64,000 nt of DNA, from assembly GCA_965217895.1 (NCBI GenBank), contig CBDCJV010000002.1:4160001-4224000 (forward strand). The letters are read 5' to 3'. Under the pieces are notes generated by a model. That model saw only the letters and a list, made by a program, of their open reading frames with translations, did no database searches and was not told the DNA's origin. Shown in pieces: positions 1 through 64,000 of this stretch; the first letter of the stretch is position 1, and every line of letters begins with the position of its first letter. Position numbers and translations under genes: made by a program. Origin of the DNA: Waterburya sp. (GTDB lineage Bacteria; Cyanobacteriota; Cyanobacteriia; Cyanobacteriales; Xenococcaceae).

Positions 1-1107
1 CAGGCTAAGGATTTAAATGCCGATGACATAGAAATAATTAAGCTGTGGAAGCATAATTTTATTGGTTTGTTTGAAATTAAAGCGATCGCCGACGATGCTT
101 ATCAGTTAATGAACTGGTTAACTGCTAAAACCTATCAGGTTTATGGTCATTCTGGCATATCAGATAAGGAGAAGAATAGATGGCAGCCAGGAGAAATTAT
201 TTTAACTATTATTGCACCTATAAACGATCGCGAGTGGTTCTTTTTTAGCGATCGCATTATTAAAGGCAGATTAAGTCAGCCAAAACTAGCGGTAGCTATT
301 GGCGAGTTTCGCGATAATTACCCTGATTTTCTCTATGCCGATGCACCAAAATTATTAGAACAAGCTTGGGATTCTGTAGCAGTATATCATCAAGAGTTTG
401 TTGACTATATGGGTAAGGACAATTTAACTTTGCCTGGCTACAAATTAAATCAGAAAATTGCTGAACTTCAGCAAATTATGAGCCAGAAAAAACTGGCTGA
501 AGCAGGTATTGATGATTCAAAATCTCTATCCCAACTGCTAGCAGAATCAGGTAAAAGTGAGTCTGATTTTACTAAAGCTGCCACGGATTTAGGAGTAGAA
601 GCCGAAACAGTAGCTAAAATAACTCAGAATAAAGATAAGCTGTCGATGGTAACTCCCAAAATCGATCTGCCAGCCGATATTAAACAAGCAGAAGCAGTTA
701 CCGTCTTTTCTCATCCGCGCTGGGGTCAAATGTTTTTACCTACCTACGAGAAGTTTACCAGTTTATTAGCCAATGAGAATCTAGAAGATTCTGAAACTGG
801 TAATTTATATGTTCGCCGCTATTTAGAACAGCCTGAAACAAATTATTATGTTTGGCAACAGCTAAAACAAAAGTATCCTCAAGCATTAACAAAACTGTTA
901 CAAAATTATAGTAATAAAGACAATTTTGATTTAGAAACAGATTTAGAGCAATTATTACTTAAACATAATAAATCATCGACTCCCGAATTGCCTGCGATCG
1001 CCAGCGTCCCTATCCATCTTAATAACTTGTTTGAAGCAGCGGTAGCACAAGTGCAGAAAACTAAAGCTAAAACTAAGAAAAAGAAGAAAAAAGGTTTCTT
1101 GACCTAG
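1..1107 (+). CDS. conserved cyanobacterial hypothetical protein (5' end outside window)
   Basis: Frame is open from base 1 (QAKDLNADD...) to the stop at 1107; Lys-rich C-terminus; no recognised domain. Confidence 0.75.
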   Translation, partial: QAKDLNADDIEIIKLWKHNFIGLFEIKAIADDAYQLMNWLTAKTYQVYGHSGISDKEKNRWQPGEIILTIIAPINDREWFFFSDRIIKGRLSQPKLAVAIGEFRDNYPDFLYADAPKLLEQAWDSVAVYHQEFVDYMGKDNLTLPGYKLNQKIAELQQIMSQKKLAEAGIDDSKSLSQLLAESGKSESDFTKAATDLGVEAETVAKITQNKDKLSMVTPKIDLPADIKQAEAVTVFSHPRWGQMFLPTYEKFTSLLANENLEDSETGNLYVRRYLEQPETNYYVWQQLKQKYPQALTKLLQNYSNKDNFDLETDLEQLLLKHNKSSTPELPAIASVPIHLNNLFEAAVAQVQKTKAKTKKKKKKGFLT

Positions 1108-1110
1108 CCC

Positions 1111-1866
1111 CTATGTTAAATGTCTCTCAGGATTAGAAATTCTTTCTATTTTCTGCAATTTCAAAGGTATCTTAACTGGGGGACGATGTGTTGCTGCTTT
1201 TTCTCCGTTTAAAATATTCAAGCTTTCTAAAAGAGCATTTTTTACTATTGGTATTTGTGGTTCGAATAACATTAAACGATAATATTCGATCGCCTGCCAA
1301 TAATATTCTGAGTCCAAGCGATTAGTTTTGACCAAGCGAGTTAATTGCCGAATCGCTACTAAACGTTTGAGATGGCTGTTATGGCTCAAATCTGCCAGCA
1401 ATTGTTCTAATTTAGTCTCTAGACTATGAGCTTTTTTATTTTTTTTATTCCACAAAGACCACGCTAATAAAGCTAGAGTCATCAAGCTAGCAAATCCTTG
1501 CACAATTGCCCCTGTTGCCAACCATTGATTATCTGCATCAGCCCAGATAGAAGCAGCCAAATAAGTGCAAAATGCCCCTGTTGCACCGCCACCTACAGAC
1601 AAAATTAATTGACGATTAGAACCAACTAAAAATCTTTGCCACTTCTGACAGTAACGTTGCCAATGAGGATTCTGTAATAGATAGCAGCCAGACATCAAAC
1701 CGATGCCGACTGAGGTAGCAAGAAACAATTTCCAGTTAAGCAGCCATAAAAGAGCAAATACTAAAAGGCAAAATGCCCAGCCGTTAACTTTGCGTAGCCT
1801 TTTATCCTTAACTAGCAAAACGAATGTATTAAAGATTTCTTGCCAGCTAGACTTTGCTTTGGACAC
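1111..1866 (-). CDS. hypothetical membrane protein with C-terminal HEAT/armadillo-like helices
   Basis: 251-aa ORF with several hydrophobic segments followed by an LKRLVAIRQL helical motif. Confidence 0.65.
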   Translation of the reverse strand: MSKAKSSWQEIFNTFVLLVKDKRLRKVNGWAFCLLVFALLWLLNWKLFLATSVGIGLMSGCYLLQNPHWQRYCQKWQRFLVGSNRQLILSVGGGATGAFCTYLAASIWADADNQWLATGAIVQGFASLMTLALLAWSLWNKKNKKAHSLETKLEQLLADLSHNSHLKRLVAIRQLTRLVKTNRLDSEYYWQAIEYYRLMLFEPQIPIVKNALLESLNILNGEKAATHRPPVKIPLKLQKIERISNPERHLT

Positions 1867-1982
1867 AGAGATTTACCAATCCTATCTCGATATAATATAC
1901 TATCAATTTTCAATTATTGCTGGCTTTTTTTCCAAACAGTCTCTTAAAGCTGCAAGCCTTGCCAGCCAAAGATTGTTTTGCT

Positions 1983-2777
1983 CTAACTCTTTTGACCACT
2001 GACTCCTACTGTTGCCAAATAAATCCCCCAGGAAGTAGGCTTTTGGGCAAACTGACAATAGTTTTGGATATCTTCTTTACTTGCTATTCCTGTAGCGATA
2101 TATCTAGCGCAAAGCTGAAGGGCAGATAGCCTCATAATTTTGGCAATGTCTGAATTTCCTGGTGATACAGGGACATCATTCTCTATCTGTAATTGTTTCA
2201 AGCCTAATTGTTGTAAAATCGCGGGCAGCTTAATTCCCAAAGCATAATCTTTTCCTTGATCCTTAAACATTTGCCAAATAGCTCGATTGACTTTATCGAC
2301 TGATTGCTGTTCTTCTGTAGTTCCAGAAATGAACTTAGCAGCAGAAAAATCAGGTTCTTCGATTACTAAGCAGCCGTTGGGCTTTAGTAAATCAATCATT
2401 TTAGCTAAAGTAGTCTGGCAGTCTACTATGTGAATTAGGACATTGCGAATATGAATCAAATTAAAGGAGTTGCTGTCTAAAGAAATTCTGTTGATATCTC
2501 CTTTGATCATTTCCACATTTTGTAACGATGTCTCTTCCACAAAGCGAGTATCCACATCTACCGCGACAACCTTACCCGATTCGCCAACTATTTTTGACAT
2601 CCATTTCATGATCGAGCCTGCCCCTGCGCCAACTTCTAAGCATTGCCAGCCTGTAGCTATGCCTGTGGCTAAAATTCGGCGACGGCTAGCGGGATCACAG
2701 ACTTGTTCTAATATCTGTAGTCGTCTTAATTCAGAATCAAATTGAGTATCGGTAAATATATATTTTGATTCTGTCAT
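1983..2777 (-). CDS. class I SAM-dependent methyltransferase
   Basis: CLEVGAGAG motif I, VVAVDVD, LKPNGCLVIEE; ATG at 2777 (MTESK). Confidence 0.9.
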   Translation of the reverse strand: MTESKYIFTDTQFDSELRRLQILEQVCDPASRRRILATGIATGWQCLEVGAGAGSIMKWMSKIVGESGKVVAVDVDTRFVEETSLQNVEMIKGDINRISLDSNSFNLIHIRNVLIHIVDCQTTLAKMIDLLKPNGCLVIEEPDFSAAKFISGTTEEQQSVDKVNRAIWQMFKDQGKDYALGIKLPAILQQLGLKQLQIENDVPVSPGNSDIAKIMRLSALQLCARYIATGIASKEDIQNYCQFAQKPTSWGIYLATVGVSGQKS

Positions 2778-2783
2778 TATCAA

Positions 2784-2999
2784 TTAAAAAGATTGGCGAG
2801 ATGCGAACTTTTCAATAATTGCCTGGGTTTCTTGCAACATTTGTTGTCTACTGTTATTTATCTTACCAACCCCTGTATCTGTTAGGTTAGGAACTAAGTT
2901 GCGAGCCTGAAGTGCCATATGTAGCTGTAGCTGTGCTACATATTCTCCAATATCTTCATGAAATACATCTTGTTCTACGTTTTGAGGTTGAATATCCAA
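2784..2999 (-). CDS. small hypothetical protein
   Basis: 71-aa ORF directly upstream of the methyltransferase; start codon uncertain. Confidence 0.55.
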   Translation of the reverse strand: MDIQPQNVEQDVFHEDIGEYVAQLQLHMALQARNLVPNLTDTGVGKINNSRQQMLQETQAIIEKFASRQSF

Positions 3000-3143
3000 A
3001 ATGCTGAACTCCTGTTTTACTTACAATTCCTATCGCTTATAGTCAAAAGTATCACGTAGAATAGCTTTTTTGTATAACTTTTTACAAACCTAAAATATTT
3101 TGCAATATTTCTGGCAAAAAAACTATAGTTATTTTAATGTCAT

Positions 3144-4208
3144 TCAAACGGCACGGTAAGCTGGGAAGAACTGCGATCGCTTTAGTTCTTCAACTGATTT
3201 ATTGATAGACATAGCTCTAAATTGGAGTAAGTCATTGTATAAATGCGTATCAACTACAGATCTCATAGTAAAAAATTCGTATCTCTGCTTAGAAAAGCCT
3301 GATTTAAAAGTATAGAGATTATCATCTTTGCCGCCAACACCACCGCCTATATGTAAATATTTATTACCCCTGGCTTTTGCCCACAAGCGCATATGGTGCA
3401 GTAATAAATTAAAAGGTGATTGTTTGAGAAAATTGGTCTTCGTGCCTCCAAGATGAGCTTGAACAATACCACAAGACTCAAAAAACAAACTGGCACAAAT
3501 TATTTTACCTTCCGATTCTACAATACCCAAGTGTAGCTTATCCTCTAGCTTTAATAAATCTCTAAAATAATCACGACTAAAATAGTAAATATCGTTTGCC
3601 TTTACCCGATCCATTGTCTCTTCATAAATGGCAATAAATTCGTCCATGTATTGAGCAAAAGAAACCGTCTTGGCAGAAAGACCTAGCCTAATACATTTAT
3701 TAATCGTGCTTTGATGCCCTTTACGAGTTTTTGCCCAAATTTGCTCTTCATCTAAAGTTAAATCGATAGATACAGTTTTACCATCTTCCTGAAATGATTC
3801 TGAGTCAAAAGCATGAGTAAATTTTGCACCTAGAATGGGGTGCAATCGTAAAAAAGCTGAACATACATTCCTTTCTTGTAAAGCTTGGCGAAACTTTTGC
3901 AGGGCAAAATCAAGAAATTCAGGGGTATTAATGGCAGTCTCGCTCATTAAAATACCAGGATAACCATAGGGAGAAACAATATCGTAAATTTCTTCTGGTT
4001 CGCAATCAACTATATCTGCACAAGAACGTAATAAATAAGGAGCGAAAAAAACTTTGTCTCCCTCTTCTAGTAAAAAGGCTTCAGGTTTTGTCTTTGTCCG
4101 TTTAGCATCCAAAGCTACATAATCTGGCAAATGATATACATCATGAGACAGCTTGTCTAAAGTTGCAGACCAAACAGGATTTTTCGGATCTAATATTTCC
4201 AGCTTCAT
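3144..4208 (-). CDS. GNAT/FemAB-like acyltransferase associated with a glycan locus
   Basis: D..SPYGYPG, SAFLRLHP and LHIGGGVGG..D.L..FKSGF motifs. Confidence 0.85.
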   Translation of the reverse strand: MKLEILDPKNPVWSATLDKLSHDVYHLPDYVALDAKRTKTKPEAFLLEEGDKVFFAPYLLRSCADIVDCEPEEIYDIVSPYGYPGILMSETAINTPEFLDFALQKFRQALQERNVCSAFLRLHPILGAKFTHAFDSESFQEDGKTVSIDLTLDEEQIWAKTRKGHQSTINKCIRLGLSAKTVSFAQYMDEFIAIYEETMDRVKANDIYYFSRDYFRDLLKLEDKLHLGIVESEGKIICASLFFESCGIVQAHLGGTKTNFLKQSPFNLLLHHMRLWAKARGNKYLHIGGGVGGKDDNLYTFKSGFSKQRYEFFTMRSVVDTHLYNDLLQFRAMSINKSVEELKRSQFFPAYRAV

Positions 4209-4390
4209 TGTTTTTGTAAGTCAGGATTGTTAAAGTGCCTCATGATTTTGCAGTCCTGACCATTTATGGCTTTTATCTAAATCACGCTTACTACGGTTAT
4301 AATACACTAGCTTTGACCTAGTTGCCAACAATATTTTCGGTCTAGCCCCAAAGATTTCTATACCTAAAAAACGTCTTCTCTTTTACAATT

Positions 4391-5263
4391 TTAAGTCTGT
4401 GACCAAACCACAGGAAATATATGAGGATCGCTAAAATCAGGATCTCCATTAGCTAATTTTCGACAAAGTTTTTCATCAAACATATGGACTTCTTTGCCTT
4501 CTAAATCGTAATATGGACGATAATAATTATCTTTATCCTGATAATGAACAATCATAGCAGTACGTTCGCGATCGCTACAGTTAGGATAACTACCATGGAC
4601 AGTCCAGCCATTGTGAAAGCTTACCTGTCCTTTTTTGAGAGTCATGGGTATTTTGACAACTGCTTTTTTTTCTTGGAGAAATTTAGTCTCTAATTCTTCA
4701 AGATTAGGCTGATTAAACAGTCGCATATGCTCTAAATCTGACCAATGGTTACTGCGATCTATAACCACTAGAGGTCCGAGGGATTCATCGCAATCTATAA
4801 AAGGTATCCAAGCCGTCAACAGTTTTTCTGAACTACAGGTTGCCCAATAAGAGCGATCTGTGTGCCAACCTATCGGCGAATCTGTTTTTGGCGGCTTGGA
4901 AATCAACTGATCGTCTAGCAGCCGAATTTCTGAACTTCTAGAGAGTCTAGCTGCGATCGCTCCCAAAATCGGATTTAAGGCTAACTGTCGCAATTCTTGC
5001 TTCTGTAAAGAAACAAATTCGTTATTTCTTAATGTTTTTCCATCTTGAGGTTTCCAATCAACAAAACCATCATCGGTTTTTAAAATGGCATCCCGTTCTC
5101 CTTGATAGAATTTTTTCGTACCTTCAATAGCCAAATCAATTACTTCTTCAGGAATAATTACGGGAGATTTATACCATCCATGTTCTTCATAAAATAGCAC
5201 TTCTGCTTCTGTAGGTAAAAGAGCTATTTGTTCTGGAGTGAGCTGAAATTCTAAAGTTCTCAT
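4391..5263 (-). CDS. phytanoyl-CoA dioxygenase (PhyH) family Fe(II)/2-oxoglutarate oxygenase
   Basis: WHTD (HxD), TAWIP, G.VSFH...VHGS.PN.S..ER motifs. Confidence 0.9.
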   Translation of the reverse strand: MRTLEFQLTPEQIALLPTEAEVLFYEEHGWYKSPVIIPEEVIDLAIEGTKKFYQGERDAILKTDDGFVDWKPQDGKTLRNNEFVSLQKQELRQLALNPILGAIAARLSRSSEIRLLDDQLISKPPKTDSPIGWHTDRSYWATCSSEKLLTAWIPFIDCDESLGPLVVIDRSNHWSDLEHMRLFNQPNLEELETKFLQEKKAVVKIPMTLKKGQVSFHNGWTVHGSYPNCSDRERTAMIVHYQDKDNYYRPYYDLEGKEVHMFDEKLCRKLANGDPDFSDPHIFPVVWSQT

Positions 5264-5299
5264 GTTTAAAAATATCAGTATTAATTTTCTAAAATTTAG

Positions 5300-5926
5300 C
5301 TAAGATTTAGGCTCTTGAGAGCCAAAGAATTCTTCGTTAGTTACAAATCCTTCCTGATTTATTCCATCTTTGCGTATTACCTTTGAAATCGTCAAGCAAA
5401 GAATTTTAAGATCTAACCATAGACTCCAGTTATCGACATAATTAACGTCCATCTCAAACTTATTGTCCCAGTTAATAGCGTTGCGACCATTGATTTGTGC
5501 CAAACCAGTAATACCAGGCATTACCTCATGTCGGCGAGCTTGTCTGGTGCTATAACGTTTGAGATATCTAACTCTTAATGGGCGAGGTCCGACAAAACTC
5601 ATATCTCCTTTAAGAACGTTCCATAATTGAGGTAATTCATCTAAGCTGGTCTGGCGAATCCATTCTCCAAAAGGAGTCATTCTCTGTTCAAGATTTTGAT
5701 CGTCTGGAAGCTGGTTTCCCTGTTCATCGACGCTATCTTTCATGCTTCTAAATTTATAAAAGATAAATATACGTCCATCTTTACCTGGACGGCGTTGAGT
5801 AAAAATAACGGGACTACCCAGGTTTAAATAAACGGAGATCGCCACTAGTAAAATTAAGGGAGAAAAAATTAACAGGGCGATCGCAGCGGTCAGGCGATCT
5901 GCCAAATATTTAATAAATCTACTCAT
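5300..5926 (-). CDS. initiating phosphoglycosyl transferase (Bac_transf/PglC-like)
   Basis: YKFRSM, SLDELPQLWNVLKGDMSFVGPRP, PGITGLAQINGRN. Confidence 0.95.
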   Translation of the reverse strand: MSRFIKYLADRLTAAIALLIFSPLILLVAISVYLNLGSPVIFTQRRPGKDGRIFIFYKFRSMKDSVDEQGNQLPDDQNLEQRMTPFGEWIRQTSLDELPQLWNVLKGDMSFVGPRPLRVRYLKRYSTRQARRHEVMPGITGLAQINGRNAINWDNKFEMDVNYVDNWSLWLDLKILCLTISKVIRKDGINQEGFVTNEEFFGSQEPKS

Positions 5927-6074
5927 GTTTCTAAAAATTATTAGTTAATTTATCTGTGAAACTGCAATTCTGCTCTGAGTTTTAATCTTGGCTTAGAGCT
6001 AAATCACATGGATGTTCACTTAAATATTTCTATAAATTGCCCTAACTATAATTCTTAGCGATCGCTTTAAAATT

Positions 6075-6135
6075 GGTGGGCAATAATTATTTGATTGAAT
6101 ATTGCTAGCCAATTTCTGGAATTTGCCCACCCTAC
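6075..6135. repeat. REP-like palindromic element
   Basis: GGTGGGCAA (6075-6083) pairs with TTGCCCACC (6123-6131), followed by CTAC. Confidence 0.55.
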
Positions 6136-6209
6136 GACTAACTGTCCTAACTGTTAGTTTATTGCTATTCTATAATTTAACTTTAAAACAAATCGGCTGA
6201 ATTTTTTCT

Positions 6210-7193
6210 ATGACTATCCTTGTAACAGGAGGAGCAGGATACATTGGCTCTCATTCTGTCCTGACATTGCAAAAAGCAGGTTACGAGATAATCATACTCG
6301 ACAACCTAGTCTACGGTCACCAAGACCTTGTAGAGACTGCATTAAAAGCTAAACTAATTGTGGGTAACACTTGCGATCGCGCTTTATTACAGCAAATATT
6401 TTCCGATCACCAAATTGAAGCCGTAATGCACTTTGCAGCCTACGCTTATGTGGGGGAATCAGTTACTAAGCCAGCAAAATATTACCATAACAATGTGATC
6501 GGCACTTTCACCCTTTTAGAAGCGATGCTGGAGGCAAACGTCAAGAATTTTGTCTTTTCTTCTACCTGTGCTACTTATGGTGTACCTGAATCTGTGCCGA
6601 TCGAGGAAGAACAGCCTCAAAATCCGATCAATCCCTATGGAGCTACTAAACTGATGGTAGAGAGGATTTTACAAGATTTTAGTCATGCCTACGATTTTCG
6701 CTCGGTATGTCTGCGCTATTTTAACGCCGCAGGAGCAGATCCAGACGGTAATTTAGGAGAAGACCATAATCCTGAAACTCATCTCATTCCTTTAGTTTTG
6801 CAAACTGCCTTGGGTCAAAGAGAATCAATCTCTATTTTTGGTACAGATTATGACACCCCAGACGGAAGCTGTATAAGAGACTATATTCATGTTTTAGATA
6901 TTGCTCAGGCTCATATATTGGCTTTAAAATATCTCTTGAATGACGGCAAAACAGACGTTTTTAACTTAGGCATTGCCAATGGTTTTTCGGTTAAGGAAGT
7001 AATTGAAACAGCTCGCAAAATAACAGGAAAAGAAATAAAAGCGGTAGAATGCGATCGCCGTGCAGGAGATCCTCCCGTTCTAGTCGGTAGTGGTGCAAAG
7101 GCTCAGAAGATATTAGATTGGCAGCCAGAGTATTCTAATTTGGAAGATATTATTACCCATGCTTGGCAATGGCATCAAAAACGCCATGCGTAG
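6210..7193 (+). CDS. galE: UDP-glucose 4-epimerase
   Basis: TGGAGYIGSH, HFAAYAYVGES, YGATK, LRYFNAAGA, ETHLIP, RDYIHV. Confidence 0.95.
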   Translation: MTILVTGGAGYIGSHSVLTLQKAGYEIIILDNLVYGHQDLVETALKAKLIVGNTCDRALLQQIFSDHQIEAVMHFAAYAYVGESVTKPAKYYHNNVIGTFTLLEAMLEANVKNFVFSSTCATYGVPESVPIEEEQPQNPINPYGATKLMVERILQDFSHAYDFRSVCLRYFNAAGADPDGNLGEDHNPETHLIPLVLQTALGQRESISIFGTDYDTPDGSCIRDYIHVLDIAQAHILALKYLLNDGKTDVFNLGIANGFSVKEVIETARKITGKEIKAVECDRRAGDPPVLVGSGAKAQKILDWQPEYSNLEDIITHAWQWHQKRHA

Positions 7194-7456
7194 GTAGTTC
7201 AGACTGCTTTAAATCGAGTGGATATCGCCAATCAGGCAAAAGAATAAGTAGTATTTAGCTAACTGAGCTAGCACATAAGTCTTCAGAAAATTTGGTAATG
7301 TGCAATATTTCTGATTAGTTTATTACAGCAGTTTTAACTAGAACTAATATCGATCTGAATTAAATCATAAGAAAACAGACAAAATGTATGATTATTTTTA
7401 TTTAAATAATGGTATAAAATGAATCGCAATTAATTACTAATATATAATCTATTATT

Positions 7457-8417
7457 ATGAGTACCCATAGTACCCATATTGTTACTGGTGTTGTAGGATT
7501 TATTGGTTCTCACTTGGCAGAAACTCTACTGCAACAAGGTATAGGAGTAATTGGTATCGATCAATTTAATGATTACTACGATCCTCAACTCAAAGAAAAA
7601 AATCTAGTTAATTTAAAGCAATTTGCTAATTTCAAATTAATTAAAGATGATCTTGAAAAATTAGATTGGCGGCAGCTTTTGCAGTCAGTTGATGTGGTAT
7701 ATCATCAAGCAGCACAGGCAGGAGTTAGAGCTAGCTGGGGCAAGGGTTTTCTCAACTATACGACCAGAAACATCAATGCTACCCAAATAATTCTAGAAGC
7801 AGCCAAAGATATCAAATCGTTAAAACGAATTGTCTATGCTTCTAGCTCTTCTATTTATGGCAACGCAGCAACTATGCCAACCCCAGAAACTTTGTGTCCT
7901 CAACCTGTTTCTCCTTATGGTATTACCAAACTAGCTGGAGAACGTTTGTGCTGGCTGTATCAGCAAAATTTTGGTGTTACCAGTCACGACCTTACGCTAT
8001 TTTACCGTTTATGGACCGCGCCAACGTCCTGACATGGCATTTCACAAGTTTTTCAAAGCTGCAATTGACGGTGATGCAATCTCTATTTATGGTGATGGGC
8101 AACAAACTAGAGATTATACTTTTGTTAGTGATGTGGTCGCAGCTAATTTGGCTGCGGGAAAGATCCCTGAAGCTATTGGCGAGGTGTTCAATATTGGTGG
8201 TGGTAGCAAAGTAACTCTAATAGAGCTACTTGAAATTATGGAGCGAGTAATAGGACAACCAATACGCAAAAATTATATTGAACGGGCAAAGGGAGATGCA
8301 CGTCACACTAGCGCAGACATAGCTAAGGCTAAGAAAATTTTGGGTTATGCTCCTCAAGTTTCTTTGACTGAAGGTTTGATAAAAGAATGGAAGTGGATTC
8401 AAACTATTTATACTTAG
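7457..8417 (+). pseudogene. NAD-dependent epimerase (UDP-glucuronate 4-epimerase-like), frameshifted
   Basis: ORFs 7457..8032 and 7971..8417 join into one extended SDR (AAQAGVR, YGITK, LRYFTVYGPRQRPDMA) if one extra base at about 7976-7979 (GGT GTT A CCA) is removed. Confidence 0.85.
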
Positions 8418-8459
8418 AAAATGCTCGATCGCTTTTCGATCTGCCATTTAAGTTTTAGG

Positions 8460-9653
8460 CTAAATTGCTTTTTTAGTTAGAGAATTTTCATAAATACTTT
8501 CGTATTTTTTAACAAAAGAATTTAAGCCGTCTACATTAAAGTTAGTTTTAATATGTTTTCTGGCTTTTATGCCTAACTGATGACGTTCATCTTTACCTAA
8601 AACGATTAATTTGCGCCACGCTTTAGCCAATGCTTGAGGATCTTTAGGAGGGACTACAATACCGGTATCTGCGACGATTGCCTCAGAATCACCTATGTCA
8701 GTTGCAACGCAGGGAATTTGACAAGACATTGCTTCTCCAAGCACATTGGGAAAAGATTCGCCATAAGCAGAACTAGTAGTAAAAATATCGAGTGATGTCA
8801 TGATCTCGGGAATATCTTGGCGTTCTCCAAGTAAATGAATTTGTTCGCCAATATTTAAGCTTTTTATCTGATTTGATAAAGCTGAATTGCGATCGTCTAC
8901 ATTAGGTCCTATCAAGATAAAATGCACCTTGGGATAATCCTCAATCAGCTTTGCTGCTGCATTGATTAAATTGGCATGATCTTTCATTGGATGATAACGA
9001 GCCACCGAACCAATCAAAATACTGTCTTTAGCTAGGTTCAAAGACTGACGTAGATTAAATTGGGGGTTAGATACGGGCTTGTATTTAGATATATCAAAAT
9101 TATCGCTAATTGCCACCGCATTGCTAGGATTGTATCCCAAACTGAGATGTTGCTTTTTACCTTTAGCAGCGGAAAACATTACTGTTTCGACCCAGGAAGA
9201 AAGCAAAGCAGTTAACTTGATTGTTGCCACCAGAGAAAGTTTTTCCGCCCTCAAGGAATCTACCGAATGGTGAATGCTCCAAAAAACAGGAACTTTGTCT
9301 GCCGAGAAAAAATTTGCTAGCTGAGCGATCAAATTGGCATGATACATCCAACCCTGAATCAAATCTGGTTGAATCTGGTTTAATAATTTAGTCAATCCGA
9401 TTAATGCTGGGGGCTTGAATACTCCAGGCTGCATACCCAGATCGAATACAGTAATATTTAAGGCTCGAAATCGTTCGACAAATACTCCTCCCTCAATCAT
9501 TGAAACTACGGTTGGGCAAAACCTGTCACGATTTATTCGAGATAACAGTTTGTAGAGCATCATTTCCGCTCCTCCAGTACTCAATCCAGTTATTATAAAT
9601 AGCAGTTTAATCTTTTTGCCTTTAGTATTTGCTTGCTCTAAATCTGATTTCAT
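8460..9653 (-). CDS. glycosyltransferase family 4
   Basis: GGAE, VARYHPMKDH, ESFPNVLGEAM (E-x7-E) motifs. Confidence 0.93.
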   Translation of the reverse strand: MKSDLEQANTKGKKIKLLFIITGLSTGGAEMMLYKLLSRINRDRFCPTVVSMIEGGVFVERFRALNITVFDLGMQPGVFKPPALIGLTKLLNQIQPDLIQGWMYHANLIAQLANFFSADKVPVFWSIHHSVDSLRAEKLSLVATIKLTALLSSWVETVMFSAAKGKKQHLSLGYNPSNAVAISDNFDISKYKPVSNPQFNLRQSLNLAKDSILIGSVARYHPMKDHANLINAAAKLIEDYPKVHFILIGPNVDDRNSALSNQIKSLNIGEQIHLLGERQDIPEIMTSLDIFTTSSAYGESFPNVLGEAMSCQIPCVATDIGDSEAIVADTGIVVPPKDPQALAKAWRKLIVLGKDERHQLGIKARKHIKTNFNVDGLNSFVKKYESIYENSLTKKAI

Positions 9654-9686
9654 TAACTTATTTTCAAATGATATTGATTGTATTTA

Positions 9687-11354
9687 TTAATATGTAGATC
9701 GATCTTTTGAAGAAAGTTGATTGATTTTCTCACCTAGTTTTTGTCTAGCAGAATATAAAGTTTCAGGATCTTTTGTCCAATTTAGCCAATTTTTACCAAC
9801 CTCATGAACTGTTTTCATTGTCCAGTCTTTTTCTCCTAATTTTTTGAGCAGGGAAATATATTCATAATCTTCAATACCGTCTCTAATTCTTTTTAAACGT
9901 ATTGAGGGAACAACTCCATTAATGCCGACGGGAGCGCCAGGATAAAGCAGCATTCCCTCTCCAGAAAAATTGCGATCGCCTTGTTGATAAACAGAGGGTT
10001 TACGCCAAGGATCATCAGACCAAAAGGGAAGATTACTATCATCATCACTCCAACCATCAACTTGAGAGTATAAAACTCCTGTTAAACCTAGGCTTTGAGC
10101 TATAAAACCTTGAGGAATACGAAAATTAATTGGTGGAACATCAATCTGCCATTGAGGCGAATATCCAGTTTGATGTCCAGTATAAAACCAGACTTCATCT
10201 CCTTGCTGCATTACCTCGGCAATTTGCTGCTGAGAATCTTGATACATTTGAGGCTGCACTACCCAAATATCCACATCATCATAAAATTCGGGTTTTGGTT
10301 TCATCACCACCAAGTTTTTTGCCCCCGCCTGATGAATATTATGCGCCCATTGCTTAATTGGCTGTTCAATGTTGGGGCATTTATCAATCTCATCAGCAGA
10401 ATAAACAAACTTAAGTAGCTTTGGATCGTATAAGTCAAATGCCTGTTTAATTTCTTCGACATTAGGGGCAGCACTTAATTTACAGGTGCTATAGTTGGCA
10501 CCACTCCAAAAAGGTAAACGAACAGAATTTAAACCCCATCGATCAATCAACTCTTTTTGTTTCTCAGGCTTAATACGCTTACCTGGCATAACCTTATGCT
10601 TGAGCAATTCCTTGATTAAACTTTCTCCCCGATCTTGCCAAGGATTAAAGTAAGAATTCATTGTCGGTTGTAAGGGCAACTCAAAATTCCACACGGTCAA
10701 CTCAATATTGCCCTTGCGTTCTCCGCGATCGCTAGTGACGGTATAAATTCCCTGGTATTTCCCTGGAGGAGTATCTCTAGGTACATATATATCTACCCAA
10801 ATAGGTTGATTTTTGTTTGCTGCTAAATCAAAAGGGACAGCATCAAAAGTTGCCCCTGCAAGATCTTTGCCAGTAGTCGAATCAGCGAAAGGAATTAGTC
10901 CATCAGCATACCAGCCCATGCCTGGAGTAAGATTACCAACCCAGTTTTCAGGACTAGGGCGATCGACATACACATAATGTTCTCGATATAGGGTGATGTT
11001 TTGTGCAGAAATGATCTCTTGGTCGGCGTTACGTAAATCGGATATGGCGACATCAACATTGCTCAGATATTTATTGTTTGATGTTTGAATTACAATTTGA
11101 AAAGATTCATATTCACCCCGAGCAGTCTGTAATTGGATTTTGTTTTTTTGGAGAGAATCGGCTACGCCGTTTTGTTTTAGATGAAAGTTATTTGATAGTT
11201 GATTATTATCTCGACTAATACTTTCTAGGGAGGAAGCTGCCCATATCTTAAAAGAACTAGATACATTAGTGCTTTGAACAACAAAATTATGGGTAAAAAA
11301 TACTACTACCAAAGTCAGTAAAATTAAAATTATGCTTTTAGACGATAATTTCAT
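9687..11354 (-). CDS. secreted/anchored DUF4091 (GH123-like) glycoside hydrolase
   Basis: N-terminal hydrophobic segment; ARGEYESFQ, QPIWVDIYVP..TPPGKY, DE pair (YSADE), GEGMLLYPG..PSIRLKRIRDGIEDYEY. Confidence 0.8.
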   Translation of the reverse strand: MKLSSKSIILILLTLVVVFFTHNFVVQSTNVSSSFKIWAASSLESISRDNNQLSNNFHLKQNGVADSLQKNKIQLQTARGEYESFQIVIQTSNNKYLSNVDVAISDLRNADQEIISAQNITLYREHYVYVDRPSPENWVGNLTPGMGWYADGLIPFADSTTGKDLAGATFDAVPFDLAANKNQPIWVDIYVPRDTPPGKYQGIYTVTSDRGERKGNIELTVWNFELPLQPTMNSYFNPWQDRGESLIKELLKHKVMPGKRIKPEKQKELIDRWGLNSVRLPFWSGANYSTCKLSAAPNVEEIKQAFDLYDPKLLKFVYSADEIDKCPNIEQPIKQWAHNIHQAGAKNLVVMKPKPEFYDDVDIWVVQPQMYQDSQQQIAEVMQQGDEVWFYTGHQTGYSPQWQIDVPPINFRIPQGFIAQSLGLTGVLYSQVDGWSDDDSNLPFWSDDPWRKPSVYQQGDRNFSGEGMLLYPGAPVGINGVVPSIRLKRIRDGIEDYEYISLLKKLGEKDWTMKTVHEVGKNWLNWTKDPETLYSARQKLGEKINQLSSKDRSTY

Positions 11355-11482
11355 AGTTAATTTTATTTTTAACAGCTTCGTATACTTTGAAACAAGCCTT
11401 AAATTGCCAAGCTCTAAACAGTTTTTATGGTTCTAAAATGTGAATTTTAACCGTAAATTAATTAAAATTCGCTACGTTGTTC

Positions 11483-12733
11483 TTAAATGTTTTTGAGGCT
11501 ACTTTGTCGGCTCAGATTCGCCATCACAGCGTAAGATGTCAGCAATAAAAATGAACTCATAGTTGTGTGGCTGAAAAATCCCCATAAGAGTAAAGAAAAT
11601 AAAAATGGGGCGACATTTTTTTTGTGTTCGCCCTGCGCTTTCCAAACACAAGCTAAAAGCAGTAGGGGATAAATTAAAGCACCTAAAAAGCCAAATTCTA
11701 CCATTTGATCTAAGTAAATATTATGGCATCTTTGGGGAACCCCTTCTGCCGTTCGAAAATTGGGGTTAGCTCCTGAACCTAATCCATTTCCGAGAAAAGG
11801 TTTTTTGTTAAATTTAGCCCAAGCTTCTTCAACGTGGACAAGACGTGAATTTTTTGAATCATCCTCTTGTCCTAAAGGATCTAATAAAAAATTAACCCTA
11901 GCCAGAGTTCCTTCATTAAAGAGCGTTGTGCCATCAGCAGTTTTTATATATGTCAAATTATTTATCTGAACTGACAAGATTGTGACCGCCATAAAAGCAG
12001 ATAATAACATTAATGGTATTTGAGAGCGTAGAATAACCTTATTTAAAAGATACAGCAAAACAACCAATCCCCAACCAATCATTGCTCCGCGAGAAAAAGT
12101 GCAGATAATTCCTATAAAGACAAACAAGGCAAAAAATAAACGATATTTAGGCTTAATTAAATCAATACTAAAAATTAATCCCAAAATTAATGCCACTCCA
12201 GCAGTATTGGCATCTTCGTAAAACCCTGAAGATCTTCCTGGAGCGTGTTGGAGTAAATAAAAAGATAGAGGATTAAAAAATTCCCAAATAAACATAAAAA
12301 CATTTGCCAAGGTAATAAACAAAATTGTTAATCTTGTCCATTTTAAGACTATTGAATGTTGAGAAAAAATCAGTAGCATTACAAGTAAAAATAATATCGG
12401 TCTAATCTGATCCTCAAATAGCTGCATATCAGGAATTTGCGGTAAAACTAGAATTGATAGTAAAAGAACTGCCAGATAAAAACCGCACCAAACCACAACG
12501 GGAATAGCAACGTGAATAAAACAATTTAGAATTCCCACAAACACTGGAATTCCAAGCACTATAAACAAAATAAGCCACCACAAAGGAATTCCAAGCCCTC
12601 TTCCTTCTAGATAAACATCTAATTTTGAAAAAAATATTAATATGGCAGCCACCGCCAAAAATCCTTGGTAATAAACTAAAAAAGTTTTTTTGTTTTCTAA
12701 TACTTGCGCTTCATATTTGCTAAAAATAGTCAT
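11483..12733 (-). CDS. O-antigen ligase / Wzy-like polymerase
   Basis: Multi-pass membrane protein with RSSGF...N, TFSRGAM, PFLGNGLG, HNIYL...EFG. Confidence 0.88.
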   Translation of the reverse strand: MTIFSKYEAQVLENKKTFLVYYQGFLAVAAILIFFSKLDVYLEGRGLGIPLWWLILFIVLGIPVFVGILNCFIHVAIPVVVWCGFYLAVLLLSILVLPQIPDMQLFEDQIRPILFLLVMLLIFSQHSIVLKWTRLTILFITLANVFMFIWEFFNPLSFYLLQHAPGRSSGFYEDANTAGVALILGLIFSIDLIKPKYRLFFALFVFIGIICTFSRGAMIGWGLVVLLYLLNKVILRSQIPLMLLSAFMAVTILSVQINNLTYIKTADGTTLFNEGTLARVNFLLDPLGQEDDSKNSRLVHVEEAWAKFNKKPFLGNGLGSGANPNFRTAEGVPQRCHNIYLDQMVEFGFLGALIYPLLLLACVWKAQGEHKKNVAPFLFSLLLWGFFSHTTMSSFLLLTSYAVMANLSRQSSLKNI

Positions 12734-12956
12734 TTGATTAATTAATAATTTATATACAGGATTTATGCAAAAACATTAAACATAGTAGTGAAGGATAATT
12801 AAACTAATTTCATTACCGCCCCAAATACCTCATTACCTCAAACACTACACTACCCAACAGCAGGATAATTTTATTTTCTTTTTACAAACGGTCACTTAGA
12901 GTAGAAAAATAAAGAGTCACGAAACACGATTACATCCCGTATCAGCAATATCTTTA

Positions 12957-13085
12957 TTACTTATTTCTACTTCGCCCTAGTAATTTATTTCGTAATTTCA
13001 AAATGCGATCGCGATATTTAGCTGCTTCTTCAAATTCTAAGCTTTTGCTATTCTTGTTGAGTAGAATAATGTGTTGGTAATCCAT
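12957..13085 (-). other. displaced copy A of the uvrB 3' end; possible 42-aa UVR-motif micro-ORF
   Basis: 12957-13040 matches uvrB 14684-14767 at 74/84 nt; reads [42 protein letters not shown]. Confidence 0.85.
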
Positions 13086-13157
13086 AAAGTGACGCGGGAT
13101 AGAAATATTTGTCAACACTGCAATTTCATATGGTCACTTAATTTGATCCGATATCTT

Positions 13158-13613
13158 TCACTTGTGTTTTTCCATGAACACGAACGACATATTTTTGTTG
13201 ATCTTTTCGCTGTTGAATATTTTATATCCGAGACGCTCGTAAAGACTAATATTTCGTTTGCTCTTATGACCAGTAAACAATTCAAAATGCTGTGCCTGCC
13301 CAAAGCATGATTCGATTTGCTCCATGAGTGCCGTGCCAAAACCTTGCCCTTGAAAATCAGGATGAACAATGAGCCTTTCAACATAGCAAATACTTTCCCT
13401 CTGATATCCTCTGACTGAGCCTATAATCTTGCGCTTAACTTGAACCTTTAAGAAAATTTTGCTGATAAAGTCGCTTTTTAACTCGTTTAAAGTTTGTGTC
13501 AACGGTGGAATATTGAAGTCGTTATAAAGTCGTGCCTCGCTCTGATATGCCAACTGTTGCAGTTCGAGAATAGCTGCTGCATCTTCAGGCGAAGCGTATA
13601 TAACGTTTTTCAT
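13158..13613 (-). CDS. GNAT family N-acetyltransferase
   Basis: RLIVHPDFQGQGFG acetyl-CoA motif, N..LYERLGY; ATG at 13613. Confidence 0.9.
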   Translation of the reverse strand: MKNVIYASPEDAAAILELQQLAYQSEARLYNDFNIPPLTQTLNELKSDFISKIFLKVQVKRKIIGSVRGYQRESICYVERLIVHPDFQGQGFGTALMEQIESCFGQAQHFELFTGHKSKRNISLYERLGYKIFNSEKINKNMSFVFMEKHK

Positions 13614-13860
13614 TAGTTTCAAACATTTTTCTTATTTGAGGAGGAAAAACACTATCGAGTGGAACAGTTTCGCCACTTGCAATTTCTTGTCGTACCATTG
13701 CAGCCATCTGATCCCATTGATCATCAGTCATCGTAGCAAAACTAGTTTCCCATTTGTGTTCATCTTGCAATTCAGCTAGAAGCCGAGATGCGATCGCATC
13801 TTGTTGATCGGGTAGAAGTTTTTCAATTTGAGCGATCGCCTGTTGAAGCAGTTCAGTCAT
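13585..13860 (-). CDS. small acidic protein resembling antitoxins normally paired with RelE/ParE-like toxins
   Basis: MTELLQQAIAQIEKL..DQQDAIASRLLAELQDE..W..SFA pattern; family recalled, not searched. Confidence 0.6.
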   Translation of the reverse strand: MTELLQQAIAQIEKLLPDQQDAIASRLLAELQDEHKWETSFATMTDDQWDQMAAMVRQEIASGETVPLDSVFPPQIRKMFETNEKRYIRFA

Positions 13861-13904
13861 AGTTTCAAATATATATTGCTGAATTTTAATTAAAGCTGTT
13901 TGTT

Positions 13905-13971
13905 TTAAACATTATTCCTATTATTTTTACCCAATAACTTATCTCGTAATTTCAAAATGCGATACTTAGCA
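13905..13971 (-). repeat. displaced copy B of the uvrB 3' end
   Basis: aataacttatctcgtaatttcaaaatgcgat is identical to uvrB 14706-14736; a 6-bp deletion removes the HIP1 site; reads [21 protein letters not shown]. Confidence 0.85.
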
Positions 13972-14063
13972 ACTTTTTGTAATTTTTAGGCTACGGTAAA
14001 TATCTTTAAGTCATTACTAAAGTTTCGAGTCCGTCCACTGTAAGTCTTGGTTAGCCTACTCCA

Positions 14064-14396
14064 CTAAAATAATGTAAGAATACCAGTAGTTTGGTCGCTA
14101 TTTAATGCCTTAAGATCATCATAATGATTTCGCAAAATTGCTTCAATATTGGCTGTTTTACAGTTGCCTCGTCTAATCCAAATAATTTTGGGTGGAAAGC
14201 CTTTCAATGTACAAATATCGCTAAAATCTGCATCTTTGGTAACAATTAGAAAACCTTCTTTTCGCGCATATTCCCAAACCTCAGTATCTGGAACTCGATC
14301 AAGATTTAAATTGTAAACGTGATTAGAACCAGCATAAATATCTCCCAGGCAATTTATCAATACTGGAGACAAGTTCTGATCGAAAAGCAGTTTCAC
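14064..14396 (-). CDS. DUF5615 PIN-like toxin (VapC45/Mut7-C-like)
   Basis: GTG start at 14396 (MKLLFDQNLS) overlapping the upstream stop (GTGA); D.EVWEYA, IVTKDADF, PPKIIWIRRGN. Confidence 0.9.
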   Translation of the reverse strand: MKLLFDQNLSPVLINCLGDIYAGSNHVYNLNLDRVPDTEVWEYARKEGFLIVTKDADFSDICTLKGFPPKIIWIRRGNCKTANIEAILRNHYDDLKALNSDQTTGILTLF

Positions 14397-14617
14397 GCTT
14401 TTATAACCATTAACATTTTTTCTCGGTCGGCAGCATAACTCAGGCAAGCCCGAATGTCGTCCTCAGTTATGTAGGGAAAATCTTCAAGAATTTCTTGATG
14501 AGACATGCCTGCTGCAAGATATTCCAGAATGTCGTAAACTGTAATTCTCATCCCTCGAATACAGGGTTTGCCACTCCGCTTGCCAGGTTCCATAGTTATT
14601 ATGTCTTCGTAGCTCAT
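14393..14617 (-). CDS. DUF433 antitoxin
   Basis: PGKRSGKPCIRGMRITVYDILEYLAAGMS..EILEDFP. Confidence 0.93.
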   Translation of the reverse strand: MSYEDIITMEPGKRSGKPCIRGMRITVYDILEYLAAGMSHQEILEDFPYITEDDIRACLSYAADREKMLMVIKA

Positions 14618-14683
14618 TACTTTTACCTCGCGAAACCATGCTAAGATTTGATTCTAATCTATGGAATTTTTCTAAAGTACTAT

Positions 14684-16693
14684 TTATTTATTACTTTTTC
14701 TCCCTAATAACTTATCTCGTAATTTCAAAATGCGATCGCGATATTTAGCAGCCTCTTCAAATTCTAAATCCTTGGCCGCCTGTTTCATTTTGGCTTCTAG
14801 CTGTTCTATTAAGTCAGGAATCTTTTCTAGGGGCAGATCGTAAGATTTCTCATATACTTCTTCTAGCTGTTCAGAATTCAAACGACGAGAAATATCCAGA
14901 TAAGCCAAGATCGAATTCTCTTCATTCTTGATAATTGGCTTGGGAGTAATATTATGACGCTTATTATATGCCACCTGAATATTGCGCCGTCTTTCTGTCT
15001 CTTCAATCGCCCTTGCCATACTATTAGTCAAGTTGTCAGCATACAAGATTGCCTGTCCTTGTATATGACGCGCAGCCCTACCGATGGTTTGAATAATTGA
15101 ACTTTCTGAACGCAAAAAGCCTTCTTTGTCAGCATCGAGAATTGCTACTAAAGATACTTCGGGTAAATCTAAGCCTTCCCGCAGTAAGTTAACCCCAATT
15201 AAGACATCAAACTCGCCTTTACGTAAAGCCTGAAGAATTTCGATACGTTCAATTGACTTAATCTCCGAATGCAAATACTGTACTTTTACATCTCGTTCGG
15301 CAAAATATTCGCTAAGGTCTTCCGCCATTTTCTTTGTTAGGGTAGTAATTAAAACCCGTTCTTTTTTGGCTACTCTTTCATTAATTTCGCTTAAAAGATC
15401 GTCTACCTGTCCTTCTGTAGGGCGAACCAAGATCTCAGGATCGATTACTCCTGTGGGACGAATAATTTGCTGCGCCACTCGATCTTCTGACTGTTCTAAT
15501 TCCCACTTGGCAGGAGTAGCCGAAACAAAGATGCACTGGCTCACTTTTTGCCAAAATTCATCCGCTTTGAGAGGACGATTATCCGCAGCCGAAGGCAATC
15601 TAAAGCCATGCTCAATTAAAACTTTTTTCCGCGCCTGATCGCCGTTATACATCCCCCGTAGTTGCGGTACAGTAACGTGAGACTCATCTATTACTAGTAA
15701 CCAATCGTCAGGGAAGTAATCTACCAAACATTCAGGAGGATCGCCTGGATTTTTTCCTGCTAAATGTCGAGAATAATTTTCTACGCCATTACAATATCCA
15801 ACTTCTTGTAATAGTTCTAAATCGTATCGACACCTTTGTTCTAATCTTTGTGCTTCTAATAGTTTATTATCAGTCTCAAGTTCAATTAAACGAGCTTCCA
15901 ATTCATCCTTAATATCTTGAATAGCCTTTTCTAATCTTTCTTGGGGAGTAACAAAGTGACGAGCAGGATAAATACTAACACCATTCATACTTTGCAGTAT
16001 CTCTCCCGAAACAGGATCGACATAGCGCAAAGCTTCAATCTCATCCCCAAAAAACTCAATCCGAATAATGCGATCTTCATAAGCAGGAACGATTTCTAAG
16101 ACATCTCCCTTCACCCGAAACCGCCCTCGTTCTAGTTCAATATCATTACGGGAATACTGAACTGTAACCAAATCTCGCAGTAGTTCTCGTTGATTCACTT
16201 CCATGCCTAACTTTAAAGGTACGGCTGCCTTTAAATACTCCGCAGGCATCCCCAAACCGTAAATACAGCTAATTGATGCCACCACAATGACATCTTTGCG
16301 TTCAAAAAGCGATCGCGTTGCCGAGTGACGCAACATATCAATCTCGTCGTTGATTGAGGCCGTTTTTTCAATATAAGTATCGCTAACGGGAATATATGCC
16401 TCTGGCTGATAGTAATCGTAATAGCTTACAAAATACTCCACCGCGTTATCAGGAAAAAATAGACGTAACTCGTTACACAATTGAGCAGCTAAAGTTTTAT
16501 TGTGTGCCAGAACTAAAGTCGGCTTCTGCACATTGCTAATCACGTTGGCGATCGAAAAAGTCTTACCTGTACCTGTTGCCCCTAATAAAGTCTGGAAGCG
16601 GTTGTTTGCCTGTAATGACTCCGTTAATTGCGCGATCGCACTGGGCTGATCTCCTTGGGGTTCAAAAGGTGCTTGCAGATTAAATAAGCTCAT
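14684..16693 (-). CDS. uvrB: excinuclease ABC subunit B
   Basis: [18 protein letters not shown] beta-hairpin, DESH, C-terminal UVR motif. Confidence 0.99.
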
Positions 16694-16851
16694 TGAGAAG
16701 ATATATTTATACAGTCACATTCTTTAAAATAACGCAAATATCGGTATTAGTTCATTTGTTTTAAATTCAGAAACTATAAAATTAAAACAGTAAGCTGAAT
16801 ATCCTGATTAATCATGCCTGTAGTCAGTTTCATATCTAAATGCACTATAGT

Positions 16852-17742
16852 TCACTTAGTTTTATTTATACTGCTTCGTATAGCTTGAGTTAGCAAATCT
16901 ATCGCCAACCCAGGCAATCTTTTTTCTGGTGAGGCTGCTATGCCAACAGGTAATTCTAAATTCAGATTATTAATAGTTTTGACAACGGTGTTACGAGGTG
17001 GAGGGACAAGAACAGCTAGTGGCATGACTCCAATCCCTAAACCTGATTCAACCATACTTTGTAGAGCTTTTAAACTCATAATTTCTATCACAGAATGGGG
17101 ACTGACACCGCAGGATATAATTTCTTTTTCAAAGATTTGTCGGTAAGGACAATTAGCTTCTGTCAGTAGCAAACGTTCTTCAGATATGTCTGTTACTTCA
17201 ATCGTCTTTTTTTGACTTAGATAATGCTCTGCTGGAATTAACAACCTCATAGAGTCGTAAAACAACCTTTCAAAGCTTAAACCCAATTTTGTATCAGGGG
17301 GCGAACAGATAGCTAAGTCTAATTTACCCTCTGTAAGTCGCTGGCTAATAGTTTGAGTCACACCTGTTTCTAAGGTTAAACGTACATTGGGGTATTGACG
17401 ACAAAAAGATACTAATAAAGAAGGCAATCTTAGACTGGCAACAGGTTCTATCGAGCCGATACGCAGATGTCCAGCTTCTCCTGCAACTAATTCAGACATT
17501 TCTTTTTGCAACATTTCTGCACGGTGTAACAAAAAACTTGCATGAGTACTTAATGCTCTACCAGCCGTTGTCAGCTGAACTTTTTTGCCTCGACGTAAAA
17601 ACAATTTTGCGCCTAATTCAGTTTCTAATTGTTGAATATGCAGTGTAATAGTTGATTGCGCGTATTGAAGTTTTTCGGCTGCGTTTGAAAAGCTTCCTAC
17701 TTCCATAATTGTCTGAAAAGTTTGTAGATGACGAAATTCCAT
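16852..17742 (-). CDS. LysR family transcriptional regulator
   Basis: N-terminal HTH (GSFSNAAEKLQYAQSTIT..IQQLE.ELG..LF.R) and substrate-binding domain. Confidence 0.95.
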   Translation of the reverse strand: MEFRHLQTFQTIMEVGSFSNAAEKLQYAQSTITLHIQQLETELGAKLFLRRGKKVQLTTAGRALSTHASFLLHRAEMLQKEMSELVAGEAGHLRIGSIEPVASLRLPSLLVSFCRQYPNVRLTLETGVTQTISQRLTEGKLDLAICSPPDTKLGLSFERLFYDSMRLLIPAEHYLSQKKTIEVTDISEERLLLTEANCPYRQIFEKEIISCGVSPHSVIEIMSLKALQSMVESGLGIGVMPLAVLVPPPRNTVVKTINNLNLELPVGIAASPEKRLPGLAIDLLTQAIRSSINKTK

Positions 17743-17755
17743 CGGTAATTCTTTA

Positions 17756-17768
17756 TCAGTAAAAATGA
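17756..17768. promoter_or_regulatory. putative LysR binding box in the divergent promoter
   Basis: TCAGTAAAAATGA: T-N11-A with TCA/TGA dyad next to the LysR start. Confidence 0.45.
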
Positions 17769-17862
17769 ATTAAAACTGCATTTATTATATATTTACAAAT
17801 AAAAGACTTGAATTTACGATTATGAATAAGTTGAGAATATGTATTAAATCTAAGCAAAATTC

Positions 17863-18183
17863 ATGAACAATATCGAAAAGCTATTTTTCGCTAACTGGAA
17901 ACAGCAACCAGCGCAAGAAATATTTCCTGGTATTCAAGTTTATTCAATGTGGCAAGGAATAAACTTGAAAAAAGCTTTGGTCGTAACAATTGAAGCAGGT
18001 AGTAAGTGGCAAGGTGTAGATATCCACAAAACTAGTTCAGAAGAGATTTTTGTTGTTAGCGGTACATTTAATGATGGCGATCGCAACTATGAAGTTGGTA
18101 CATTTATTCACTATCCAGTAGGCACTAGTCACATACCACAGTCAGACACAGGATGCACTCTTTTTGTTTTTTATCCTGATTAG
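17863..18183 (+). CDS. ChrR-like cupin domain protein
   Basis: H...SEEIFVVSG.F.D, G.FIH.P.G..H.PQS..GC. Confidence 0.85.
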   Translation: MNNIEKLFFANWKQQPAQEIFPGIQVYSMWQGINLKKALVVTIEAGSKWQGVDIHKTSSEEIFVVSGTFNDGDRNYEVGTFIHYPVGTSHIPQSDTGCTLFVFYPD

Positions 18184-18277
18184 AGTTTAGCTGGCACTCT
18201 AAGGTTATATTTTTTTCTTAAGGTGATCGCTCTATTTAATCGATCCTACTCCTTGGTTAAAAGCTGATAGCTAAGAA

Positions 18278-19534
18278 CTAAGAGCTTTCTAATGCTGCAT
18301 CAGCTAAAACATTTTGCTTTGAAGTCAACAATTTTACTGCTTCTTGGTATTGCTTGTCTGCGTCTGTGGCAATTTGCGCGTAGGTAATCGGGTTTTGTGA
18401 TATGACATCGTCAGGCATAATTCCCAATTTATTGATATCTGTGTGGTTAGGAGTCTCATACTTAGCCACTGTTACGGCTAATCCTGCGCCATCAGGTAAT
18501 TCAAACAAAGATTGAATTAAACCTTTGCCAAAAGTTTTCTCACCTACCAATAATGCTCTCTCATTGTCTTGTAAAGCTCCTGCCAAGATTTCGCTAGCAC
18601 TGGCAGTACCTTGATTAACCAAAACCACTAAAGGAGCATCCGTCAGCATTCCGTCATTGGCATCAAAGCTGCCCAAGGCTCCTTGGCGGTTGACTGTATA
18701 GACAATAGTGCTATTGTTCAACCACATTCTGGCAATTTCAACCCCTGACTGTAACAAACCTCCAGGATTATTCCTTAAGTCTAAAATATAAGCTTCTGCA
18801 CCTTGTTTCTCTAATTTGCTAACTCCATGAGCAATTTCTTTGGCTGCATTGGCACTAAATTGATTGAGACGAACATAGCCAATTTTTTCATCGGTGCTGG
18901 TATCTAAGGCAGTGAAGACAGGATTAAGAGAAATGCGATCGCGTACTATATTTACAGTATGGGGTTTAGTAGCCTTATCCAAACCAGACTGCACCCGCAG
19001 GGAAACTTTAGTGCCAATAGCACCACGCATTTTTGCTGCTGCTTCATCTAGAGTAATAGTTTTGGTGTCAACTCCATCAATTTCTAAAATGCTATCTTTT
19101 GGTTGAATTCCTGCTGTTTCGGCAGGAGAGCCAGCCAAGGGAGAAATAACTTCAATCAGCTTGGTTTCGGGATTGACGTTGATCTGTAAACCAACTCCAG
19201 AAAGTTCTCCTGAAGTATTAACCTGTAAACTATGATATTGCTCTGGTCGTAGTAGTCTAGTAAAAGGATCGTCCAATTTAGCCAGCATCTCTTCGATCGC
19301 CGTATAAGTTTCGTCGCGATCACGTAGGGGCTTTTTAACAAATTTTTCCCGTAGCTTCCACCAATTTTGATGGTTGAAGCTTTCATCTACATATGACTGG
19401 TTGACAATCCGCCAAGACTGAAGCAGTAACTTTTGCTCTTCGGTAAAAGCTTGAGCCTGAGAAGTGTACCAGCCAAAAGAAGACACGAAATAGAAAAATG
19501 TTAGTAAGGCGATCGCAAAAACTTTTTTGACCAT
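18278..19534 (-). CDS. ctpA: D1 C-terminal processing protease (S41A)
   Basis: PDZ domain, LDLRNNPGG, TASASE, TFGKG; divergent from petB as in other cyanobacteria. Confidence 0.92.
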   Translation of the reverse strand: MVKKVFAIALLTFFYFVSSFGWYTSQAQAFTEEQKLLLQSWRIVNQSYVDESFNHQNWWKLREKFVKKPLRDRDETYTAIEEMLAKLDDPFTRLLRPEQYHSLQVNTSGELSGVGLQINVNPETKLIEVISPLAGSPAETAGIQPKDSILEIDGVDTKTITLDEAAAKMRGAIGTKVSLRVQSGLDKATKPHTVNIVRDRISLNPVFTALDTSTDEKIGYVRLNQFSANAAKEIAHGVSKLEKQGAEAYILDLRNNPGGLLQSGVEIARMWLNNSTIVYTVNRQGALGSFDANDGMLTDAPLVVLVNQGTASASEILAGALQDNERALLVGEKTFGKGLIQSLFELPDGAGLAVTVAKYETPNHTDINKLGIMPDDVISQNPITYAQIATDADKQYQEAVKLLTSKQNVLADAALESS

Positions 19535-19996
19535 GAGAAAATTTTGGGGTTACATCTTAGATTATTTTAATTTATAAAATCTTAATTAATTGTTACGCAA
19601 AAACTAAAAATTTTTTGACCAGCGCGCAAGCTTCGACAGTATATTTTTGGGATACACTGGTTATCCTGCCCTAAATATGGCGTATAATACGATAATAAAT
19701 AAAGCCACCATAGCTTAAAGCTATGTTACATTTTTTAAAGAGGTGAGAACCATTTTATTTATGAGTTCTTTCCCCTGATGGACTTAAACAATAGATATAC
19801 CTATTTGTGCCGTTTGCCTTTGTGCAGCAAGGCTTTGAAAAAGTTGGCACTCTTTTATCTGAAGGCTTGATGGCAGTCTCGCGTATCCACAGGTTCAAGC
19901 AAAGTAATCTTGAATTGTAAAGATAGCTAAGACTCAAAATAAGCTAATTCGGTAAAATCATCCACAATTATTTTTGTTAGCTAATTTATAGGCTTC

Positions 19997-20665
19997 ATGT
20001 TTTCTAAACAAGTAACAGATTCAAAAACTTTTCAGTGGTTTGATGAGCGTCTAGAAATTCAAGCAATTTCTGACGACATCACCAGTAAGTACGTGCCACC
20101 TCATGTAAACATTTTTTACTGCTTGGGCGGTATAACTCTAGTCTGCTTTCTAATTCAGTTTGCGACTGGATTTTGCATGACTTTCTACTACAAACCCAGT
20201 GTAGCTGAGGCTTTCACTTCAGTTGAATATCTGATGAACGAAGTCAGCTTTGGCTGGTTAATTCGTTCTATCCATCGCTGGTCAGCCAGCATGATGGTTC
20301 TTATGATGATTCTTCATACTTTCCGCGTCTATCTTACAGGTGGTTTCAAAAAACCCCGTGAGTTGACCTGGATTACTGGAGTAATCATGGCTGTAATTAC
20401 AGTAAGCTTTGGCGTTACTGGTTATTCTCTTCCTTGGGATCAAGTTGGCTATTGGGCTGTAAAAATTGTCTCTGGTGTACCAGCAGCAATTCCCGTTGTC
20501 GGCGACCAAATGGTCGAACTGTTGAGAGGTGGCGCAAGTGTTGGTCAAGCTACATTAACTCGTTTTTATAGCTTGCATACCTTTGTTTTACCTTGGTTAA
20601 TTGCAGTGTTTATGCTGCTACACTTTTTGATGATTCGCAAACAAGGAATTTCTGGTCCTTTGTAA
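19997..20665 (+). CDS. petB: cytochrome b6
   Basis: [33 protein letters not shown]. Confidence 0.99.
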
Positions 20666-20802
20666 ACTAGAAATCATTACTTTGTCAGAGGTTTTAATCA
20701 GCGGTAGCTGATAGATTTCGATTAAAATTGCAAGTAAATTGTATCTAAGCTAGATAAATTATTTCAATTAGCTGATTCCCAAGAAAATTAGGAGAAAAAA
20801 CT

Positions 20803-21285
20803 ATGTCCACTTTAAAAAAGCCCGATCTCAGCGATCCCGCTTTACGCGCTAAGTTGGCTCAAGGTATGGGTCACAACTACTATGGTGAACCTGCTTGGCC
20901 CAATGATTTGCTATATATATTCCCCGTAGTTATTTTAGGAACTATTGGTTTAACCGTAAGTTTAGCTGTCCTCGATCCTGCCACGATTGGCGAACCTGCT
21001 AATCCTTTTGCTACTCCTCTGGAAATTTTACCTGAGTGGTACTTGTATCCTGTATTCCAAATTTTGCGTGTAGTTCCTAGTAAACTATTAGGAATTGCTG
21101 CTCAAACAGCCGTACCTCTAGGGTTGATGTTAATTCCTTTCATCGAAAACGTTAACAAGTTCCAAAATCCTTTCCGTCGCCCTGTAGCTACTAGCCTATT
21201 CATATTTGGAACTTTGGTAACTATTTGGTTGGGAATTGGTGCGACCTATCCCATCGACGAATCCTTAACTTTAGGCTTGTTTTAA
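20803..21285 (+). CDS. petD: cytochrome b6f subunit IV
   Basis: [19 protein letters not shown] motif. Confidence 0.99.
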
Positions 21286-21335
21286 ATCCTAGTTAACTAT
21301 AGGCTATAGGTTTGATTCAAGTTTTAGTTAAGTTT

Positions 21336-21407
21336 GCGAGATATAGTATTTCGTTATTCATCATTTTTCATTTTTGTTATGAAGAGTAACGATTGATTGT
21401 ATCTCGC
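21336..21407. terminator. long imperfect hairpin downstream of petD
   Basis: gcgagatatagtatttcgttattcatcat pairs imperfectly with atgaagagtaacgattgattgtatctcgc. Confidence 0.55.
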
Positions 21408-21535
21408 TGTTTAATTTAGTAACGCAATTTCTGAGAGATTGTCGTAACTTATAATTTATTGGTATCATGAATTGATTGAGGAGTTGATAGCTAAAATTAC
21501 ACCTCTTCACCTGCATACTAATTAGAGAAGAAAGG

Positions 21536-21560
21536 AAGTGGGGACAGCCCGCTTTTTTTT
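21536..21560 (+). promoter_or_regulatory. rimP leader hairpin / attenuator-like terminator
   Basis: AAGTGGG-gacag-CCCGCTT followed by a T run upstream of rimP. Confidence 0.6.
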
Positions 21561-21626
21561 GTTGTCTAAATTAAATAAACAATTCCAACTCAAGCAAAGT
21601 TGGCTGACGACAACCTTTTCCTCAAC

Positions 21627-22085
21627 ATGACTCATCCTGTTGTTCTCCAAATTATTGAACTAGCATCTCCCCTAGCTGAAGAACTCAATCTAGAGTTGGT
21701 TGATGTGGTTTTTCAAACAAATAAAAACCCACCTATTTTAAGAATAGATGTTCGCAATCCTAATACAGATACTAGTTTAGAAAATTGCGAACAAATGAGC
21801 CGTATTTTAGAAGAGAAACTGGATCTTGCTGAAATTGTTCCTGGAGCTTATGTTCTAGAAATTTCTAGCCCTGGTATTTCTCGTACTTTAACTACAGAGC
21901 GAGAATTTGTGGCATTCAAAGGTTTTGCTGTCAAGATTAATACTTTTGCTCCTTACAAAAATCATAAACAATGGCAGGGAAGACTACAGCATAGAGACGA
22001 AGCAGCAGTTCATATCAATAAAAAAGGAAAAGCGATCGCCATTCCCCGTAATTTAATCGCCAAAGTAGAGCTTGACGATGAATAA
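21627..22085 (+). CDS. rimP: ribosome maturation factor RimP
   Basis: MTHP start, YVLEISSPGI.R.L; first gene of the nusA-infB operon. Confidence 0.95.
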   Translation: MTHPVVLQIIELASPLAEELNLELVDVVFQTNKNPPILRIDVRNPNTDTSLENCEQMSRILEEKLDLAEIVPGAYVLEISSPGISRTLTTEREFVAFKGFAVKINTFAPYKNHKQWQGRLQHRDEAAVHINKKGKAIAIPRNLIAKVELDDE

Positions 22086-22161
22086 CTTAGCCAACTTTAA
22101 CAATCTAGGTTAATCACAATTATAGTCTTAATCTAAATTTTACTATTAGGAGTACTAAAAT

Positions 22162-23508
22162 ATGACCTTAGTCAGTTTGCCTGGTCTGAGGGCAACAATC
22201 GCCGAAATCAGTCAACGATACAATTTACCCGATAGTGCTGTTGAGGAAGCTTTAAGAGAAGCTTTAGTTAAGGGCTACGAAAAGTTTCGCCGTTCTAAAA
22301 GCCGTGATGAAGAATTTAGTGAAGAATATTTTGAAAATTTTAATGTTCAGTTAGATACAGAAGACGAAGGATTTCAAATTCTGACTACCAAAGTCATTGT
22401 TGACGTTAGTAAAGACCAAATTGAAGATCGGGATCATCAAATAGCTTTGAGTGAAGTACAAGAGCAGGTTGATGACTCAGAAATTCAGGTAGGAGACTCA
22501 GTGTTAGTTGATGTCACTCCCGAACAAAAAGATTTTGGTCGCATGGCAGCAATTCAAACTAAACAAGTCTTATTACAAAAATTACGGGATCAGCAAAGAA
22601 AACTTATTCAAGAAGAATTTGAAGATTTAGAAGATACAGTTTTACAGGCACGAGTAGTCCGTTTTGAACGTCAGTCAGCTATTGTTGCGGTTACTAGCGG
22701 TTTAGGACAGCCAGAGGTAGAAGCTGAATTACCTAAAAGAGAGCAACTGCCCAATGATACCTATCGTTCCAACACCACCTTCAAAGTATATTTGAAAAAA
22801 GTCAGGGACACGCCCAATCGTGGTCCTCAGCTAATGGTTTCTAGGGCTACGGCGGGTTTAGTTGTTGAACTGTTTAGCAATGAAGTTCCCGAAATTGAAG
22901 AAGAAATTGTCCGTATTGTGGCTGTGGCAAGAGAAGCTCATCCTCCATCACGTCATGTTGGGGTACGTACCAAAATAGCTGTAGATACCTTAGAACGAGA
23001 TGTCGATCCTGTAGGAGCTTGTATTGGTGCTAGAGGCTCAAGAATTCAGGCAGTAGTTAATGAGCTTAGAGGCGAAAAAATTGATGTGATCCGCTGGTCT
23101 CCTGACCCAGCTACTTATATTGCCAATTCTCTAAGTCCTGCCAGAGTAGATCAGGTGGTTTTAGCAAATACTGAAGAAAAGCAATCTGTGGTTTTGGTAG
23201 CTGAAGACCAACTAAGTTTAGCAATTGGTAAAGAAGGACAAAATGTTCGATTGGCAGCTAGACTTACAGGCTGGAAAATTGATATCAAAGATGTTGATAA
23301 ATTTGATGAGGAAGCTGAAATGGCGAAATGGGCTGCCCAGGCAGAGGCAGCTAAGGCAAGGACAGCAGAACTTGCTGAAGAAGAAGTAGAGGAAGTAGAA
23401 GTAAAGCTAGCAGAATCTGACCCCGAGGCAGAAACGATTACCGAGTCTGCGTCAGAAGAAGATTTAGCAACTCAACCAGCAGAAACAGAAATAGAAGAAG
23501 AGGACTAG
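22162..23508 (+). CDS. nusA: transcription factor NusA
   Basis: [38 protein letters not shown]. Confidence 0.98.
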
Positions 23509-23614
23509 GTAATTTGTATTTATGCGGTCATAGATTATAACCATAACTATAACCGCGCAAAAAACTATAGCCCGTGCAATAGGCAAAAGCAAAATATTCG
23601 ATAAAAGCAAAAGT

Positions 23615-23863
23615 TTGAAGCAGATTAATGAGCGTCGATGTGTTAGCTGTCGTCGAGTAGCATCCAAAGAATCATTTTGGCGAATAGTTCGCCTACACCG
23701 AAACCATCAAATTCAGTTGGATAGAGGCATGGGGCGTTCGGCTTACCTGTGTTGCAATATTAAATGTTTAAATCAAGCTAAAATTAAAAACCGTTTAAGT
23801 AGTTCTTTAAGAACAAAAGTACCTGAAGGTATTTATCAAAAATTACAAGAACGTTTAAGCTGA
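23615..23863 (+). CDS. ylxR: YlxR/DUF448 (RnpM) family protein
   Basis: RRCVSCR, GRSAYLC...C; lies between nusA and infB; TTG start. Confidence 0.9.
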   Translation: MKQINERRCVSCRRVASKESFWRIVRLHRNHQIQLDRGMGRSAYLCCNIKCLNQAKIKNRLSSSLRTKVPEGIYQKLQERLS

Positions 23864-24122
23864 TAATATTAATGTCAGAAAATAAATACCAAACTTTTTT
23901 AAACTTAAACTTAAAATCACCTAAACAATCTGATATTTTTCTCTAAAATAGAGCTATGAGGTAATTTTCTTTAGACTTAAAGACTTGTTCAGTATCATTC
24001 TATATTTAGATTTTATTTGATAGAGTCATAAAAGTTAGATTAGCAATCTTGGAAACATGAAAGACTACATGGATAAACAAATGGTCAAATAAACACAAAC
24101 AGTTAACAGAGGGGCATAGTGG

Positions 24123-27080
24123 ATGAACGGCAAAGTAAGAATATACGAACTATCGAAAGAATTAAATTTGGACAACAAAGACATTAAAGAAATTTGCGAA
24201 CAGCTTAACATTGCAGTTAAAAGTCATAGCAGCACAATTACAGCATCTCAAGCAGAAAGAGTAAAAGCAATGGCTGCAAAATCCCCTCTTGCTGAAAAGA
24301 CAACAAATAGCCCAAAAAAAGAAGCAAAACCACCAAAAGCACCAGGGAAGCGCAAGCAGCAAATCTTGGCTATTCATCATAATAGGGGTGAAGCTCCTGC
24401 TTCCTTTCAAAATAACAATTCTAATGGTGGAACATCTTCAAAATTGGTATCTCCACCCAGCAGACCAGGATCCTCAACTTCAAAAACATCTCAATCAGAA
24501 TCTTTGGTATCACCAAAATCTGCTCAATTTAGAGAGCCTGATTCCAATCGTCATGAGCTTAAACAATCTTCTCGAAGAGAACAAAATAACTTAGACTTTA
24601 CTTCTAAATCAGCGGCAGCTAAACCGCCTCGATTAGTTACGCCTCCTGCTCGCGCCCAGGAGAACAAGGCGAAAAATTCTGGTTCTGTTCCCTCACCTGT
24701 TAAGCCTAAAATAAAAATTACGGAGCAACCTCAAAGTAAGCAAGAAGGAGAGAAAGAGAAAGAGAAAGAGAAAAAGAAAAAGGTTATTCCTGCTCTGCCT
24801 AAGTTGAATCAAAGACCTCAAAAAGCGGAAATAGCGAGCAAAGCCAAAACAACACCAGATGAAGATCTTGATGATAGTCTCGCTATTGACTTGCCTGATG
24901 ATAATGAGATTGATAATGATGAGATTATCAAAAAAACTGAAGTTAAAAAGGTTACTAGACTCAAGCGTCCAACTCCCCCTCGCAAAGTAAAAGAATGGGA
25001 AAACGAAGAGGAGGATGAAGGAAAACAAAAGGCTGGAAAAGCAAAAGCTAGTAAAAAGCGTCGTGGAATCAAACCTTTGTTGGATGATGATGACGATTTT
25101 GATTCTGATTCTAATGCAGTTCAAGTTAATAAAGCCTTTAGTTTGTCTACGGCGCGTCCAGCCAAGCCAAAATCTATGCAGCAAGAACAGCCTGCTGCCA
25201 GCGTCAACAAAAAACCTCGCAAGCCATCATTCAAGACAGAGAAAACTCAAAAAACTGAGCGTCAGTCAAAAAATAAAGCTGTTACGCCAACTTTACCTGA
25301 GATAATTACTTTATCCGATAATTTGACCGTCAGAGATCTATCCCAAAGACTTAATACACCAGAAACGGACATTATTAGAAGCTTATTCTTCAAAGGAATA
25401 GCGGTCAATATTACTCAAACTTTAGATTTAGAAACGGCTCGTTCAGTAGCTGAGGAGTTGGGGGTAATTGTAGATACTCCTGAAGAAAAATCAGCAGCTA
25501 CTAAAGATACAGAAATGTTAGATGCTAATGATTTAGAAAATCTTCAGCCTCGCCCACCTGTAGTTACAATCATGGGTCACGTAGACCACGGTAAAACCAC
25601 TCTGCTTGATTCAATTCGCAAAAGCACCGTAGCTTCGGGAGAAGCAGGGGGGATTACCCAGCATATTGGGGCATATCATGTTGATGTAGAACATAACGGT
25701 AGTAATCAGCAAATTGTCTTTTTAGATACTCCTGGTCACGAAGCCTTCACAGCAATGCGTGCTAGAGGCACGAGAGTGACGGATATAGCTGTTTTGGTAG
25801 TGGCTGCTGATGATGGAGTACAGCCTCAAACCAAAGAAGCTATTAGCCATGCTAAAGCTGCTCAAGTGCCGCTCTTAGTAGCTATTAATAAAGTAGACAA
25901 GCCAGAATCTAACCCCGATAGAATTAAACAAGAACTAACAGAACAAGGATTAGTTCCTGAAGATTGGGGTGGCGACACCACTATGGTTGAGGTAAGCGCG
26001 CTTAAGGGAGACAACTTAGATGAACTAATGGAGATGATCCTTTTATTAGCTGAGGTTGAAGAGCTTTCGGCTAACCCAGACCGTCCTGCTAAAGGAACAG
26101 TGATTGAAGCCAATCTCGATCGCAATCGTGGTCCAGTTGCTACACTTCTAGTTCAAAACGGTACTCTACGAGTAGGAGACAGTATTGTTGCTGGTTCTGT
26201 ATTGGGCAAAGTTAAAGCTATGGTTGATGATACAGGGAATAAAATAGAAGCAGCAACGCCATCATTTGCTGTTGAAGTCTTAGGACTTAATGATGTTCCT
26301 GAAGCTGGAGACGAGTTTGATATTTACCCTAGTGAAAAAGAAGCCAGAGTAGTTGCTGACCAAAGAGCGATCGCCCAACGCGATACCCGACTACTACAGT
26401 CTTTGTCATCTCGTCGAGTCAGTCTTAGTACTCTTTCCGCTCAAGCACAGGAAGGAGAGCTTAAAGAGCTAAACCTGATTATCAAAGCTGATGTTCAAGG
26501 TTCGGTAGAGGCTATTCAAGGTTCTTTACAACAGCTACCTCAAAATGAAGTTCAGATTCGCACTTTGATGGCATCTCCAGGAGAAGTAACTGAAACTGAT
26601 GTAGATTTGGCAGCAGCTAGTGGTGCAGTCATTATTGGCTTCAATACTACCTTAGCTACAGGTTCAAGACAGGCAGCCGATAGAGAAGGGGTAGACATTC
26701 GCCAATACAACATCATCTATAAGCTTTTAGATGATATTCAAGGGGCAATGGAAGGTCTGCTCGATCCTGAAGAGATTGAAGAAAGTCTAGGTCAAGTTGA
26801 AGTTCGTGCCGTATTCCCAGTTGGTCGTGGTGCTGTGGCTGGTTGTTATGTTTTATCTGGTAAAATCGTTCGTAACTGTAGGATTCGCGTTCGTCGTGGA
26901 GATAAAATAGTCCACGAAGGTGAATTGAATTCTCTCAAACGGATGAAGGATGACGCAAAAGAAGTTAATACTGGTTTTGAGTGTGGTATTGGCGCATCTA
27001 AATTCTCTGACTGGAAAGAAGGAGATATTATCGAGGCTTACGAACTAGTCTTCAAGCGTCGTACTTTAGCAACTAAATAA
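24123..27080 (+). CDS. infB: translation initiation factor IF-2
   Basis: [32 protein letters not shown]. Confidence 0.99.
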
Positions 27081-27125
27081 ATACGCTTTTTGTTGTTGAA
27101 AGAAATTAGAAGCTAAGCTTGATAG

Positions 27126-27155
27126 TAGAGGAGGTATACTTCCTCTATTTTTTTT
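27126..27155 (+). terminator. rho-independent terminator of the infB operon
   Basis: TAGAGGAGG-tata-CTTCCTCTA followed by a T run. Confidence 0.75.
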
Positions 27156-27177
27156 GTCTGTACTTTGTTATTTTGAG

Positions 27178-27270
27178 TAATACTAAATTCTGTTCTCAAG
27201 ACCCATTTATAATAGAGAAGTAATAAACAGTAAAAAATAATGTCGAGAAAAGCTTCTCTAGCACCTCGCT
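27178..27270 (+). mobile_element. IS5-family (IS1031-like) left-end relic
   Basis: TACTAAATTCTGTT end followed at 27240 by ATG TCG AGA AAA GCT..., a decayed MSRKAYSSDL-type transposase start. Confidence 0.5.
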
Positions 27271-27274
27271 GCAT

Positions 27275-27530
27275 CGCAAGTCGAGCAATCCAAATCACAG
27301 CTTGTTTGATTGAAGGAGTTTTTTTAAGCAAAGGAAAACCATGAAAGTAACAATAAAGAGATTGCCATTCGTGATCTTCTAGAATCGTATCGCAAGGAAG
27401 GTCAGGATTTGTTCTAGCCTCATAAGTTAACTAAAGCAACCGCCAAGCAACAATCGTATAAGTGGCTAAAGCTTTTTTAATTCGTTCAGCAGTCTTTAAT
27501 TGAAGTTGCTCAATGCGACAACCGCTTTTA
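27275..27530 (-). mobile_element. IS4-family (IS50/Tn5-like) transposase fragment
   Basis: KSGCRIEQLQLKTAERIKKALATYTIVAWRLL*LTYEAR..PC...L...EW...PSIKQAVIWIARL with an internal stop; cut off at the IS630 end. Confidence 0.85.
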
Positions 27531-28125
27531 ATACCAATTCTCAAAAGTAATGCACTAAATTAAGAAGAGAGAAGTGCAAGATGAATTTTCAGGGGAAACA
27601 AACTGAAAGTAGAAATTACCGAAACTGTCAAAGAGTTCAAACACCAAAAAAAAGGTCAAGAAAAAGAACGCCTGCAAATGCTTTATTGGCTCAAGAGTGG
27701 TCAAGTGAAAAGCCGTAAAAAACTAGCACAAAGACTAGCTAGAAACGAATCTACTATTTATCGATGGCTCAAAAAGTATCAACAAGGAGGATTAACTAAA
27801 TTGTTATAAGTCAAACTAGCACCTGGAATCGAACCCAAGATTAAAGGTCAAGTTTTAGAGCAACTTCAAGAGAAGTGATCTCAGCCACAAGGTTTTAAAA
27901 GTCATCGAGATATTCATTCTTGGTTAACCAAATTGTTTAAGCTGGAGATAGGCTATTCAACGGTACATCGAATAGTTCGCTATCAACTCAAAGCTAAATT
28001 AAAAGTCCCCCGTCCGCGATCGCGAAAGACGACAAAGCACTCGTCAGCAACATCTAAAAAAACTGCCCGAACTGATTCAGGTAATGACCAAGCATTTTGC
28101 CCATGAGCGTCCGATACGTTACTTC
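27529..28125 (+). mobile_element. IS630-family element A: left end plus decayed transposase
   Basis: TA-ATACCAATTCTC end; KERLQMLYWLKSG..STIYRWLKKYQQGG..*..*..YSTVHRIVRYQLKAKLKVPRP; AAAAAAAC shift site near 28056-28063; truncated near 28125. Confidence 0.88.
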
Positions 28126-28377
28126 AGCGATAAGGTAAGAATTGGTGGGGCAGCATCGGGAGAAATCATTGACCTAGACAAATCCCGCACCGTTAGCGTT
28201 GAAGTTGAGAATGTCGCTCCAGAAATCACCGAGATTCAGATACCTGACGATATTATAGAGGGATTCTAAAATGATTACCGCACTTCACAAATGGTTTAAC
28301 GCTCAGAATCAGGATCATAACGGTCACGAAAATATGAATCATTGGTGACTCATTGTAAACAAGATGGAATAGAACTC

Positions 28378-28409
28378 TTGACTCTCTACCCAACTCAAGA
28401 GTTTAAACT
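28378..28409 (+). promoter_or_regulatory. MerR-family (ZntR/CueR-like) metal-responsive promoter
   Basis: TTGACT-20 bp-TAAACT with an ACTCT-N12-AGAGT dyad in the long spacer. Confidence 0.75.
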
Positions 28410-28447
28410 AGAAATCTCATAAACAAATCACTATAAATTTAATCGAT

Positions 28448-29026
28448 ATGTCAAAACTATTATCTAAAATAACCGTTACTTTGATCGCGATCGCAACCGT
28501 TCTTGGTGGAGCATATTATTTTACTTCTACTCAAGGGGCAAATAAAACAATCAGCATTAACAATTCAGTGATGGTTGGCGATATCACACAAGCTACTATG
28601 GTCAGCGTTTGGGACAAAGAAACCGAACCAGCTTATTCAGGAACAAGAGATATTACCGTCTATCGTCGTCCTAGCTGTGGCTGCTGTGGGGTATGGCTCG
28701 AACTGGCTCAGAAGCATGGCTTCAAGGTTAAAGATGTCAAAACTGAAGAGATGGAAACGTTAAAGCAGAAATATAATGTGCCTCCTGAGTTAGCATCTTG
28801 CCATACAACTATTGTTGATGGTTACGTTATGGAAGGGCATATTCCTGTCGATGACATTAAGCGTTTTCTAACTGAAAAATCAGAAGAATTTGTGGGTTTA
28901 GCTGTACCAGGAATGCCTTTAGGTTCCCCAGGAATGGAGACGGGAGACATGAAGCAGCCATTTCAAGTGTTGGCATTTAACAAAGAGGGAAAAGTTGAGG
29001 TGTTCCAAGAACATGAATCTTACTAA
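28448..29026 (+). CDS. DUF411 (CopG-like) periplasmic metal-binding protein
   Basis: N-terminal signal/TM; PSCGCC, ASCHT, EGHIP, GLAVPGMPLGSPGME. Confidence 0.92.
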   Translation: MSKLLSKITVTLIAIATVLGGAYYFTSTQGANKTISINNSVMVGDITQATMVSVWDKETEPAYSGTRDITVYRRPSCGCCGVWLELAQKHGFKVKDVKTEEMETLKQKYNVPPELASCHTTIVDGYVMEGHIPVDDIKRFLTEKSEEFVGLAVPGMPLGSPGMETGDMKQPFQVLAFNKEGKVEVFQEHESY

Positions 29027-29191
29027 TACAGCATTTGTACTCTTTCTTTAGTGCTGGAAGTTACTGCATGGTGCAGTCGGTGTTTCAATTCCTCAACACT
29101 TTCATTGACTTCTACCTGAAATTTATTTCCCATTCCTTTGCACCCTATCACTACTATTAATTTAGTGCATCTTCATGGAGATTTGGTATTA
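29023..29191 (-). mobile_element. IS630-family element B: left end plus 36-codon transposase N-terminus, facing element A
   Basis: Reverse complement of 29157-29191 matches 27529-27563 at 28/35 nt; ATG 29133 gives MGNKFQVEVNESVEELKHRL...KERVQMLY*. Confidence 0.85.
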
Positions 29192-29488
29192 TTTAAAGAA
29201 GTTGTTAAATGTAATTACTAGAACTTTCTAAGATGGTTAGTACCCGTGCTGTTCGAGCAAATCGATATCACCAAACCAGTGAAATTTCTGTCGGAAGAGC
29301 TAAGAACTAAAGCACCAAGTATCCTGAAAAAAGGCGATAAATTAATTATCGATATCACAAGCAAAGTATTTCTCAAAGATAGCGATCGCCCAATTATCGT
29401 CAATATTGAACCCCAGTCTTCTTACCAAGAAAACTTCAGTGAACGAGTAGCAAAATACAATCGGCTATTAAACATCAAGCACAATTAA
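29192..29488 (+). pseudogene. Rpn/YhgA-like recombination-promoting nuclease fragment
   Basis: FKEVV..*..P.LFEQID..KP..FLSEEL...D...KV.L.....IIVNIEPQS..QENFSERV.KY; 5' end cut by IS630-B, truncated at the 3' end. Confidence 0.65.
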
Positions 29489-29631
29489 ATTATTGTCAAA
29501 CGTACAAACAAACAGCATTTAGCATAGCTTAGATGAAAAACAAATAACAGAACTATTAATGAGGGTGAGAAAGTACCAGACGTTTAGGGGTTATATGAAT
29601 CAGGTGGTAAATAATTTGTAAGTATAGTTCT

Positions 29632-29718
29632 TAGTATTTGGTTTTTAGACTAACGACTAAAAACTAAATACTAGCCAAGGTGTACCCACCGCAGGGACTA
29701 AGAACTTATTTATCCCAC
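29632..29718. other. putative oriT relic
   Basis: 17-bp inverted repeat (16/17) at 29632-29673 plus TATCCCAC at 29711-29718, about 80 bp upstream of mobC. Confidence 0.35.
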
Positions 29719-29798
29719 ATCCAAACTTAAATCACAGCCAATTTCCAAAACCTAACTCATCTTGAAAGTAAGCAATCACTCCTTACCCTAAAAGAAAG

Positions 29799-30135
29799 AT
29801 GAGTAAACATAATTCATCACCAACCACAAAAAACAAAACACAAACGGCACAGATTAGATTTACAGCAAAAGAGCTAGCCTGGATTGACGAACAGGCAACC
29901 CAAGCAGGCATGAACCGCAGCAGGTGGATTAGAAGTAGTATGTCTCGATAACAACGTAGTTGTCAACCGAGAAACCGTTGAGTATCTTCACGACCTCAAG
30001 CAAGTAAACAGACATCTGGCAGCCATCGGCAACAACGTCAACCAAATCGCCAGAAATATCAATACCGCGATCACAAACCACTATAGTTATGGTTCTAAAG
30101 AAATCGCATCAATCCAGCCAAAAATCTTCAATTAG
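29799..30135 (+). pseudogene. mobC: plasmid mobilization relaxosome protein MobC, frameshifted
   Basis: MSKHNSS..IRFTAKE...I.EQA..AGMNRSRWIR (RHH domain), frameshift near 29940-29950, then LAAIGNNVNQIARNIN (MobC signature); absent from the ORF track. Confidence 0.88.
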
Positions 30136-30679
30136 AGTTGGGTTTTAGTCTAGTTACTTTCAGGGTAAATTTTCCCCCGCTAGTTTCACCAAAGGCTCTA
30201 ACTCGTACAATATATTTTCCTGCTTCGGTGATGCGCGAAAAAAGCAAAGAATTAGTTGTACCATCAGGACCATCATCGTTTTCAGCAACGGTTGCTCCAT
30301 CAGCAGCAATTAACATCACCATCGAATCGAAGTTATCCGAGGTAAGATCGATCGCCACCTGATCTCCTTTTTCTAGCTGCACATGATAATCACGGGCAAA
30401 ACCTCCTTCTCCTGTAGGAATGTCATTTTCCGTAAGCGTATCAGATATTTCTTTGTCTGAGGTAATTGAGGGTGGATCGTATATCTTAGATTCGGCTTGA
30501 ACAGACAGGGTTTGTAGTTCACATATAGAAATGGTAATTGCAGCAGCTAATATGTTTAACCAATGAGAAAAAACAAACTTAATAACCATACCAAACTGTA
30601 ATCTAGATAGCTTCAATTTTTCCATTATATATAGGCAGGTGAAATAAGAATGAAATTTCTTCTTTACTCCAAACTCCAA
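30128..30679 (-). CDS. PPC (pre-peptidase C-terminal) domain protein
   Basis: GDQVAIDLTSDNFD..L..ENDDG...NS.L..RI..AGKYIVRV; true start probably downstream (about 30589-30625). Confidence 0.85.
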   Translation of the reverse strand: MEFGVKKKFHSYFTCLYIMEKLKLSRLQFGMVIKFVFSHWLNILAAAITISICELQTLSVQAESKIYDPPSITSDKEISDTLTENDIPTGEGGFARDYHVQLEKGDQVAIDLTSDNFDSMVMLIAADGATVAENDDGPDGTTNSLLFSRITEAGKYIVRVRAFGETSGGKFTLKVTRLKPNSN

Positions 30680-30728
30680 AAAAGCATTAGCTGCCCCCTA
30701 CTCCTTACTTCCTACCTCAAGGTCTAGC

Positions 30729-32468
30729 TCAGACGGTGGTGAAGTCAATTGGTGTAACATCAGCAGCACTAACGTTATCTAAAATCGCCAAAACTTGATC
30801 GCCATCTGCCATGTTTTGAATAACAACTTTTGTACCTGCGCTATTGTTAGTAATGTATAAATCATTAAAACTTAGAGAAGAAGTTAATCCTAGCAGATCC
30901 GAACCATTATCAAAATCTTTGACCTTTATTGTTCCTTGACCTGATTCGAGAGCAAAGATATCAGCCCCGCTATTACCAATTAGAATGTCGTCGCCATTGC
31001 CACCAAATATAATATCGTTACCGTTGCCACCAAAGATAGTGTCATTCATTTGACCACCATGTAAAGTATCGTTACCATCGTTACCACGAATGACGACTTG
31101 AATTTGAGTTGATTGGGAGGCATCAATCAGATTATTTTTTGCTCGACCGTAGAGATTGGCAAATTCGATTCGACTGATATCATCCGTACCAAGACCTTTA
31201 AGTTGATTGTTTGTTAAGGTTAAGTCTCGATCGCTAAATACAAAAAGGCGATCGCTACCCGCGCCACCATTAAGAGTATCGTTGCCAGCACTAATATTAA
31301 TCTCATCATTACCATCGCCACCAAAGATAGTGTCATTCATTTGACCACCATGTAAAGTATCGTTACCATCGTTACCACGAATGACGACTTGAATTTGAGT
31401 TGATTGGGAGGCATCAATCAGATTATTTCCTGTCTGACCGTAGAGATTGGCAAATTCGATTTGACTGATATTATCTCTTCCAAGACCTTGAAGTTGATTG
31501 TTTGTTAATGTTAAGTCTCGATCGCTGACGGCAAAGAGGCGATCGCTACCCGCACCACCATTAAGAGTATCGTTGCCAGCACTAGCATTAATCCGATCAT
31601 TTCCAGCATTGGCACTAATAAGATCATTACTAGCAGTTCCATTTAGGATATCGTTACCAGTAGTCCCGCTAATTATGTTTGCATCAGTATTTAAATCTAG
31701 TTTAATATTGTCTGAACCAAGATTAATTTGACGAGTGCTGCCGAGAGTTTGATTATCTTTAGCAAAGCTAACATTGTAAATTCCTGGCGTGAGAGCAATT
31801 TGATATCCCCCTGCTGACATGGTGTCGGTAGCAAAAGAGCTATTATCAGACTGACGTACTGCGGTAACCGTTATGCCAGCAAGACCTTCGCCGACACTAT
31901 AAAAATCATCATCAATAACCTCATCCTTAAAGGCTACTCCTGTTAGAAAGGTGCTTGAGCCTGTTGTAGCAAAATTTTGGGTCACCATCAAGGAATTGTA
32001 ACCATCAAAATCCCCTGTTAAAGTGGCAAGACCTATTTCACGGAAATTATTATTTAAAATGTTTTGGCGATGACCCGTGGTACTTTTAAACAATGACTTA
32101 TATACTTCAGATGTGGCTTCGGTAACGTTGAGAGTTCCTGTTGTGCCAAAATAGCCAATATTCTCTCCCAGAGTAGTATATTGATAACCAGCATTTTCCA
32201 GGCGATCGCCTGGACTGCTCCCTCCTGCTCCAGTGTGGGAGAAAGTATCTGAATCTAGCATCCACTGGCTATGGGAATTAGCCACATCTGTTAATGATAA
32301 GTTGAAAGCTAAAGGCTGTTTGACACTATTAGAGATAGTGTTGGGGGTTAGTCCTTCATTTAAATCAATTCCGTATAAATCTGCTTCTGCTGAAGGATTT
32401 AAACGAGCGCGATTAATTAATTCGAGCATATATTGCTCGTGTACAGTGGGTTGGATCATGAATAGCAC
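30729..32468 (-). CDS. CAP/SCP domain protein with RTX-type Ca-binding repeats
   Basis: EQYMLELINRAR, HSQWM..FSHTG, GENI, GHRQNIL; many GGxGxD nonapeptides. Confidence 0.9.
   Translation of the reverse strand: MLFMIQPTVHEQYMLELINRARLNPSAEADLYGIDLNEGLTPNTISNSVKQPLAFNLSLTDVANSHSQWMLDSDTFSHTGAGGSSPGDRLENAGYQYTTLGENIGYFGTTGTLNVTEATSEVYKSLFKSTTGHRQNILNNNFREIGLATLTGDFDGYNSLMVTQNFATTGSSTFLTGVAFKDEVIDDDFYSVGEGLAGITVTAVRQSDNSSFATDTMSAGGYQIALTPGIYNVSFAKDNQTLGSTRQINLGSDNIKLDLNTDANIISGTTGNDILNGTASNDLISANAGNDRINASAGNDTLNGGAGSDRLFAVSDRDLTLTNNQLQGLGRDNISQIEFANLYGQTGNNLIDASQSTQIQVVIRGNDGNDTLHGGQMNDTIFGGDGNDEINISAGNDTLNGGAGSDRLFVFSDRDLTLTNNQLKGLGTDDISRIEFANLYGRAKNNLIDASQSTQIQVVIRGNDGNDTLHGGQMNDTIFGGNGNDIIFGGNGDDILIGNSGADIFALESGQGTIKVKDFDNGSDLLGLTSSLSFNDLYITNNSAGTKVVIQNMADGDQVLAILDNVSAADVTPIDFTTV
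31026..31586. repeat. 291-bp (97-aa) near-identical tandem duplication inside the CAP/RTX gene
   Basis: 31026-31295 repeats at 31317-31586. Confidence 0.9.
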
Positions 32469-32705
32469 TTTTATTAATAATTGAAATTGTTATCAACTAC
32501 TAATCTAGTCATGGCATTTAGTTTTGAAAACAGTATTTACAGCAGTTTTTTGTAGGTAAGCAAAAATTAAAAAGAGCAAAAATGTTTTCCGAAAAGCTCA
32601 TTGACTACTAAGATTTATTTTTAAACATACACAGGCGATCGCCAAGAATAAAATTAATATAAAAAAAACTTATATGTAACATTATTAAAAACAATGCAAA
32701 ATACT

Positions 32706-32734
32706 TTGATAAAGTACAAATACTTAGTTATTAT
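32706..32734 (+). promoter_or_regulatory. sigma70-type psbA promoter
   Basis: TTGATA-17 bp-TATTAT about 100 bp upstream of the ATG. Confidence 0.6.
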
Positions 32735-32830
32735 ATGAACATAGACAAAAGAAACACATTATTTTATCTCGTTTCTAAAGTCTTGTTCTTAACAGAACCT
32801 TGAAAAACAAATAAAGCAATTATCTAACAC

Positions 32831-33913
32831 ATGACAACTACCTTACAACAACGCGAAACACGCGGAGCTTGGGAGAACTTCTGTCAGTGGATCACCAGCA
32901 CCAACAACCGCATCTATGTCGGTTGGTTTGGAGTCCTAATGATCCCGACACTCCTAGCAGCAACAACCTGTTTCCTAATCGCCTTCGTCGCAGCACCCCC
33001 TGTAGACATCGACGGCATCCGTGAACCTGTAGCAGGTTCGCTACTATACGGAAACAACATCATCTCAGGTGCAGTAGTACCTAGCTCCAATGCAATTGGT
33101 CTTCACTTCTACCCAATTTGGGAAGCAGCATCACTTGACGAATGGTTATATAACGGTGGACCATACCAACTGATAATCTTTCACTTCCTGATCGGCGTAT
33201 TCTCATACCTGGGTCGTCAGTGGGAACTATCATTCAGATTAGGAATGCGTCCTTGGATATGTGTAGCCTACTCAGCACCAGTATCAGCAGCCACAGCAGT
33301 ATTTCTAATCTATCCCCTAGGACAAGGTTCATTCTCTGATGGTATGCCGCTGGGTATCTCTGGAACATTCAACTTCATGTTAGTCTTCCAAGCAGAACAC
33401 AACATCCTGATGCACCCGTTCCACATGTTAGGAGTAGCAGGAGTATTCGGTGGAGCATTATTCTCTGCCATGCACGGTTCGTTGGTAACATCATCCTTGG
33501 TACGTGAAACAACCGAAAGCGAATCACAAAACTACGGCTACAAATTCGGACAAGAAGAAGAAACATACAACATCGTCGCAGCCCACGGCTACTTCGGTCG
33601 TCTAATCTTCCAGTACGCAAGTTTCAACAACTCACGTGCCTTGCACTTCTTCTTAGGAGCATGGCCAGTAATCGGCATCTGGTTCACAGCAATGGGAATA
33701 TCCACCATGGCGTTCAACCTGAATGGATTTAACTTCAACCAGTCGGTAATGGATTCACAAGGTCGTGTAGTCAACACATGGGCAGACATCTTGAACCGAG
33801 CCAACCTAGGTTTTGAGGTCATGCACGAACGTAACGCTCACAACTTCCCGCTTGACTTAGCCAGTGGCGATATTGCTCCTGTAGCACTAACTGCTCCTGC
33901 TATCAACGGTTAA
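32831..33913 (+). CDS. psbA: photosystem II D1 protein, standard form with Q130 (D1:1 type)
   Basis: 360 aa; [22 protein letters not shown] processing site. Confidence 0.99.
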
Positions 33914-33949
33914 ATTGACCCTGATTACAGTTCTGTAATTGATTAATTG

Positions 33950-33986
33950 AAAAAAAGCTCTCCAGCGCTGGAGAGCTTTTTTTTTT
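33950..33986 (+). terminator. psbA rho-independent terminator
   Basis: AAAAAAGCTCTCCAGCGCTGGAGAGCTTTTTTTTTT. Confidence 0.92.
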
Positions 33987-34347
33987 GGCTATTTTTATTT
34001 TACATTAATGGTTTGGGCGACGTTGAAGTTTTTAAAAGCGATCGCGTCAATCTTTTGATCGAACATTGCACTCGGTGTTTTTCAAGATAAATCCACTCCC
34101 CAAAAGTGGGAACATCGCGAGCAGGTAACTAATAGCCAGCAGATAAACAATCTAGTACCAGCTAACTATCATCAAGATTCTGAACTAATGCGATCACTAA
34201 TTTTAGGCATCGAATGTATTGGCAAACAAATCGCTCTACTTCAGCTCAGTATTGGAGAATAACAGGTAGTCTAAAAAAACTGATGTTATAAAGTAAGAAG
34301 TCATCTAGACTCTAAGCGTAACGGTTAACAATTATTTATTTTTATCT

Positions 34348-34722
34348 ATGTCTACTATTGAACAAATTAAACCTGCTGGTCAGGCTGATGTAATTATTTA
34401 TGTACCTTATTATCCAAAAAATAAACATAGTTGGCTGCCTCATGCGATCGCTTTATATCGTGAAGCATCTTTAGAAGGAGAAAGGCAGGTAGAAGGTGCA
34501 GAAAGTATTCCTTTTGTAGCTACTTGGTATGTATCCAAATTACCATCAGAGTTAACTCGTTGTCGTTTACAGTTTGATGGACAGGCAGAATTGAGTTATG
34601 AAGTAACATTGTCTAACTCAGAGTTTATTGATTATCTAATTGATGTCATCATGAACTTTAAACGTTCTAACACAACAGATTTTCCTAGAGATTTTTATCG
34701 AAAACTGTTGCGCTTTGAATAG
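34348..34722 (+). CDS. ebsA: type IV pilus biogenesis/biofilm suppression protein EbsA
   Basis: LPHAIALY...LEGER.VEG.ESIPFVATW..LPSELTRCRLQFDG.AELSYE..DF...FYRKLL; upstream of a Pta-like gene. Confidence 0.88.
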   Translation: MSTIEQIKPAGQADVIIYVPYYPKNKHSWLPHAIALYREASLEGERQVEGAESIPFVATWYVSKLPSELTRCRLQFDGQAELSYEVTLSNSEFIDYLIDVIMNFKRSNTTDFPRDFYRKLLRFE

Positions 34723-34734
34723 ACTATAAATCAC

Positions 34735-34772
34735 TGGGCTTGAATGCTGCTTGCAAGCGATATTTAAGCCCA
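34735..34772. terminator. hairpin between ebsA and the Pta-like gene
   Basis: TGGGCTTGAAT...ATTTAAGCCCA inverted repeat. Confidence 0.5.
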
Positions 34773-34805
34773 CTACAATAAATAATATTATCAAGGAGCG
34801 AGGGC

Positions 34806-35894
34806 GTGGCTACATCTGCTAAACATCTTCTAATCGCCTCAACTGAGGCTCACAGCGGTAAATCGGCAACCATATTGGGTTTAAGCCGATTATCTTTAGA
34901 AAGAGAAATATCTATTGGTTATGGACAACCTTTGGCAACCGATCTACAAAAAAACTCTCAGAATGAAGATGATAGAGATGTTAATTTTCTAGCTGCTACT
35001 TTGGGATTATCCGTTAAGCAAATTAAGCCACCCTTATTGAGGTTGGATCATCAGACAATTAGTCAGCGTCTTCAAGGTAAAGATGATCGAGACTATACTC
35101 AAGCTCTACAAGAATACATCAAACAAATTGAAGGTGATTTAATTCTACTAGAAGGTTCTAGCAATCTTTGGGAAGGCAGTATTTTTAATCTGTCAGTGCC
35201 AGAAATTGCCGAATCAATAAATGCTAAAATTCTTTTAGTAGCTCCCTATCATCCTCTACTTTCAGTTGGGAGCTTATTAGCAGCGAAAAAGTTTTTGGGC
35301 GATCGCCTTTTAGGAGTTGTTTTAAATGATATTTCTCCAACAGAATTAGCCAACGCTAAAGATACGGTAAAGCCTTACTTGGAAGCTCAAAATATTCCTG
35401 TTTTGGGCATGATTCCTCAAGATCGCATTTTAAATAGTATTAGCGTTAGAGAGATAGCCACAAGACTAAATGCCAATGTTTTGTGTTGTCCTGAACATTT
35501 AGACTGGATGGTAGAAAGCTTGAGCATTGGGGCAATGAACGTTAACTCAGCTTTAGGCTACTTCCGCCAGCGAGAAAATATGGCTGTAGTTACAGGTGGC
35601 GATCGCGCTGAGTTGCAAATGGCAGCCTTGGAGACTTCGACTCACTGTCTGATTTTAACAGGTCGCATTCCGCCCAAAGATTTGATTATTGAGCGTGCAG
35701 AGAGTCTAGACATTCCCATTCTCTCAGTAGACACGGATACTTTAACTACCGTAGAAGTGGTTGATGGTGCTTTCGGTAAAGTTTCGATCCACGAACCAAT
35801 CAAAGTAGAACAAATTCAAAAGCTGATGGAGCAACACTTTGATATTGAGAGACTGATACAGCAGCTTGGTCTAGAAGTAGTGAAATCAGTATAA
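34806..35894 (+). CDS. phosphotransacetylase N-terminal-like (BioD-like/DRTGG) protein
   Basis: HSGKS P-loop, LLEG, IGAMN, VVTGGDR. Confidence 0.9.
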   Translation: MATSAKHLLIASTEAHSGKSATILGLSRLSLEREISIGYGQPLATDLQKNSQNEDDRDVNFLAATLGLSVKQIKPPLLRLDHQTISQRLQGKDDRDYTQALQEYIKQIEGDLILLEGSSNLWEGSIFNLSVPEIAESINAKILLVAPYHPLLSVGSLLAAKKFLGDRLLGVVLNDISPTELANAKDTVKPYLEAQNIPVLGMIPQDRILNSISVREIATRLNANVLCCPEHLDWMVESLSIGAMNVNSALGYFRQRENMAVVTGGDRAELQMAALETSTHCLILTGRIPPKDLIIERAESLDIPILSVDTDTLTTVEVVDGAFGKVSIHEPIKVEQIQKLMEQHFDIERLIQQLGLEVVKSV

Positions 35895-36072
35895 AATAAG
35901 TCTTTTTGTCGCTATTGGCTTTTAAGAGAAAGCACAAAGTTCAACTTACTCAGTATATTAGTCAACCAAATCCATGTAGTTAAGAACATTTAACTAAAGT
36001 CTTTTAAAGCTTTTTTAATCCACACAAGGCGTAAAATATAATATAGATTTAAAATTTAGGACTAGATTTTTC

Positions 36073-36270
36073 ATGACAATGAAATTTAAAGTACCCAGCA
36101 TAGTTTGTGCTGGTTGCATAGATACGATAAAAGAAGCAATTATTACTGAGGAACCCAAAGCCAAAGTTGAGATAGATTTAGACTCAAAACAGGTGATGGT
36201 AGACACCGATGCCTCAGAAGAATCTATTAGGCAAATTATTACCGCAGTTGGACACACTGTTGAGGGATAA
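36073..36270 (+). CDS. heavy-metal-associated domain copper chaperone (Atx1/CopZ-like)
   Basis: VPSIVCAGC CxxC, C-terminal GH.V. Confidence 0.9.
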   Translation: MTMKFKVPSIVCAGCIDTIKEAIITEEPKAKVEIDLDSKQVMVDTDASEESIRQIITAVGHTVEG

Positions 36271-36348
36271 ATGAAGGGATGAGAGATTAGGGATGAAGGA
36301 TAAGGAGTCAAAAAAAGTTCTCATCCCTCTCATCTCTAACTAAAATAT

Positions 36349-37410
36349 TTAAATAGGTGTTGCAGCTTTTACACCCAGAGTTTGTAGCTGAGTAAGTTTA
36401 GCTGCAACTTCTCCTGTAGACAATATTTTTTCGGCTAACTCAAAAGCAGATTCTAAACTAGAAGCTTGCTTAAAACGCCATAAATAAAAACCACCGTTGA
36501 GAATGGCAGCAGGAAATAGTTTACTGTTGTCTCCTTGAATAACTGCTTTAATTAAAGCGATCGCCTGCTCTTTGGATTCTAAAGGAACATCAGAACCATT
36601 TAAATCATAGTCTTTTGGGTCAAGTAAAAGGCGTTCAAAGCTTTTTTGTGAGCTACTCATAGCAATAATTCCTGTACGACTACGAGCAAGATCACAGCTA
36701 CCTTCTAAACCCTTAACTAAGGTAAAGTCTTTAGTCTGACGAAGCTTAAAAGTTGAGCAAAAACGCTCTTCGGTTGGTGGATGGACAAACCCCGCTACCA
36801 AATGACAATCTCCCATTATAGGACTCCAGACTAATTCCGCAGTGGCGAAAGGAGGACGCTTGCCGATTTGTTCACGAAAGCTCACAAAATCATGGGCAGT
36901 AGGGAAATGTTGTGGCAGGTAAATAAAGCCCACGTTGCTTTGGTTATAGATATTCTGAATCTGAGCTAGATTAAATTTAGCAAAATCTACTCCTAGCTGT
37001 TGCCAAATTTCGAGCAGGGGAATGCCATATTTGGTGGGCATACAGTCGCCCCCGTGCATGACGACAGGTATGTCCGCAGTAGCTAAAATTAAAGCAGTAA
37101 TGATGGTAACTGGCACAGTTCGCGATCGCCCATCATAAGGATTACCCAGCACAACTGGTTGATAGTCATGTTTGGGGTTTATTTCTATTCTTGAACCAAG
37201 CCGATCAAAAGCGTCAAGAATTCCCGCTAATTCTTCTGGAGTTGGGCGTTTGATTCGATGAGCAATTAGAAAAGCCCCAATTTGTGCAGGAGTCGCTTCT
37301 TGCAACAACATCATTTCAGTCGCTTTTGCAGATTCAGCACGAGTGAGATTTTTACTGGTGTGAGTACCGCTACCAACTCTTTTTAATAATTCTCGAAACT
37401 CATCGCTCAT
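36349..37410 (-). CDS. cnaT: anthranilate phosphoribosyltransferase-like protein CnaT
   Basis: VGSG.HTSK.LTR, QIGAFLIAHRIKRP, PYDGRSR; directly downstream of ntcB. Confidence 0.82.
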   Translation of the reverse strand: MSDEFRELLKRVGSGTHTSKNLTRAESAKATEMMLLQEATPAQIGAFLIAHRIKRPTPEELAGILDAFDRLGSRIEINPKHDYQPVVLGNPYDGRSRTVPVTIITALILATADIPVVMHGGDCMPTKYGIPLLEIWQQLGVDFAKFNLAQIQNIYNQSNVGFIYLPQHFPTAHDFVSFREQIGKRPPFATAELVWSPIMGDCHLVAGFVHPPTEERFCSTFKLRQTKDFTLVKGLEGSCDLARSRTGIIAMSSSQKSFERLLLDPKDYDLNGSDVPLESKEQAIALIKAVIQGDNSKLFPAAILNGGFYLWRFKQASSLESAFELAEKILSTGEVAAKLTQLQTLGVKAATPI

Positions 37411-37459
37411 GATTTGTCTGGGTTCATTTTTGAATTGAGAATGATTTTGTCTTTAGTTA

Positions 37460-38425
37460 TTAGTTATTAGTTATTAGTTCCATTGCCGAGTGGTTGGCAG
37501 ATTTTCCCATGTCTTTGACTAGTTGATAAAAGTGAGCAATGGGAGGAATCATCAGGCGATCGCGAGTTGTCACCATCACTACCTGACGGGTTAAAACTCC
37601 ATCTATTTCTCCAGTGATGCTTTTGGCTATGTCAGGTTGAGAAATAGGTCTGATGGCTAAGGTAGGGTCATTATAGGAATCAATTAAAGCTTTGTTGGGT
37701 AAAAGAGCAATCATTTCTCCCTGACGAATTACGCCTCTAAAGGCATCAAGAGTATTTAATTCCATCGCCGTTTTGATTTGCACATTTTGTTCCTTAAACC
37801 AGTCTTGAACCAACCTTTGCATCCCATAGCCATCTTTAAAGACAATCTGGGGGTACTTAACTAATTCCAAAAGGGGAATATTTGTTAGCTTGCTCAAAGG
37901 ATGGTTGGCAGCCATCAAAACATCTATCTCTTCTTCGTAAAGTACAGTCAATTCAACTTCAGCAGAAGCAGTGAGAAAACGATTGTTCATCACAATTGCC
38001 AAATCAATCAAGCCATCCCGCAAAACCTTTAAAGCGCGATCGCTACCTAGAGCCGTAACTCTCAACTGAACTTCAGGGTAGTCTTGACAAAATTGTTGCA
38101 GAATTGGCGGTAGATAATGAGCGCATACCGAATGAATAGCCGCAACACAAAGTTCGGGCTGCTTACCAGCAATTAGATCTGCACACTCATTAGTAGCTTT
38201 GCTCCATTCCTGGCAAATTTTTTGCGCCCTAGGCAACAACTTTTCCCCGCCCAAAGTTAACTTGGCTTGGGTGCTACGGTGAAACAAGGGTAAACCCAAA
38301 TCTTGTTCTAATGACTGTATTTGACGGCTAATAGTAGACTGGGTAATACCGCATTTTTTAGCTGCATGCCCAAAATTTCCTGTTTCTGTAATCGCAATAA
38401 ATGCTTGCAACTGCTCAATTCGCAT
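37460..38425 (-). CDS. ntcB: LysR-type nitrate assimilation activator NtcB
   Basis: MRIEQLQAF..A.KCG.TQSTISRQIQSLE, GKQPELC, LGSDRALKVL; ntcB-cnaT synteny. Confidence 0.85.
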   Translation of the reverse strand: MRIEQLQAFIAITETGNFGHAAKKCGITQSTISRQIQSLEQDLGLPLFHRSTQAKLTLGGEKLLPRAQKICQEWSKATNECADLIAGKQPELCVAAIHSVCAHYLPPILQQFCQDYPEVQLRVTALGSDRALKVLRDGLIDLAIVMNNRFLTASAEVELTVLYEEEIDVLMAANHPLSKLTNIPLLELVKYPQIVFKDGYGMQRLVQDWFKEQNVQIKTAMELNTLDAFRGVIRQGEMIALLPNKALIDSYNDPTLAIRPISQPDIAKSITGEIDGVLTRQVVMVTTRDRLMIPPIAHFYQLVKDMGKSANHSAMELITNN

Positions 38426-38478
38426 ACTTCTCTAAACGCAAGCAACCATAGTTTACTGTTGACTTACCACTCTAGATG

Positions 38479-38521
38479 AAGATAGCTGATTTGCTAAGCA
38501 ACTTTTCGTATAAAAGACGAC
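38479..38521 (-). promoter_or_regulatory. putative NtcA-activated promoter of ntcB
   Basis: Minus strand GTC-N8-TAC (one mismatch to GTA-N8-TAC), then 23 nt, then TATCTT (TAN3T). Confidence 0.45.
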
Positions 38522-38564
38522 ATTAATTGATTACGGTATGTGGAATTTCTGAACATAAACAGAT

Positions 38565-39590
38565 TTATGTACGTCGAGGAAAAGTAGGCAGATCGACCGC
38601 TGCTAAAGACTGGGGTTTTTTGCTCGAAGAAGATTTAGCTGCTGTTTTAGGCTTAGCTACTTGCTGCGAGGTGGATGCCGACCAAGTTGCAATTTCTGCT
38701 GCCGTCTTAACGGTTTGATGAGCTATTTTGGATAGCTTAGTTTGGGGTAAAGAAATTCTTGTTTCTGAGGTAGCGTAAGCTGTCCAAGGCTTGATGGATT
38801 TACGATGCAAATCAGTTTGATTAGAATCAACAACTGGTTTTTGATCGAGGCTTTGATTAGACTCAGTAGCTTTTTCGGTATAACGTTTTAGTTCAGCTTT
38901 ATACTGGACTGCATAACGCTGTTGCTGACTAAGTTTTGCCCTTAGATCTTTGATTTGTTCTTCTTTGGCAGTTAATTCATAGGCTTGATTGTTGTAACCT
39001 TCCTGTAACAAAGTACATTCTCTTTCTAACTGAGCAGTTTGTTGTTGAGATAGTTCATTTTGCTGAAATAAATTATCAATAACAGCTTTTTGCTTTTCTA
39101 TTGTTTGTAGAGATCCAGATAATTTCTGGGTAATTTGTTGATTTAAATCGGCTATCTTTACCTGATAGGTTTCAATTTCTTCTGCCTGTTGGGCTACAAG
39201 CAAATCGCTACTACGGGCTTTTTCAGCCTGTTTACTAAACTTATTATTTATATCTGCTAATTCTTGTTCAAGTCGAAATACGTTTTTCAATAGTTTACGA
39301 TTATATTCTCGTAATTTGTGAGCAACTTTTTGCCAGTTCATTTTTGTTTCTGAAGGTTTTTGCTGCTCTATAGAGTTGCTCTTGGATGGGCAATCATCCT
39401 GATTGAAATTACTATCAGATGAATTAGAATCATTCTCGATAGCTTGGCTACTGTCTATTTGTCTTGCTTTATTGCAATTCTGTGCTTGATAATCATTTGT
39501 GGTGGAGATAAATTCAACATCAGATTCTGAGTTGAAAGAAGCAGCATTATTGTTAACTTCGCTCATAATATCTATATTTGGGTTGGTCAA
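38565..39590 (-). CDS. hypothetical coiled-coil protein
   Basis: Long heptad region (WQKVAHKLREYNRKL...QLERECTLLQ..LSQQQRYAVQYKAEL), C-terminal VDLPTF. Confidence 0.75.
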   Translation of the reverse strand: MTNPNIDIMSEVNNNAASFNSESDVEFISTTNDYQAQNCNKARQIDSSQAIENDSNSSDSNFNQDDCPSKSNSIEQQKPSETKMNWQKVAHKLREYNRKLLKNVFRLEQELADINNKFSKQAEKARSSDLLVAQQAEEIETYQVKIADLNQQITQKLSGSLQTIEKQKAVIDNLFQQNELSQQQTAQLERECTLLQEGYNNQAYELTAKEEQIKDLRAKLSQQQRYAVQYKAELKRYTEKATESNQSLDQKPVVDSNQTDLHRKSIKPWTAYATSETRISLPQTKLSKIAHQTVKTAAEIATWSASTSQQVAKPKTAAKSSSSKKPQSLAAVDLPTFPRRT

Positions 39591-39795
39591 AATATTGCAG
39601 TCATAAAATCTAAATAACTTAAGTAATTACTCATAGATGAGTATGCCATAATTGTTGGCTAGACAATCATCGCTGTTTTGTTATTTTCTAAACTTTAGTA
39701 TAAATGTCAGTTAATGATGTTTATTAGTTTTTTTACTTAGCTTTAGATTTGGCTAAATATAGCTTAAACGTTGTGCTAAAAAATGCCAAGGTTCG

Positions 39796-40848
39796 TTAAC
39801 TATTAGTAATCACTTGACTCAATAATTGCTGATGAATTAATGAGCGGTCGATTATCGATTGAATTTGAACCCGATTTAAAGCTTCTTCATCATGATAGTG
39901 TTCTTGCCAAGTACGGCTAATTTCTTGAGGATCTTCAGGTAGATTAGTTAACTCATATCCTGGTAAATTTACCTCAGACATTAATTGGCTAACTTTAGGA
40001 TCATAACTGAGGGCAAAGCAGTTACAGCCTTCTGCTGCTGCCATAATCAAACTATGGAGACGCATCCCGATCGCCATTTTTACCTCCTTGAATAATCCTT
40101 TTAATTCTTGAGGATCTCCAATTAACGTTACAGTATAATTCTGCTCTAGCTGTGCTGCAATTTTATCGGCGATCGCCCGATCTTGAACAGGCTGAAAGGG
40201 AATCAGTAAAATAAAGCTCTTGGTTTGAGCTTGAAAGTCTCTAAGAGCCTTGATTAAAGTTTGTAAACGGTTGGCTGTTAGTAGAGGATGCGATCGCAAT
40301 ATTACTGCCACTTTTGGCTGGTCTAAATCTTTTAAACCTTTTGCTGGCTTGCTTTGCAATGCCCATACAGGATCGGGGGCGACTACCGAATTTATTTGCC
40401 AACTGCTGAGTAATTGGGCAGAAGCTGTATCTCGAACGCTAATCGCATTACAGCCTGATAATGTTTGTTTTGTCAGCCAGCGAGTCAAAGACTTATTCAA
40501 TGGACCAATTCCTTGCGCCCAGGCGATCGTTTTTAAGCCTTTTTGTTGAGCTAGAGCCATCAAGCCTGCGTAGTATATAGGGCTAGCAATACTAGTAGAG
40601 TCCTGCATCAGACTACCGCCACCCCAAATAAAAACATCAGATTGTTTTAAAATATTAAGTATTGCCCAAGTTGATTTACGACGATAGCTAGGAACTCCAT
40701 ACTGTTTTTTGGTTGCTTTAGGATTACCAGATAGAATAATAGGCTCAACTGATTTAGGCAGCATTTGTAACAAAGACATTAGTAATGCTTCGTCTCCCGC
40801 ATTGCCCATGCCATAATATCCACACAATACTGCTCTAGTTTGATTCAT
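39796..40848 (-). CDS. csaB: polysaccharide pyruvyl transferase CsaB
   Basis: GYYGMGNAGDEA, GGGSLMQD.TS, WAQGIGP, SVRD, GMRLHSLI, YDPKV. Confidence 0.93.
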   Translation of the reverse strand: MNQTRAVLCGYYGMGNAGDEALLMSLLQMLPKSVEPIILSGNPKATKKQYGVPSYRRKSTWAILNILKQSDVFIWGGGSLMQDSTSIASPIYYAGLMALAQQKGLKTIAWAQGIGPLNKSLTRWLTKQTLSGCNAISVRDTASAQLLSSWQINSVVAPDPVWALQSKPAKGLKDLDQPKVAVILRSHPLLTANRLQTLIKALRDFQAQTKSFILLIPFQPVQDRAIADKIAAQLEQNYTVTLIGDPQELKGLFKEVKMAIGMRLHSLIMAAAEGCNCFALSYDPKVSQLMSEVNLPGYELTNLPEDPQEISRTWQEHYHDEEALNRVQIQSIIDRSLIHQQLLSQVITNS

Positions 40849-40963
40849 TATTTTTAGCTAATGTTACTGTTTTAGATATAGGTAGTTTTAATATGCTGAA
40901 TTGAAAGCAATACTGTTCCAGCTATTAGCTATCAGCTTTTTTAAAAGTAAGTTGAGTAGATTA

Positions 40964-41070
40964 TATAGCAATCGAATTGTAGATTAGAAAATCTCTTAAT
41001 CTCTCTGCGTCTTTGCGCCTTTGCGCGAGATAATTACTAATAGTCTTAACCTTATACTTCGACCACTATA
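40964..41070. mobile_element. degenerate MITE-like element
   Basis: TATAGCAATCGAA...TTCGACCACTATA imperfect terminal inverted repeats around short (ct)ttgcgc repeats. Confidence 0.45.
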
Positions 41071-41107
41071 AAAGATTGATTTACTCAATACTTATTACTT
41101 ATACAAA

Positions 41108-42826
41108 ATGGATAATCTTATTGTTAATCAGGAATTGGCTCAATATCAATCAGGCTTAGATAGTTTATTAAGTCAGCTACAGGTTTTTGCCACAGATATA
41201 AAGAATCAGCGATTACAGGTAACGATTCGTAATCTACAGGCAAACATCAACGAGCCATTTCTGTTTGTGGTGGTGGGAGAAGTCAAGGCGGGAAAAAGCA
41301 GTTTTATTAACGCTTTACTCCAGTCAGATATTTGTAAGACCGCAGCCGACCCCTGCACAGATATTATTCAACAGATTGTCTATAGTGAAAAGAGATATGA
41401 GCAGCCAATTAATCAATATCTGCGGAAAATTGGCTTACCCAACGAAATTCTAAAAACTTTGTCTGTTGTGGATACTCCTGGAACGAATACTGTAGTTGAT
41501 AATCATCAGGAAATTACTCATGAATTTATTCCTAATAGCGATCTAATCTTTTTTGTTTTCTTTGCCAAAAATCCTTACACTCGCAGTGCGTGGGAATTGT
41601 TAGATTATGTCAACACCGAGTGGCGCAAAAAAGTCGTCTTTGTACTGCAACAGGCGGATTTGGCTAAACCCGAAGAATTAGCCAAGAACAAAGAAAAGCT
41701 GACCGAGTTGGCATTGCAAAAGGGTATTAGATACCCGATGGTCTTTGCTACCTCAGTTGAGTTGGAAGTAAACGGAGATCAGCAGCATAGCGGCTTTACA
41801 GAAGTAAGAAACTATATTCAGCAGACGCTTAAAGATGGCGGGACGAAAAGGCTTAAGCTACAGGGAGTAGCCAGAACTAGCGATAAAATTATTGATTTAC
41901 TAGGAAAAGACTTGTTAGCGATTGAGCAGCAATTGGTTAAAGATCGACTAGTAGTCGGCAAAATAAAAGCCAAATTACAGCAAAATAAAAGACAGTCAGG
42001 TTTTGAACTGGAATCTTTAATTAATCGTCTACTGACTAAATACGATACAATCACCGCTAAAGTAAAAGCCGACTTTCGCGAACAGCTATCTCTATTGACA
42101 ATGGTTAAAGGTTCATTTGCTGTGCTACTGCGGACTAAAAAATCTGCGCCAACCTGGATGGATGAATTAAAACAAAGCTGTGAAAACGAGTTAAAAGCTT
42201 CTTTAGGAGAAATATCCCAAGATGGCATCAAGCATTTTGTCGGCGGAATTAAAAGACTCTTACAAAGCCTAGTTAATGATTTACATGATATAAAAGTCAA
42301 TCAAATTAGCACCAATGCGATCGCTCTAAATACTCTTGAAAGTCGTCAAGAAATAGTCGAAGAAGTGCAGCAAAAAGTAGCTACCTTGCTGAATGATAAA
42401 ACCTTTCTTTATTCGATTGAATCACTTAATGCTTGTGTTGCTCCTAGGCTTGTGGGTGCTGGTGCAGCTACGGTTGCGGGTACGGCGATCGCAGCATTAA
42501 CCGAGATTGTCTTATTAGATATCATTGGTACTGCTTTTGCTGGCGTAGGTATTCTCTTTGCTGGCGGAACATTGGTGTTCAAAAAACGCAAAATGATTCG
42601 TCGATTTGAAGATCAACTCGATCGGGAAAAGGCTCGTTTTCAAAGGGAATTATCGGCTAAGTTAAATTCTAAATTAGATATTATTTACGAAGAAATTGAG
42701 CGTAATTTTGTCAACATTTATGATTATGTGGAAAATGAAGAACAAAAAATATCGCCGTTAATCAATCAGTTTGAACAAATTGAACTGAAGCAGAAGCAAT
42801 TGTTAACAGATAACAAGCATGAATAA
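41108..42826 (+). CDS. bacterial dynamin-like GTPase
   Basis: GEVKAGKS (G1), DTPG (G3), QQAD (variant G4), helical stalk and C-terminal hydrophobic paddle. Confidence 0.88.
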   Translation: MDNLIVNQELAQYQSGLDSLLSQLQVFATDIKNQRLQVTIRNLQANINEPFLFVVVGEVKAGKSSFINALLQSDICKTAADPCTDIIQQIVYSEKRYEQPINQYLRKIGLPNEILKTLSVVDTPGTNTVVDNHQEITHEFIPNSDLIFFVFFAKNPYTRSAWELLDYVNTEWRKKVVFVLQQADLAKPEELAKNKEKLTELALQKGIRYPMVFATSVELEVNGDQQHSGFTEVRNYIQQTLKDGGTKRLKLQGVARTSDKIIDLLGKDLLAIEQQLVKDRLVVGKIKAKLQQNKRQSGFELESLINRLLTKYDTITAKVKADFREQLSLLTMVKGSFAVLLRTKKSAPTWMDELKQSCENELKASLGEISQDGIKHFVGGIKRLLQSLVNDLHDIKVNQISTNAIALNTLESRQEIVEEVQQKVATLLNDKTFLYSIESLNACVAPRLVGAGAATVAGTAIAALTEIVLLDIIGTAFAGVGILFAGGTLVFKKRKMIRRFEDQLDREKARFQRELSAKLNSKLDIIYEEIERNFVNIYDYVENEEQKISPLINQFEQIELKQKQLLTDNKHE

Positions 42827-43529
42827 AGATCTGACTCAGAAAATTCAGCATGATTTTGATCGTTTAGCTTTATGCGATCGCGATCAATGGGATCATAATA
42901 ATCACTATCACCAGTTTTTGCTTAAACAAATACCTAGTTACAATCAAAAAATTCTCGATCTTGGTTGTGGCGTTGGTAAATTTTCTTGCCTTTTAGCCAA
43001 CCGCGCCGATCGAGTTGTGGCAATAGATTTATCTCCTAACAGTATTGCGATCGCCAAGCAAAGATCTCAGCAGATTAATAATATTGATTATCAAGTCGCT
43101 GATATATCACAGTGGCAATTTCCCCAAGGGCATTTTGATGTAATTGTCTCTGATGTAATTGTCTCTATAGCTACAGTTCATCATCTGTTTTTAGAAGAAC
43201 TACTTCCAAGACTAAAAATTGCTTTAAAACCTGGTGGCGTGCTGGTAATTTTAGACCTATTGAAGCATCAAAATCTTAAAGATACGCTGAGTGATTGTGT
43301 TGCCATTCCTTTGAATTGGTGGTTTTTAAAGACCAAAAACAAACATTTTCAACCTTCTGCCGAAGCAGTTGCAGCGATGAAAGAACATTTTCGGACAGAT
43401 GAATACTTAAATCTATCACAAGCAAGAAAAATTTATCAGGATTTATTTAAAACAGCGAAAGTGAGGAGACATTTGTTTTGGCGTTATTCAGTAGTTTGGC
43501 ATAAACCGATAATTAAAATTATTCCCTAA
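42819..43529 (+). CDS. class I SAM-dependent methyltransferase
   Basis: ILDLGCGVG, AIDLS, LKPGG; contains an in-frame 15-bp duplication (DVIVS x2). Confidence 0.9.
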   Translation: MNKDLTQKIQHDFDRLALCDRDQWDHNNHYHQFLLKQIPSYNQKILDLGCGVGKFSCLLANRADRVVAIDLSPNSIAIAKQRSQQINNIDYQVADISQWQFPQGHFDVIVSDVIVSIATVHHLFLEELLPRLKIALKPGGVLVILDLLKHQNLKDTLSDCVAIPLNWWFLKTKNKHFQPSAEAVAAMKEHFRTDEYLNLSQARKIYQDLFKTAKVRRHLFWRYSVVWHKPIIKIIP

Positions 43530-44590
43530 TAGCTGCTTTTTTTAAACATTACTTTTGTCAATAAAAAAGAAGTAATTTCTCCTAGGGGTAAAATATGTTT
43601 GACTGCGCCCAATTCAATCGCCTCTTTGGGCATACCAAAAATTACTGAAGTTTCTCGATCTTGAGCAATAGTTAACCCTCCTGCTTGGTGAATTGTTTGC
43701 ATTCCTTCAGCACCATCTTTTCCCATACCAGTTAATAAAATTGCGATCGCCTTACAACCATAAACTTGTGCTACAGACTTAAAGGTTGTGTTTACTGCGG
43801 GGCGATGTCCGCCAACGGGGGGAGAAACGGAACAAACAAACTGCCCCTCACTGTTTAACTCTAGATGTTTGCCTTCTGGAGGAAAATAAATAGTCCCTGT
43901 TTGAGGAGTAATACCAGAGCGAGCTATTTGAATTGGTAAAGCACAGGTAAGACTGAGCCACTGAATTAGACCGTCGAGAAAGCCATGACTAATATGCTGT
44001 ACACAGACAATCGGCACAGGGAAATTGGCGGGTAAACAGTCAAACATAGTCTGTAAGGCTTGAGGGCCACCCGTAGAAGTACCAATAACCACTATTTTAG
44101 TTTCTGTAGCAGCATTAAAAACTGACTTGGGGGGATTGAGCGGCAATTGAGATGCCTGACTAGCAATGGGAGTCCGCTTTCTAAATACTTTGACTCCCGC
44201 CAAAATTTTAATTTTGTTAATTAAGCGTAGTTGATTTATTTGAGCATCTTGATTTGTACCAGAGCGAGGTTTGGCAAAAATATCCACAGCACCAGCTTCT
44301 AATAATTCAAAAATACGGTGACGTTGTTCTGCCTGTACCGAAACGCTAACCACTAAAATTGGTCGGGGATACTTTGCCATTACTTGTTTAGTAAATTCCA
44401 AACCATCCATTTTAGGCATATGAAAATCAGTACAGATCACATCAGGGTTGAGTTGAGGAATGAGAGCTAGTCCCTCTATACCATTGCTGGCTGTACCTAC
44501 TACTTCAATATCAGGTGAAGAACGAAAAATATTTTTTAGGATAGTTTGAAAAACGGTCGAGTCTTCAACGATTAAAACGCGAATGGGCAT
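43526..44590 (-). CDS. cheB: chemotaxis methylesterase CheB (REC + methylesterase)
   Basis: N-terminal REC; GTSTGGP, VQH, RPAV, LTGMGKDGA catalytic motifs. Confidence 0.95.
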   Translation of the reverse strand: MPIRVLIVEDSTVFQTILKNIFRSSPDIEVVGTASNGIEGLALIPQLNPDVICTDFHMPKMDGLEFTKQVMAKYPRPILVVSVSVQAEQRHRIFELLEAGAVDIFAKPRSGTNQDAQINQLRLINKIKILAGVKVFRKRTPIASQASQLPLNPPKSVFNAATETKIVVIGTSTGGPQALQTMFDCLPANFPVPIVCVQHISHGFLDGLIQWLSLTCALPIQIARSGITPQTGTIYFPPEGKHLELNSEGQFVCSVSPPVGGHRPAVNTTFKSVAQVYGCKAIAILLTGMGKDGAEGMQTIHQAGGLTIAQDRETSVIFGMPKEAIELGAVKHILPLGEITSFLLTKVMFKKSSY

Positions 44591-44622
44591 AAAAATAAAA
44601 AAATATTAACTGGCTGTTAACT

Positions 44623-46980
44623 TTAGATTAATCGAGCGAGGGTATCTAAGAGAACATCTTGATTAAATTGTCCCTTGACAATATAAGCATTTGCTCCTGC
44701 TTCTGCTCCTTTGCGTTTATCCTCATCAGTAGCTAAAGATGTGACTAGAATACTTGGTAATTCGCTGTATTCCTCGTTTTCTCTAATGCGTGCAGTCAAG
44801 GAAAAACCGTCTAAGTTAGGCATTTGGACATCAGAAATAACTGCATCAAAATAGTTGTTTTGCAGTTTATTGAAGCCATCTAGACCATCTACAGCGGTAA
44901 TTACTTCATAACCTGCTGCTTCTAATAATCGTTTTTCCTGAGTACGAACTAACATAGAGTCTTCAGCTAGCAAAATCTTGTGTTTCCCAGGAGCAGAAAT
45001 TTTTTCTGACTGGGGTAGCAACCGTGAATTAGAAACCTTGGCTGCCAACAGAGAAGAACTATTGCCTTTTAAAGATTGAAGCAAATCTGTCGCCGCCAGA
45101 ATCATACATACTTGTCCCGTTCCCAAAATAGTTGACCCTGCAACATTACGTACCCGACGCAAGATCTTGCTTTGAGGCTTGAATGCCACATCAGTAACAT
45201 CCAGAAGACGGTCAACAATTAAGCCAAATCTTTCTGCTCCTACCTTCATTAGAATACAAGGCTTGAGTTTGGTAGAGATATATTCTGACTTAGCTGCGAC
45301 TGCATAGGCTGGAGAATTAGTAATTTGCAGCAAGTCGGCTAAATTAGCTACGGAAACTGCTTTACCATTAATGGCGATCGCAGCTTTGCCTTCTAAGGGA
45401 AAAATTTCCTGGGGGTCGATCTGCAAATTAGCCTCAACAAAGTCAATGGGTAGGGCATGAACGATACCGTGAATCTCTACCAGCAAAACATCTGATTTAA
45501 CCAAGGTAGTCGGCAGCCGCAGGTTAAAAATACACCCTTGATTAGGAGTAGAATCAATTTCAATGATTCCTTTTAGCTTTTCAATATTGTTTTTCACCAC
45601 GTCCATACCTACCCCTCGACCAGAAACTTCGGTAATAAAGTTGCGAGTCGAAAAACCAGGCTGGAAAATTAGGGAGTGAATCTGACTAACACTTATGTTC
45701 TCTAATTCTTCAGGAGAGTGTAAACCCTTTTTTACTGCGGTGCTTTTGAGCTTCTCAATATCTAATCCTCTGCCGTCGTCTTTCAGTTCAATGACGATTT
45801 TGTTACCAGTTTGATAACCTGTCAAAGAAACGCTTGCTTGGGCTGGTTTTCCTAGCTGAATACGCTCTGTAGGTGTCTCTATCCCATGATCGATCGCATT
45901 ACGAATTAAGTGCATCAAAGGATCTTTAATTTCTTCAAGGATTTTTTTATCTACCTGGGTATCTTCTCCCGCGATTACTAGCTGTACTTGCTTGCCCTGT
46001 TCTCTGGCTAAATCTCTAACTAAGCGAGGGAAAAGCTGGAACACCTGTGAGAGTGGTAACTGTCTGAGATTAGCAATTTTCTCTTCTAGCTCTACTGCTA
46101 CAAACTCTAGTTTGCTACTATTTTCTTGAGCAAGAGTTTTTAAGCGGGCAATTTTTTGCTCCAGTCGGACTTCTATTGGTTCTGTTTCAGGTTCATACTC
46201 ATTTAGGTTAGATTGTTGAAACCCCGTTGCTTTTAGTTCCTTCCACAAACTAGATACTTGCTCGATCTCGGTGACGGTGTGAGCCACACGAGTTTTATTA
46301 ACAATTAATTCTCCTACTTGAGTAACTAAGCTATCTAAAGCTTTGGTAGGTACACGAACCGTATCTATACGATAGGGTTGCTCAATCTTGGTCGGATATA
46401 CTGCTACCTCGTCCACTGTCTTAACCAGCGATCGCTCTGGTTTATTGGTGGTAGATATAGCAGCAGATTGCTGAATTAATTCATTACTAGCTACATCCTT
46501 TAAGGATGCTTCGCGATCTGGTAATGACGATATCAAATGTTCTTCCCAGTCAGCGTCTATTGGTGTTTGCGACTCTATTTCGGGCGCAGAAATTGCTGAC
46601 TCGGTTGCCTTGACTAACTGTTTGCTTGACTAACTGTTTGACCGTTTGCTCAATGTCTACTCCGCTAGATTCACCTGTTAGAGTTTCTTCTACCAGGCTT
46701 TGCATCCCATCGAGAGTTTGGTAAAGGCGATCGCTCAATCCAGTTGTTAGAGTTACCGACTGGCTCTGAATTTTACCTAATACTTTTTCTAGAGCATGGG
46801 TAAGCGTTTCCAGCGTCGTTACTCCCACCACCCGCGAATCTCCCTTGAGGCTATGTGCCTCGCGCAACAAATCTTCAATTAGATCTCGCTGGCTGGGGTT
46901 TTGTTCTAGCTGAAGAATACCCGTCTCTAGATTCTGCAAGCGTTCTTGGCTTGATAGCCGATAGATATCTTTTAACTCAT
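44623..46980 (-). pseudogene. cheA: hybrid CheA (Hpt-HATPase-CheW-REC), frameshifted and missing its start
   Basis: Hpt (REAHSLKG) in 46550..47005 and the remainder in 44623..46536 join in frame if one copy of a 16-bp duplication (46609-46640) is removed; homology begins at ELKDIY near 46978 with no native start. Confidence 0.9.
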
Positions 46981-47880
46981 AGTTTAGGGCAACTAACCTG
47001 GACAATCGATCAAGATACTAACGTTGAATCTGCTGCTAATTTGGCATTATCCGTTGAAGAGGTCAAAGCAATTTTGATGGGAGCTAATCTCTTAGCACAA
47101 CAATGGCAGACTGCTGATTTGGGAGACTATTCGCCTATCCTCTCTCCTCTACTAAAGCAAGAGAAAATATACGATGCTATTGAATTACCGATTTCTAAAA
47201 CATATCTACAGGGTCAACATTCTCTTTGGGATGTTGCTGCTAAAATACAGACTTCAATAGTTTTAATTGGTCGCTCCTTAATTAATCTGGAGAAACAAAA
47301 TATTATTGAACTTCAGGAAATACCAGATTTTCCCGAATCCACAAATGGTAAGTTATCTCCTCAACCAGATCGGCGAGAATCAGAAAATTATTCTGCTATG
47401 ATCGCTCCTCAACCCATCAATACTCCAGCAGCAGTTAAGCAGAATCAATCTAGGAGTACTAACCAAGCTAGAAATACTCCTCAAGCAACTTTTGACCCCA
47501 ATAAACCTCTAATCGCCTGTATTGATGACAGTCCTGTACTGGGTCATAGCATCAAAAAGATTTTGGCATCAGTGGGTTATCAATCAATGGTTATTAGTGA
47601 CCCTATGGCGGGAATGAGCTTATTAGCTAAATACCGACCGAATCTAATTTTGCTTGATTTGCTTATGCCTACGGTTAGTGGTTATAGCGTCTGTAAATTT
47701 CTGAGGGAAACTACCTTATTTAAAACTACTCCGATTGTAATTTTGACTGCTAAAGACACAATTGTCGATCGCACTAGGGCTAGATTAGCAGGAGCGACGG
47801 ATTTTGTAACTAAACCTCCAGAACCCCGTGAATTATTGCAGGTAATTAGAGTACATCTTACTGATATTCCTTGGAGTTAA
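46981..47880 (+). pseudogene. 5'-truncated PatA-type response regulator
   Basis: C-terminal REC (IACIDDSP, LDLLMP..SGY, PIVILT, GATDFVTKP) preceded by a wHTH-like segment; the N-terminal part is replaced by antisense cheA sequence. Confidence 0.75.
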
Positions 47881-47886
47881 GTTAAA

Positions 47887-49419
47887 TTGATTCCTAACAT
47901 TTCTTTCCAACTCAGACAGGCTTTTGCTCAATCTATTGCCCAAAAAATTGGTATTGAAATTAGACAGGTAGAACAAGATAGCCTCGAACAAAAAATTTGG
48001 CTGAGAATAAAAGCTTTACAGCTAGCTACACCAGAACAGTATTATCAGTTTTTGAGTTTACCTGGGCTTGAAAGTGAAGGAGAATGGCAACAGTTAGCCC
48101 AACTGCTAACCAACAACGAAAGCTACTTTTTTCGCGATCGCCAACAGCTAAATCTACTCAAAAATCAGATTTTTCCCCAGCTAATTCAACAAAAGCGAGA
48201 GCAAGAAGATTTGACCCTGCGGGTATGGAGTGCGGGATGTTCTACAGGACAAGAACCCTATTCCTTGGCAATTATCCTCAAAGAACTACTCCTAGATATC
48301 GACGCTTGGAATTTAGCAATTATAGGGACAGACATTGATTTGGCAGCTTTAAACCAAGCTAGAGCAGGAATCTATTCTGAATGGTCTTTTCGCGATACTG
48401 AAGCAAGGATTAAACAACAATATTTTGCACCCATAGCTCGCAACTACCAGATTGAGACTAAGCTTCGTCAGATGGTTACTTGGCAAAAAGTTAATTTGCT
48501 TAAGGATCGGTTTCCCCATCTGTTTTCTAATCTCCAAGAAATCGATCTAATTGTCTGTCGCAACGTCTTTATCTACTTTGGTTCATCTACTATTGGCAAA
48601 ATTCTAGCTAAGTTTTATCAGACTCTGCGACCTGGAGGCTACTTGCTAGTGGGTCATTCTGAATTGGCTGGTCAAAATTTAAGCCTTTTTCAAGCGCAAA
48701 ATTTCCCGCAATCTTTGATTTATCAGCGTCGAGAAGCAAGCTCGATAACTAGCCAGAATACTAGCTTGCCCTTAACCAAAAATCAGCAGCCTGTTTCTGA
48801 GGTAAAAAATAAGCCTAAAAGTAATCGTCAACTATTTGCTCCAGTCCAAAAGCCGATTAAAACCCAAATGATACCGTCACCGCAAGTATCAAATGGAGCT
48901 AGTGCTTCTAAGGCTTTATCTGCCGAGGAAGATAGTCAAAGACTACTTGAGCAAGCAAAACATTTGTGGCAGCAAAAACAGTCTAATTTAGCCATTAAAA
49001 AAGCAGAACAAATTTTAGCTCTTCAACCTCAAAATATTGCCGTCTGTTGTTTGTTGGGCAAAATTTATCTGGAACTAAAGCAAATTGATTTAGCAATTAA
49101 CATGAGCGATCGCGCTTTAGCAATTGATAGTGTAAATTTAGAGGTTAACTATTTACTAGCCGAAATTGCCCTTTTTCAAGCGGACCCCTTGACCGCCAAA
49201 AAGATCTACAAAAAAATTCTTTATCTCGATCCTCAATCAATCAAAGCTCCTTTAGAACTAAGTCGTATTTATCAAGCAGAGGGCGATCGCCCTAGAGCTA
49301 GCAAAATGGCGCAACAGGCAGTGAAGTTACTCCAGAAATTACCCAATTCCCAGATTTTATCAAGCTGCAATAATTCCACCGTCGCCGAACTGATGTTTCA
49401 ACTAACTACTAACTACTAA
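47887..49419 (+). CDS. cheR: CheR methyltransferase with C-terminal TPR
   Basis: TNNESYFFRD, RVWSAGCSTGQEPYS, IVCRNVFIYF, GHSE; TPR helices. Confidence 0.95.
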   Translation: MIPNISFQLRQAFAQSIAQKIGIEIRQVEQDSLEQKIWLRIKALQLATPEQYYQFLSLPGLESEGEWQQLAQLLTNNESYFFRDRQQLNLLKNQIFPQLIQQKREQEDLTLRVWSAGCSTGQEPYSLAIILKELLLDIDAWNLAIIGTDIDLAALNQARAGIYSEWSFRDTEARIKQQYFAPIARNYQIETKLRQMVTWQKVNLLKDRFPHLFSNLQEIDLIVCRNVFIYFGSSTIGKILAKFYQTLRPGGYLLVGHSELAGQNLSLFQAQNFPQSLIYQRREASSITSQNTSLPLTKNQQPVSEVKNKPKSNRQLFAPVQKPIKTQMIPSPQVSNGASASKALSAEEDSQRLLEQAKHLWQQKQSNLAIKKAEQILALQPQNIAVCCLLGKIYLELKQIDLAINMSDRALAIDSVNLEVNYLLAEIALFQADPLTAKKIYKKILYLDPQSIKAPLELSRIYQAEGDRPRASKMAQQAVKLLQKLPNSQILSSCNNSTVAELMFQLTTNY

Positions 49420-49451
49420 CTTGAGATCGCTCATTCAAGGTAATAAGCAAA

Positions 49452-50579
49452 ATGACTAAACAGTATTCATATTTGATTTTTAGAATTAATAACTCCCTTT
49501 ATGGTGTTAACACTCTCTGCGTCAAACAGATTTTTTTACTTCCAGAACTGACCCCAATTTTTGAGGCTTCGCCAGGCATAGTCGGCGTGGTCGATCTCAA
49601 GGGTCGTGTTTTGCCTGTAATGGATTTAAATCTGCGCTTTGGTCAACAAACTAGTAATTATTCCTTGAGCGATCAGGTGATTGTGGTCGAACAAGGAGAA
49701 CAAGATCTAGGAATTATTGTTGATGAAGTGTGCGAAGTCCGCAATATTCCTGAAACAGACATTGCCCAGCAGATTCAATCTGAACGCTCATTTCCAGACA
49801 CCAACGAGCATCAATTTATTACAGGGGTGATACGCAGCGAAAACGATATTTTGGTGATGATCAATTTGGCAAATCTCTTACAGTATATTTCTAGACCAAA
49901 CTCCAGAGAAAGACAAGACTATTCTAGTCAACAAATTCCTAGGCAATTTTTACCCGATCATAATCAACAAAAGCCAAGATCGAACCATCAATTAATTGTT
50001 AAAGATAGGGAACAAATATCTTTAAGTTCACTGCCAAAATCCCCAAGCCAGTTGACCTCAGAGGCATTAGCGATACTGCGTGAGCGAGCAAATCAGCTTA
50101 GACAAATCGATCGGATTAAGCAGAATTCTGAAAACGTTAAAAATTTAGCGATCGTTATTTTAAATCAGGAGTTTTTTGGTGTCGATCTTGAAAATGTTAG
50201 AGAGTTTACCAATATTGAGCAGGTAGTACCTGTTCCTTGTTGTCCTCCCCATATTGTGGGCAATATGAACTTGCGCGGGGAGATTTTAACTTTGGTAGAT
50301 ATCTGTCAGGTATTAAATTTACCACCAGTCAATTTAAGCAAAATTTCTCAGTTAATGGTAGTCGAAGTTGACGAATTACGAGTTGGCTTAACCATTGAAA
50401 AAGTTCACGACACTATTACCGTTGATGCCCAAGAAATTGATTTAGTTCCTGCTGCTAGCTATTCTGTCAACAAAGAATATTTTCAAGGAACATTATCATT
50501 TCAAAATAAGATGATCAGTATTTTGAATATTGCAAAAATAATACAGAATGATGGTTTAATAGTCGATCAGTCGGGATGA
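49452..50579 (+). CDS. cheW: tandem double-domain CheW
   Basis: Two CheW domains (GVVDLKGRVLPVMDL; GNMNLRGEILTLVDI). Confidence 0.92.
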   Translation: MTKQYSYLIFRINNSLYGVNTLCVKQIFLLPELTPIFEASPGIVGVVDLKGRVLPVMDLNLRFGQQTSNYSLSDQVIVVEQGEQDLGIIVDEVCEVRNIPETDIAQQIQSERSFPDTNEHQFITGVIRSENDILVMINLANLLQYISRPNSRERQDYSSQQIPRQFLPDHNQQKPRSNHQLIVKDREQISLSSLPKSPSQLTSEALAILRERANQLRQIDRIKQNSENVKNLAIVILNQEFFGVDLENVREFTNIEQVVPVPCCPPHIVGNMNLRGEILTLVDICQVLNLPPVNLSKISQLMVVEVDELRVGLTIEKVHDTITVDAQEIDLVPAASYSVNKEYFQGTLSFQNKMISILNIAKIIQNDGLIVDQSG

Positions 50580-50633
50580 TTGCTTAAAGACAAGTTGAAC
50601 AATTCTAATTTATTAAGGAGCAAGCAAATTGTT

Positions 50634-52104
50634 ATGTTTAAAGACTTAAAGTTAAGAGATCGTATTTTAATTGGCTATATACTACCTTTAATTTCTCTAG
50701 TTGGGGCTTCTGCCCTTACTTTATGGAACGCCAACCGCATTCAAAATATTTTTCAAGAAGTAAAAAAAGCGGACAAAGAAGTAGCACAGATCAACAAGCT
50801 AGAACACGATCTCGATGCCATGATTTTAGGTGCCAGGGGCTATCTCATTAATCCTGATGATACATATTTGCAAGAATATCGCCAGGGGTAGTCAAGATTT
50901 TACTCAAACAGCTAAAGCTGCAAGGCAATCAGGAGCAATTATTCAACCAGAAATCCAAAAATATTTTGAGGGATTAACTGCTTTAGGAGAAGAGGTACAA
51001 GGAAATAGCGCAAATTTGATCGCCTTAGTTCAAGCAGGAAAACAGCAGCAGGCAAATGCTCTGGCTTTGAATCAATTAGGTTCAGAATTAGATCGGCAAA
51101 TATTAGCTATAGAGGCTGAATTGAAAGATTCCGAGCAACAAGAACTAAACCAACAAGTGACTCAAAAGATTGCCAAAGCCGAAGATAATTTAAATACTCT
51201 GGTGCTGGTATTCTTGATTAGTGCTTTAGGTTTAGGGGGGTTAAGCACGGCGATCGCCTTGATTATTGCTTCAAGAGCAACCAGAACTATTACCGAAGCC
51301 ATCGGCAAAATTAGTTCTTCTTCTAACGAGATCGCCGTAACTGTAGAAGAACAGGAACGCAACGCCAATTTACAGGCAGCCTCGGTTAATGAAACCACTA
51401 CTGCTATGGATGAATTGGAAGCAACATCTAGGCAGTCTGCCGAACAGGCTAATGCAGCAGCAATAGCAGCCGAACAAGTGTTCCAGCTTGCCGATAATGG
51501 TAATCAGGCAGTGGAGGAAACTCTAGGAGAAATGTCTAATCTTCAGAGTAAAGTTGCGGCGATCGCCGAACAGATTATGCAGTTGAGCGAACAAACAATT
51601 CAAATTGGCAATATTTCTGGTTTAGTTTCCGATCTGGCTAATCAGACTAATATATTGGCATTAAACGCAGCCGTTGAGGCGGTTAGGGCAGGAGAACATG
51701 GCAGAGGTTTTTCTGTAGTAGCAGCAGAGATCCGTAAGCTTGCCGATCAAAGTAAAAACTCAGCCGAAAATATTAATACTTTAGTTTCCCAGATTCAACA
51801 CAAGATCAACTCGGCGGTGATGGTAACAGATGAAGGCTCAAAAACAGTTTATTCAGGTATTCAAATTGCCAATCGCACAGCCGAGTCATTTGCGGGAGTT
51901 TCAGAAGCCGTAAACAATATGGTGATAAGTAATCAGCAAATATCACTCAATACTAAGCAACAGGTTCAGGCAATTCAACAGGTAGTTGAAGCCATGAACA
52001 ATATTAACTTGGGGGCAAAAGAAACAGCGACTGGTATTAGTCAAACCAAACAAGGGACAAGTCAACTGAATGAGGCAAGCATTAATTTACAAAGCATAGT
52101 TTAA
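50634..52104 (+). pseudogene. methyl-accepting chemotaxis protein with CHASE3-like sensor, frameshifted
   Basis: ATG 50634 (MFKDLKL, upstream AAGGAG); TM1, RGYLIN; one extra G in GGGG 50885-50888; TM2 and QTNILALNAAVEAVRAGEHGRGF hairpin. Confidence 0.88.
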
Positions 52105-52137
52105 TACTAAATCCTGTTTGGATAGAGATTAGGTAAG
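52102..52137. mobile_element. short IS terminal-repeat scar
   Basis: TAATACTAAATCCTGTT (52102-52118) matches the IS end at 27178-27194 at 16/17 nt. Confidence 0.5.
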
Positions 52138-53037
52138 TTAAAAGTCAAAAGTCCCAAAGAGCAAGATTTTTTCAGCCGTAATCTGAGATTGTTCTAGGTG
52201 GGGAACATGACCACAGTTATCGATCCAGACTAGTTTGCTATTGGGAATAGATTGGGCAAACTTAGCAGCGTCTTTTGTACCTAATATTTTGTCTTGCTTA
52301 CCCCATAAAATTAAAGTTGGCTGCTGTATCTGGGATATTCGAGTTGCAAATGAACCGTAGCCACCGCTTTTGGTAAAGGCAATTAAAGACTTATTCCAGT
52401 TAGCGCATTTTAAATGAAGTGCAGCACAGGCTTGGGCATCTAAACTGGCAAAGCTTTTATCAAAATAAGCAGCACGACTAATACTTTGACGAATTTTAGG
52501 ATTACGCAGAAACTCGGTAGCAAAATAATCTAGAGGAGAAAACATAAACTTGCCAATAGCTGGCTGTTTGGCTAAACCTGCACTGTCTATTAAAACTAAT
52601 TTTTCTACCGCTTTAGGATAGGTCAGGGTAAAATCTATTGCTGCTGCACCACCCATCGATGCACCTACCAAGATAACAGGCTGCTTAATTAGACTCTGCC
52701 AGAAGTGATACAAATGGGTTTTAATGTTTTGAGGATTGAGAGGAATATCTAAATTTCGTTGGCTAAAGCCAAATCCCAATAGATCTACCGCCCAAGTTGA
52801 CTGCTGTTTTGCTAGCAAAGGTATTAGGCGACGAAACTCAAATAAAGAGCTATCAAAGCCGTGGATTAATAATATTGGTGTGCTACCCTGTCCTTGCTTT
52901 ATATATGTAGTTGCAATACTATCTTTAGATAAAGGCGTGGAGATAGAGTTTTGTTGAATCTGCTTTGCTAAAGCGATCGAAGTTGATTCAGTTAAACTAC
53001 TAGCGTCAGAAGATAACCAGCTGGGAAACATGAACAA
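52138..53037 (-). CDS. alpha/beta hydrolase
   Basis: HGFDSS, DLLGFG, GASMGG nucleophile elbow, GHVPHLE. Confidence 0.92.
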   Translation of the reverse strand: MFMFPSWLSSDASSLTESTSIALAKQIQQNSISTPLSKDSIATTYIKQGQGSTPILLIHGFDSSLFEFRRLIPLLAKQQSTWAVDLLGFGFSQRNLDIPLNPQNIKTHLYHFWQSLIKQPVILVGASMGGAAAIDFTLTYPKAVEKLVLIDSAGLAKQPAIGKFMFSPLDYFATEFLRNPKIRQSISRAAYFDKSFASLDAQACAALHLKCANWNKSLIAFTKSGGYGSFATRISQIQQPTLILWGKQDKILGTKDAAKFAQSIPNSKLVWIDNCGHVPHLEQSQITAEKILLFGTFDF

Positions 53038-53284
53038 TAGATAATTGAATAGTAAATGTAATGCTCTACTTTAATTATCTATTAAAAATGCAACCACTAT
53101 CGAGAGATGTCTGATTTTCGAGGAAAATCCACGGATTAACAATGTTAATCGAGATCTAATAGTACATCTGACGTGAATTAAAAAGGTTTATTCCTACAAA
53201 TAAATTTGCTTAAGTACTTATTTATTGGAGAACAACGAAGCCTTTAAAATTCAGTGAATAATATAATAAATGAGTCAATACAAA

Positions 53285-54892
53285 CTATAGTTCAAAATTA
53301 GGCATCAATTGTAAAACTCCCATACCCAATTCTGAACCTTTAATGGACTTCAATTCAAATAAAGCCAATATATCTTTTGCTTGAGGATTACCACGATTGA
53401 TTCCCGTTACTCCCATGGCAATTACTAAACTACAGTATCCTTTTGTTTGTTGGCAGCGTTGATGCCATTTTTCTAGAGCCTTAACCTGCTGCACTACATC
53501 ATGAGAATATTCGGCAAATATAAATAGCTCATCACTTCCTGTTTGTAACATACCCAAATCATAAATTTCTCCGCTAAAAGGATCGTTACCAGGATTGAAG
53601 CAAACTGCTTTCAAGCCTCCAGCAGCGTGAATTTTGGTAATTAGTTCTTTGGCTTTAGGACGGGTAGTTTGAATAAAAATTGTTGGCAATGCTTTACCTT
53701 TAGAGACAACTCCCAAAGATTGATAGTAAGTTTTTGACTGATGTTTTGCTTGTTCAATTAGCTCCCCAGAAATACTAGCAAGGCTAATCAAAGCACCATC
53801 AGGGATTAAATCTTCTTGGATCGGAATATCTATTTCTTGGGTTGGGTTGCGATCGCTCGTACCCAAATTTAATAATTCCTCTGTCAGTTCTGGTAAGGTA
53901 GAAACTGTAGTCGAGATGGTTTTCTTATCATTGGCAAATTTTGGTAAAGATATACGATAGGATTTCGCGATCGCCTTAATTGGTTCTGCTTCCAAGGCTT
54001 GACGATTGTTTTTACAAAAACGCAACAAAGATTCTAGAGCAATATAAACTATTTTTGCTTCTTCCTCATCCAAAAAAGGACGCATTCCTTCAAAAGGATG
54101 GAGGCTACCAAAAAAAGGTTCAATTTGAACGATATCTAATAAGTCTTCTTCGTCTTCTAACTCTACTTCTTCGTAATTGAGAAACCAGCAGTCTTGAGCC
54201 AAGAAAGCTCGTTCTAATTCAGCTGCTGACTTGTTTTCTCCTAAAGCAGCAGAGCGAAAATTTTTCAGAGAATCTAAAGAGCGATATAGCAGTACTCCGT
54301 ATTCTGCTGACATCATGCCCATAATGCACAGATATACCCGCTCAATTTCACAATCTTTAAGTTCAATCTGCACAATATCGCTATCGGCTAGTAACTCCCA
54401 AGGAGAATTTTGCCAAATTTTGTCAGCTACCGCTTCGATTGGCTCTGCGTATAGTTTTGGCAAGGTAGATAGTTGACTATCATCCATCTCTGAAAATCCC
54501 TCAAACAGCCGATCGATTAAGGGAAGCTGAGGAGAATACTGAATATCTATATCTAAATCCTGTAATACACCCCGCAAGAAAAACTGAATTTCGCGATCGC
54601 GCACGATAATTTTTTGGGGACGATTAGGTTGTCCAGGATGATGAGGAGATTCAATGGCTCGTAATAAGGTTCTGGCGATCGCCTCAATACCTGTATCTTC
54701 AGAAACAACATCCATGGCTCTAACTGCTCCTTCAGAGCCATCTACCCAAATTACGCACTCTTCATCGGCATTTTGGTCATTGTCTAAATGAAATGCCATA
54801 TTTCCTAATGGACGACGATCGCCTTCCCAAACGCCTGGAACTTGGGCAATTTTTATTAGTCTACTTCTAGTTGTGGGAGGGAGAGTCGTCAT
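53285..54892 (-). CDS. conserved cyanobacterial hypothetical protein (DUF6930-like)
   Basis: 535-aa ORF, VWEGDRR, RPQKI.VRDRE.QFFLRG; domain label recalled, not searched. Confidence 0.7.
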   Translation of the reverse strand: MTTLPPTTRSRLIKIAQVPGVWEGDRRPLGNMAFHLDNDQNADEECVIWVDGSEGAVRAMDVVSEDTGIEAIARTLLRAIESPHHPGQPNRPQKIIVRDREIQFFLRGVLQDLDIDIQYSPQLPLIDRLFEGFSEMDDSQLSTLPKLYAEPIEAVADKIWQNSPWELLADSDIVQIELKDCEIERVYLCIMGMMSAEYGVLLYRSLDSLKNFRSAALGENKSAAELERAFLAQDCWFLNYEEVELEDEEDLLDIVQIEPFFGSLHPFEGMRPFLDEEEAKIVYIALESLLRFCKNNRQALEAEPIKAIAKSYRISLPKFANDKKTISTTVSTLPELTEELLNLGTSDRNPTQEIDIPIQEDLIPDGALISLASISGELIEQAKHQSKTYYQSLGVVSKGKALPTIFIQTTRPKAKELITKIHAAGGLKAVCFNPGNDPFSGEIYDLGMLQTGSDELFIFAEYSHDVVQQVKALEKWHQRCQQTKGYCSLVIAMGVTGINRGNPQAKDILALFELKSIKGSELGMGVLQLMPNFEL

Positions 54893-54913
54893 AAATATTT
54901 TAAATTACCTTGC

Positions 54914-56542
54914 TTAATTAATAATACCTACTTTACTTTTCTGGGCAGCCTGCAATAATAAACCATACTCTATACCTTCGACTAGTGCCTGATAAGAAGC
55001 ATCAAGAATATTTACCGACACGCCGATAGTTGTCCACCGTTCTACTCCATTACTTGATTCTACTAGTACACGAGTTTTAGCTGCTGTGCCTGAGCTACCG
55101 TCCAAAATGCGCACTTTATAATCTGCTAAATAGCAGTCGGCAATCTGAGGATAAAACTTAACTAATGCTTTGCGTAAAGCACTATCTAAAGCAGCCACGG
55201 GTCCCTTTCCTTCTGCTACCTCTAATAATTTTTTACTATCTACTTCTACTTTTATGGTAGCTAAAGCTTTGCTAGCTAGGTTGTCTTCTAGATGAATATT
55301 GCAGTGAACCTGGAAACCCTTTAGCTGAAAAAGCTGTTTATGAGGATCGAGTATCGAACGCATCAATAATTCAAAACTAGCTTCAGCAGCTTCAAACTGA
55401 TATCCCTGGTTTTCTAAAGTTTTTAGCTTCTCTAAAATTTGACGGCAGGTAACGTCCTGTTTACTAAGGTTAATGCCAAACTTAGCAGCATAATGTAAAA
55501 TATTACTTAAGCCTGATTGATCGGAAATAACAATACGTCTTTGATTACCAATTAATTCGGGTTGAATATGTTCGTAAGTTAAAGGATTTTTCTCAACGGC
55601 TGACACATGAACTCCCGCCTTGTGGGCAAATGCCGATCGCCCGACAAACGGCGCACAATCATCAGGCGCAAGATTGACTATCTCGCTAATATAACGACTG
55701 TTAGGACTTAGCTGTCCTAGCTGCCGATCGCCTAAGCACTGATAGCCTAGCTTTAGCTGTAGATTAGGAATCAAAGTGCAAAGGTTAGCATTTCCGCATC
55801 TTTCTCCATAACCGTTGATAGTTCCTTGTACCATCGTTGCCCCCGCCCTAACAGCAGCGATCGCATTGGCTACTGCCGTTCCTGAGTCATTGTGGGTATG
55901 AATACCAAGCTGCACTACTTCAGTGTTCTTTAGTTCGGGAATTGCGTTTATTACCTCAGTTACAGTTTGGCTGATTTCATGGGGTAAAGTGCCGCCGTTG
56001 GTATCGCACAAAACTAACCATTTTGCCCCTGCTTCCAAGGCTGTTCTCAGAGTTTTAAGAGCATACCGTTGGTTATGCTTATAGCCATCAAACCAGTGTT
56101 CAGCGTCGTAGATTACTTTTCTACCTTGGCTACGAAGATACTCAATTGTATCACCGATCATAGCTAGATTTTCTTCAAGGCTAGTTTTCAAAGTTTCTTG
56201 AACATGAAGATCCCATGACTTACCAAAAATAGTCACCCAAGAAGTTCCCGCAGCTAAAATCGCCTGAAGCATCTTATCTTCTGCTGCATCCAAATTAGGA
56301 CGACGAGTAGAACAAAAAGCCACTATCTCCGAGTTTTTTAGTGGTTTTTCTTTTAATCGCCAAAAAAACTGCACATCTTTAGGATTTGCTCCTGGCCATC
56401 CTCCTTCAATAAAGGGAACTCCCATCCGATCGAGCCTGTGGGCAATTTTGAGCTTATCATCTAAGGACAGAGAAATTCCCTCTCCTTGAGAACCGTCTCT
56501 TAAGGTGGTGTCGTAAATCCAAATTGGTGATTTTTGATTCAT
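54914..56542 (-). CDS. cimA: citramalate synthase
   Basis: YDTTLRDGSQGEG, EGGWPGANPKD, FGKSWDLHV, DAEHWFDG, HTHNDSG, FEAAEASFEL. Confidence 0.93.
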   Translation of the reverse strand: MNQKSPIWIYDTTLRDGSQGEGISLSLDDKLKIAHRLDRMGVPFIEGGWPGANPKDVQFFWRLKEKPLKNSEIVAFCSTRRPNLDAAEDKMLQAILAAGTSWVTIFGKSWDLHVQETLKTSLEENLAMIGDTIEYLRSQGRKVIYDAEHWFDGYKHNQRYALKTLRTALEAGAKWLVLCDTNGGTLPHEISQTVTEVINAIPELKNTEVVQLGIHTHNDSGTAVANAIAAVRAGATMVQGTINGYGERCGNANLCTLIPNLQLKLGYQCLGDRQLGQLSPNSRYISEIVNLAPDDCAPFVGRSAFAHKAGVHVSAVEKNPLTYEHIQPELIGNQRRIVISDQSGLSNILHYAAKFGINLSKQDVTCRQILEKLKTLENQGYQFEAAEASFELLMRSILDPHKQLFQLKGFQVHCNIHLEDNLASKALATIKVEVDSKKLLEVAEGKGPVAALDSALRKALVKFYPQIADCYLADYKVRILDGSSGTAAKTRVLVESSNGVERWTTIGVSVNILDASYQALVEGIEYGLLLQAAQKSKVGIIN

Positions 56543-56656
56543 GAAATCAATTGTTACTCTAATTAGAGTTAAGAAATGTTAAATTACTCTTGGATGCCAA
56601 TGGCTCAATGGCTGACTTCCTCTCTTAACTGCTCTTACCGTCCTAACTGTTGATAA

Positions 56657-57193
56657 ATGAACATTTTTAAAATTTCTCCTGTTATTCGGATTACTCTTTC
56701 ATGTCTTTATATCGCTTTGACAGTTCCCTTGCCTTTTTTAGCAGACTTTACTAATGCTCCTATTCCCACAAATGTCCTGTGGATTGGTATTATTATAGGT
56801 GCGATCGCTGTCCATGCTGCTCTTAGTGAAAGGGTAATTTTAGATGATGAGCAAATTAAAGTTGCTTATCCTCAGTGGGTACCTGGGTTTTTTCGTCAGG
56901 GTTGGTCATTGACCTGGCAGGAAATCGACAATTTAAAAATGCGGACTACAGGACAAGGGGGATTAGTTTATTATTTCACCACTTGTTCAGCAGAAGAAGC
57001 CTATCTTCTGCCGATGCGAATTGCTGGATTTAATAAAATGGTTAATTTAGTTGCTAAGAAAACAGGTATTGACACCGCCGATGTTCGTCCTCTAGCTCAA
57101 CCCTGGATGTACCTGATTTTGTTCGTCTGTACTATGTTTTTATGGCTCATTGATGGTTGGACAATCTGGACTGCAACTCATTTTACCGTGTAG
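56657..57193 (+). CDS. conserved cyanobacterial membrane protein
   Basis: Three hydrophobic segments; TTGQGGLVYYF, LLPMRIAGF, RPLAQPWMY. Confidence 0.75.
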   Translation: MNIFKISPVIRITLSCLYIALTVPLPFLADFTNAPIPTNVLWIGIIIGAIAVHAALSERVILDDEQIKVAYPQWVPGFFRQGWSLTWQEIDNLKMRTTGQGGLVYYFTTCSAEEAYLLPMRIAGFNKMVNLVAKKTGIDTADVRPLAQPWMYLILFVCTMFLWLIDGWTIWTATHFTV

Positions 57194-57276
57194 TATGGCA
57201 GCGATCGCTATTTAATTAGTGATTAGCGATCGCTTTGTAGGAGCAGTGTTGTTAACTAATCTACCTTATTACTTAA

Positions 57277-59364
57277 TTAGTTCCAGTTACCAATCAATGT
57301 AAAAGACGACCAAAAGTAAGGATGAGCAAGTGACAACTTTCCATTAGGAAACTCTTTTGGTAGAGCCAATTTTTCGCCATTAGATAAATCAACTTCCCTA
57401 TCATCAATGTTGACCTTACCATACAACATCTCTAATTGAGTTTGACGTAAAGCTTCGGCTTTAAGCAAAGTAGTATCCAATTGATTATAAAATTCGCCCA
57501 TCAGAGCCAGTGTTCCCAAGTCGCTGACATACCAAAGGCTTGCTAATGCCGATTTCACCCCTGCTTGTACTGCCAACCCTGCGAAACCTAGTTCTGATTC
57601 TTTGTCTCCTATAGCAGTGTCACAAGCACTTAAAACCAGCAATTCAATTGGCGTGTTAGCAGTACTCCAACCAAGCTTATCTGATATCTCCCGTAGTTGG
57701 GGAATTCTCAGTTTATCATCGTAAAACTGAATATAAGAATCATTTAAATCCCCTGCTTTAAACTCTGCATGGGTGCCAAGATGAATAATTTGAAAAGAAT
57801 TTTTACGGCTATTTTGAGCTATAAAGTTGGGAATAGTAAACTGCTTATTCAGAAATGCCTCTCCTTGACGAGGATCGCTGACAATAGTTTCTAATTCTAT
57901 ACCCATAGTTGGTAATGATGGTTGGTCGGTAAATTCTGAAGCTCCCATAGCCAAAATAGAGCTTTTTGCAGGATTTACGTAGCGAGTATCTGTTAAACCA
58001 AAGCTAGGAACTATTGCTGTAGCATATTTTTCGACTAAAAATTGCTTACCATCATAGAGTGCTGCTAGAGGCAACAAACGTAATCCCGAATCCATTGAGA
58101 AAACTAAAATGTCAATATTATTAGCTTGCAATTCCGCTTCAATAGGCTTAATTAAAACGTTATAGAGTTCTTCTGATGATTTTATGTAACTAGTGTCTTG
58201 TAAATTTCTAGCGTTACTAACCTCTTCACGGAATTGAGTTGCAGTCGCGATTACATCTTTTCTAGAGGTGTTCTTGATAGTTTTACGCACAGTTAAGGCT
58301 TTAGGTTCAGGGGAATCTATGGTCTTAAGATTAGTTGAAGCAACGGTCGAACCATGAGCAGCAGCGGATTTAGTATCATCAGGCAGCACGACAAATGATT
58401 CAAGCTGATTCTTTTGCAAAGATATATTAATAAATGCAGCCTTTTTGCCAGTTTGCTGTTCTAACTCAGCCAATCTGCGAGAAATATCTTTAACAGAAGG
58501 TACGCTTCCGTATATTTGTAATCCTGAAGAACTAATTAATTGATTTAATTGAAACTCCTCCTGCATTTGGATTGCCAAATCAGCAGGAGCATTTTGGAAT
58601 TGTGTCTCATAAGCAACACGATCTAATTGCCCTGTATTTACATTTTCCTCAGCGGCTTTTTTTTCTTCTTCAACAGCTTTTTCTTCCTCAGCGGTTTTTT
58701 CCTCTTCCTGAGTGGGTTTTTCTTCCGCTTGTGCTTGAGCCGGTTTCTCCTCTGCCTGAGCGGGTTTCTCTGTCGCTTGCGCTTGAGCGGGTTTTTCCGT
58801 TGCTGGAGTACTAGTTGTGGCTGGCGATTTGTTCGTATCTAATGAGCTTGTATTTGATGAACCTTCAACAGTCTTAGGTGTTTCCTGAACTGCCTGATTT
58901 GAATTTTGGTCAGTACTCCCTGGAGAGGTGTTAAAGCTATCAGCAGTGTTGCTATCTGTAGAAGTCGTTCCGTCAGTAGTGTTGCTATCTGTAGAAGTCG
59001 TTCCATCAGTAGTGTTGCTATCGGTAGGAGTTGCTCCATCGGCAGTGTTGCTATCTGTAGAAGTCGTTCCATCAGTAGTGTTGCTATCGGTAGGAGTTGC
59101 TCCATCGGCAGTGTTGCTATCGGTAGGAGTTGCTCCATCAGTAGTGTTGCTATCGGTAGAAGTCGTTCCATCAGTAGTGTTGCTATCGGTAGAAGTCGTT
59201 CCATCAGCAGTGTTGCTATCGGTAGGAGTCCCATTAATAATTTCATTGGGATTTGGCAATGTAATATCCGACATATTCCCTGTTTGAGAACGAACTGAAT
59301 CAGTAGCTAACAATGACCAGGTTAAAACTAAAAATATTTTGACTGATAGTTGAAATAATTTCAT
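57277..59364 (-). CDS. CHAT (caspase-like) protease with signal peptide and repetitive stalk
   Basis: N-terminal signal; LPLAALYDG.QFLVE.Y, IIHLGTHAEF (His), LLVLSACDTA (Cys), ASLWYVSD, HPYFWSSFTLIGNW. Confidence 0.92.
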   Translation of the reverse strand: MKLFQLSVKIFLVLTWSLLATDSVRSQTGNMSDITLPNPNEIINGTPTDSNTADGTTSTDSNTTDGTTSTDSNTTDGATPTDSNTADGATPTDSNTTDGTTSTDSNTADGATPTDSNTTDGTTSTDSNTTDGTTSTDSNTADSFNTSPGSTDQNSNQAVQETPKTVEGSSNTSSLDTNKSPATTSTPATEKPAQAQATEKPAQAEEKPAQAQAEEKPTQEEEKTAEEEKAVEEEKKAAEENVNTGQLDRVAYETQFQNAPADLAIQMQEEFQLNQLISSSGLQIYGSVPSVKDISRRLAELEQQTGKKAAFINISLQKNQLESFVVLPDDTKSAAAHGSTVASTNLKTIDSPEPKALTVRKTIKNTSRKDVIATATQFREEVSNARNLQDTSYIKSSEELYNVLIKPIEAELQANNIDILVFSMDSGLRLLPLAALYDGKQFLVEKYATAIVPSFGLTDTRYVNPAKSSILAMGASEFTDQPSLPTMGIELETIVSDPRQGEAFLNKQFTIPNFIAQNSRKNSFQIIHLGTHAEFKAGDLNDSYIQFYDDKLRIPQLREISDKLGWSTANTPIELLVLSACDTAIGDKESELGFAGLAVQAGVKSALASLWYVSDLGTLALMGEFYNQLDTTLLKAEALRQTQLEMLYGKVNIDDREVDLSNGEKLALPKEFPNGKLSLAHPYFWSSFTLIGNWN
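58939..59232. repeat. 33-bp coding tandem repeat, 9 copies (G[TA]T[SP]TDSNT[TA]D)
   Basis: The unit cagYagtgttgctatcKgtagRagtYgYtcc.. recurs every 33 bp. Confidence 0.95.
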
Positions 59365-59394
59365 GTTGATATTTTCCTAAAAGGTAAAATGATT

Positions 59395-60414
59395 TTAAAA
59401 AGAAAAAGTATAGCCAAAACCAAAGATAAATCTTGTGCCATCTCCTGCTGTACCAGTAATATCTGTTAAAGCAGGTACTATTACAAGAGGTAACTTTCTA
59501 AACAAAACAATGGGAGTACCAATGGTTAAATCTTGACCGCTCCACTCAGCCACAAATCCCACAGGATCTAAAATTTTGACCGCTAAACTGCCAAAGATAC
59601 CTAGTGTTTCATTGCCGTTATTAATATCAGACTCAGAACGAAATTGCCCACCTCCTACTCCAACAGTTGTATATATTTCACTAAAAGCTTTGCTTCTATC
59701 TTCACGCAATTTAAATCTTTTCGTAACAACTCCATAAACTGAAGAACCTCCATCAGTATTACCCCATGTTGCTAAACCTTGTACTCCAATAGCTACAGCA
59801 AAACCCTCGGGCAAACGACGATGTAATTTAAGACTGATTGCTCCGTCGCTGAATGGTGAACTTACGTCAACTAAACTAATTCCAATCTGCGCGCCAATGT
59901 TTTTTAAGGGGTTTCCTAAACCGAAACCTAAACCGATTACTCCGTCTGCTTGATTTTGGAAGCGAACACGATCTTGGAAACCAAAACCTATCCCCGCACT
60001 TCTCCAGGAAGCACCATAGGCAGATGGATTGACAATTGTAATACTTGGAGAGGCTCGATAAGGCTGCTGGGTAAATGGTATTTGCAGTGGTATTCTTCTT
60101 GGTTCAAATCTTTCTCCCCCTGTGGGTTGACGGCGTAATGATGGAATTCCGCTATCGACAGGAGAAGATTCTGAAGATTCGGCAGCTACAGTACTATTAA
60201 TATTTAGATTGTTAAAAGAGGTAAAGTTGAATTTTAATTCTGACTTTGTGGATTTAATCGTATTTTCTGATAAATTGCTTGCTGATGATTTAGAAGGTAT
60301 ATTGTCAGGAACTTCAGCCTTAATCTCACTGCCCATTGATAAAAACAAAGTGTTCATTAAAGAGAACTTGGCAATTTGCACGAGGGACTTATTGAACTTA
60401 TTGATAAATGACAT
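59395..60414 (-). CDS. hypothetical outer-membrane beta-barrel protein
   Basis: Gly/aromatic alternating strands, AEWSGQDL.IG, C-terminal FGFGYTFSF beta-signal. Confidence 0.65.
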   Translation of the reverse strand: MSFINKFNKSLVQIAKFSLMNTLFLSMGSEIKAEVPDNIPSKSSASNLSENTIKSTKSELKFNFTSFNNLNINSTVAAESSESSPVDSGIPSLRRQPTGGERFEPRRIPLQIPFTQQPYRASPSITIVNPSAYGASWRSAGIGFGFQDRVRFQNQADGVIGLGFGLGNPLKNIGAQIGISLVDVSSPFSDGAISLKLHRRLPEGFAVAIGVQGLATWGNTDGGSSVYGVVTKRFKLREDRSKAFSEIYTTVGVGGGQFRSESDINNGNETLGIFGSLAVKILDPVGFVAEWSGQDLTIGTPIVLFRKLPLVIVPALTDITGTAGDGTRFIFGFGYTFSF

Positions 60415-60845
60415 TTACGTGAGTAATTGTTTAAACATTTCTATATACAACATTACGTATGAACATTAGGGCGTTATGCTATATTTCTTCTATCAAGCTA
60501 CTTTTTGTTGCACGAATTTTGTCATATTACAATAGCTGTTTTACTCATTGGCTTAGTAGCTATTGTTTATCTAGGTATAATTATCGGTAGCAAGCCTTAA
60601 ATAAACTAGGGAAGATTAAAGAAAACAATAGCTATAGTTTTAGATCATCTAGCATTAAGATAAACCGCGTCCACTTTAAAATCCATAGTTTTTTAGATAA
60701 AGGACTTGTCTGCATAGACTGTTTTAGGGATAAAGGAAAAAAATAAATCACCTTAAACTCCAGTTTTCTATCTAGACGCGGTTTAGAAGCATAAGTAGTG
60801 ACTTTTTGTATACTTTTCAAATCCAGATAAGCTTTAAACTATATG

Positions 60846-60880
60846 CCTAATGTCAACTAATAATGTTGATTGACATTAGG
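60846..60880. repeat. perfect 11-bp inverted repeat
   Basis: CCTAATGTCAA...TTGACATTAGG. Confidence 0.6.
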
Positions 60881-60891
60881 AACTTTTTGCA

Positions 60892-60990
60892 CATAGCAAT
60901 CCTAAATAAATCGTGATCAATCGTGAAATTTTTGTTCCCTATTCCCGACATCGAGATTTAACTGTTCACAAATGAAATAAGATTGCCATA
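60892..60990. mobile_element. MITE
   Basis: ATAGCAATCCTAAATAAATCGTGA...TCACAAATGAAATAAGATTGCCAT imperfect terminal inverted repeats; no ORF. Confidence 0.7.
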
Positions 60991-61004
60991 TACTATCAGG
61001 CAGC

Positions 61005-61526
61005 TTACCACCAAGGCCACCATGTGGGTTGATATGGTTTATCGTCAAAACTATATATATTACCTCTACTTTTTAATGCCTTACACTCTAAAGGCTTCAT
61101 ATTGTCCAAAACACAACCTGCATTGTAGCTGGGATTTACGCTGAATAATTTCTCGCTAGCTTTATCAGCGCAATTTTGGTCTTCTTCTGTAACTAAGCAA
61201 ACTAAATTTTTCTTTTGTAGACTTTCTGCCTTTAGATATTTAGCTGTTTTTTGCTGATATGTAGCCTGTAATTTACTGGCAGTTTGCTGACAAATTTCTT
61301 TACCCGACTGTTGTGGAAGCAGATATTCTGAGTGCCAACTCATGATTGGCTTGAGGTTCACTTGCCCTGGAGTGTAGGCATACATTGTTGGCGTACCTTC
61401 TTGAGTAGCGCAGACAAAAGCAGTATTAGAAGATTTTTTATTGGGATTTTCTTCTGCTTGAACGGGCAACGAACCGATCGCGATCGCGCAACCGATCAAG
61501 GCAGTATATAAGTGCTTTTTATTCAT
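61005..61526 (-). CDS. COP23 domain secreted protein
   Basis: Signal peptide; FVC...GTPT, PIMSW.S, C.Q.A.KLQ, VC, C, LFS pattern. Confidence 0.75.
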   Translation of the reverse strand: MNKKHLYTALIGCAIAIGSLPVQAEENPNKKSSNTAFVCATQEGTPTMYAYTPGQVNLKPIMSWHSEYLLPQQSGKEICQQTASKLQATYQQKTAKYLKAESLQKKNLVCLVTEEDQNCADKASEKLFSVNPSYNAGCVLDNMKPLECKALKSRGNIYSFDDKPYQPTWWPWW

Positions 61527-61572
61527 TGATCGTGTCTTCTATTTGGTATATAGAGCTATGTTAAACATTTAC

Positions 61573-61712
61573 GGCGTTGCTGATTTTAGGTATGAAACCG
61601 TAAATAATACTGTTCGTAGCTATTAGCTATTAGCTATTAGCTTTTAATGTATTTTCATTTCCTAGATTATGAAAGTAATCAACTTACTGTCATATTCCGA
61701 TTCAGCTACGCC
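61573..61712. mobile_element. MITE carrying heptamer (TAGCTAT)n STRR repeats
   Basis: GGCGTTGCTGATTTTAGGTATGA...TCATATTCCGATTCAGCTACGCC terminal inverted repeats. Confidence 0.7.
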
Positions 61713-61821
61713 ACATTTACTAAGTGTAATTTACTATGTGAACTTGCTGACTTATTATTATTTCACTAAATATATTGTCACAAGCGTAAATTTTTGATAG
61801 GGATTGTTTACTCGTTACTCG

Positions 61822-63645
61822 TTATCCCTTATCCTCCAAAAGCCCAGGTCTAGGCATGGATACAGGTTGACGTTTATTTAGCTGACGTAGCCAGAAGCCA
61901 CCGATAACCGCCACAGTGAGAGATATCCAGCCTGTCAAAGATTGCAACAACAAAAATCCGCCGATCGCAAACATTGAGCCGAATAAAAGCAAGGTGGCAG
62001 CAATCACTCTAATTAAATCTTGGGTTAAATTTTGGGCAGGAGGAATACCTGTTCTCTCTCGCTGCCTTTTCCAACCAATACCTCCTGGCTGTACTCGGCG
62101 ATAGAATTTATCTAAAGTAGCATCGGATTCTGGAGGAGTAAGATACATCACGGTAATCCAGAGTATAGCAGTTACAACCGAGATAAACAGGAGGTTAGAA
62201 CCAAAATCAGCTAATATTTGTTCAAATATGGGAAAAAAATCGATAATTTGTTGAGGATAAATACTGGTAATCAGCCCAACAATAAACCCGCCTACCATAG
62301 CAGTCAATTCCGCAGCAGCATTAATGCGCCACCAAAACCAACGCAAGATCAACACCAACCCAGGGCCTGTACCGATCGCAATTACTAAACGAAAAACAGT
62401 GGTAATATCAGTAGAATTAAAAGCAGCGATCGCGCCAAAAACTGTCACTAAAATAGAGGCAATTCTACCGACCATCACTAATTCTGCTTGGCTAGCGTTA
62501 GGTTTGAGAAAACGTCGGTAAAGGTCGTTAGTTAAATAAGATGCACCCCAGTTAATAGAAGTAGAAACCGTACTCATAAAGGCTGCAATTAATGAAGTTA
62601 CCACCAAGCCCAGCATTACAGGAGGCAAAAAATCCAGCATCAATTTAGGATATGCCAGTTCTTTATCTTCTAAATCTGGATAGATAACCATTGCTACCAA
62701 AGCAACTATAATCCAAGGCCAAGTACGTATTCCATAGTGAAGAATATTAAACAGCCAAGAAGCTTTTTCGGCTTCGGCTTCAGTTTTTGCTGCTGCCAAA
62801 CGCTGGACAAATTCTCCGCCACCATCGCTGCGACGAAAAGACCACCACTGAAGAAATAAATAGGCAGAAAAAGTAGTAGCGGTAATTCCCGCAGCATCAT
62901 TCCACCCCATACTGCCATTGCTGAATTGAAAAGGGAAAAAAGCCAAAACATCTATCTTACTGGCTTGTTGAACTTGGGGAATAAGCTCATGAATACCTCC
63001 CACATGATTGACTGCTACAATTGCCACGGCGATCGCACCTAGTAAAGCCAGGAAAAATTGAAAGAAATCCGTAGTTACAACGCCCCACAGCCCAGAAAAT
63101 CCAGAATATACCAGAACTATAACGCTAACGCCGACTACGCTCCAAATTTTGATATTTTCTCCTGGATTGACTCCCAAACTCTGCCAAAGTTCTAAGGCAT
63201 CTACTACCTTAACCATCGCTAGCATGGCGTAACCAATACCAATACAGTTAATCGGCACAGCAAAGAGAAAAGCTTTCGTCCCCCGCAAAACAGCAGCCAT
63301 ATTTCCGCCATAGCGCACCTCTGTTAATTCGGCATCGGTCAGAATTTCCGAACGTCGCCACAGACGGGAAAAGATATAAATCATGATCACATGAGAAATA
63401 CCAAAACTCCACCATTCCCAATTTCCTGCAATACCGCGATCGCCTACCACACCACAAATATATAAAGGTGTATCAATAGAAAAAGTGGTTGCTGCCATAC
63501 TTGTTCCCGCTAACCACCACGGAAGCGATCGCCCTGAAACAAAAAAGTCTTCCATGCTTTGGGATGCCTTGCGAGAGAGAAAAACTCCTAAACCAATGGT
63601 GAGCAGAAAATATACAAGGACAATTAGCCAGTCAATCAATGTCAT
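61822..63645 (-). CDS. sodium:solute symporter family protein
   Basis: DFFVSGRSLPWWLAGTSM.ATTF, GLWGVV.TD.FQF, QR..AAK, AAFMST. Confidence 0.95.
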   Translation of the reverse strand: MTLIDWLIVLVYFLLTIGLGVFLSRKASQSMEDFFVSGRSLPWWLAGTSMAATTFSIDTPLYICGVVGDRGIAGNWEWWSFGISHVIMIYIFSRLWRRSEILTDAELTEVRYGGNMAAVLRGTKAFLFAVPINCIGIGYAMLAMVKVVDALELWQSLGVNPGENIKIWSVVGVSVIVLVYSGFSGLWGVVTTDFFQFFLALLGAIAVAIVAVNHVGGIHELIPQVQQASKIDVLAFFPFQFSNGSMGWNDAAGITATTFSAYLFLQWWSFRRSDGGGEFVQRLAAAKTEAEAEKASWLFNILHYGIRTWPWIIVALVAMVIYPDLEDKELAYPKLMLDFLPPVMLGLVVTSLIAAFMSTVSTSINWGASYLTNDLYRRFLKPNASQAELVMVGRIASILVTVFGAIAAFNSTDITTVFRLVIAIGTGPGLVLILRWFWWRINAAAELTAMVGGFIVGLITSIYPQQIIDFFPIFEQILADFGSNLLFISVVTAILWITVMYLTPPESDATLDKFYRRVQPGGIGWKRQRERTGIPPAQNLTQDLIRVIAATLLLFGSMFAIGGFLLLQSLTGWISLTVAVIGGFWLRQLNKRQPVSMPRPGLLEDKG

Positions 63646-63712
63646 GGATTCAGTGCCTGTTTAAAATGCCTCATTATAGTAGCTATTATTTTTAGGAAGT
63701 AAAAAGTAGGAA

Positions 63713-63740
63713 GTAGGGGCAATTCGCGAATCGCCCCTAC
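63713..63740. repeat. GTAG-type REP palindrome
   Basis: GTAGGGGCAATTCGCGAATCGCCCCTAC, near-perfect palindrome. Confidence 0.8.
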
Positions 63741-64000
63741 AGAAGTAGTAATTTAAGCAAACGTCCTAACGTTCATAGGTAATGCGATATAAATGTGTGT
63801 ACTCTTGTGAGATAAATTTTTTTGCTTGTCAACGATCGCGATCGCACTTGTTCTGGGTACTCTAGGTAACACTTAAGGCAGGTATTTTATACCTTACGTT
63901 TAATGTGAATTGAAAAACTTTAACAACGTGGTTGGATACGCTGAAATAAATTTAGCATCTCCACGTTCAAAATGCTTTTATTGGTCGTTTTGCTTGGTTT

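Follow-up and report, generated by a model that had tools for sequence, protein, structure and literature searches.

How does a chromosome come to carry three copies of the end of one gene, with small groups of unrelated genes between them? The 3' end of uvrB in a Waterburya sp. genome (assembly GCA_965217895.1) raises this question. The original prediction, made from the sequence of a 64,000-nt stretch (here called the window, to whose positions all coordinates refer), was that two-gene modules had been captured serially, in an integron-like manner, by recombination in a uvrB tail that contains the octamer HIP1. We analysed the locus, its counterparts in relatives and the local repeats of the whole genome.

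Organization of the uvrB 3' end

Live uvrB (14684..16693, minus strand) encodes 669 amino acids. The duplicated stretch is its 3' end (14684..14767, minus strand), within which HIP1, the 8-base palindrome GCGATCGC, occupies 14732..14739. In the uvrB direction the live end is followed by a DUF433-DUF5615 pair, a displaced uvrB end (copy B), an antitoxin-like gene with a GNAT gene, and a second displaced end (copy A); ORF analysis, BLAST and Pfam returned the predicted order and coordinates, and Pfam upheld the DUF433, DUF5615 and GNAT assignments.

The first module consists of a DUF433 gene (14393..14617, minus strand; PF04255, E 3e-27) and a DUF5615 gene (14064..14396, minus strand; PF18480, E 2e-34), the start of which overlaps the DUF433 stop. 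We take the DUF433 family to be antitoxin-type and the DUF5615 family to be PIN-like toxin-type, and on its sequence the module is a putative type II toxin-antitoxin two-gene operon. Copy B (13905..13971, minus strand) matches the live end at 37 of 40 nt over 13924-13963 (E 1e-9, BLAST against the whole genome), and about 7 further nt match upstream of this, across a 6-nt deletion that has cut HIP1 to ATCGC. Its left flank is common to the displaced copy of a relative, G023, in which HIP1 is intact.

The second module is composite. Its antitoxin-like ORF (13585..13860, minus strand; 91 amino acids) gave no match in Pfam and NCBIfam searches; its DNA is 84% like a gene of G061 that precedes a ParE-like toxin directly behind uvrB. 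That partner is absent from the module here, so that the antitoxin-like gene stands without it, and in contigs of runs X5 and X7 the GNAT acetyltransferase gene (13158..13622, minus strand; identified by Pfam) is joined straight to a uvrB tail, without the antitoxin. Next comes a truncated second DUF433 gene (13065..13152, minus strand), comprising the upstream region and first seven codons and 91% identical to G072. The description of the cassettes as two-gene modules holds for the first module and fails for the second.

Copy A (12957..13040, minus strand) matches the live end at 74 of 84 nt (E 3e-24, BLAST against the whole genome), with six of the nine differing codons synonymous, as first reported; aligned to other alleles it reaches about 13049 with one gap, and its HIP1 (13005..13012) lies 28 nt from the aligned edge. 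The live ends of relatives are nearer to copy A than to the present live end, at six sites to three, a lean towards the view that it is a formerly functional or foreign terminus. The count of three uvrB ends is right for the locus, and a fourth relic lies 3.1 Mb away. Outside the array, a dispersed repeat of about 80 nt (12819..12900) has 16 further matches in the genome. A promoter scan gave no more than chance (seven sites against 7.6), and no terminator-like site appeared against 1.5 expected.

Displaced uvrB ends in relatives

The array is not an assembly artefact: in contigs of runs X1 and X2, which come from a single sample that may have been the source of the assembly, both modules are matched perfectly and at even depth, and G023 independently carries the first module with a displaced uvrB end. 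Excised circles, which assembled contigs would not reveal, were not seen in them. Displaced uvrB ends with different cargo are found in nine of 39 genus genomes, which agrees with the predicted variability of the cassettes. All counts leave out uvrB-tail matches on other contigs that belong to the uvrC UVR domain (G007, G009, G010, G024, G062, G063, G043, G044 and G047) and the extra match in G071, which is a second full uvrB. G013 and G022 have a common right flank, and the site is filled in the former and empty in the latter; no relative yielded an empty allele beside the right flank found in this genome.

The starts of the copies range from -36 to -315 among the genomes compared, and three of these genomes have a start in common, near -84 to -93. 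Copy A and the copies of G013 and G061 begin 28-37 nt upstream of HIP1, and copy B and the G023 copy 11-14 nt upstream; G033 has a 188-nt copy without HIP1. Copy B and the copies of G008, G015 and G072 begin at the ATCGC half-site, X3 and X4 have loose ends at 13963, and in a genome of another family (G099) a 313-nt copy begins exactly at HIP1.

HIP1 at the edges of local repeats

HIP1 lies within 8 nt of an edge in 62 of the 209 low-copy local direct repeats of this genome, compared with 16.7 in a shifted null (maximum 28 in 1000), the repeats within one array not being independent of each other. The repeat set includes some plain paralogues and internal gene repeats. Among 68 HIP1 common to both copies, 27 are flush with the edge (7.3 expected; 0 of 100,000 simulations), whereas other shared 8-mers show no edge bias (11.9% versus 12.5%). 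Identity falls to 2-15 of 30 positions just outside the edge.

About 30 places in the genome carry similar duplicated stretches with HIP1 at the edge, and the genes concerned include mfd, cysS, bacA and comM. Nothing special about uvrB or DNA repair is supported, since this layout recurs at numerous genes unrelated to them, and at the starts of genes as well. Among intergenic matches to the tails of genes with HIP1 in the last 200 nt, 11 of the 16 local ones begin at HIP1, against two of ten distant ones; for gene-start matches the count is three of five. The mirror layout, a displaced gene start ending at HIP1, occurs at comM, a glycosyltransferase and an FAD oxidase. Empty, single-copy, cargo-free alleles were found at seven of ten tested sites (five relatives each); at TrmH and mfd the right flanks of the relatives differ from those here, which prevents a comparison, and G023 has the same filled state at the transglutaminase site. 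The copies are 79-96% alike and are allelic variants. The structure equals the known insertion with long target duplication.

Generality beyond this genome is weakly supported. Nostoc T09, an Acaryochloridaceae MAG and Planktothrix have HIP1-edged repeats at DUF433 loci (five of 31 repeats, 2.1 expected, P = 0.05 over the DUF433 loci), others lie around PemK in G038 and G113 (eight of 47 over the PemK loci, five of these from one locus), and genus loci gave six of 36 against 2.9 (P = 0.06). G020 and G023 had one of seven and one of 11, and unbiased 200-kb tiles from six other genomes showed no enrichment (five of 65 against 3.5). HIP1 was also considered as a general mark of synteny breaks and rejected, being flush at only 3 of 82, 0 of 115 and 0 of 132 alignment ends against relatives.

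Live and displaced ends compared with relatives

Summed over the loci, relatives agree with the displaced copy at 68 sites and with the live end at 57. At bacA the displaced end is native, by 12 sites to one. NDH-2 (12:9), the glycosyltransferase head (20:12) and SSF (5:4) lean to the displaced copy, and cysS (4:10), comM (4:9), MobA (2:5) and TrmH (3:4) to the live end; a lean to the live end can come from decay of the dead copy, so that only bacA is clear. There the two copies are alike over the first 65 nt that follow HIP1 except for one inserted base, and both have a base that the three closest relatives lack.

In donor-like arrangements, cargo shared with these loci precedes HIP1 at other places in G004 (DUF433-DUF5615) and G017 (SSF), and a near-HIP1 in G073. 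Relatives, which are 85-95% alike, are too diverged for donor tracts upstream of HIP1 to be mapped; 150-nt windows there were mostly 85-100% alike, with no step.

How the joints may have formed

Serial, integrase-free insertion of small variable modules, with the involvement of HIP1, is supported by these results. The account we favour, with moderate confidence, is that DNA of a relative, after uptake, was paired by homology on one side and joined HIP1-to-HIP1, by microhomology, at the far side. The donor would carry the gene end, the cargo and a HIP1; RecA-type pairing in the gene body would anchor one side, and the free side, as the observed edges suggest, would join the recipient at the HIP1 of the gene tail. 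The gene would then be whole, its end now that of the donor, and what the recipient formerly had from HIP1 onward would stand behind the cargo; a mirror event would leave a displaced gene start ending at HIP1. Crossovers within the short tail could subsequently let cargo with two tails spread and stack, and copy B resembles a stacked join, with its G023-type left flank, out-of-register ATCGC and then the end of a different allele. Toxin-antitoxin pairs are common cargo, probably owing to their small size and resistance to loss. ComEC is present in this genome, and in PCC 7002 integration is higher when the homology arms contain HIP1 (10.1101/2024.09.10.611283). Counting against this account, not every copy begins at HIP1, and a one-step model does not predict the near-identity of the bacA copies after HIP1. 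The loci at which relatives favour the live end, the lack of enrichment in unbiased tiles from other genomes and the rarity of HIP1 at ordinary synteny breaks also speak against it.

In our model HIP1 would be used as the strongest microhomology common to any two AT-rich cyanobacterial sequences, and no dedicated enzyme would therefore be needed. Weighting by stacking energy, as in work on HFIR, makes HIP1 39-65% of microhomologies at energies of <= -11 to -12.3 kcal/mol, which the observed share of joins (11 of 23) fits. By length alone (at least 8 nt) HIP1 is 7% of microhomologies, so the passive model rests on the energy weighting.

A tentative alternative is that an activity directed at HIP1, either a cut or nick at the methylated octamer or a site-specific recombinase, makes the joint. 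Repair of a break at HIP1 might draw on a donor or a sister chromosome and so duplicate the target; alternatively, a circle of tail and cargo, excised HIP1-to-HIP1, might re-enter by tail homology. The many copies that begin at the half-site and the loose ends at 13963 speak for such an activity, and at bacA the near-identity of the copies on their HIP1 side agrees with a crossover within the repeat; PMC4390886 describes insertion of SDR5 between positions 3 and 4 of HIP1, along with a report of site-specific HIP1 recombination in PCC 7002, and the effect of HIP1 is methylation-dependent (10.1101/2024.09.10.611283). However, passive microhomology alone yields the observed share, several copies begin off-site, and half-site starts are largely accounted for by later small palindromic insertions into the HIP1 of a dead copy. 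The HIP1-edged copies are, moreover, mostly local, and homology is therefore still needed, and EMSA is cited in PMC13756078 as giving no HIP1-binding complex.

That the copies are attR remnants of integrase elements at the uvrB 3' end, or an integron or CALIN relic whose integrase was lost, is improbable and largely refuted, despite the same end-restoring geometry and the start shared by three genomes. As predicted, no integrase lies nearby (about 62 kb separate the array from the nearest tyrosine recombinase), and no transposase is evident by eye among the ORFs of 6000-22000. Across genomes, 46 uvrB loci gave no tblastn match to nine of this genome's ten tyrosine recombinase domains; cargo ORFs scanned from 20 HIP1-edged loci include no tyrosine recombinase, and one lies 1.7 kb outside the NDH-2 site. 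The integron-like mechanism originally proposed finds no support: no IntI passed the cut-off (best 54.7 bits against 265), no pair of the attC consensus motifs RYYYAAC and GTTRRRY lies 40-140 nt apart on either strand of 12700-14800, and the copies form no hairpin, folding no better than shuffles (z 0.2 to 1.4). Copy starts vary too widely for a fixed site, and the targets are many unrelated genes with only HIP1 in common. That the copies come from local duplication followed by decay, or from misassembly, HIP1 standing at alignment edges only through its conservation, is most improbable. The plain paralogues and internal gene repeats in the set speak for it, and the abrupt edges, the empty alleles with one copy and no cargo and the lean of relatives to displaced copies against it. 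For the uvrB locus it is refuted by the agreement of short-read contigs and by the relatives, G023 with its first module among them.

A possible role for HIP1

The function of HIP1 has been debated for three decades; proposals include an uptake signal, a Chi-like site and a part in chromosome structure (10.1101/2024.09.10.611283; PMC13756078). A genome-wide footprint of HIP1 at the joints of natural gene gains, seen here with both filled and empty alleles, would offer a third, concrete role. It would also explain how, with no integrase, small modules such as toxin-antitoxin pairs accumulate downstream of core genes in cyanobacteria, and would suggest one-armed integration as an engineering route. 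We consider it doubtful, though worth stating, that HIP1 is a phylum-wide splice word, kept about once per kb under selection for finishing one-sided homologous DNA by a HIP1-to-HIP1 join, possibly with methylation-dependent cutting or annealing. If so, cassettes could be captured and stacked at the end or start of any gene, without an integrase and with the gene preserved. Even in the passive version, HIP1 would raise the rate of non-homologous gene acquisition.

Comparison with known systems

Integrative elements in gene 3' ends restore the host gene and displace the old end, and the arrays of integrons and CALINs grow beside a fixed point. Here, too, the host gene is restored and the displaced fragment stands at the far end; unlike in those systems there is no integrase, fixed crossover or attC, the targets are many, and there are 5' mirrors.

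The insertion with long target duplication described by Furuta, Abe and Kobayashi (2010; PMC2853133) shares with the present loci an insert of <20 kb without mobile-element genes and direct repeats of variable length, >30 bp, that are single-copy at the empty site; it is reported there mostly in competent species and once in Microcystis. It was defined for restriction-modification genes, with near-identical repeats, and tied to DNA cutting, whereas here the cargo is toxin-antitoxin pairs, GNAT and metabolic or regulatory genes with no R and M pair, similarity between the copies is 79-96%, insertions are stacked and HIP1 forms the edge.

Earlier reports place the same octamer at recombination joints, in an smtB deletion of PCC 6301, recombination of plasmids in PCC 7002 and SDR5 insertion (as given in PMC13756078 and PMC4390886), and several displaced copies here have SDR5-like inserts within their HIP1. 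HIP1 also improves transformation (10.1101/2024.09.10.611283). In the reports we saw, the cases are deletions, plasmids, 21-nt repeats or two-armed constructs rather than natural gene gain, and the roles proposed are uptake-signal or Chi-like. HIP1-edged displaced gene ends were not found in the literature we searched; the Microcystis case in PMC2853133 may bear on their novelty.

HFIR, documented in Acinetobacter, Streptococcus and Pseudomonas, combines one RecA-dependent homology anchor with a 3-10 nt join in natural transformation and predicts the observed layout in both directions; our literature search found no cyanobacterial test of it. Its geometry, the locality of the matches and the donor-like arrangements of cargo followed by HIP1 fit, the true donor itself not being among the genomes compared. 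Unlike in HFIR, the join lies inside the homologous stretch, so that host DNA is duplicated, and one motif supplies about half of the joins.

The uvrB array and its displaced gene ends

The array lies on the minus strand of the window, in the order uvrB (14684-16693), a DUF433 gene (14393-14617), a DUF5615 gene (14064-14396), copy B of the uvrB end (13905-13971), a 91-aa ORF (13585-13860), a GNAT gene (13158-13622) and copy A (12957-13040), the last uvrB-end copy, after which comes an O-antigen ligase gene. In a whole-genome search, the live uvrB end was identical to copy A at 74 of 84 nt (E = 3e-24) and to copy B at 37 of 40 nt (E = 1e-9); nine codons are changed in copy A, six of them silently. 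Gene order and copy A figures thus agree with the original prediction. The assembly, 5.29 Mb in 2 contigs, is close to complete, and the array is real rather than an artefact of it: contigs of two sequencing runs (one sample, perhaps the assembly's source) match both modules without mismatch and at even depth, and the relative G023 carries the DUF433-DUF5615 module (90% identity) with a displaced end of its own behind it. A dispersed repeat of ~80 nt at 12819-12900, which matches 16 further places in this genome, is also present in G019, G020 and G023. An orphan uvrB-end relic lies outside the window (contig C2, 1038786-1038831), 3.1 Mb from uvrB. It directly follows a HIP1 (the 8-nt palindrome of cyanobacteria) holding a small palindromic insert, and has an indel in common with the displaced copy of G023; it is, however, located behind the MATE gene that in G023 comes after the displaced copy.

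The antitoxin-like 91-aa ORF and the GNAT gene had been proposed as a single two-gene cassette; both genes are present, but the unit is composite. In G061, a gene with 84% DNA identity to the ORF lies immediately 3' of uvrB and precedes a ParE-like toxin, which the studied array lacks. In contigs of runs X5 and X7, from a different study, the antitoxin is missing and a uvrB tail is joined directly to the GNAT gene (13636 to 13924), and an X4 contig has tail B and antitoxin behind other DNA, starting exactly at the HIP1 half-site ATCGC. A second DUF433 gene is represented between the GNAT gene and copy A by its upstream region and initial seven codons. To judge from this composite anatomy, the array was probably assembled through three or more gains together with some deletion. 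On its left side, copy B has the same flank as the displaced copy of G023, whose HIP1 is intact; copy B itself has a 6-nt loss at HIP1, then the end of a different allele. Such a scar would be expected of an out-of-register ATCGC join, and later slippage would leave identical letters.

Among 25 genus genomes, for some of which the downstream sequence is short, six have displaced uvrB ends (the studied genome, G023, G013, G008, G021 and G015); so do 3 of a further 14 (G061, G072 and G073), which makes 9 of 39 in total. The cargo between live end and displaced copy varies among genomes and is not one fixed gene set, which upholds the proposed serial insertion of variable modules. G013 carries what we take, by eye, to be a HicA-HicB-like pair, present in decayed form in G008 and G072; G061 carries antitoxin-ParE and a group II intron. 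G022 is the empty form of the filled G013 and shares its right flank. Copies start at the HIP1 half-site in G008, G015, G021, G072 and G073, 11-14 nt upstream in G023 and copy B, and 28-37 nt upstream in G013, G061 and copy A, whose start lies off HIP1. Behind uvrB in G008 (1.2-3.3 kb 3') we observed at least five similar tandem ORFs of 105-127 aa with leader-like repeats and Cys-rich ends, which by eye presumably resemble NHLP-type peptide precursors.

Beyond the family, one of 15 loci in a first set has a uvrB-end copy (G033; 188 nt, 99.5%, 2 kb 3' of the uvrB end), a very recent duplication with HIP1 at neither edge. In a second set, 3 of 31 loci have one (G099, G091 and G098); the G099 copy (313 nt, 96%) has its first base exactly at HIP1, and G099 entered this set owing to its second uvrB match. 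The live uvrB tail of G040 holds a small insert in its HIP1 resembling SDR5 (a 21-nt repeat), in frame and adding 7 codons.

HIP1-edged repeats across the genome

Contrary to the view of uvrB as a special site, the layout recurs at about 30 places and in many unrelated genes. Partial same-strand copies of their own 3' end, at most 8 kb downstream, were found for 22 of 3,867 ORFs, and many begin at HIP1, of which the chromosome has 5,798 octamers, an abundance characteristic of cyanobacteria. Comparing the genome with itself, independently of annotation, yielded 406 local direct repeats, 209 of which remained after filtering (30-1500 nt, spacing of at least 150 nt, at most four genome copies). 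The HIP1 centre was within 8 nt of an edge in 62 of these, against 16.7 for random shifts (maximum 28 in 1000). Where HIP1 was common to both copies, it was flush with the edge in 27 of 68 cases, against 7.3 expected from the positions of shared 8-mers (0/100,000); other shared 8-mers in the same repeat set showed no edge bias. These P-values are overstated, as two arrays contribute several repeats each. Forty-nine HIP1-edged repeats have at least 78% identity, in about 30 places by our own grouping.

We annotated 107 ORFs; 20 of these places contributed 102, and G061 and G072 the other five. Host genes include mfd, cysS, bacA, a SpoU methylase, MobA, an NDH-2-like oxidoreductase, and MFS and SSF transporters; comM, a glycosyltransferase and an FAD oxidase are mirror cases, in which a displaced gene start has HIP1 at its end. 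Cargo reaches 6.3 kb, with toxin-antitoxin (TA)-type genes in about eight of the 20 places and metabolic or regulatory genes in the remainder. HIP1-edged tails are local: where the gene has a HIP1 within its final 200 nt, intergenic tail matches start at HIP1 in 11 of 16 local versus 2 of 10 distant cases.

Three further loci on C2 were observed. About eight TA-type modules (BrnT-BrnA, HicA, DUF433-DUF5615 twice, DUF6887/6888 and DUF29) form an array between glnB and pyrF (2376000-2386000), spaced by short HIP1-rich repeats and with no integrase among the ORFs scanned. Two TA clusters follow mutL and adjoin two pilin-like genes (3515000-3527500), with Uma2, PIN, PemK, IS200-like remnants and nested HIP1-edged repeats. 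At a DUF58 gene end (2427488-2430810), a HIP1-edged repeat holds 3.1 kb of cargo encoding a cyanophycinase-like peptidase S51 and an ATP-grasp protein.

Outside the genus the HIP1-edge signal is thin. HIP1-edged repeats numbered 5 of 31 at 37 cyanobacterial DUF433 loci (2.1 expected, P = 0.05), 0 of 76 at 43 HIP1-poor non-cyanobacterial ones, 8 of 47 at PemK loci (2.5 expected; one locus supplies five) and 5 of 65 in unbiased tiles of six genomes (3.5 expected). Ordinary alignment ends against relatives seldom fall at HIP1 (3/82, 0/115 and 0/132), and HIP1 is therefore rejected as a general break mark.

Filled and empty alleles

At ten sister sites, each searched in five relatives, seven (bacA, the first cysS module, comM, SSF, NDH-2, MobA and glycosyltransferase) have a relative with a single repeat copy and no cargo; two of the others were unreadable and one was filled in the relative too. 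Cargo followed by HIP1 occurs in other settings in G004 and G017, and by near-HIP1 in G073; MobA-cargo blocks in G017 start or stop at HIP1. As to which copy is native, relatives favour the displaced copy at bacA (12:1), uvrB copy A (6:3), NDH-2 (12:9), glycosyltransferase (20:12) and SSF (5:4); at cysS, comM, MobA and TrmH they favour the live end. Overall, the displaced copy is favoured at 68 sites and the live end at 57; since dead copies decay, this near-parity implies that many live ends are foreign; bacA alone is clear by itself.

Displaced NDH-2 and transglutaminase tails remain at three loci of G023 and G020 (L331, L383 and L345) from which the parent gene is absent, which suggests a route by which orphan tails arise. 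In G073, the mfd end region occurs at both ends of one contig (also named C2), probably a circular overlap, with additional mfd-tail copies there.

Mechanism

The array layout is the product that would be predicted if homologous insertion were one-sided and the free end joined at HIP1 within the recipient's gene tail. A one-sided homologous insertion process, HFIR, is described in PMC6382021. The studied genome has ComEC. When exact matches of gene tails to random 2-kb stretches were simulated, HIP1 made up 7% of matches of at least 8 nt and 39-65% of those whose stacking energy was at least as strong as -11 to -12.3 kcal/mol; the share actually observed was 11 of 23. HFIR-type joining favours strong GC-rich matches and, if such matches are favoured here, a dedicated enzyme is unnecessary.

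A HIP1-directed cut or recombinase making the joint is an explanation we regard as less likely, with copies that start at the half-site and almost identical HIP1-proximal halves at bacA in its favour. Two published accounts also point that way: SDR5 inserts between HIP1 bases 3 and 4 (PMC4390886), and transformation gains depend on methylation (10.1101/2024.09.10.611283). The integrase reading and the originally predicted 'integron-like' mechanism both failed their tests, with no tyrosine recombinase match in 46 uvrB loci.

Comparison with known systems

Our literature search, which covered sources other than older subscription papers and supplements, found no report of HIP1-edged displaced gene ends. 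A 2026 account of HIP1 (PMC13756078) gives, in the parts consulted, roles in deletion, SDR5, structure and uptake, and its main text lacks the terms 'junction' and 'microhomology'. The HIP1-edged footprint makes the HIP1 question directly testable. Compared with insertion with long target duplication, as described in PMC2853133, the structure is equal; the present cases differ in lacking restriction-modification cargo and in having a HIP1 edge.
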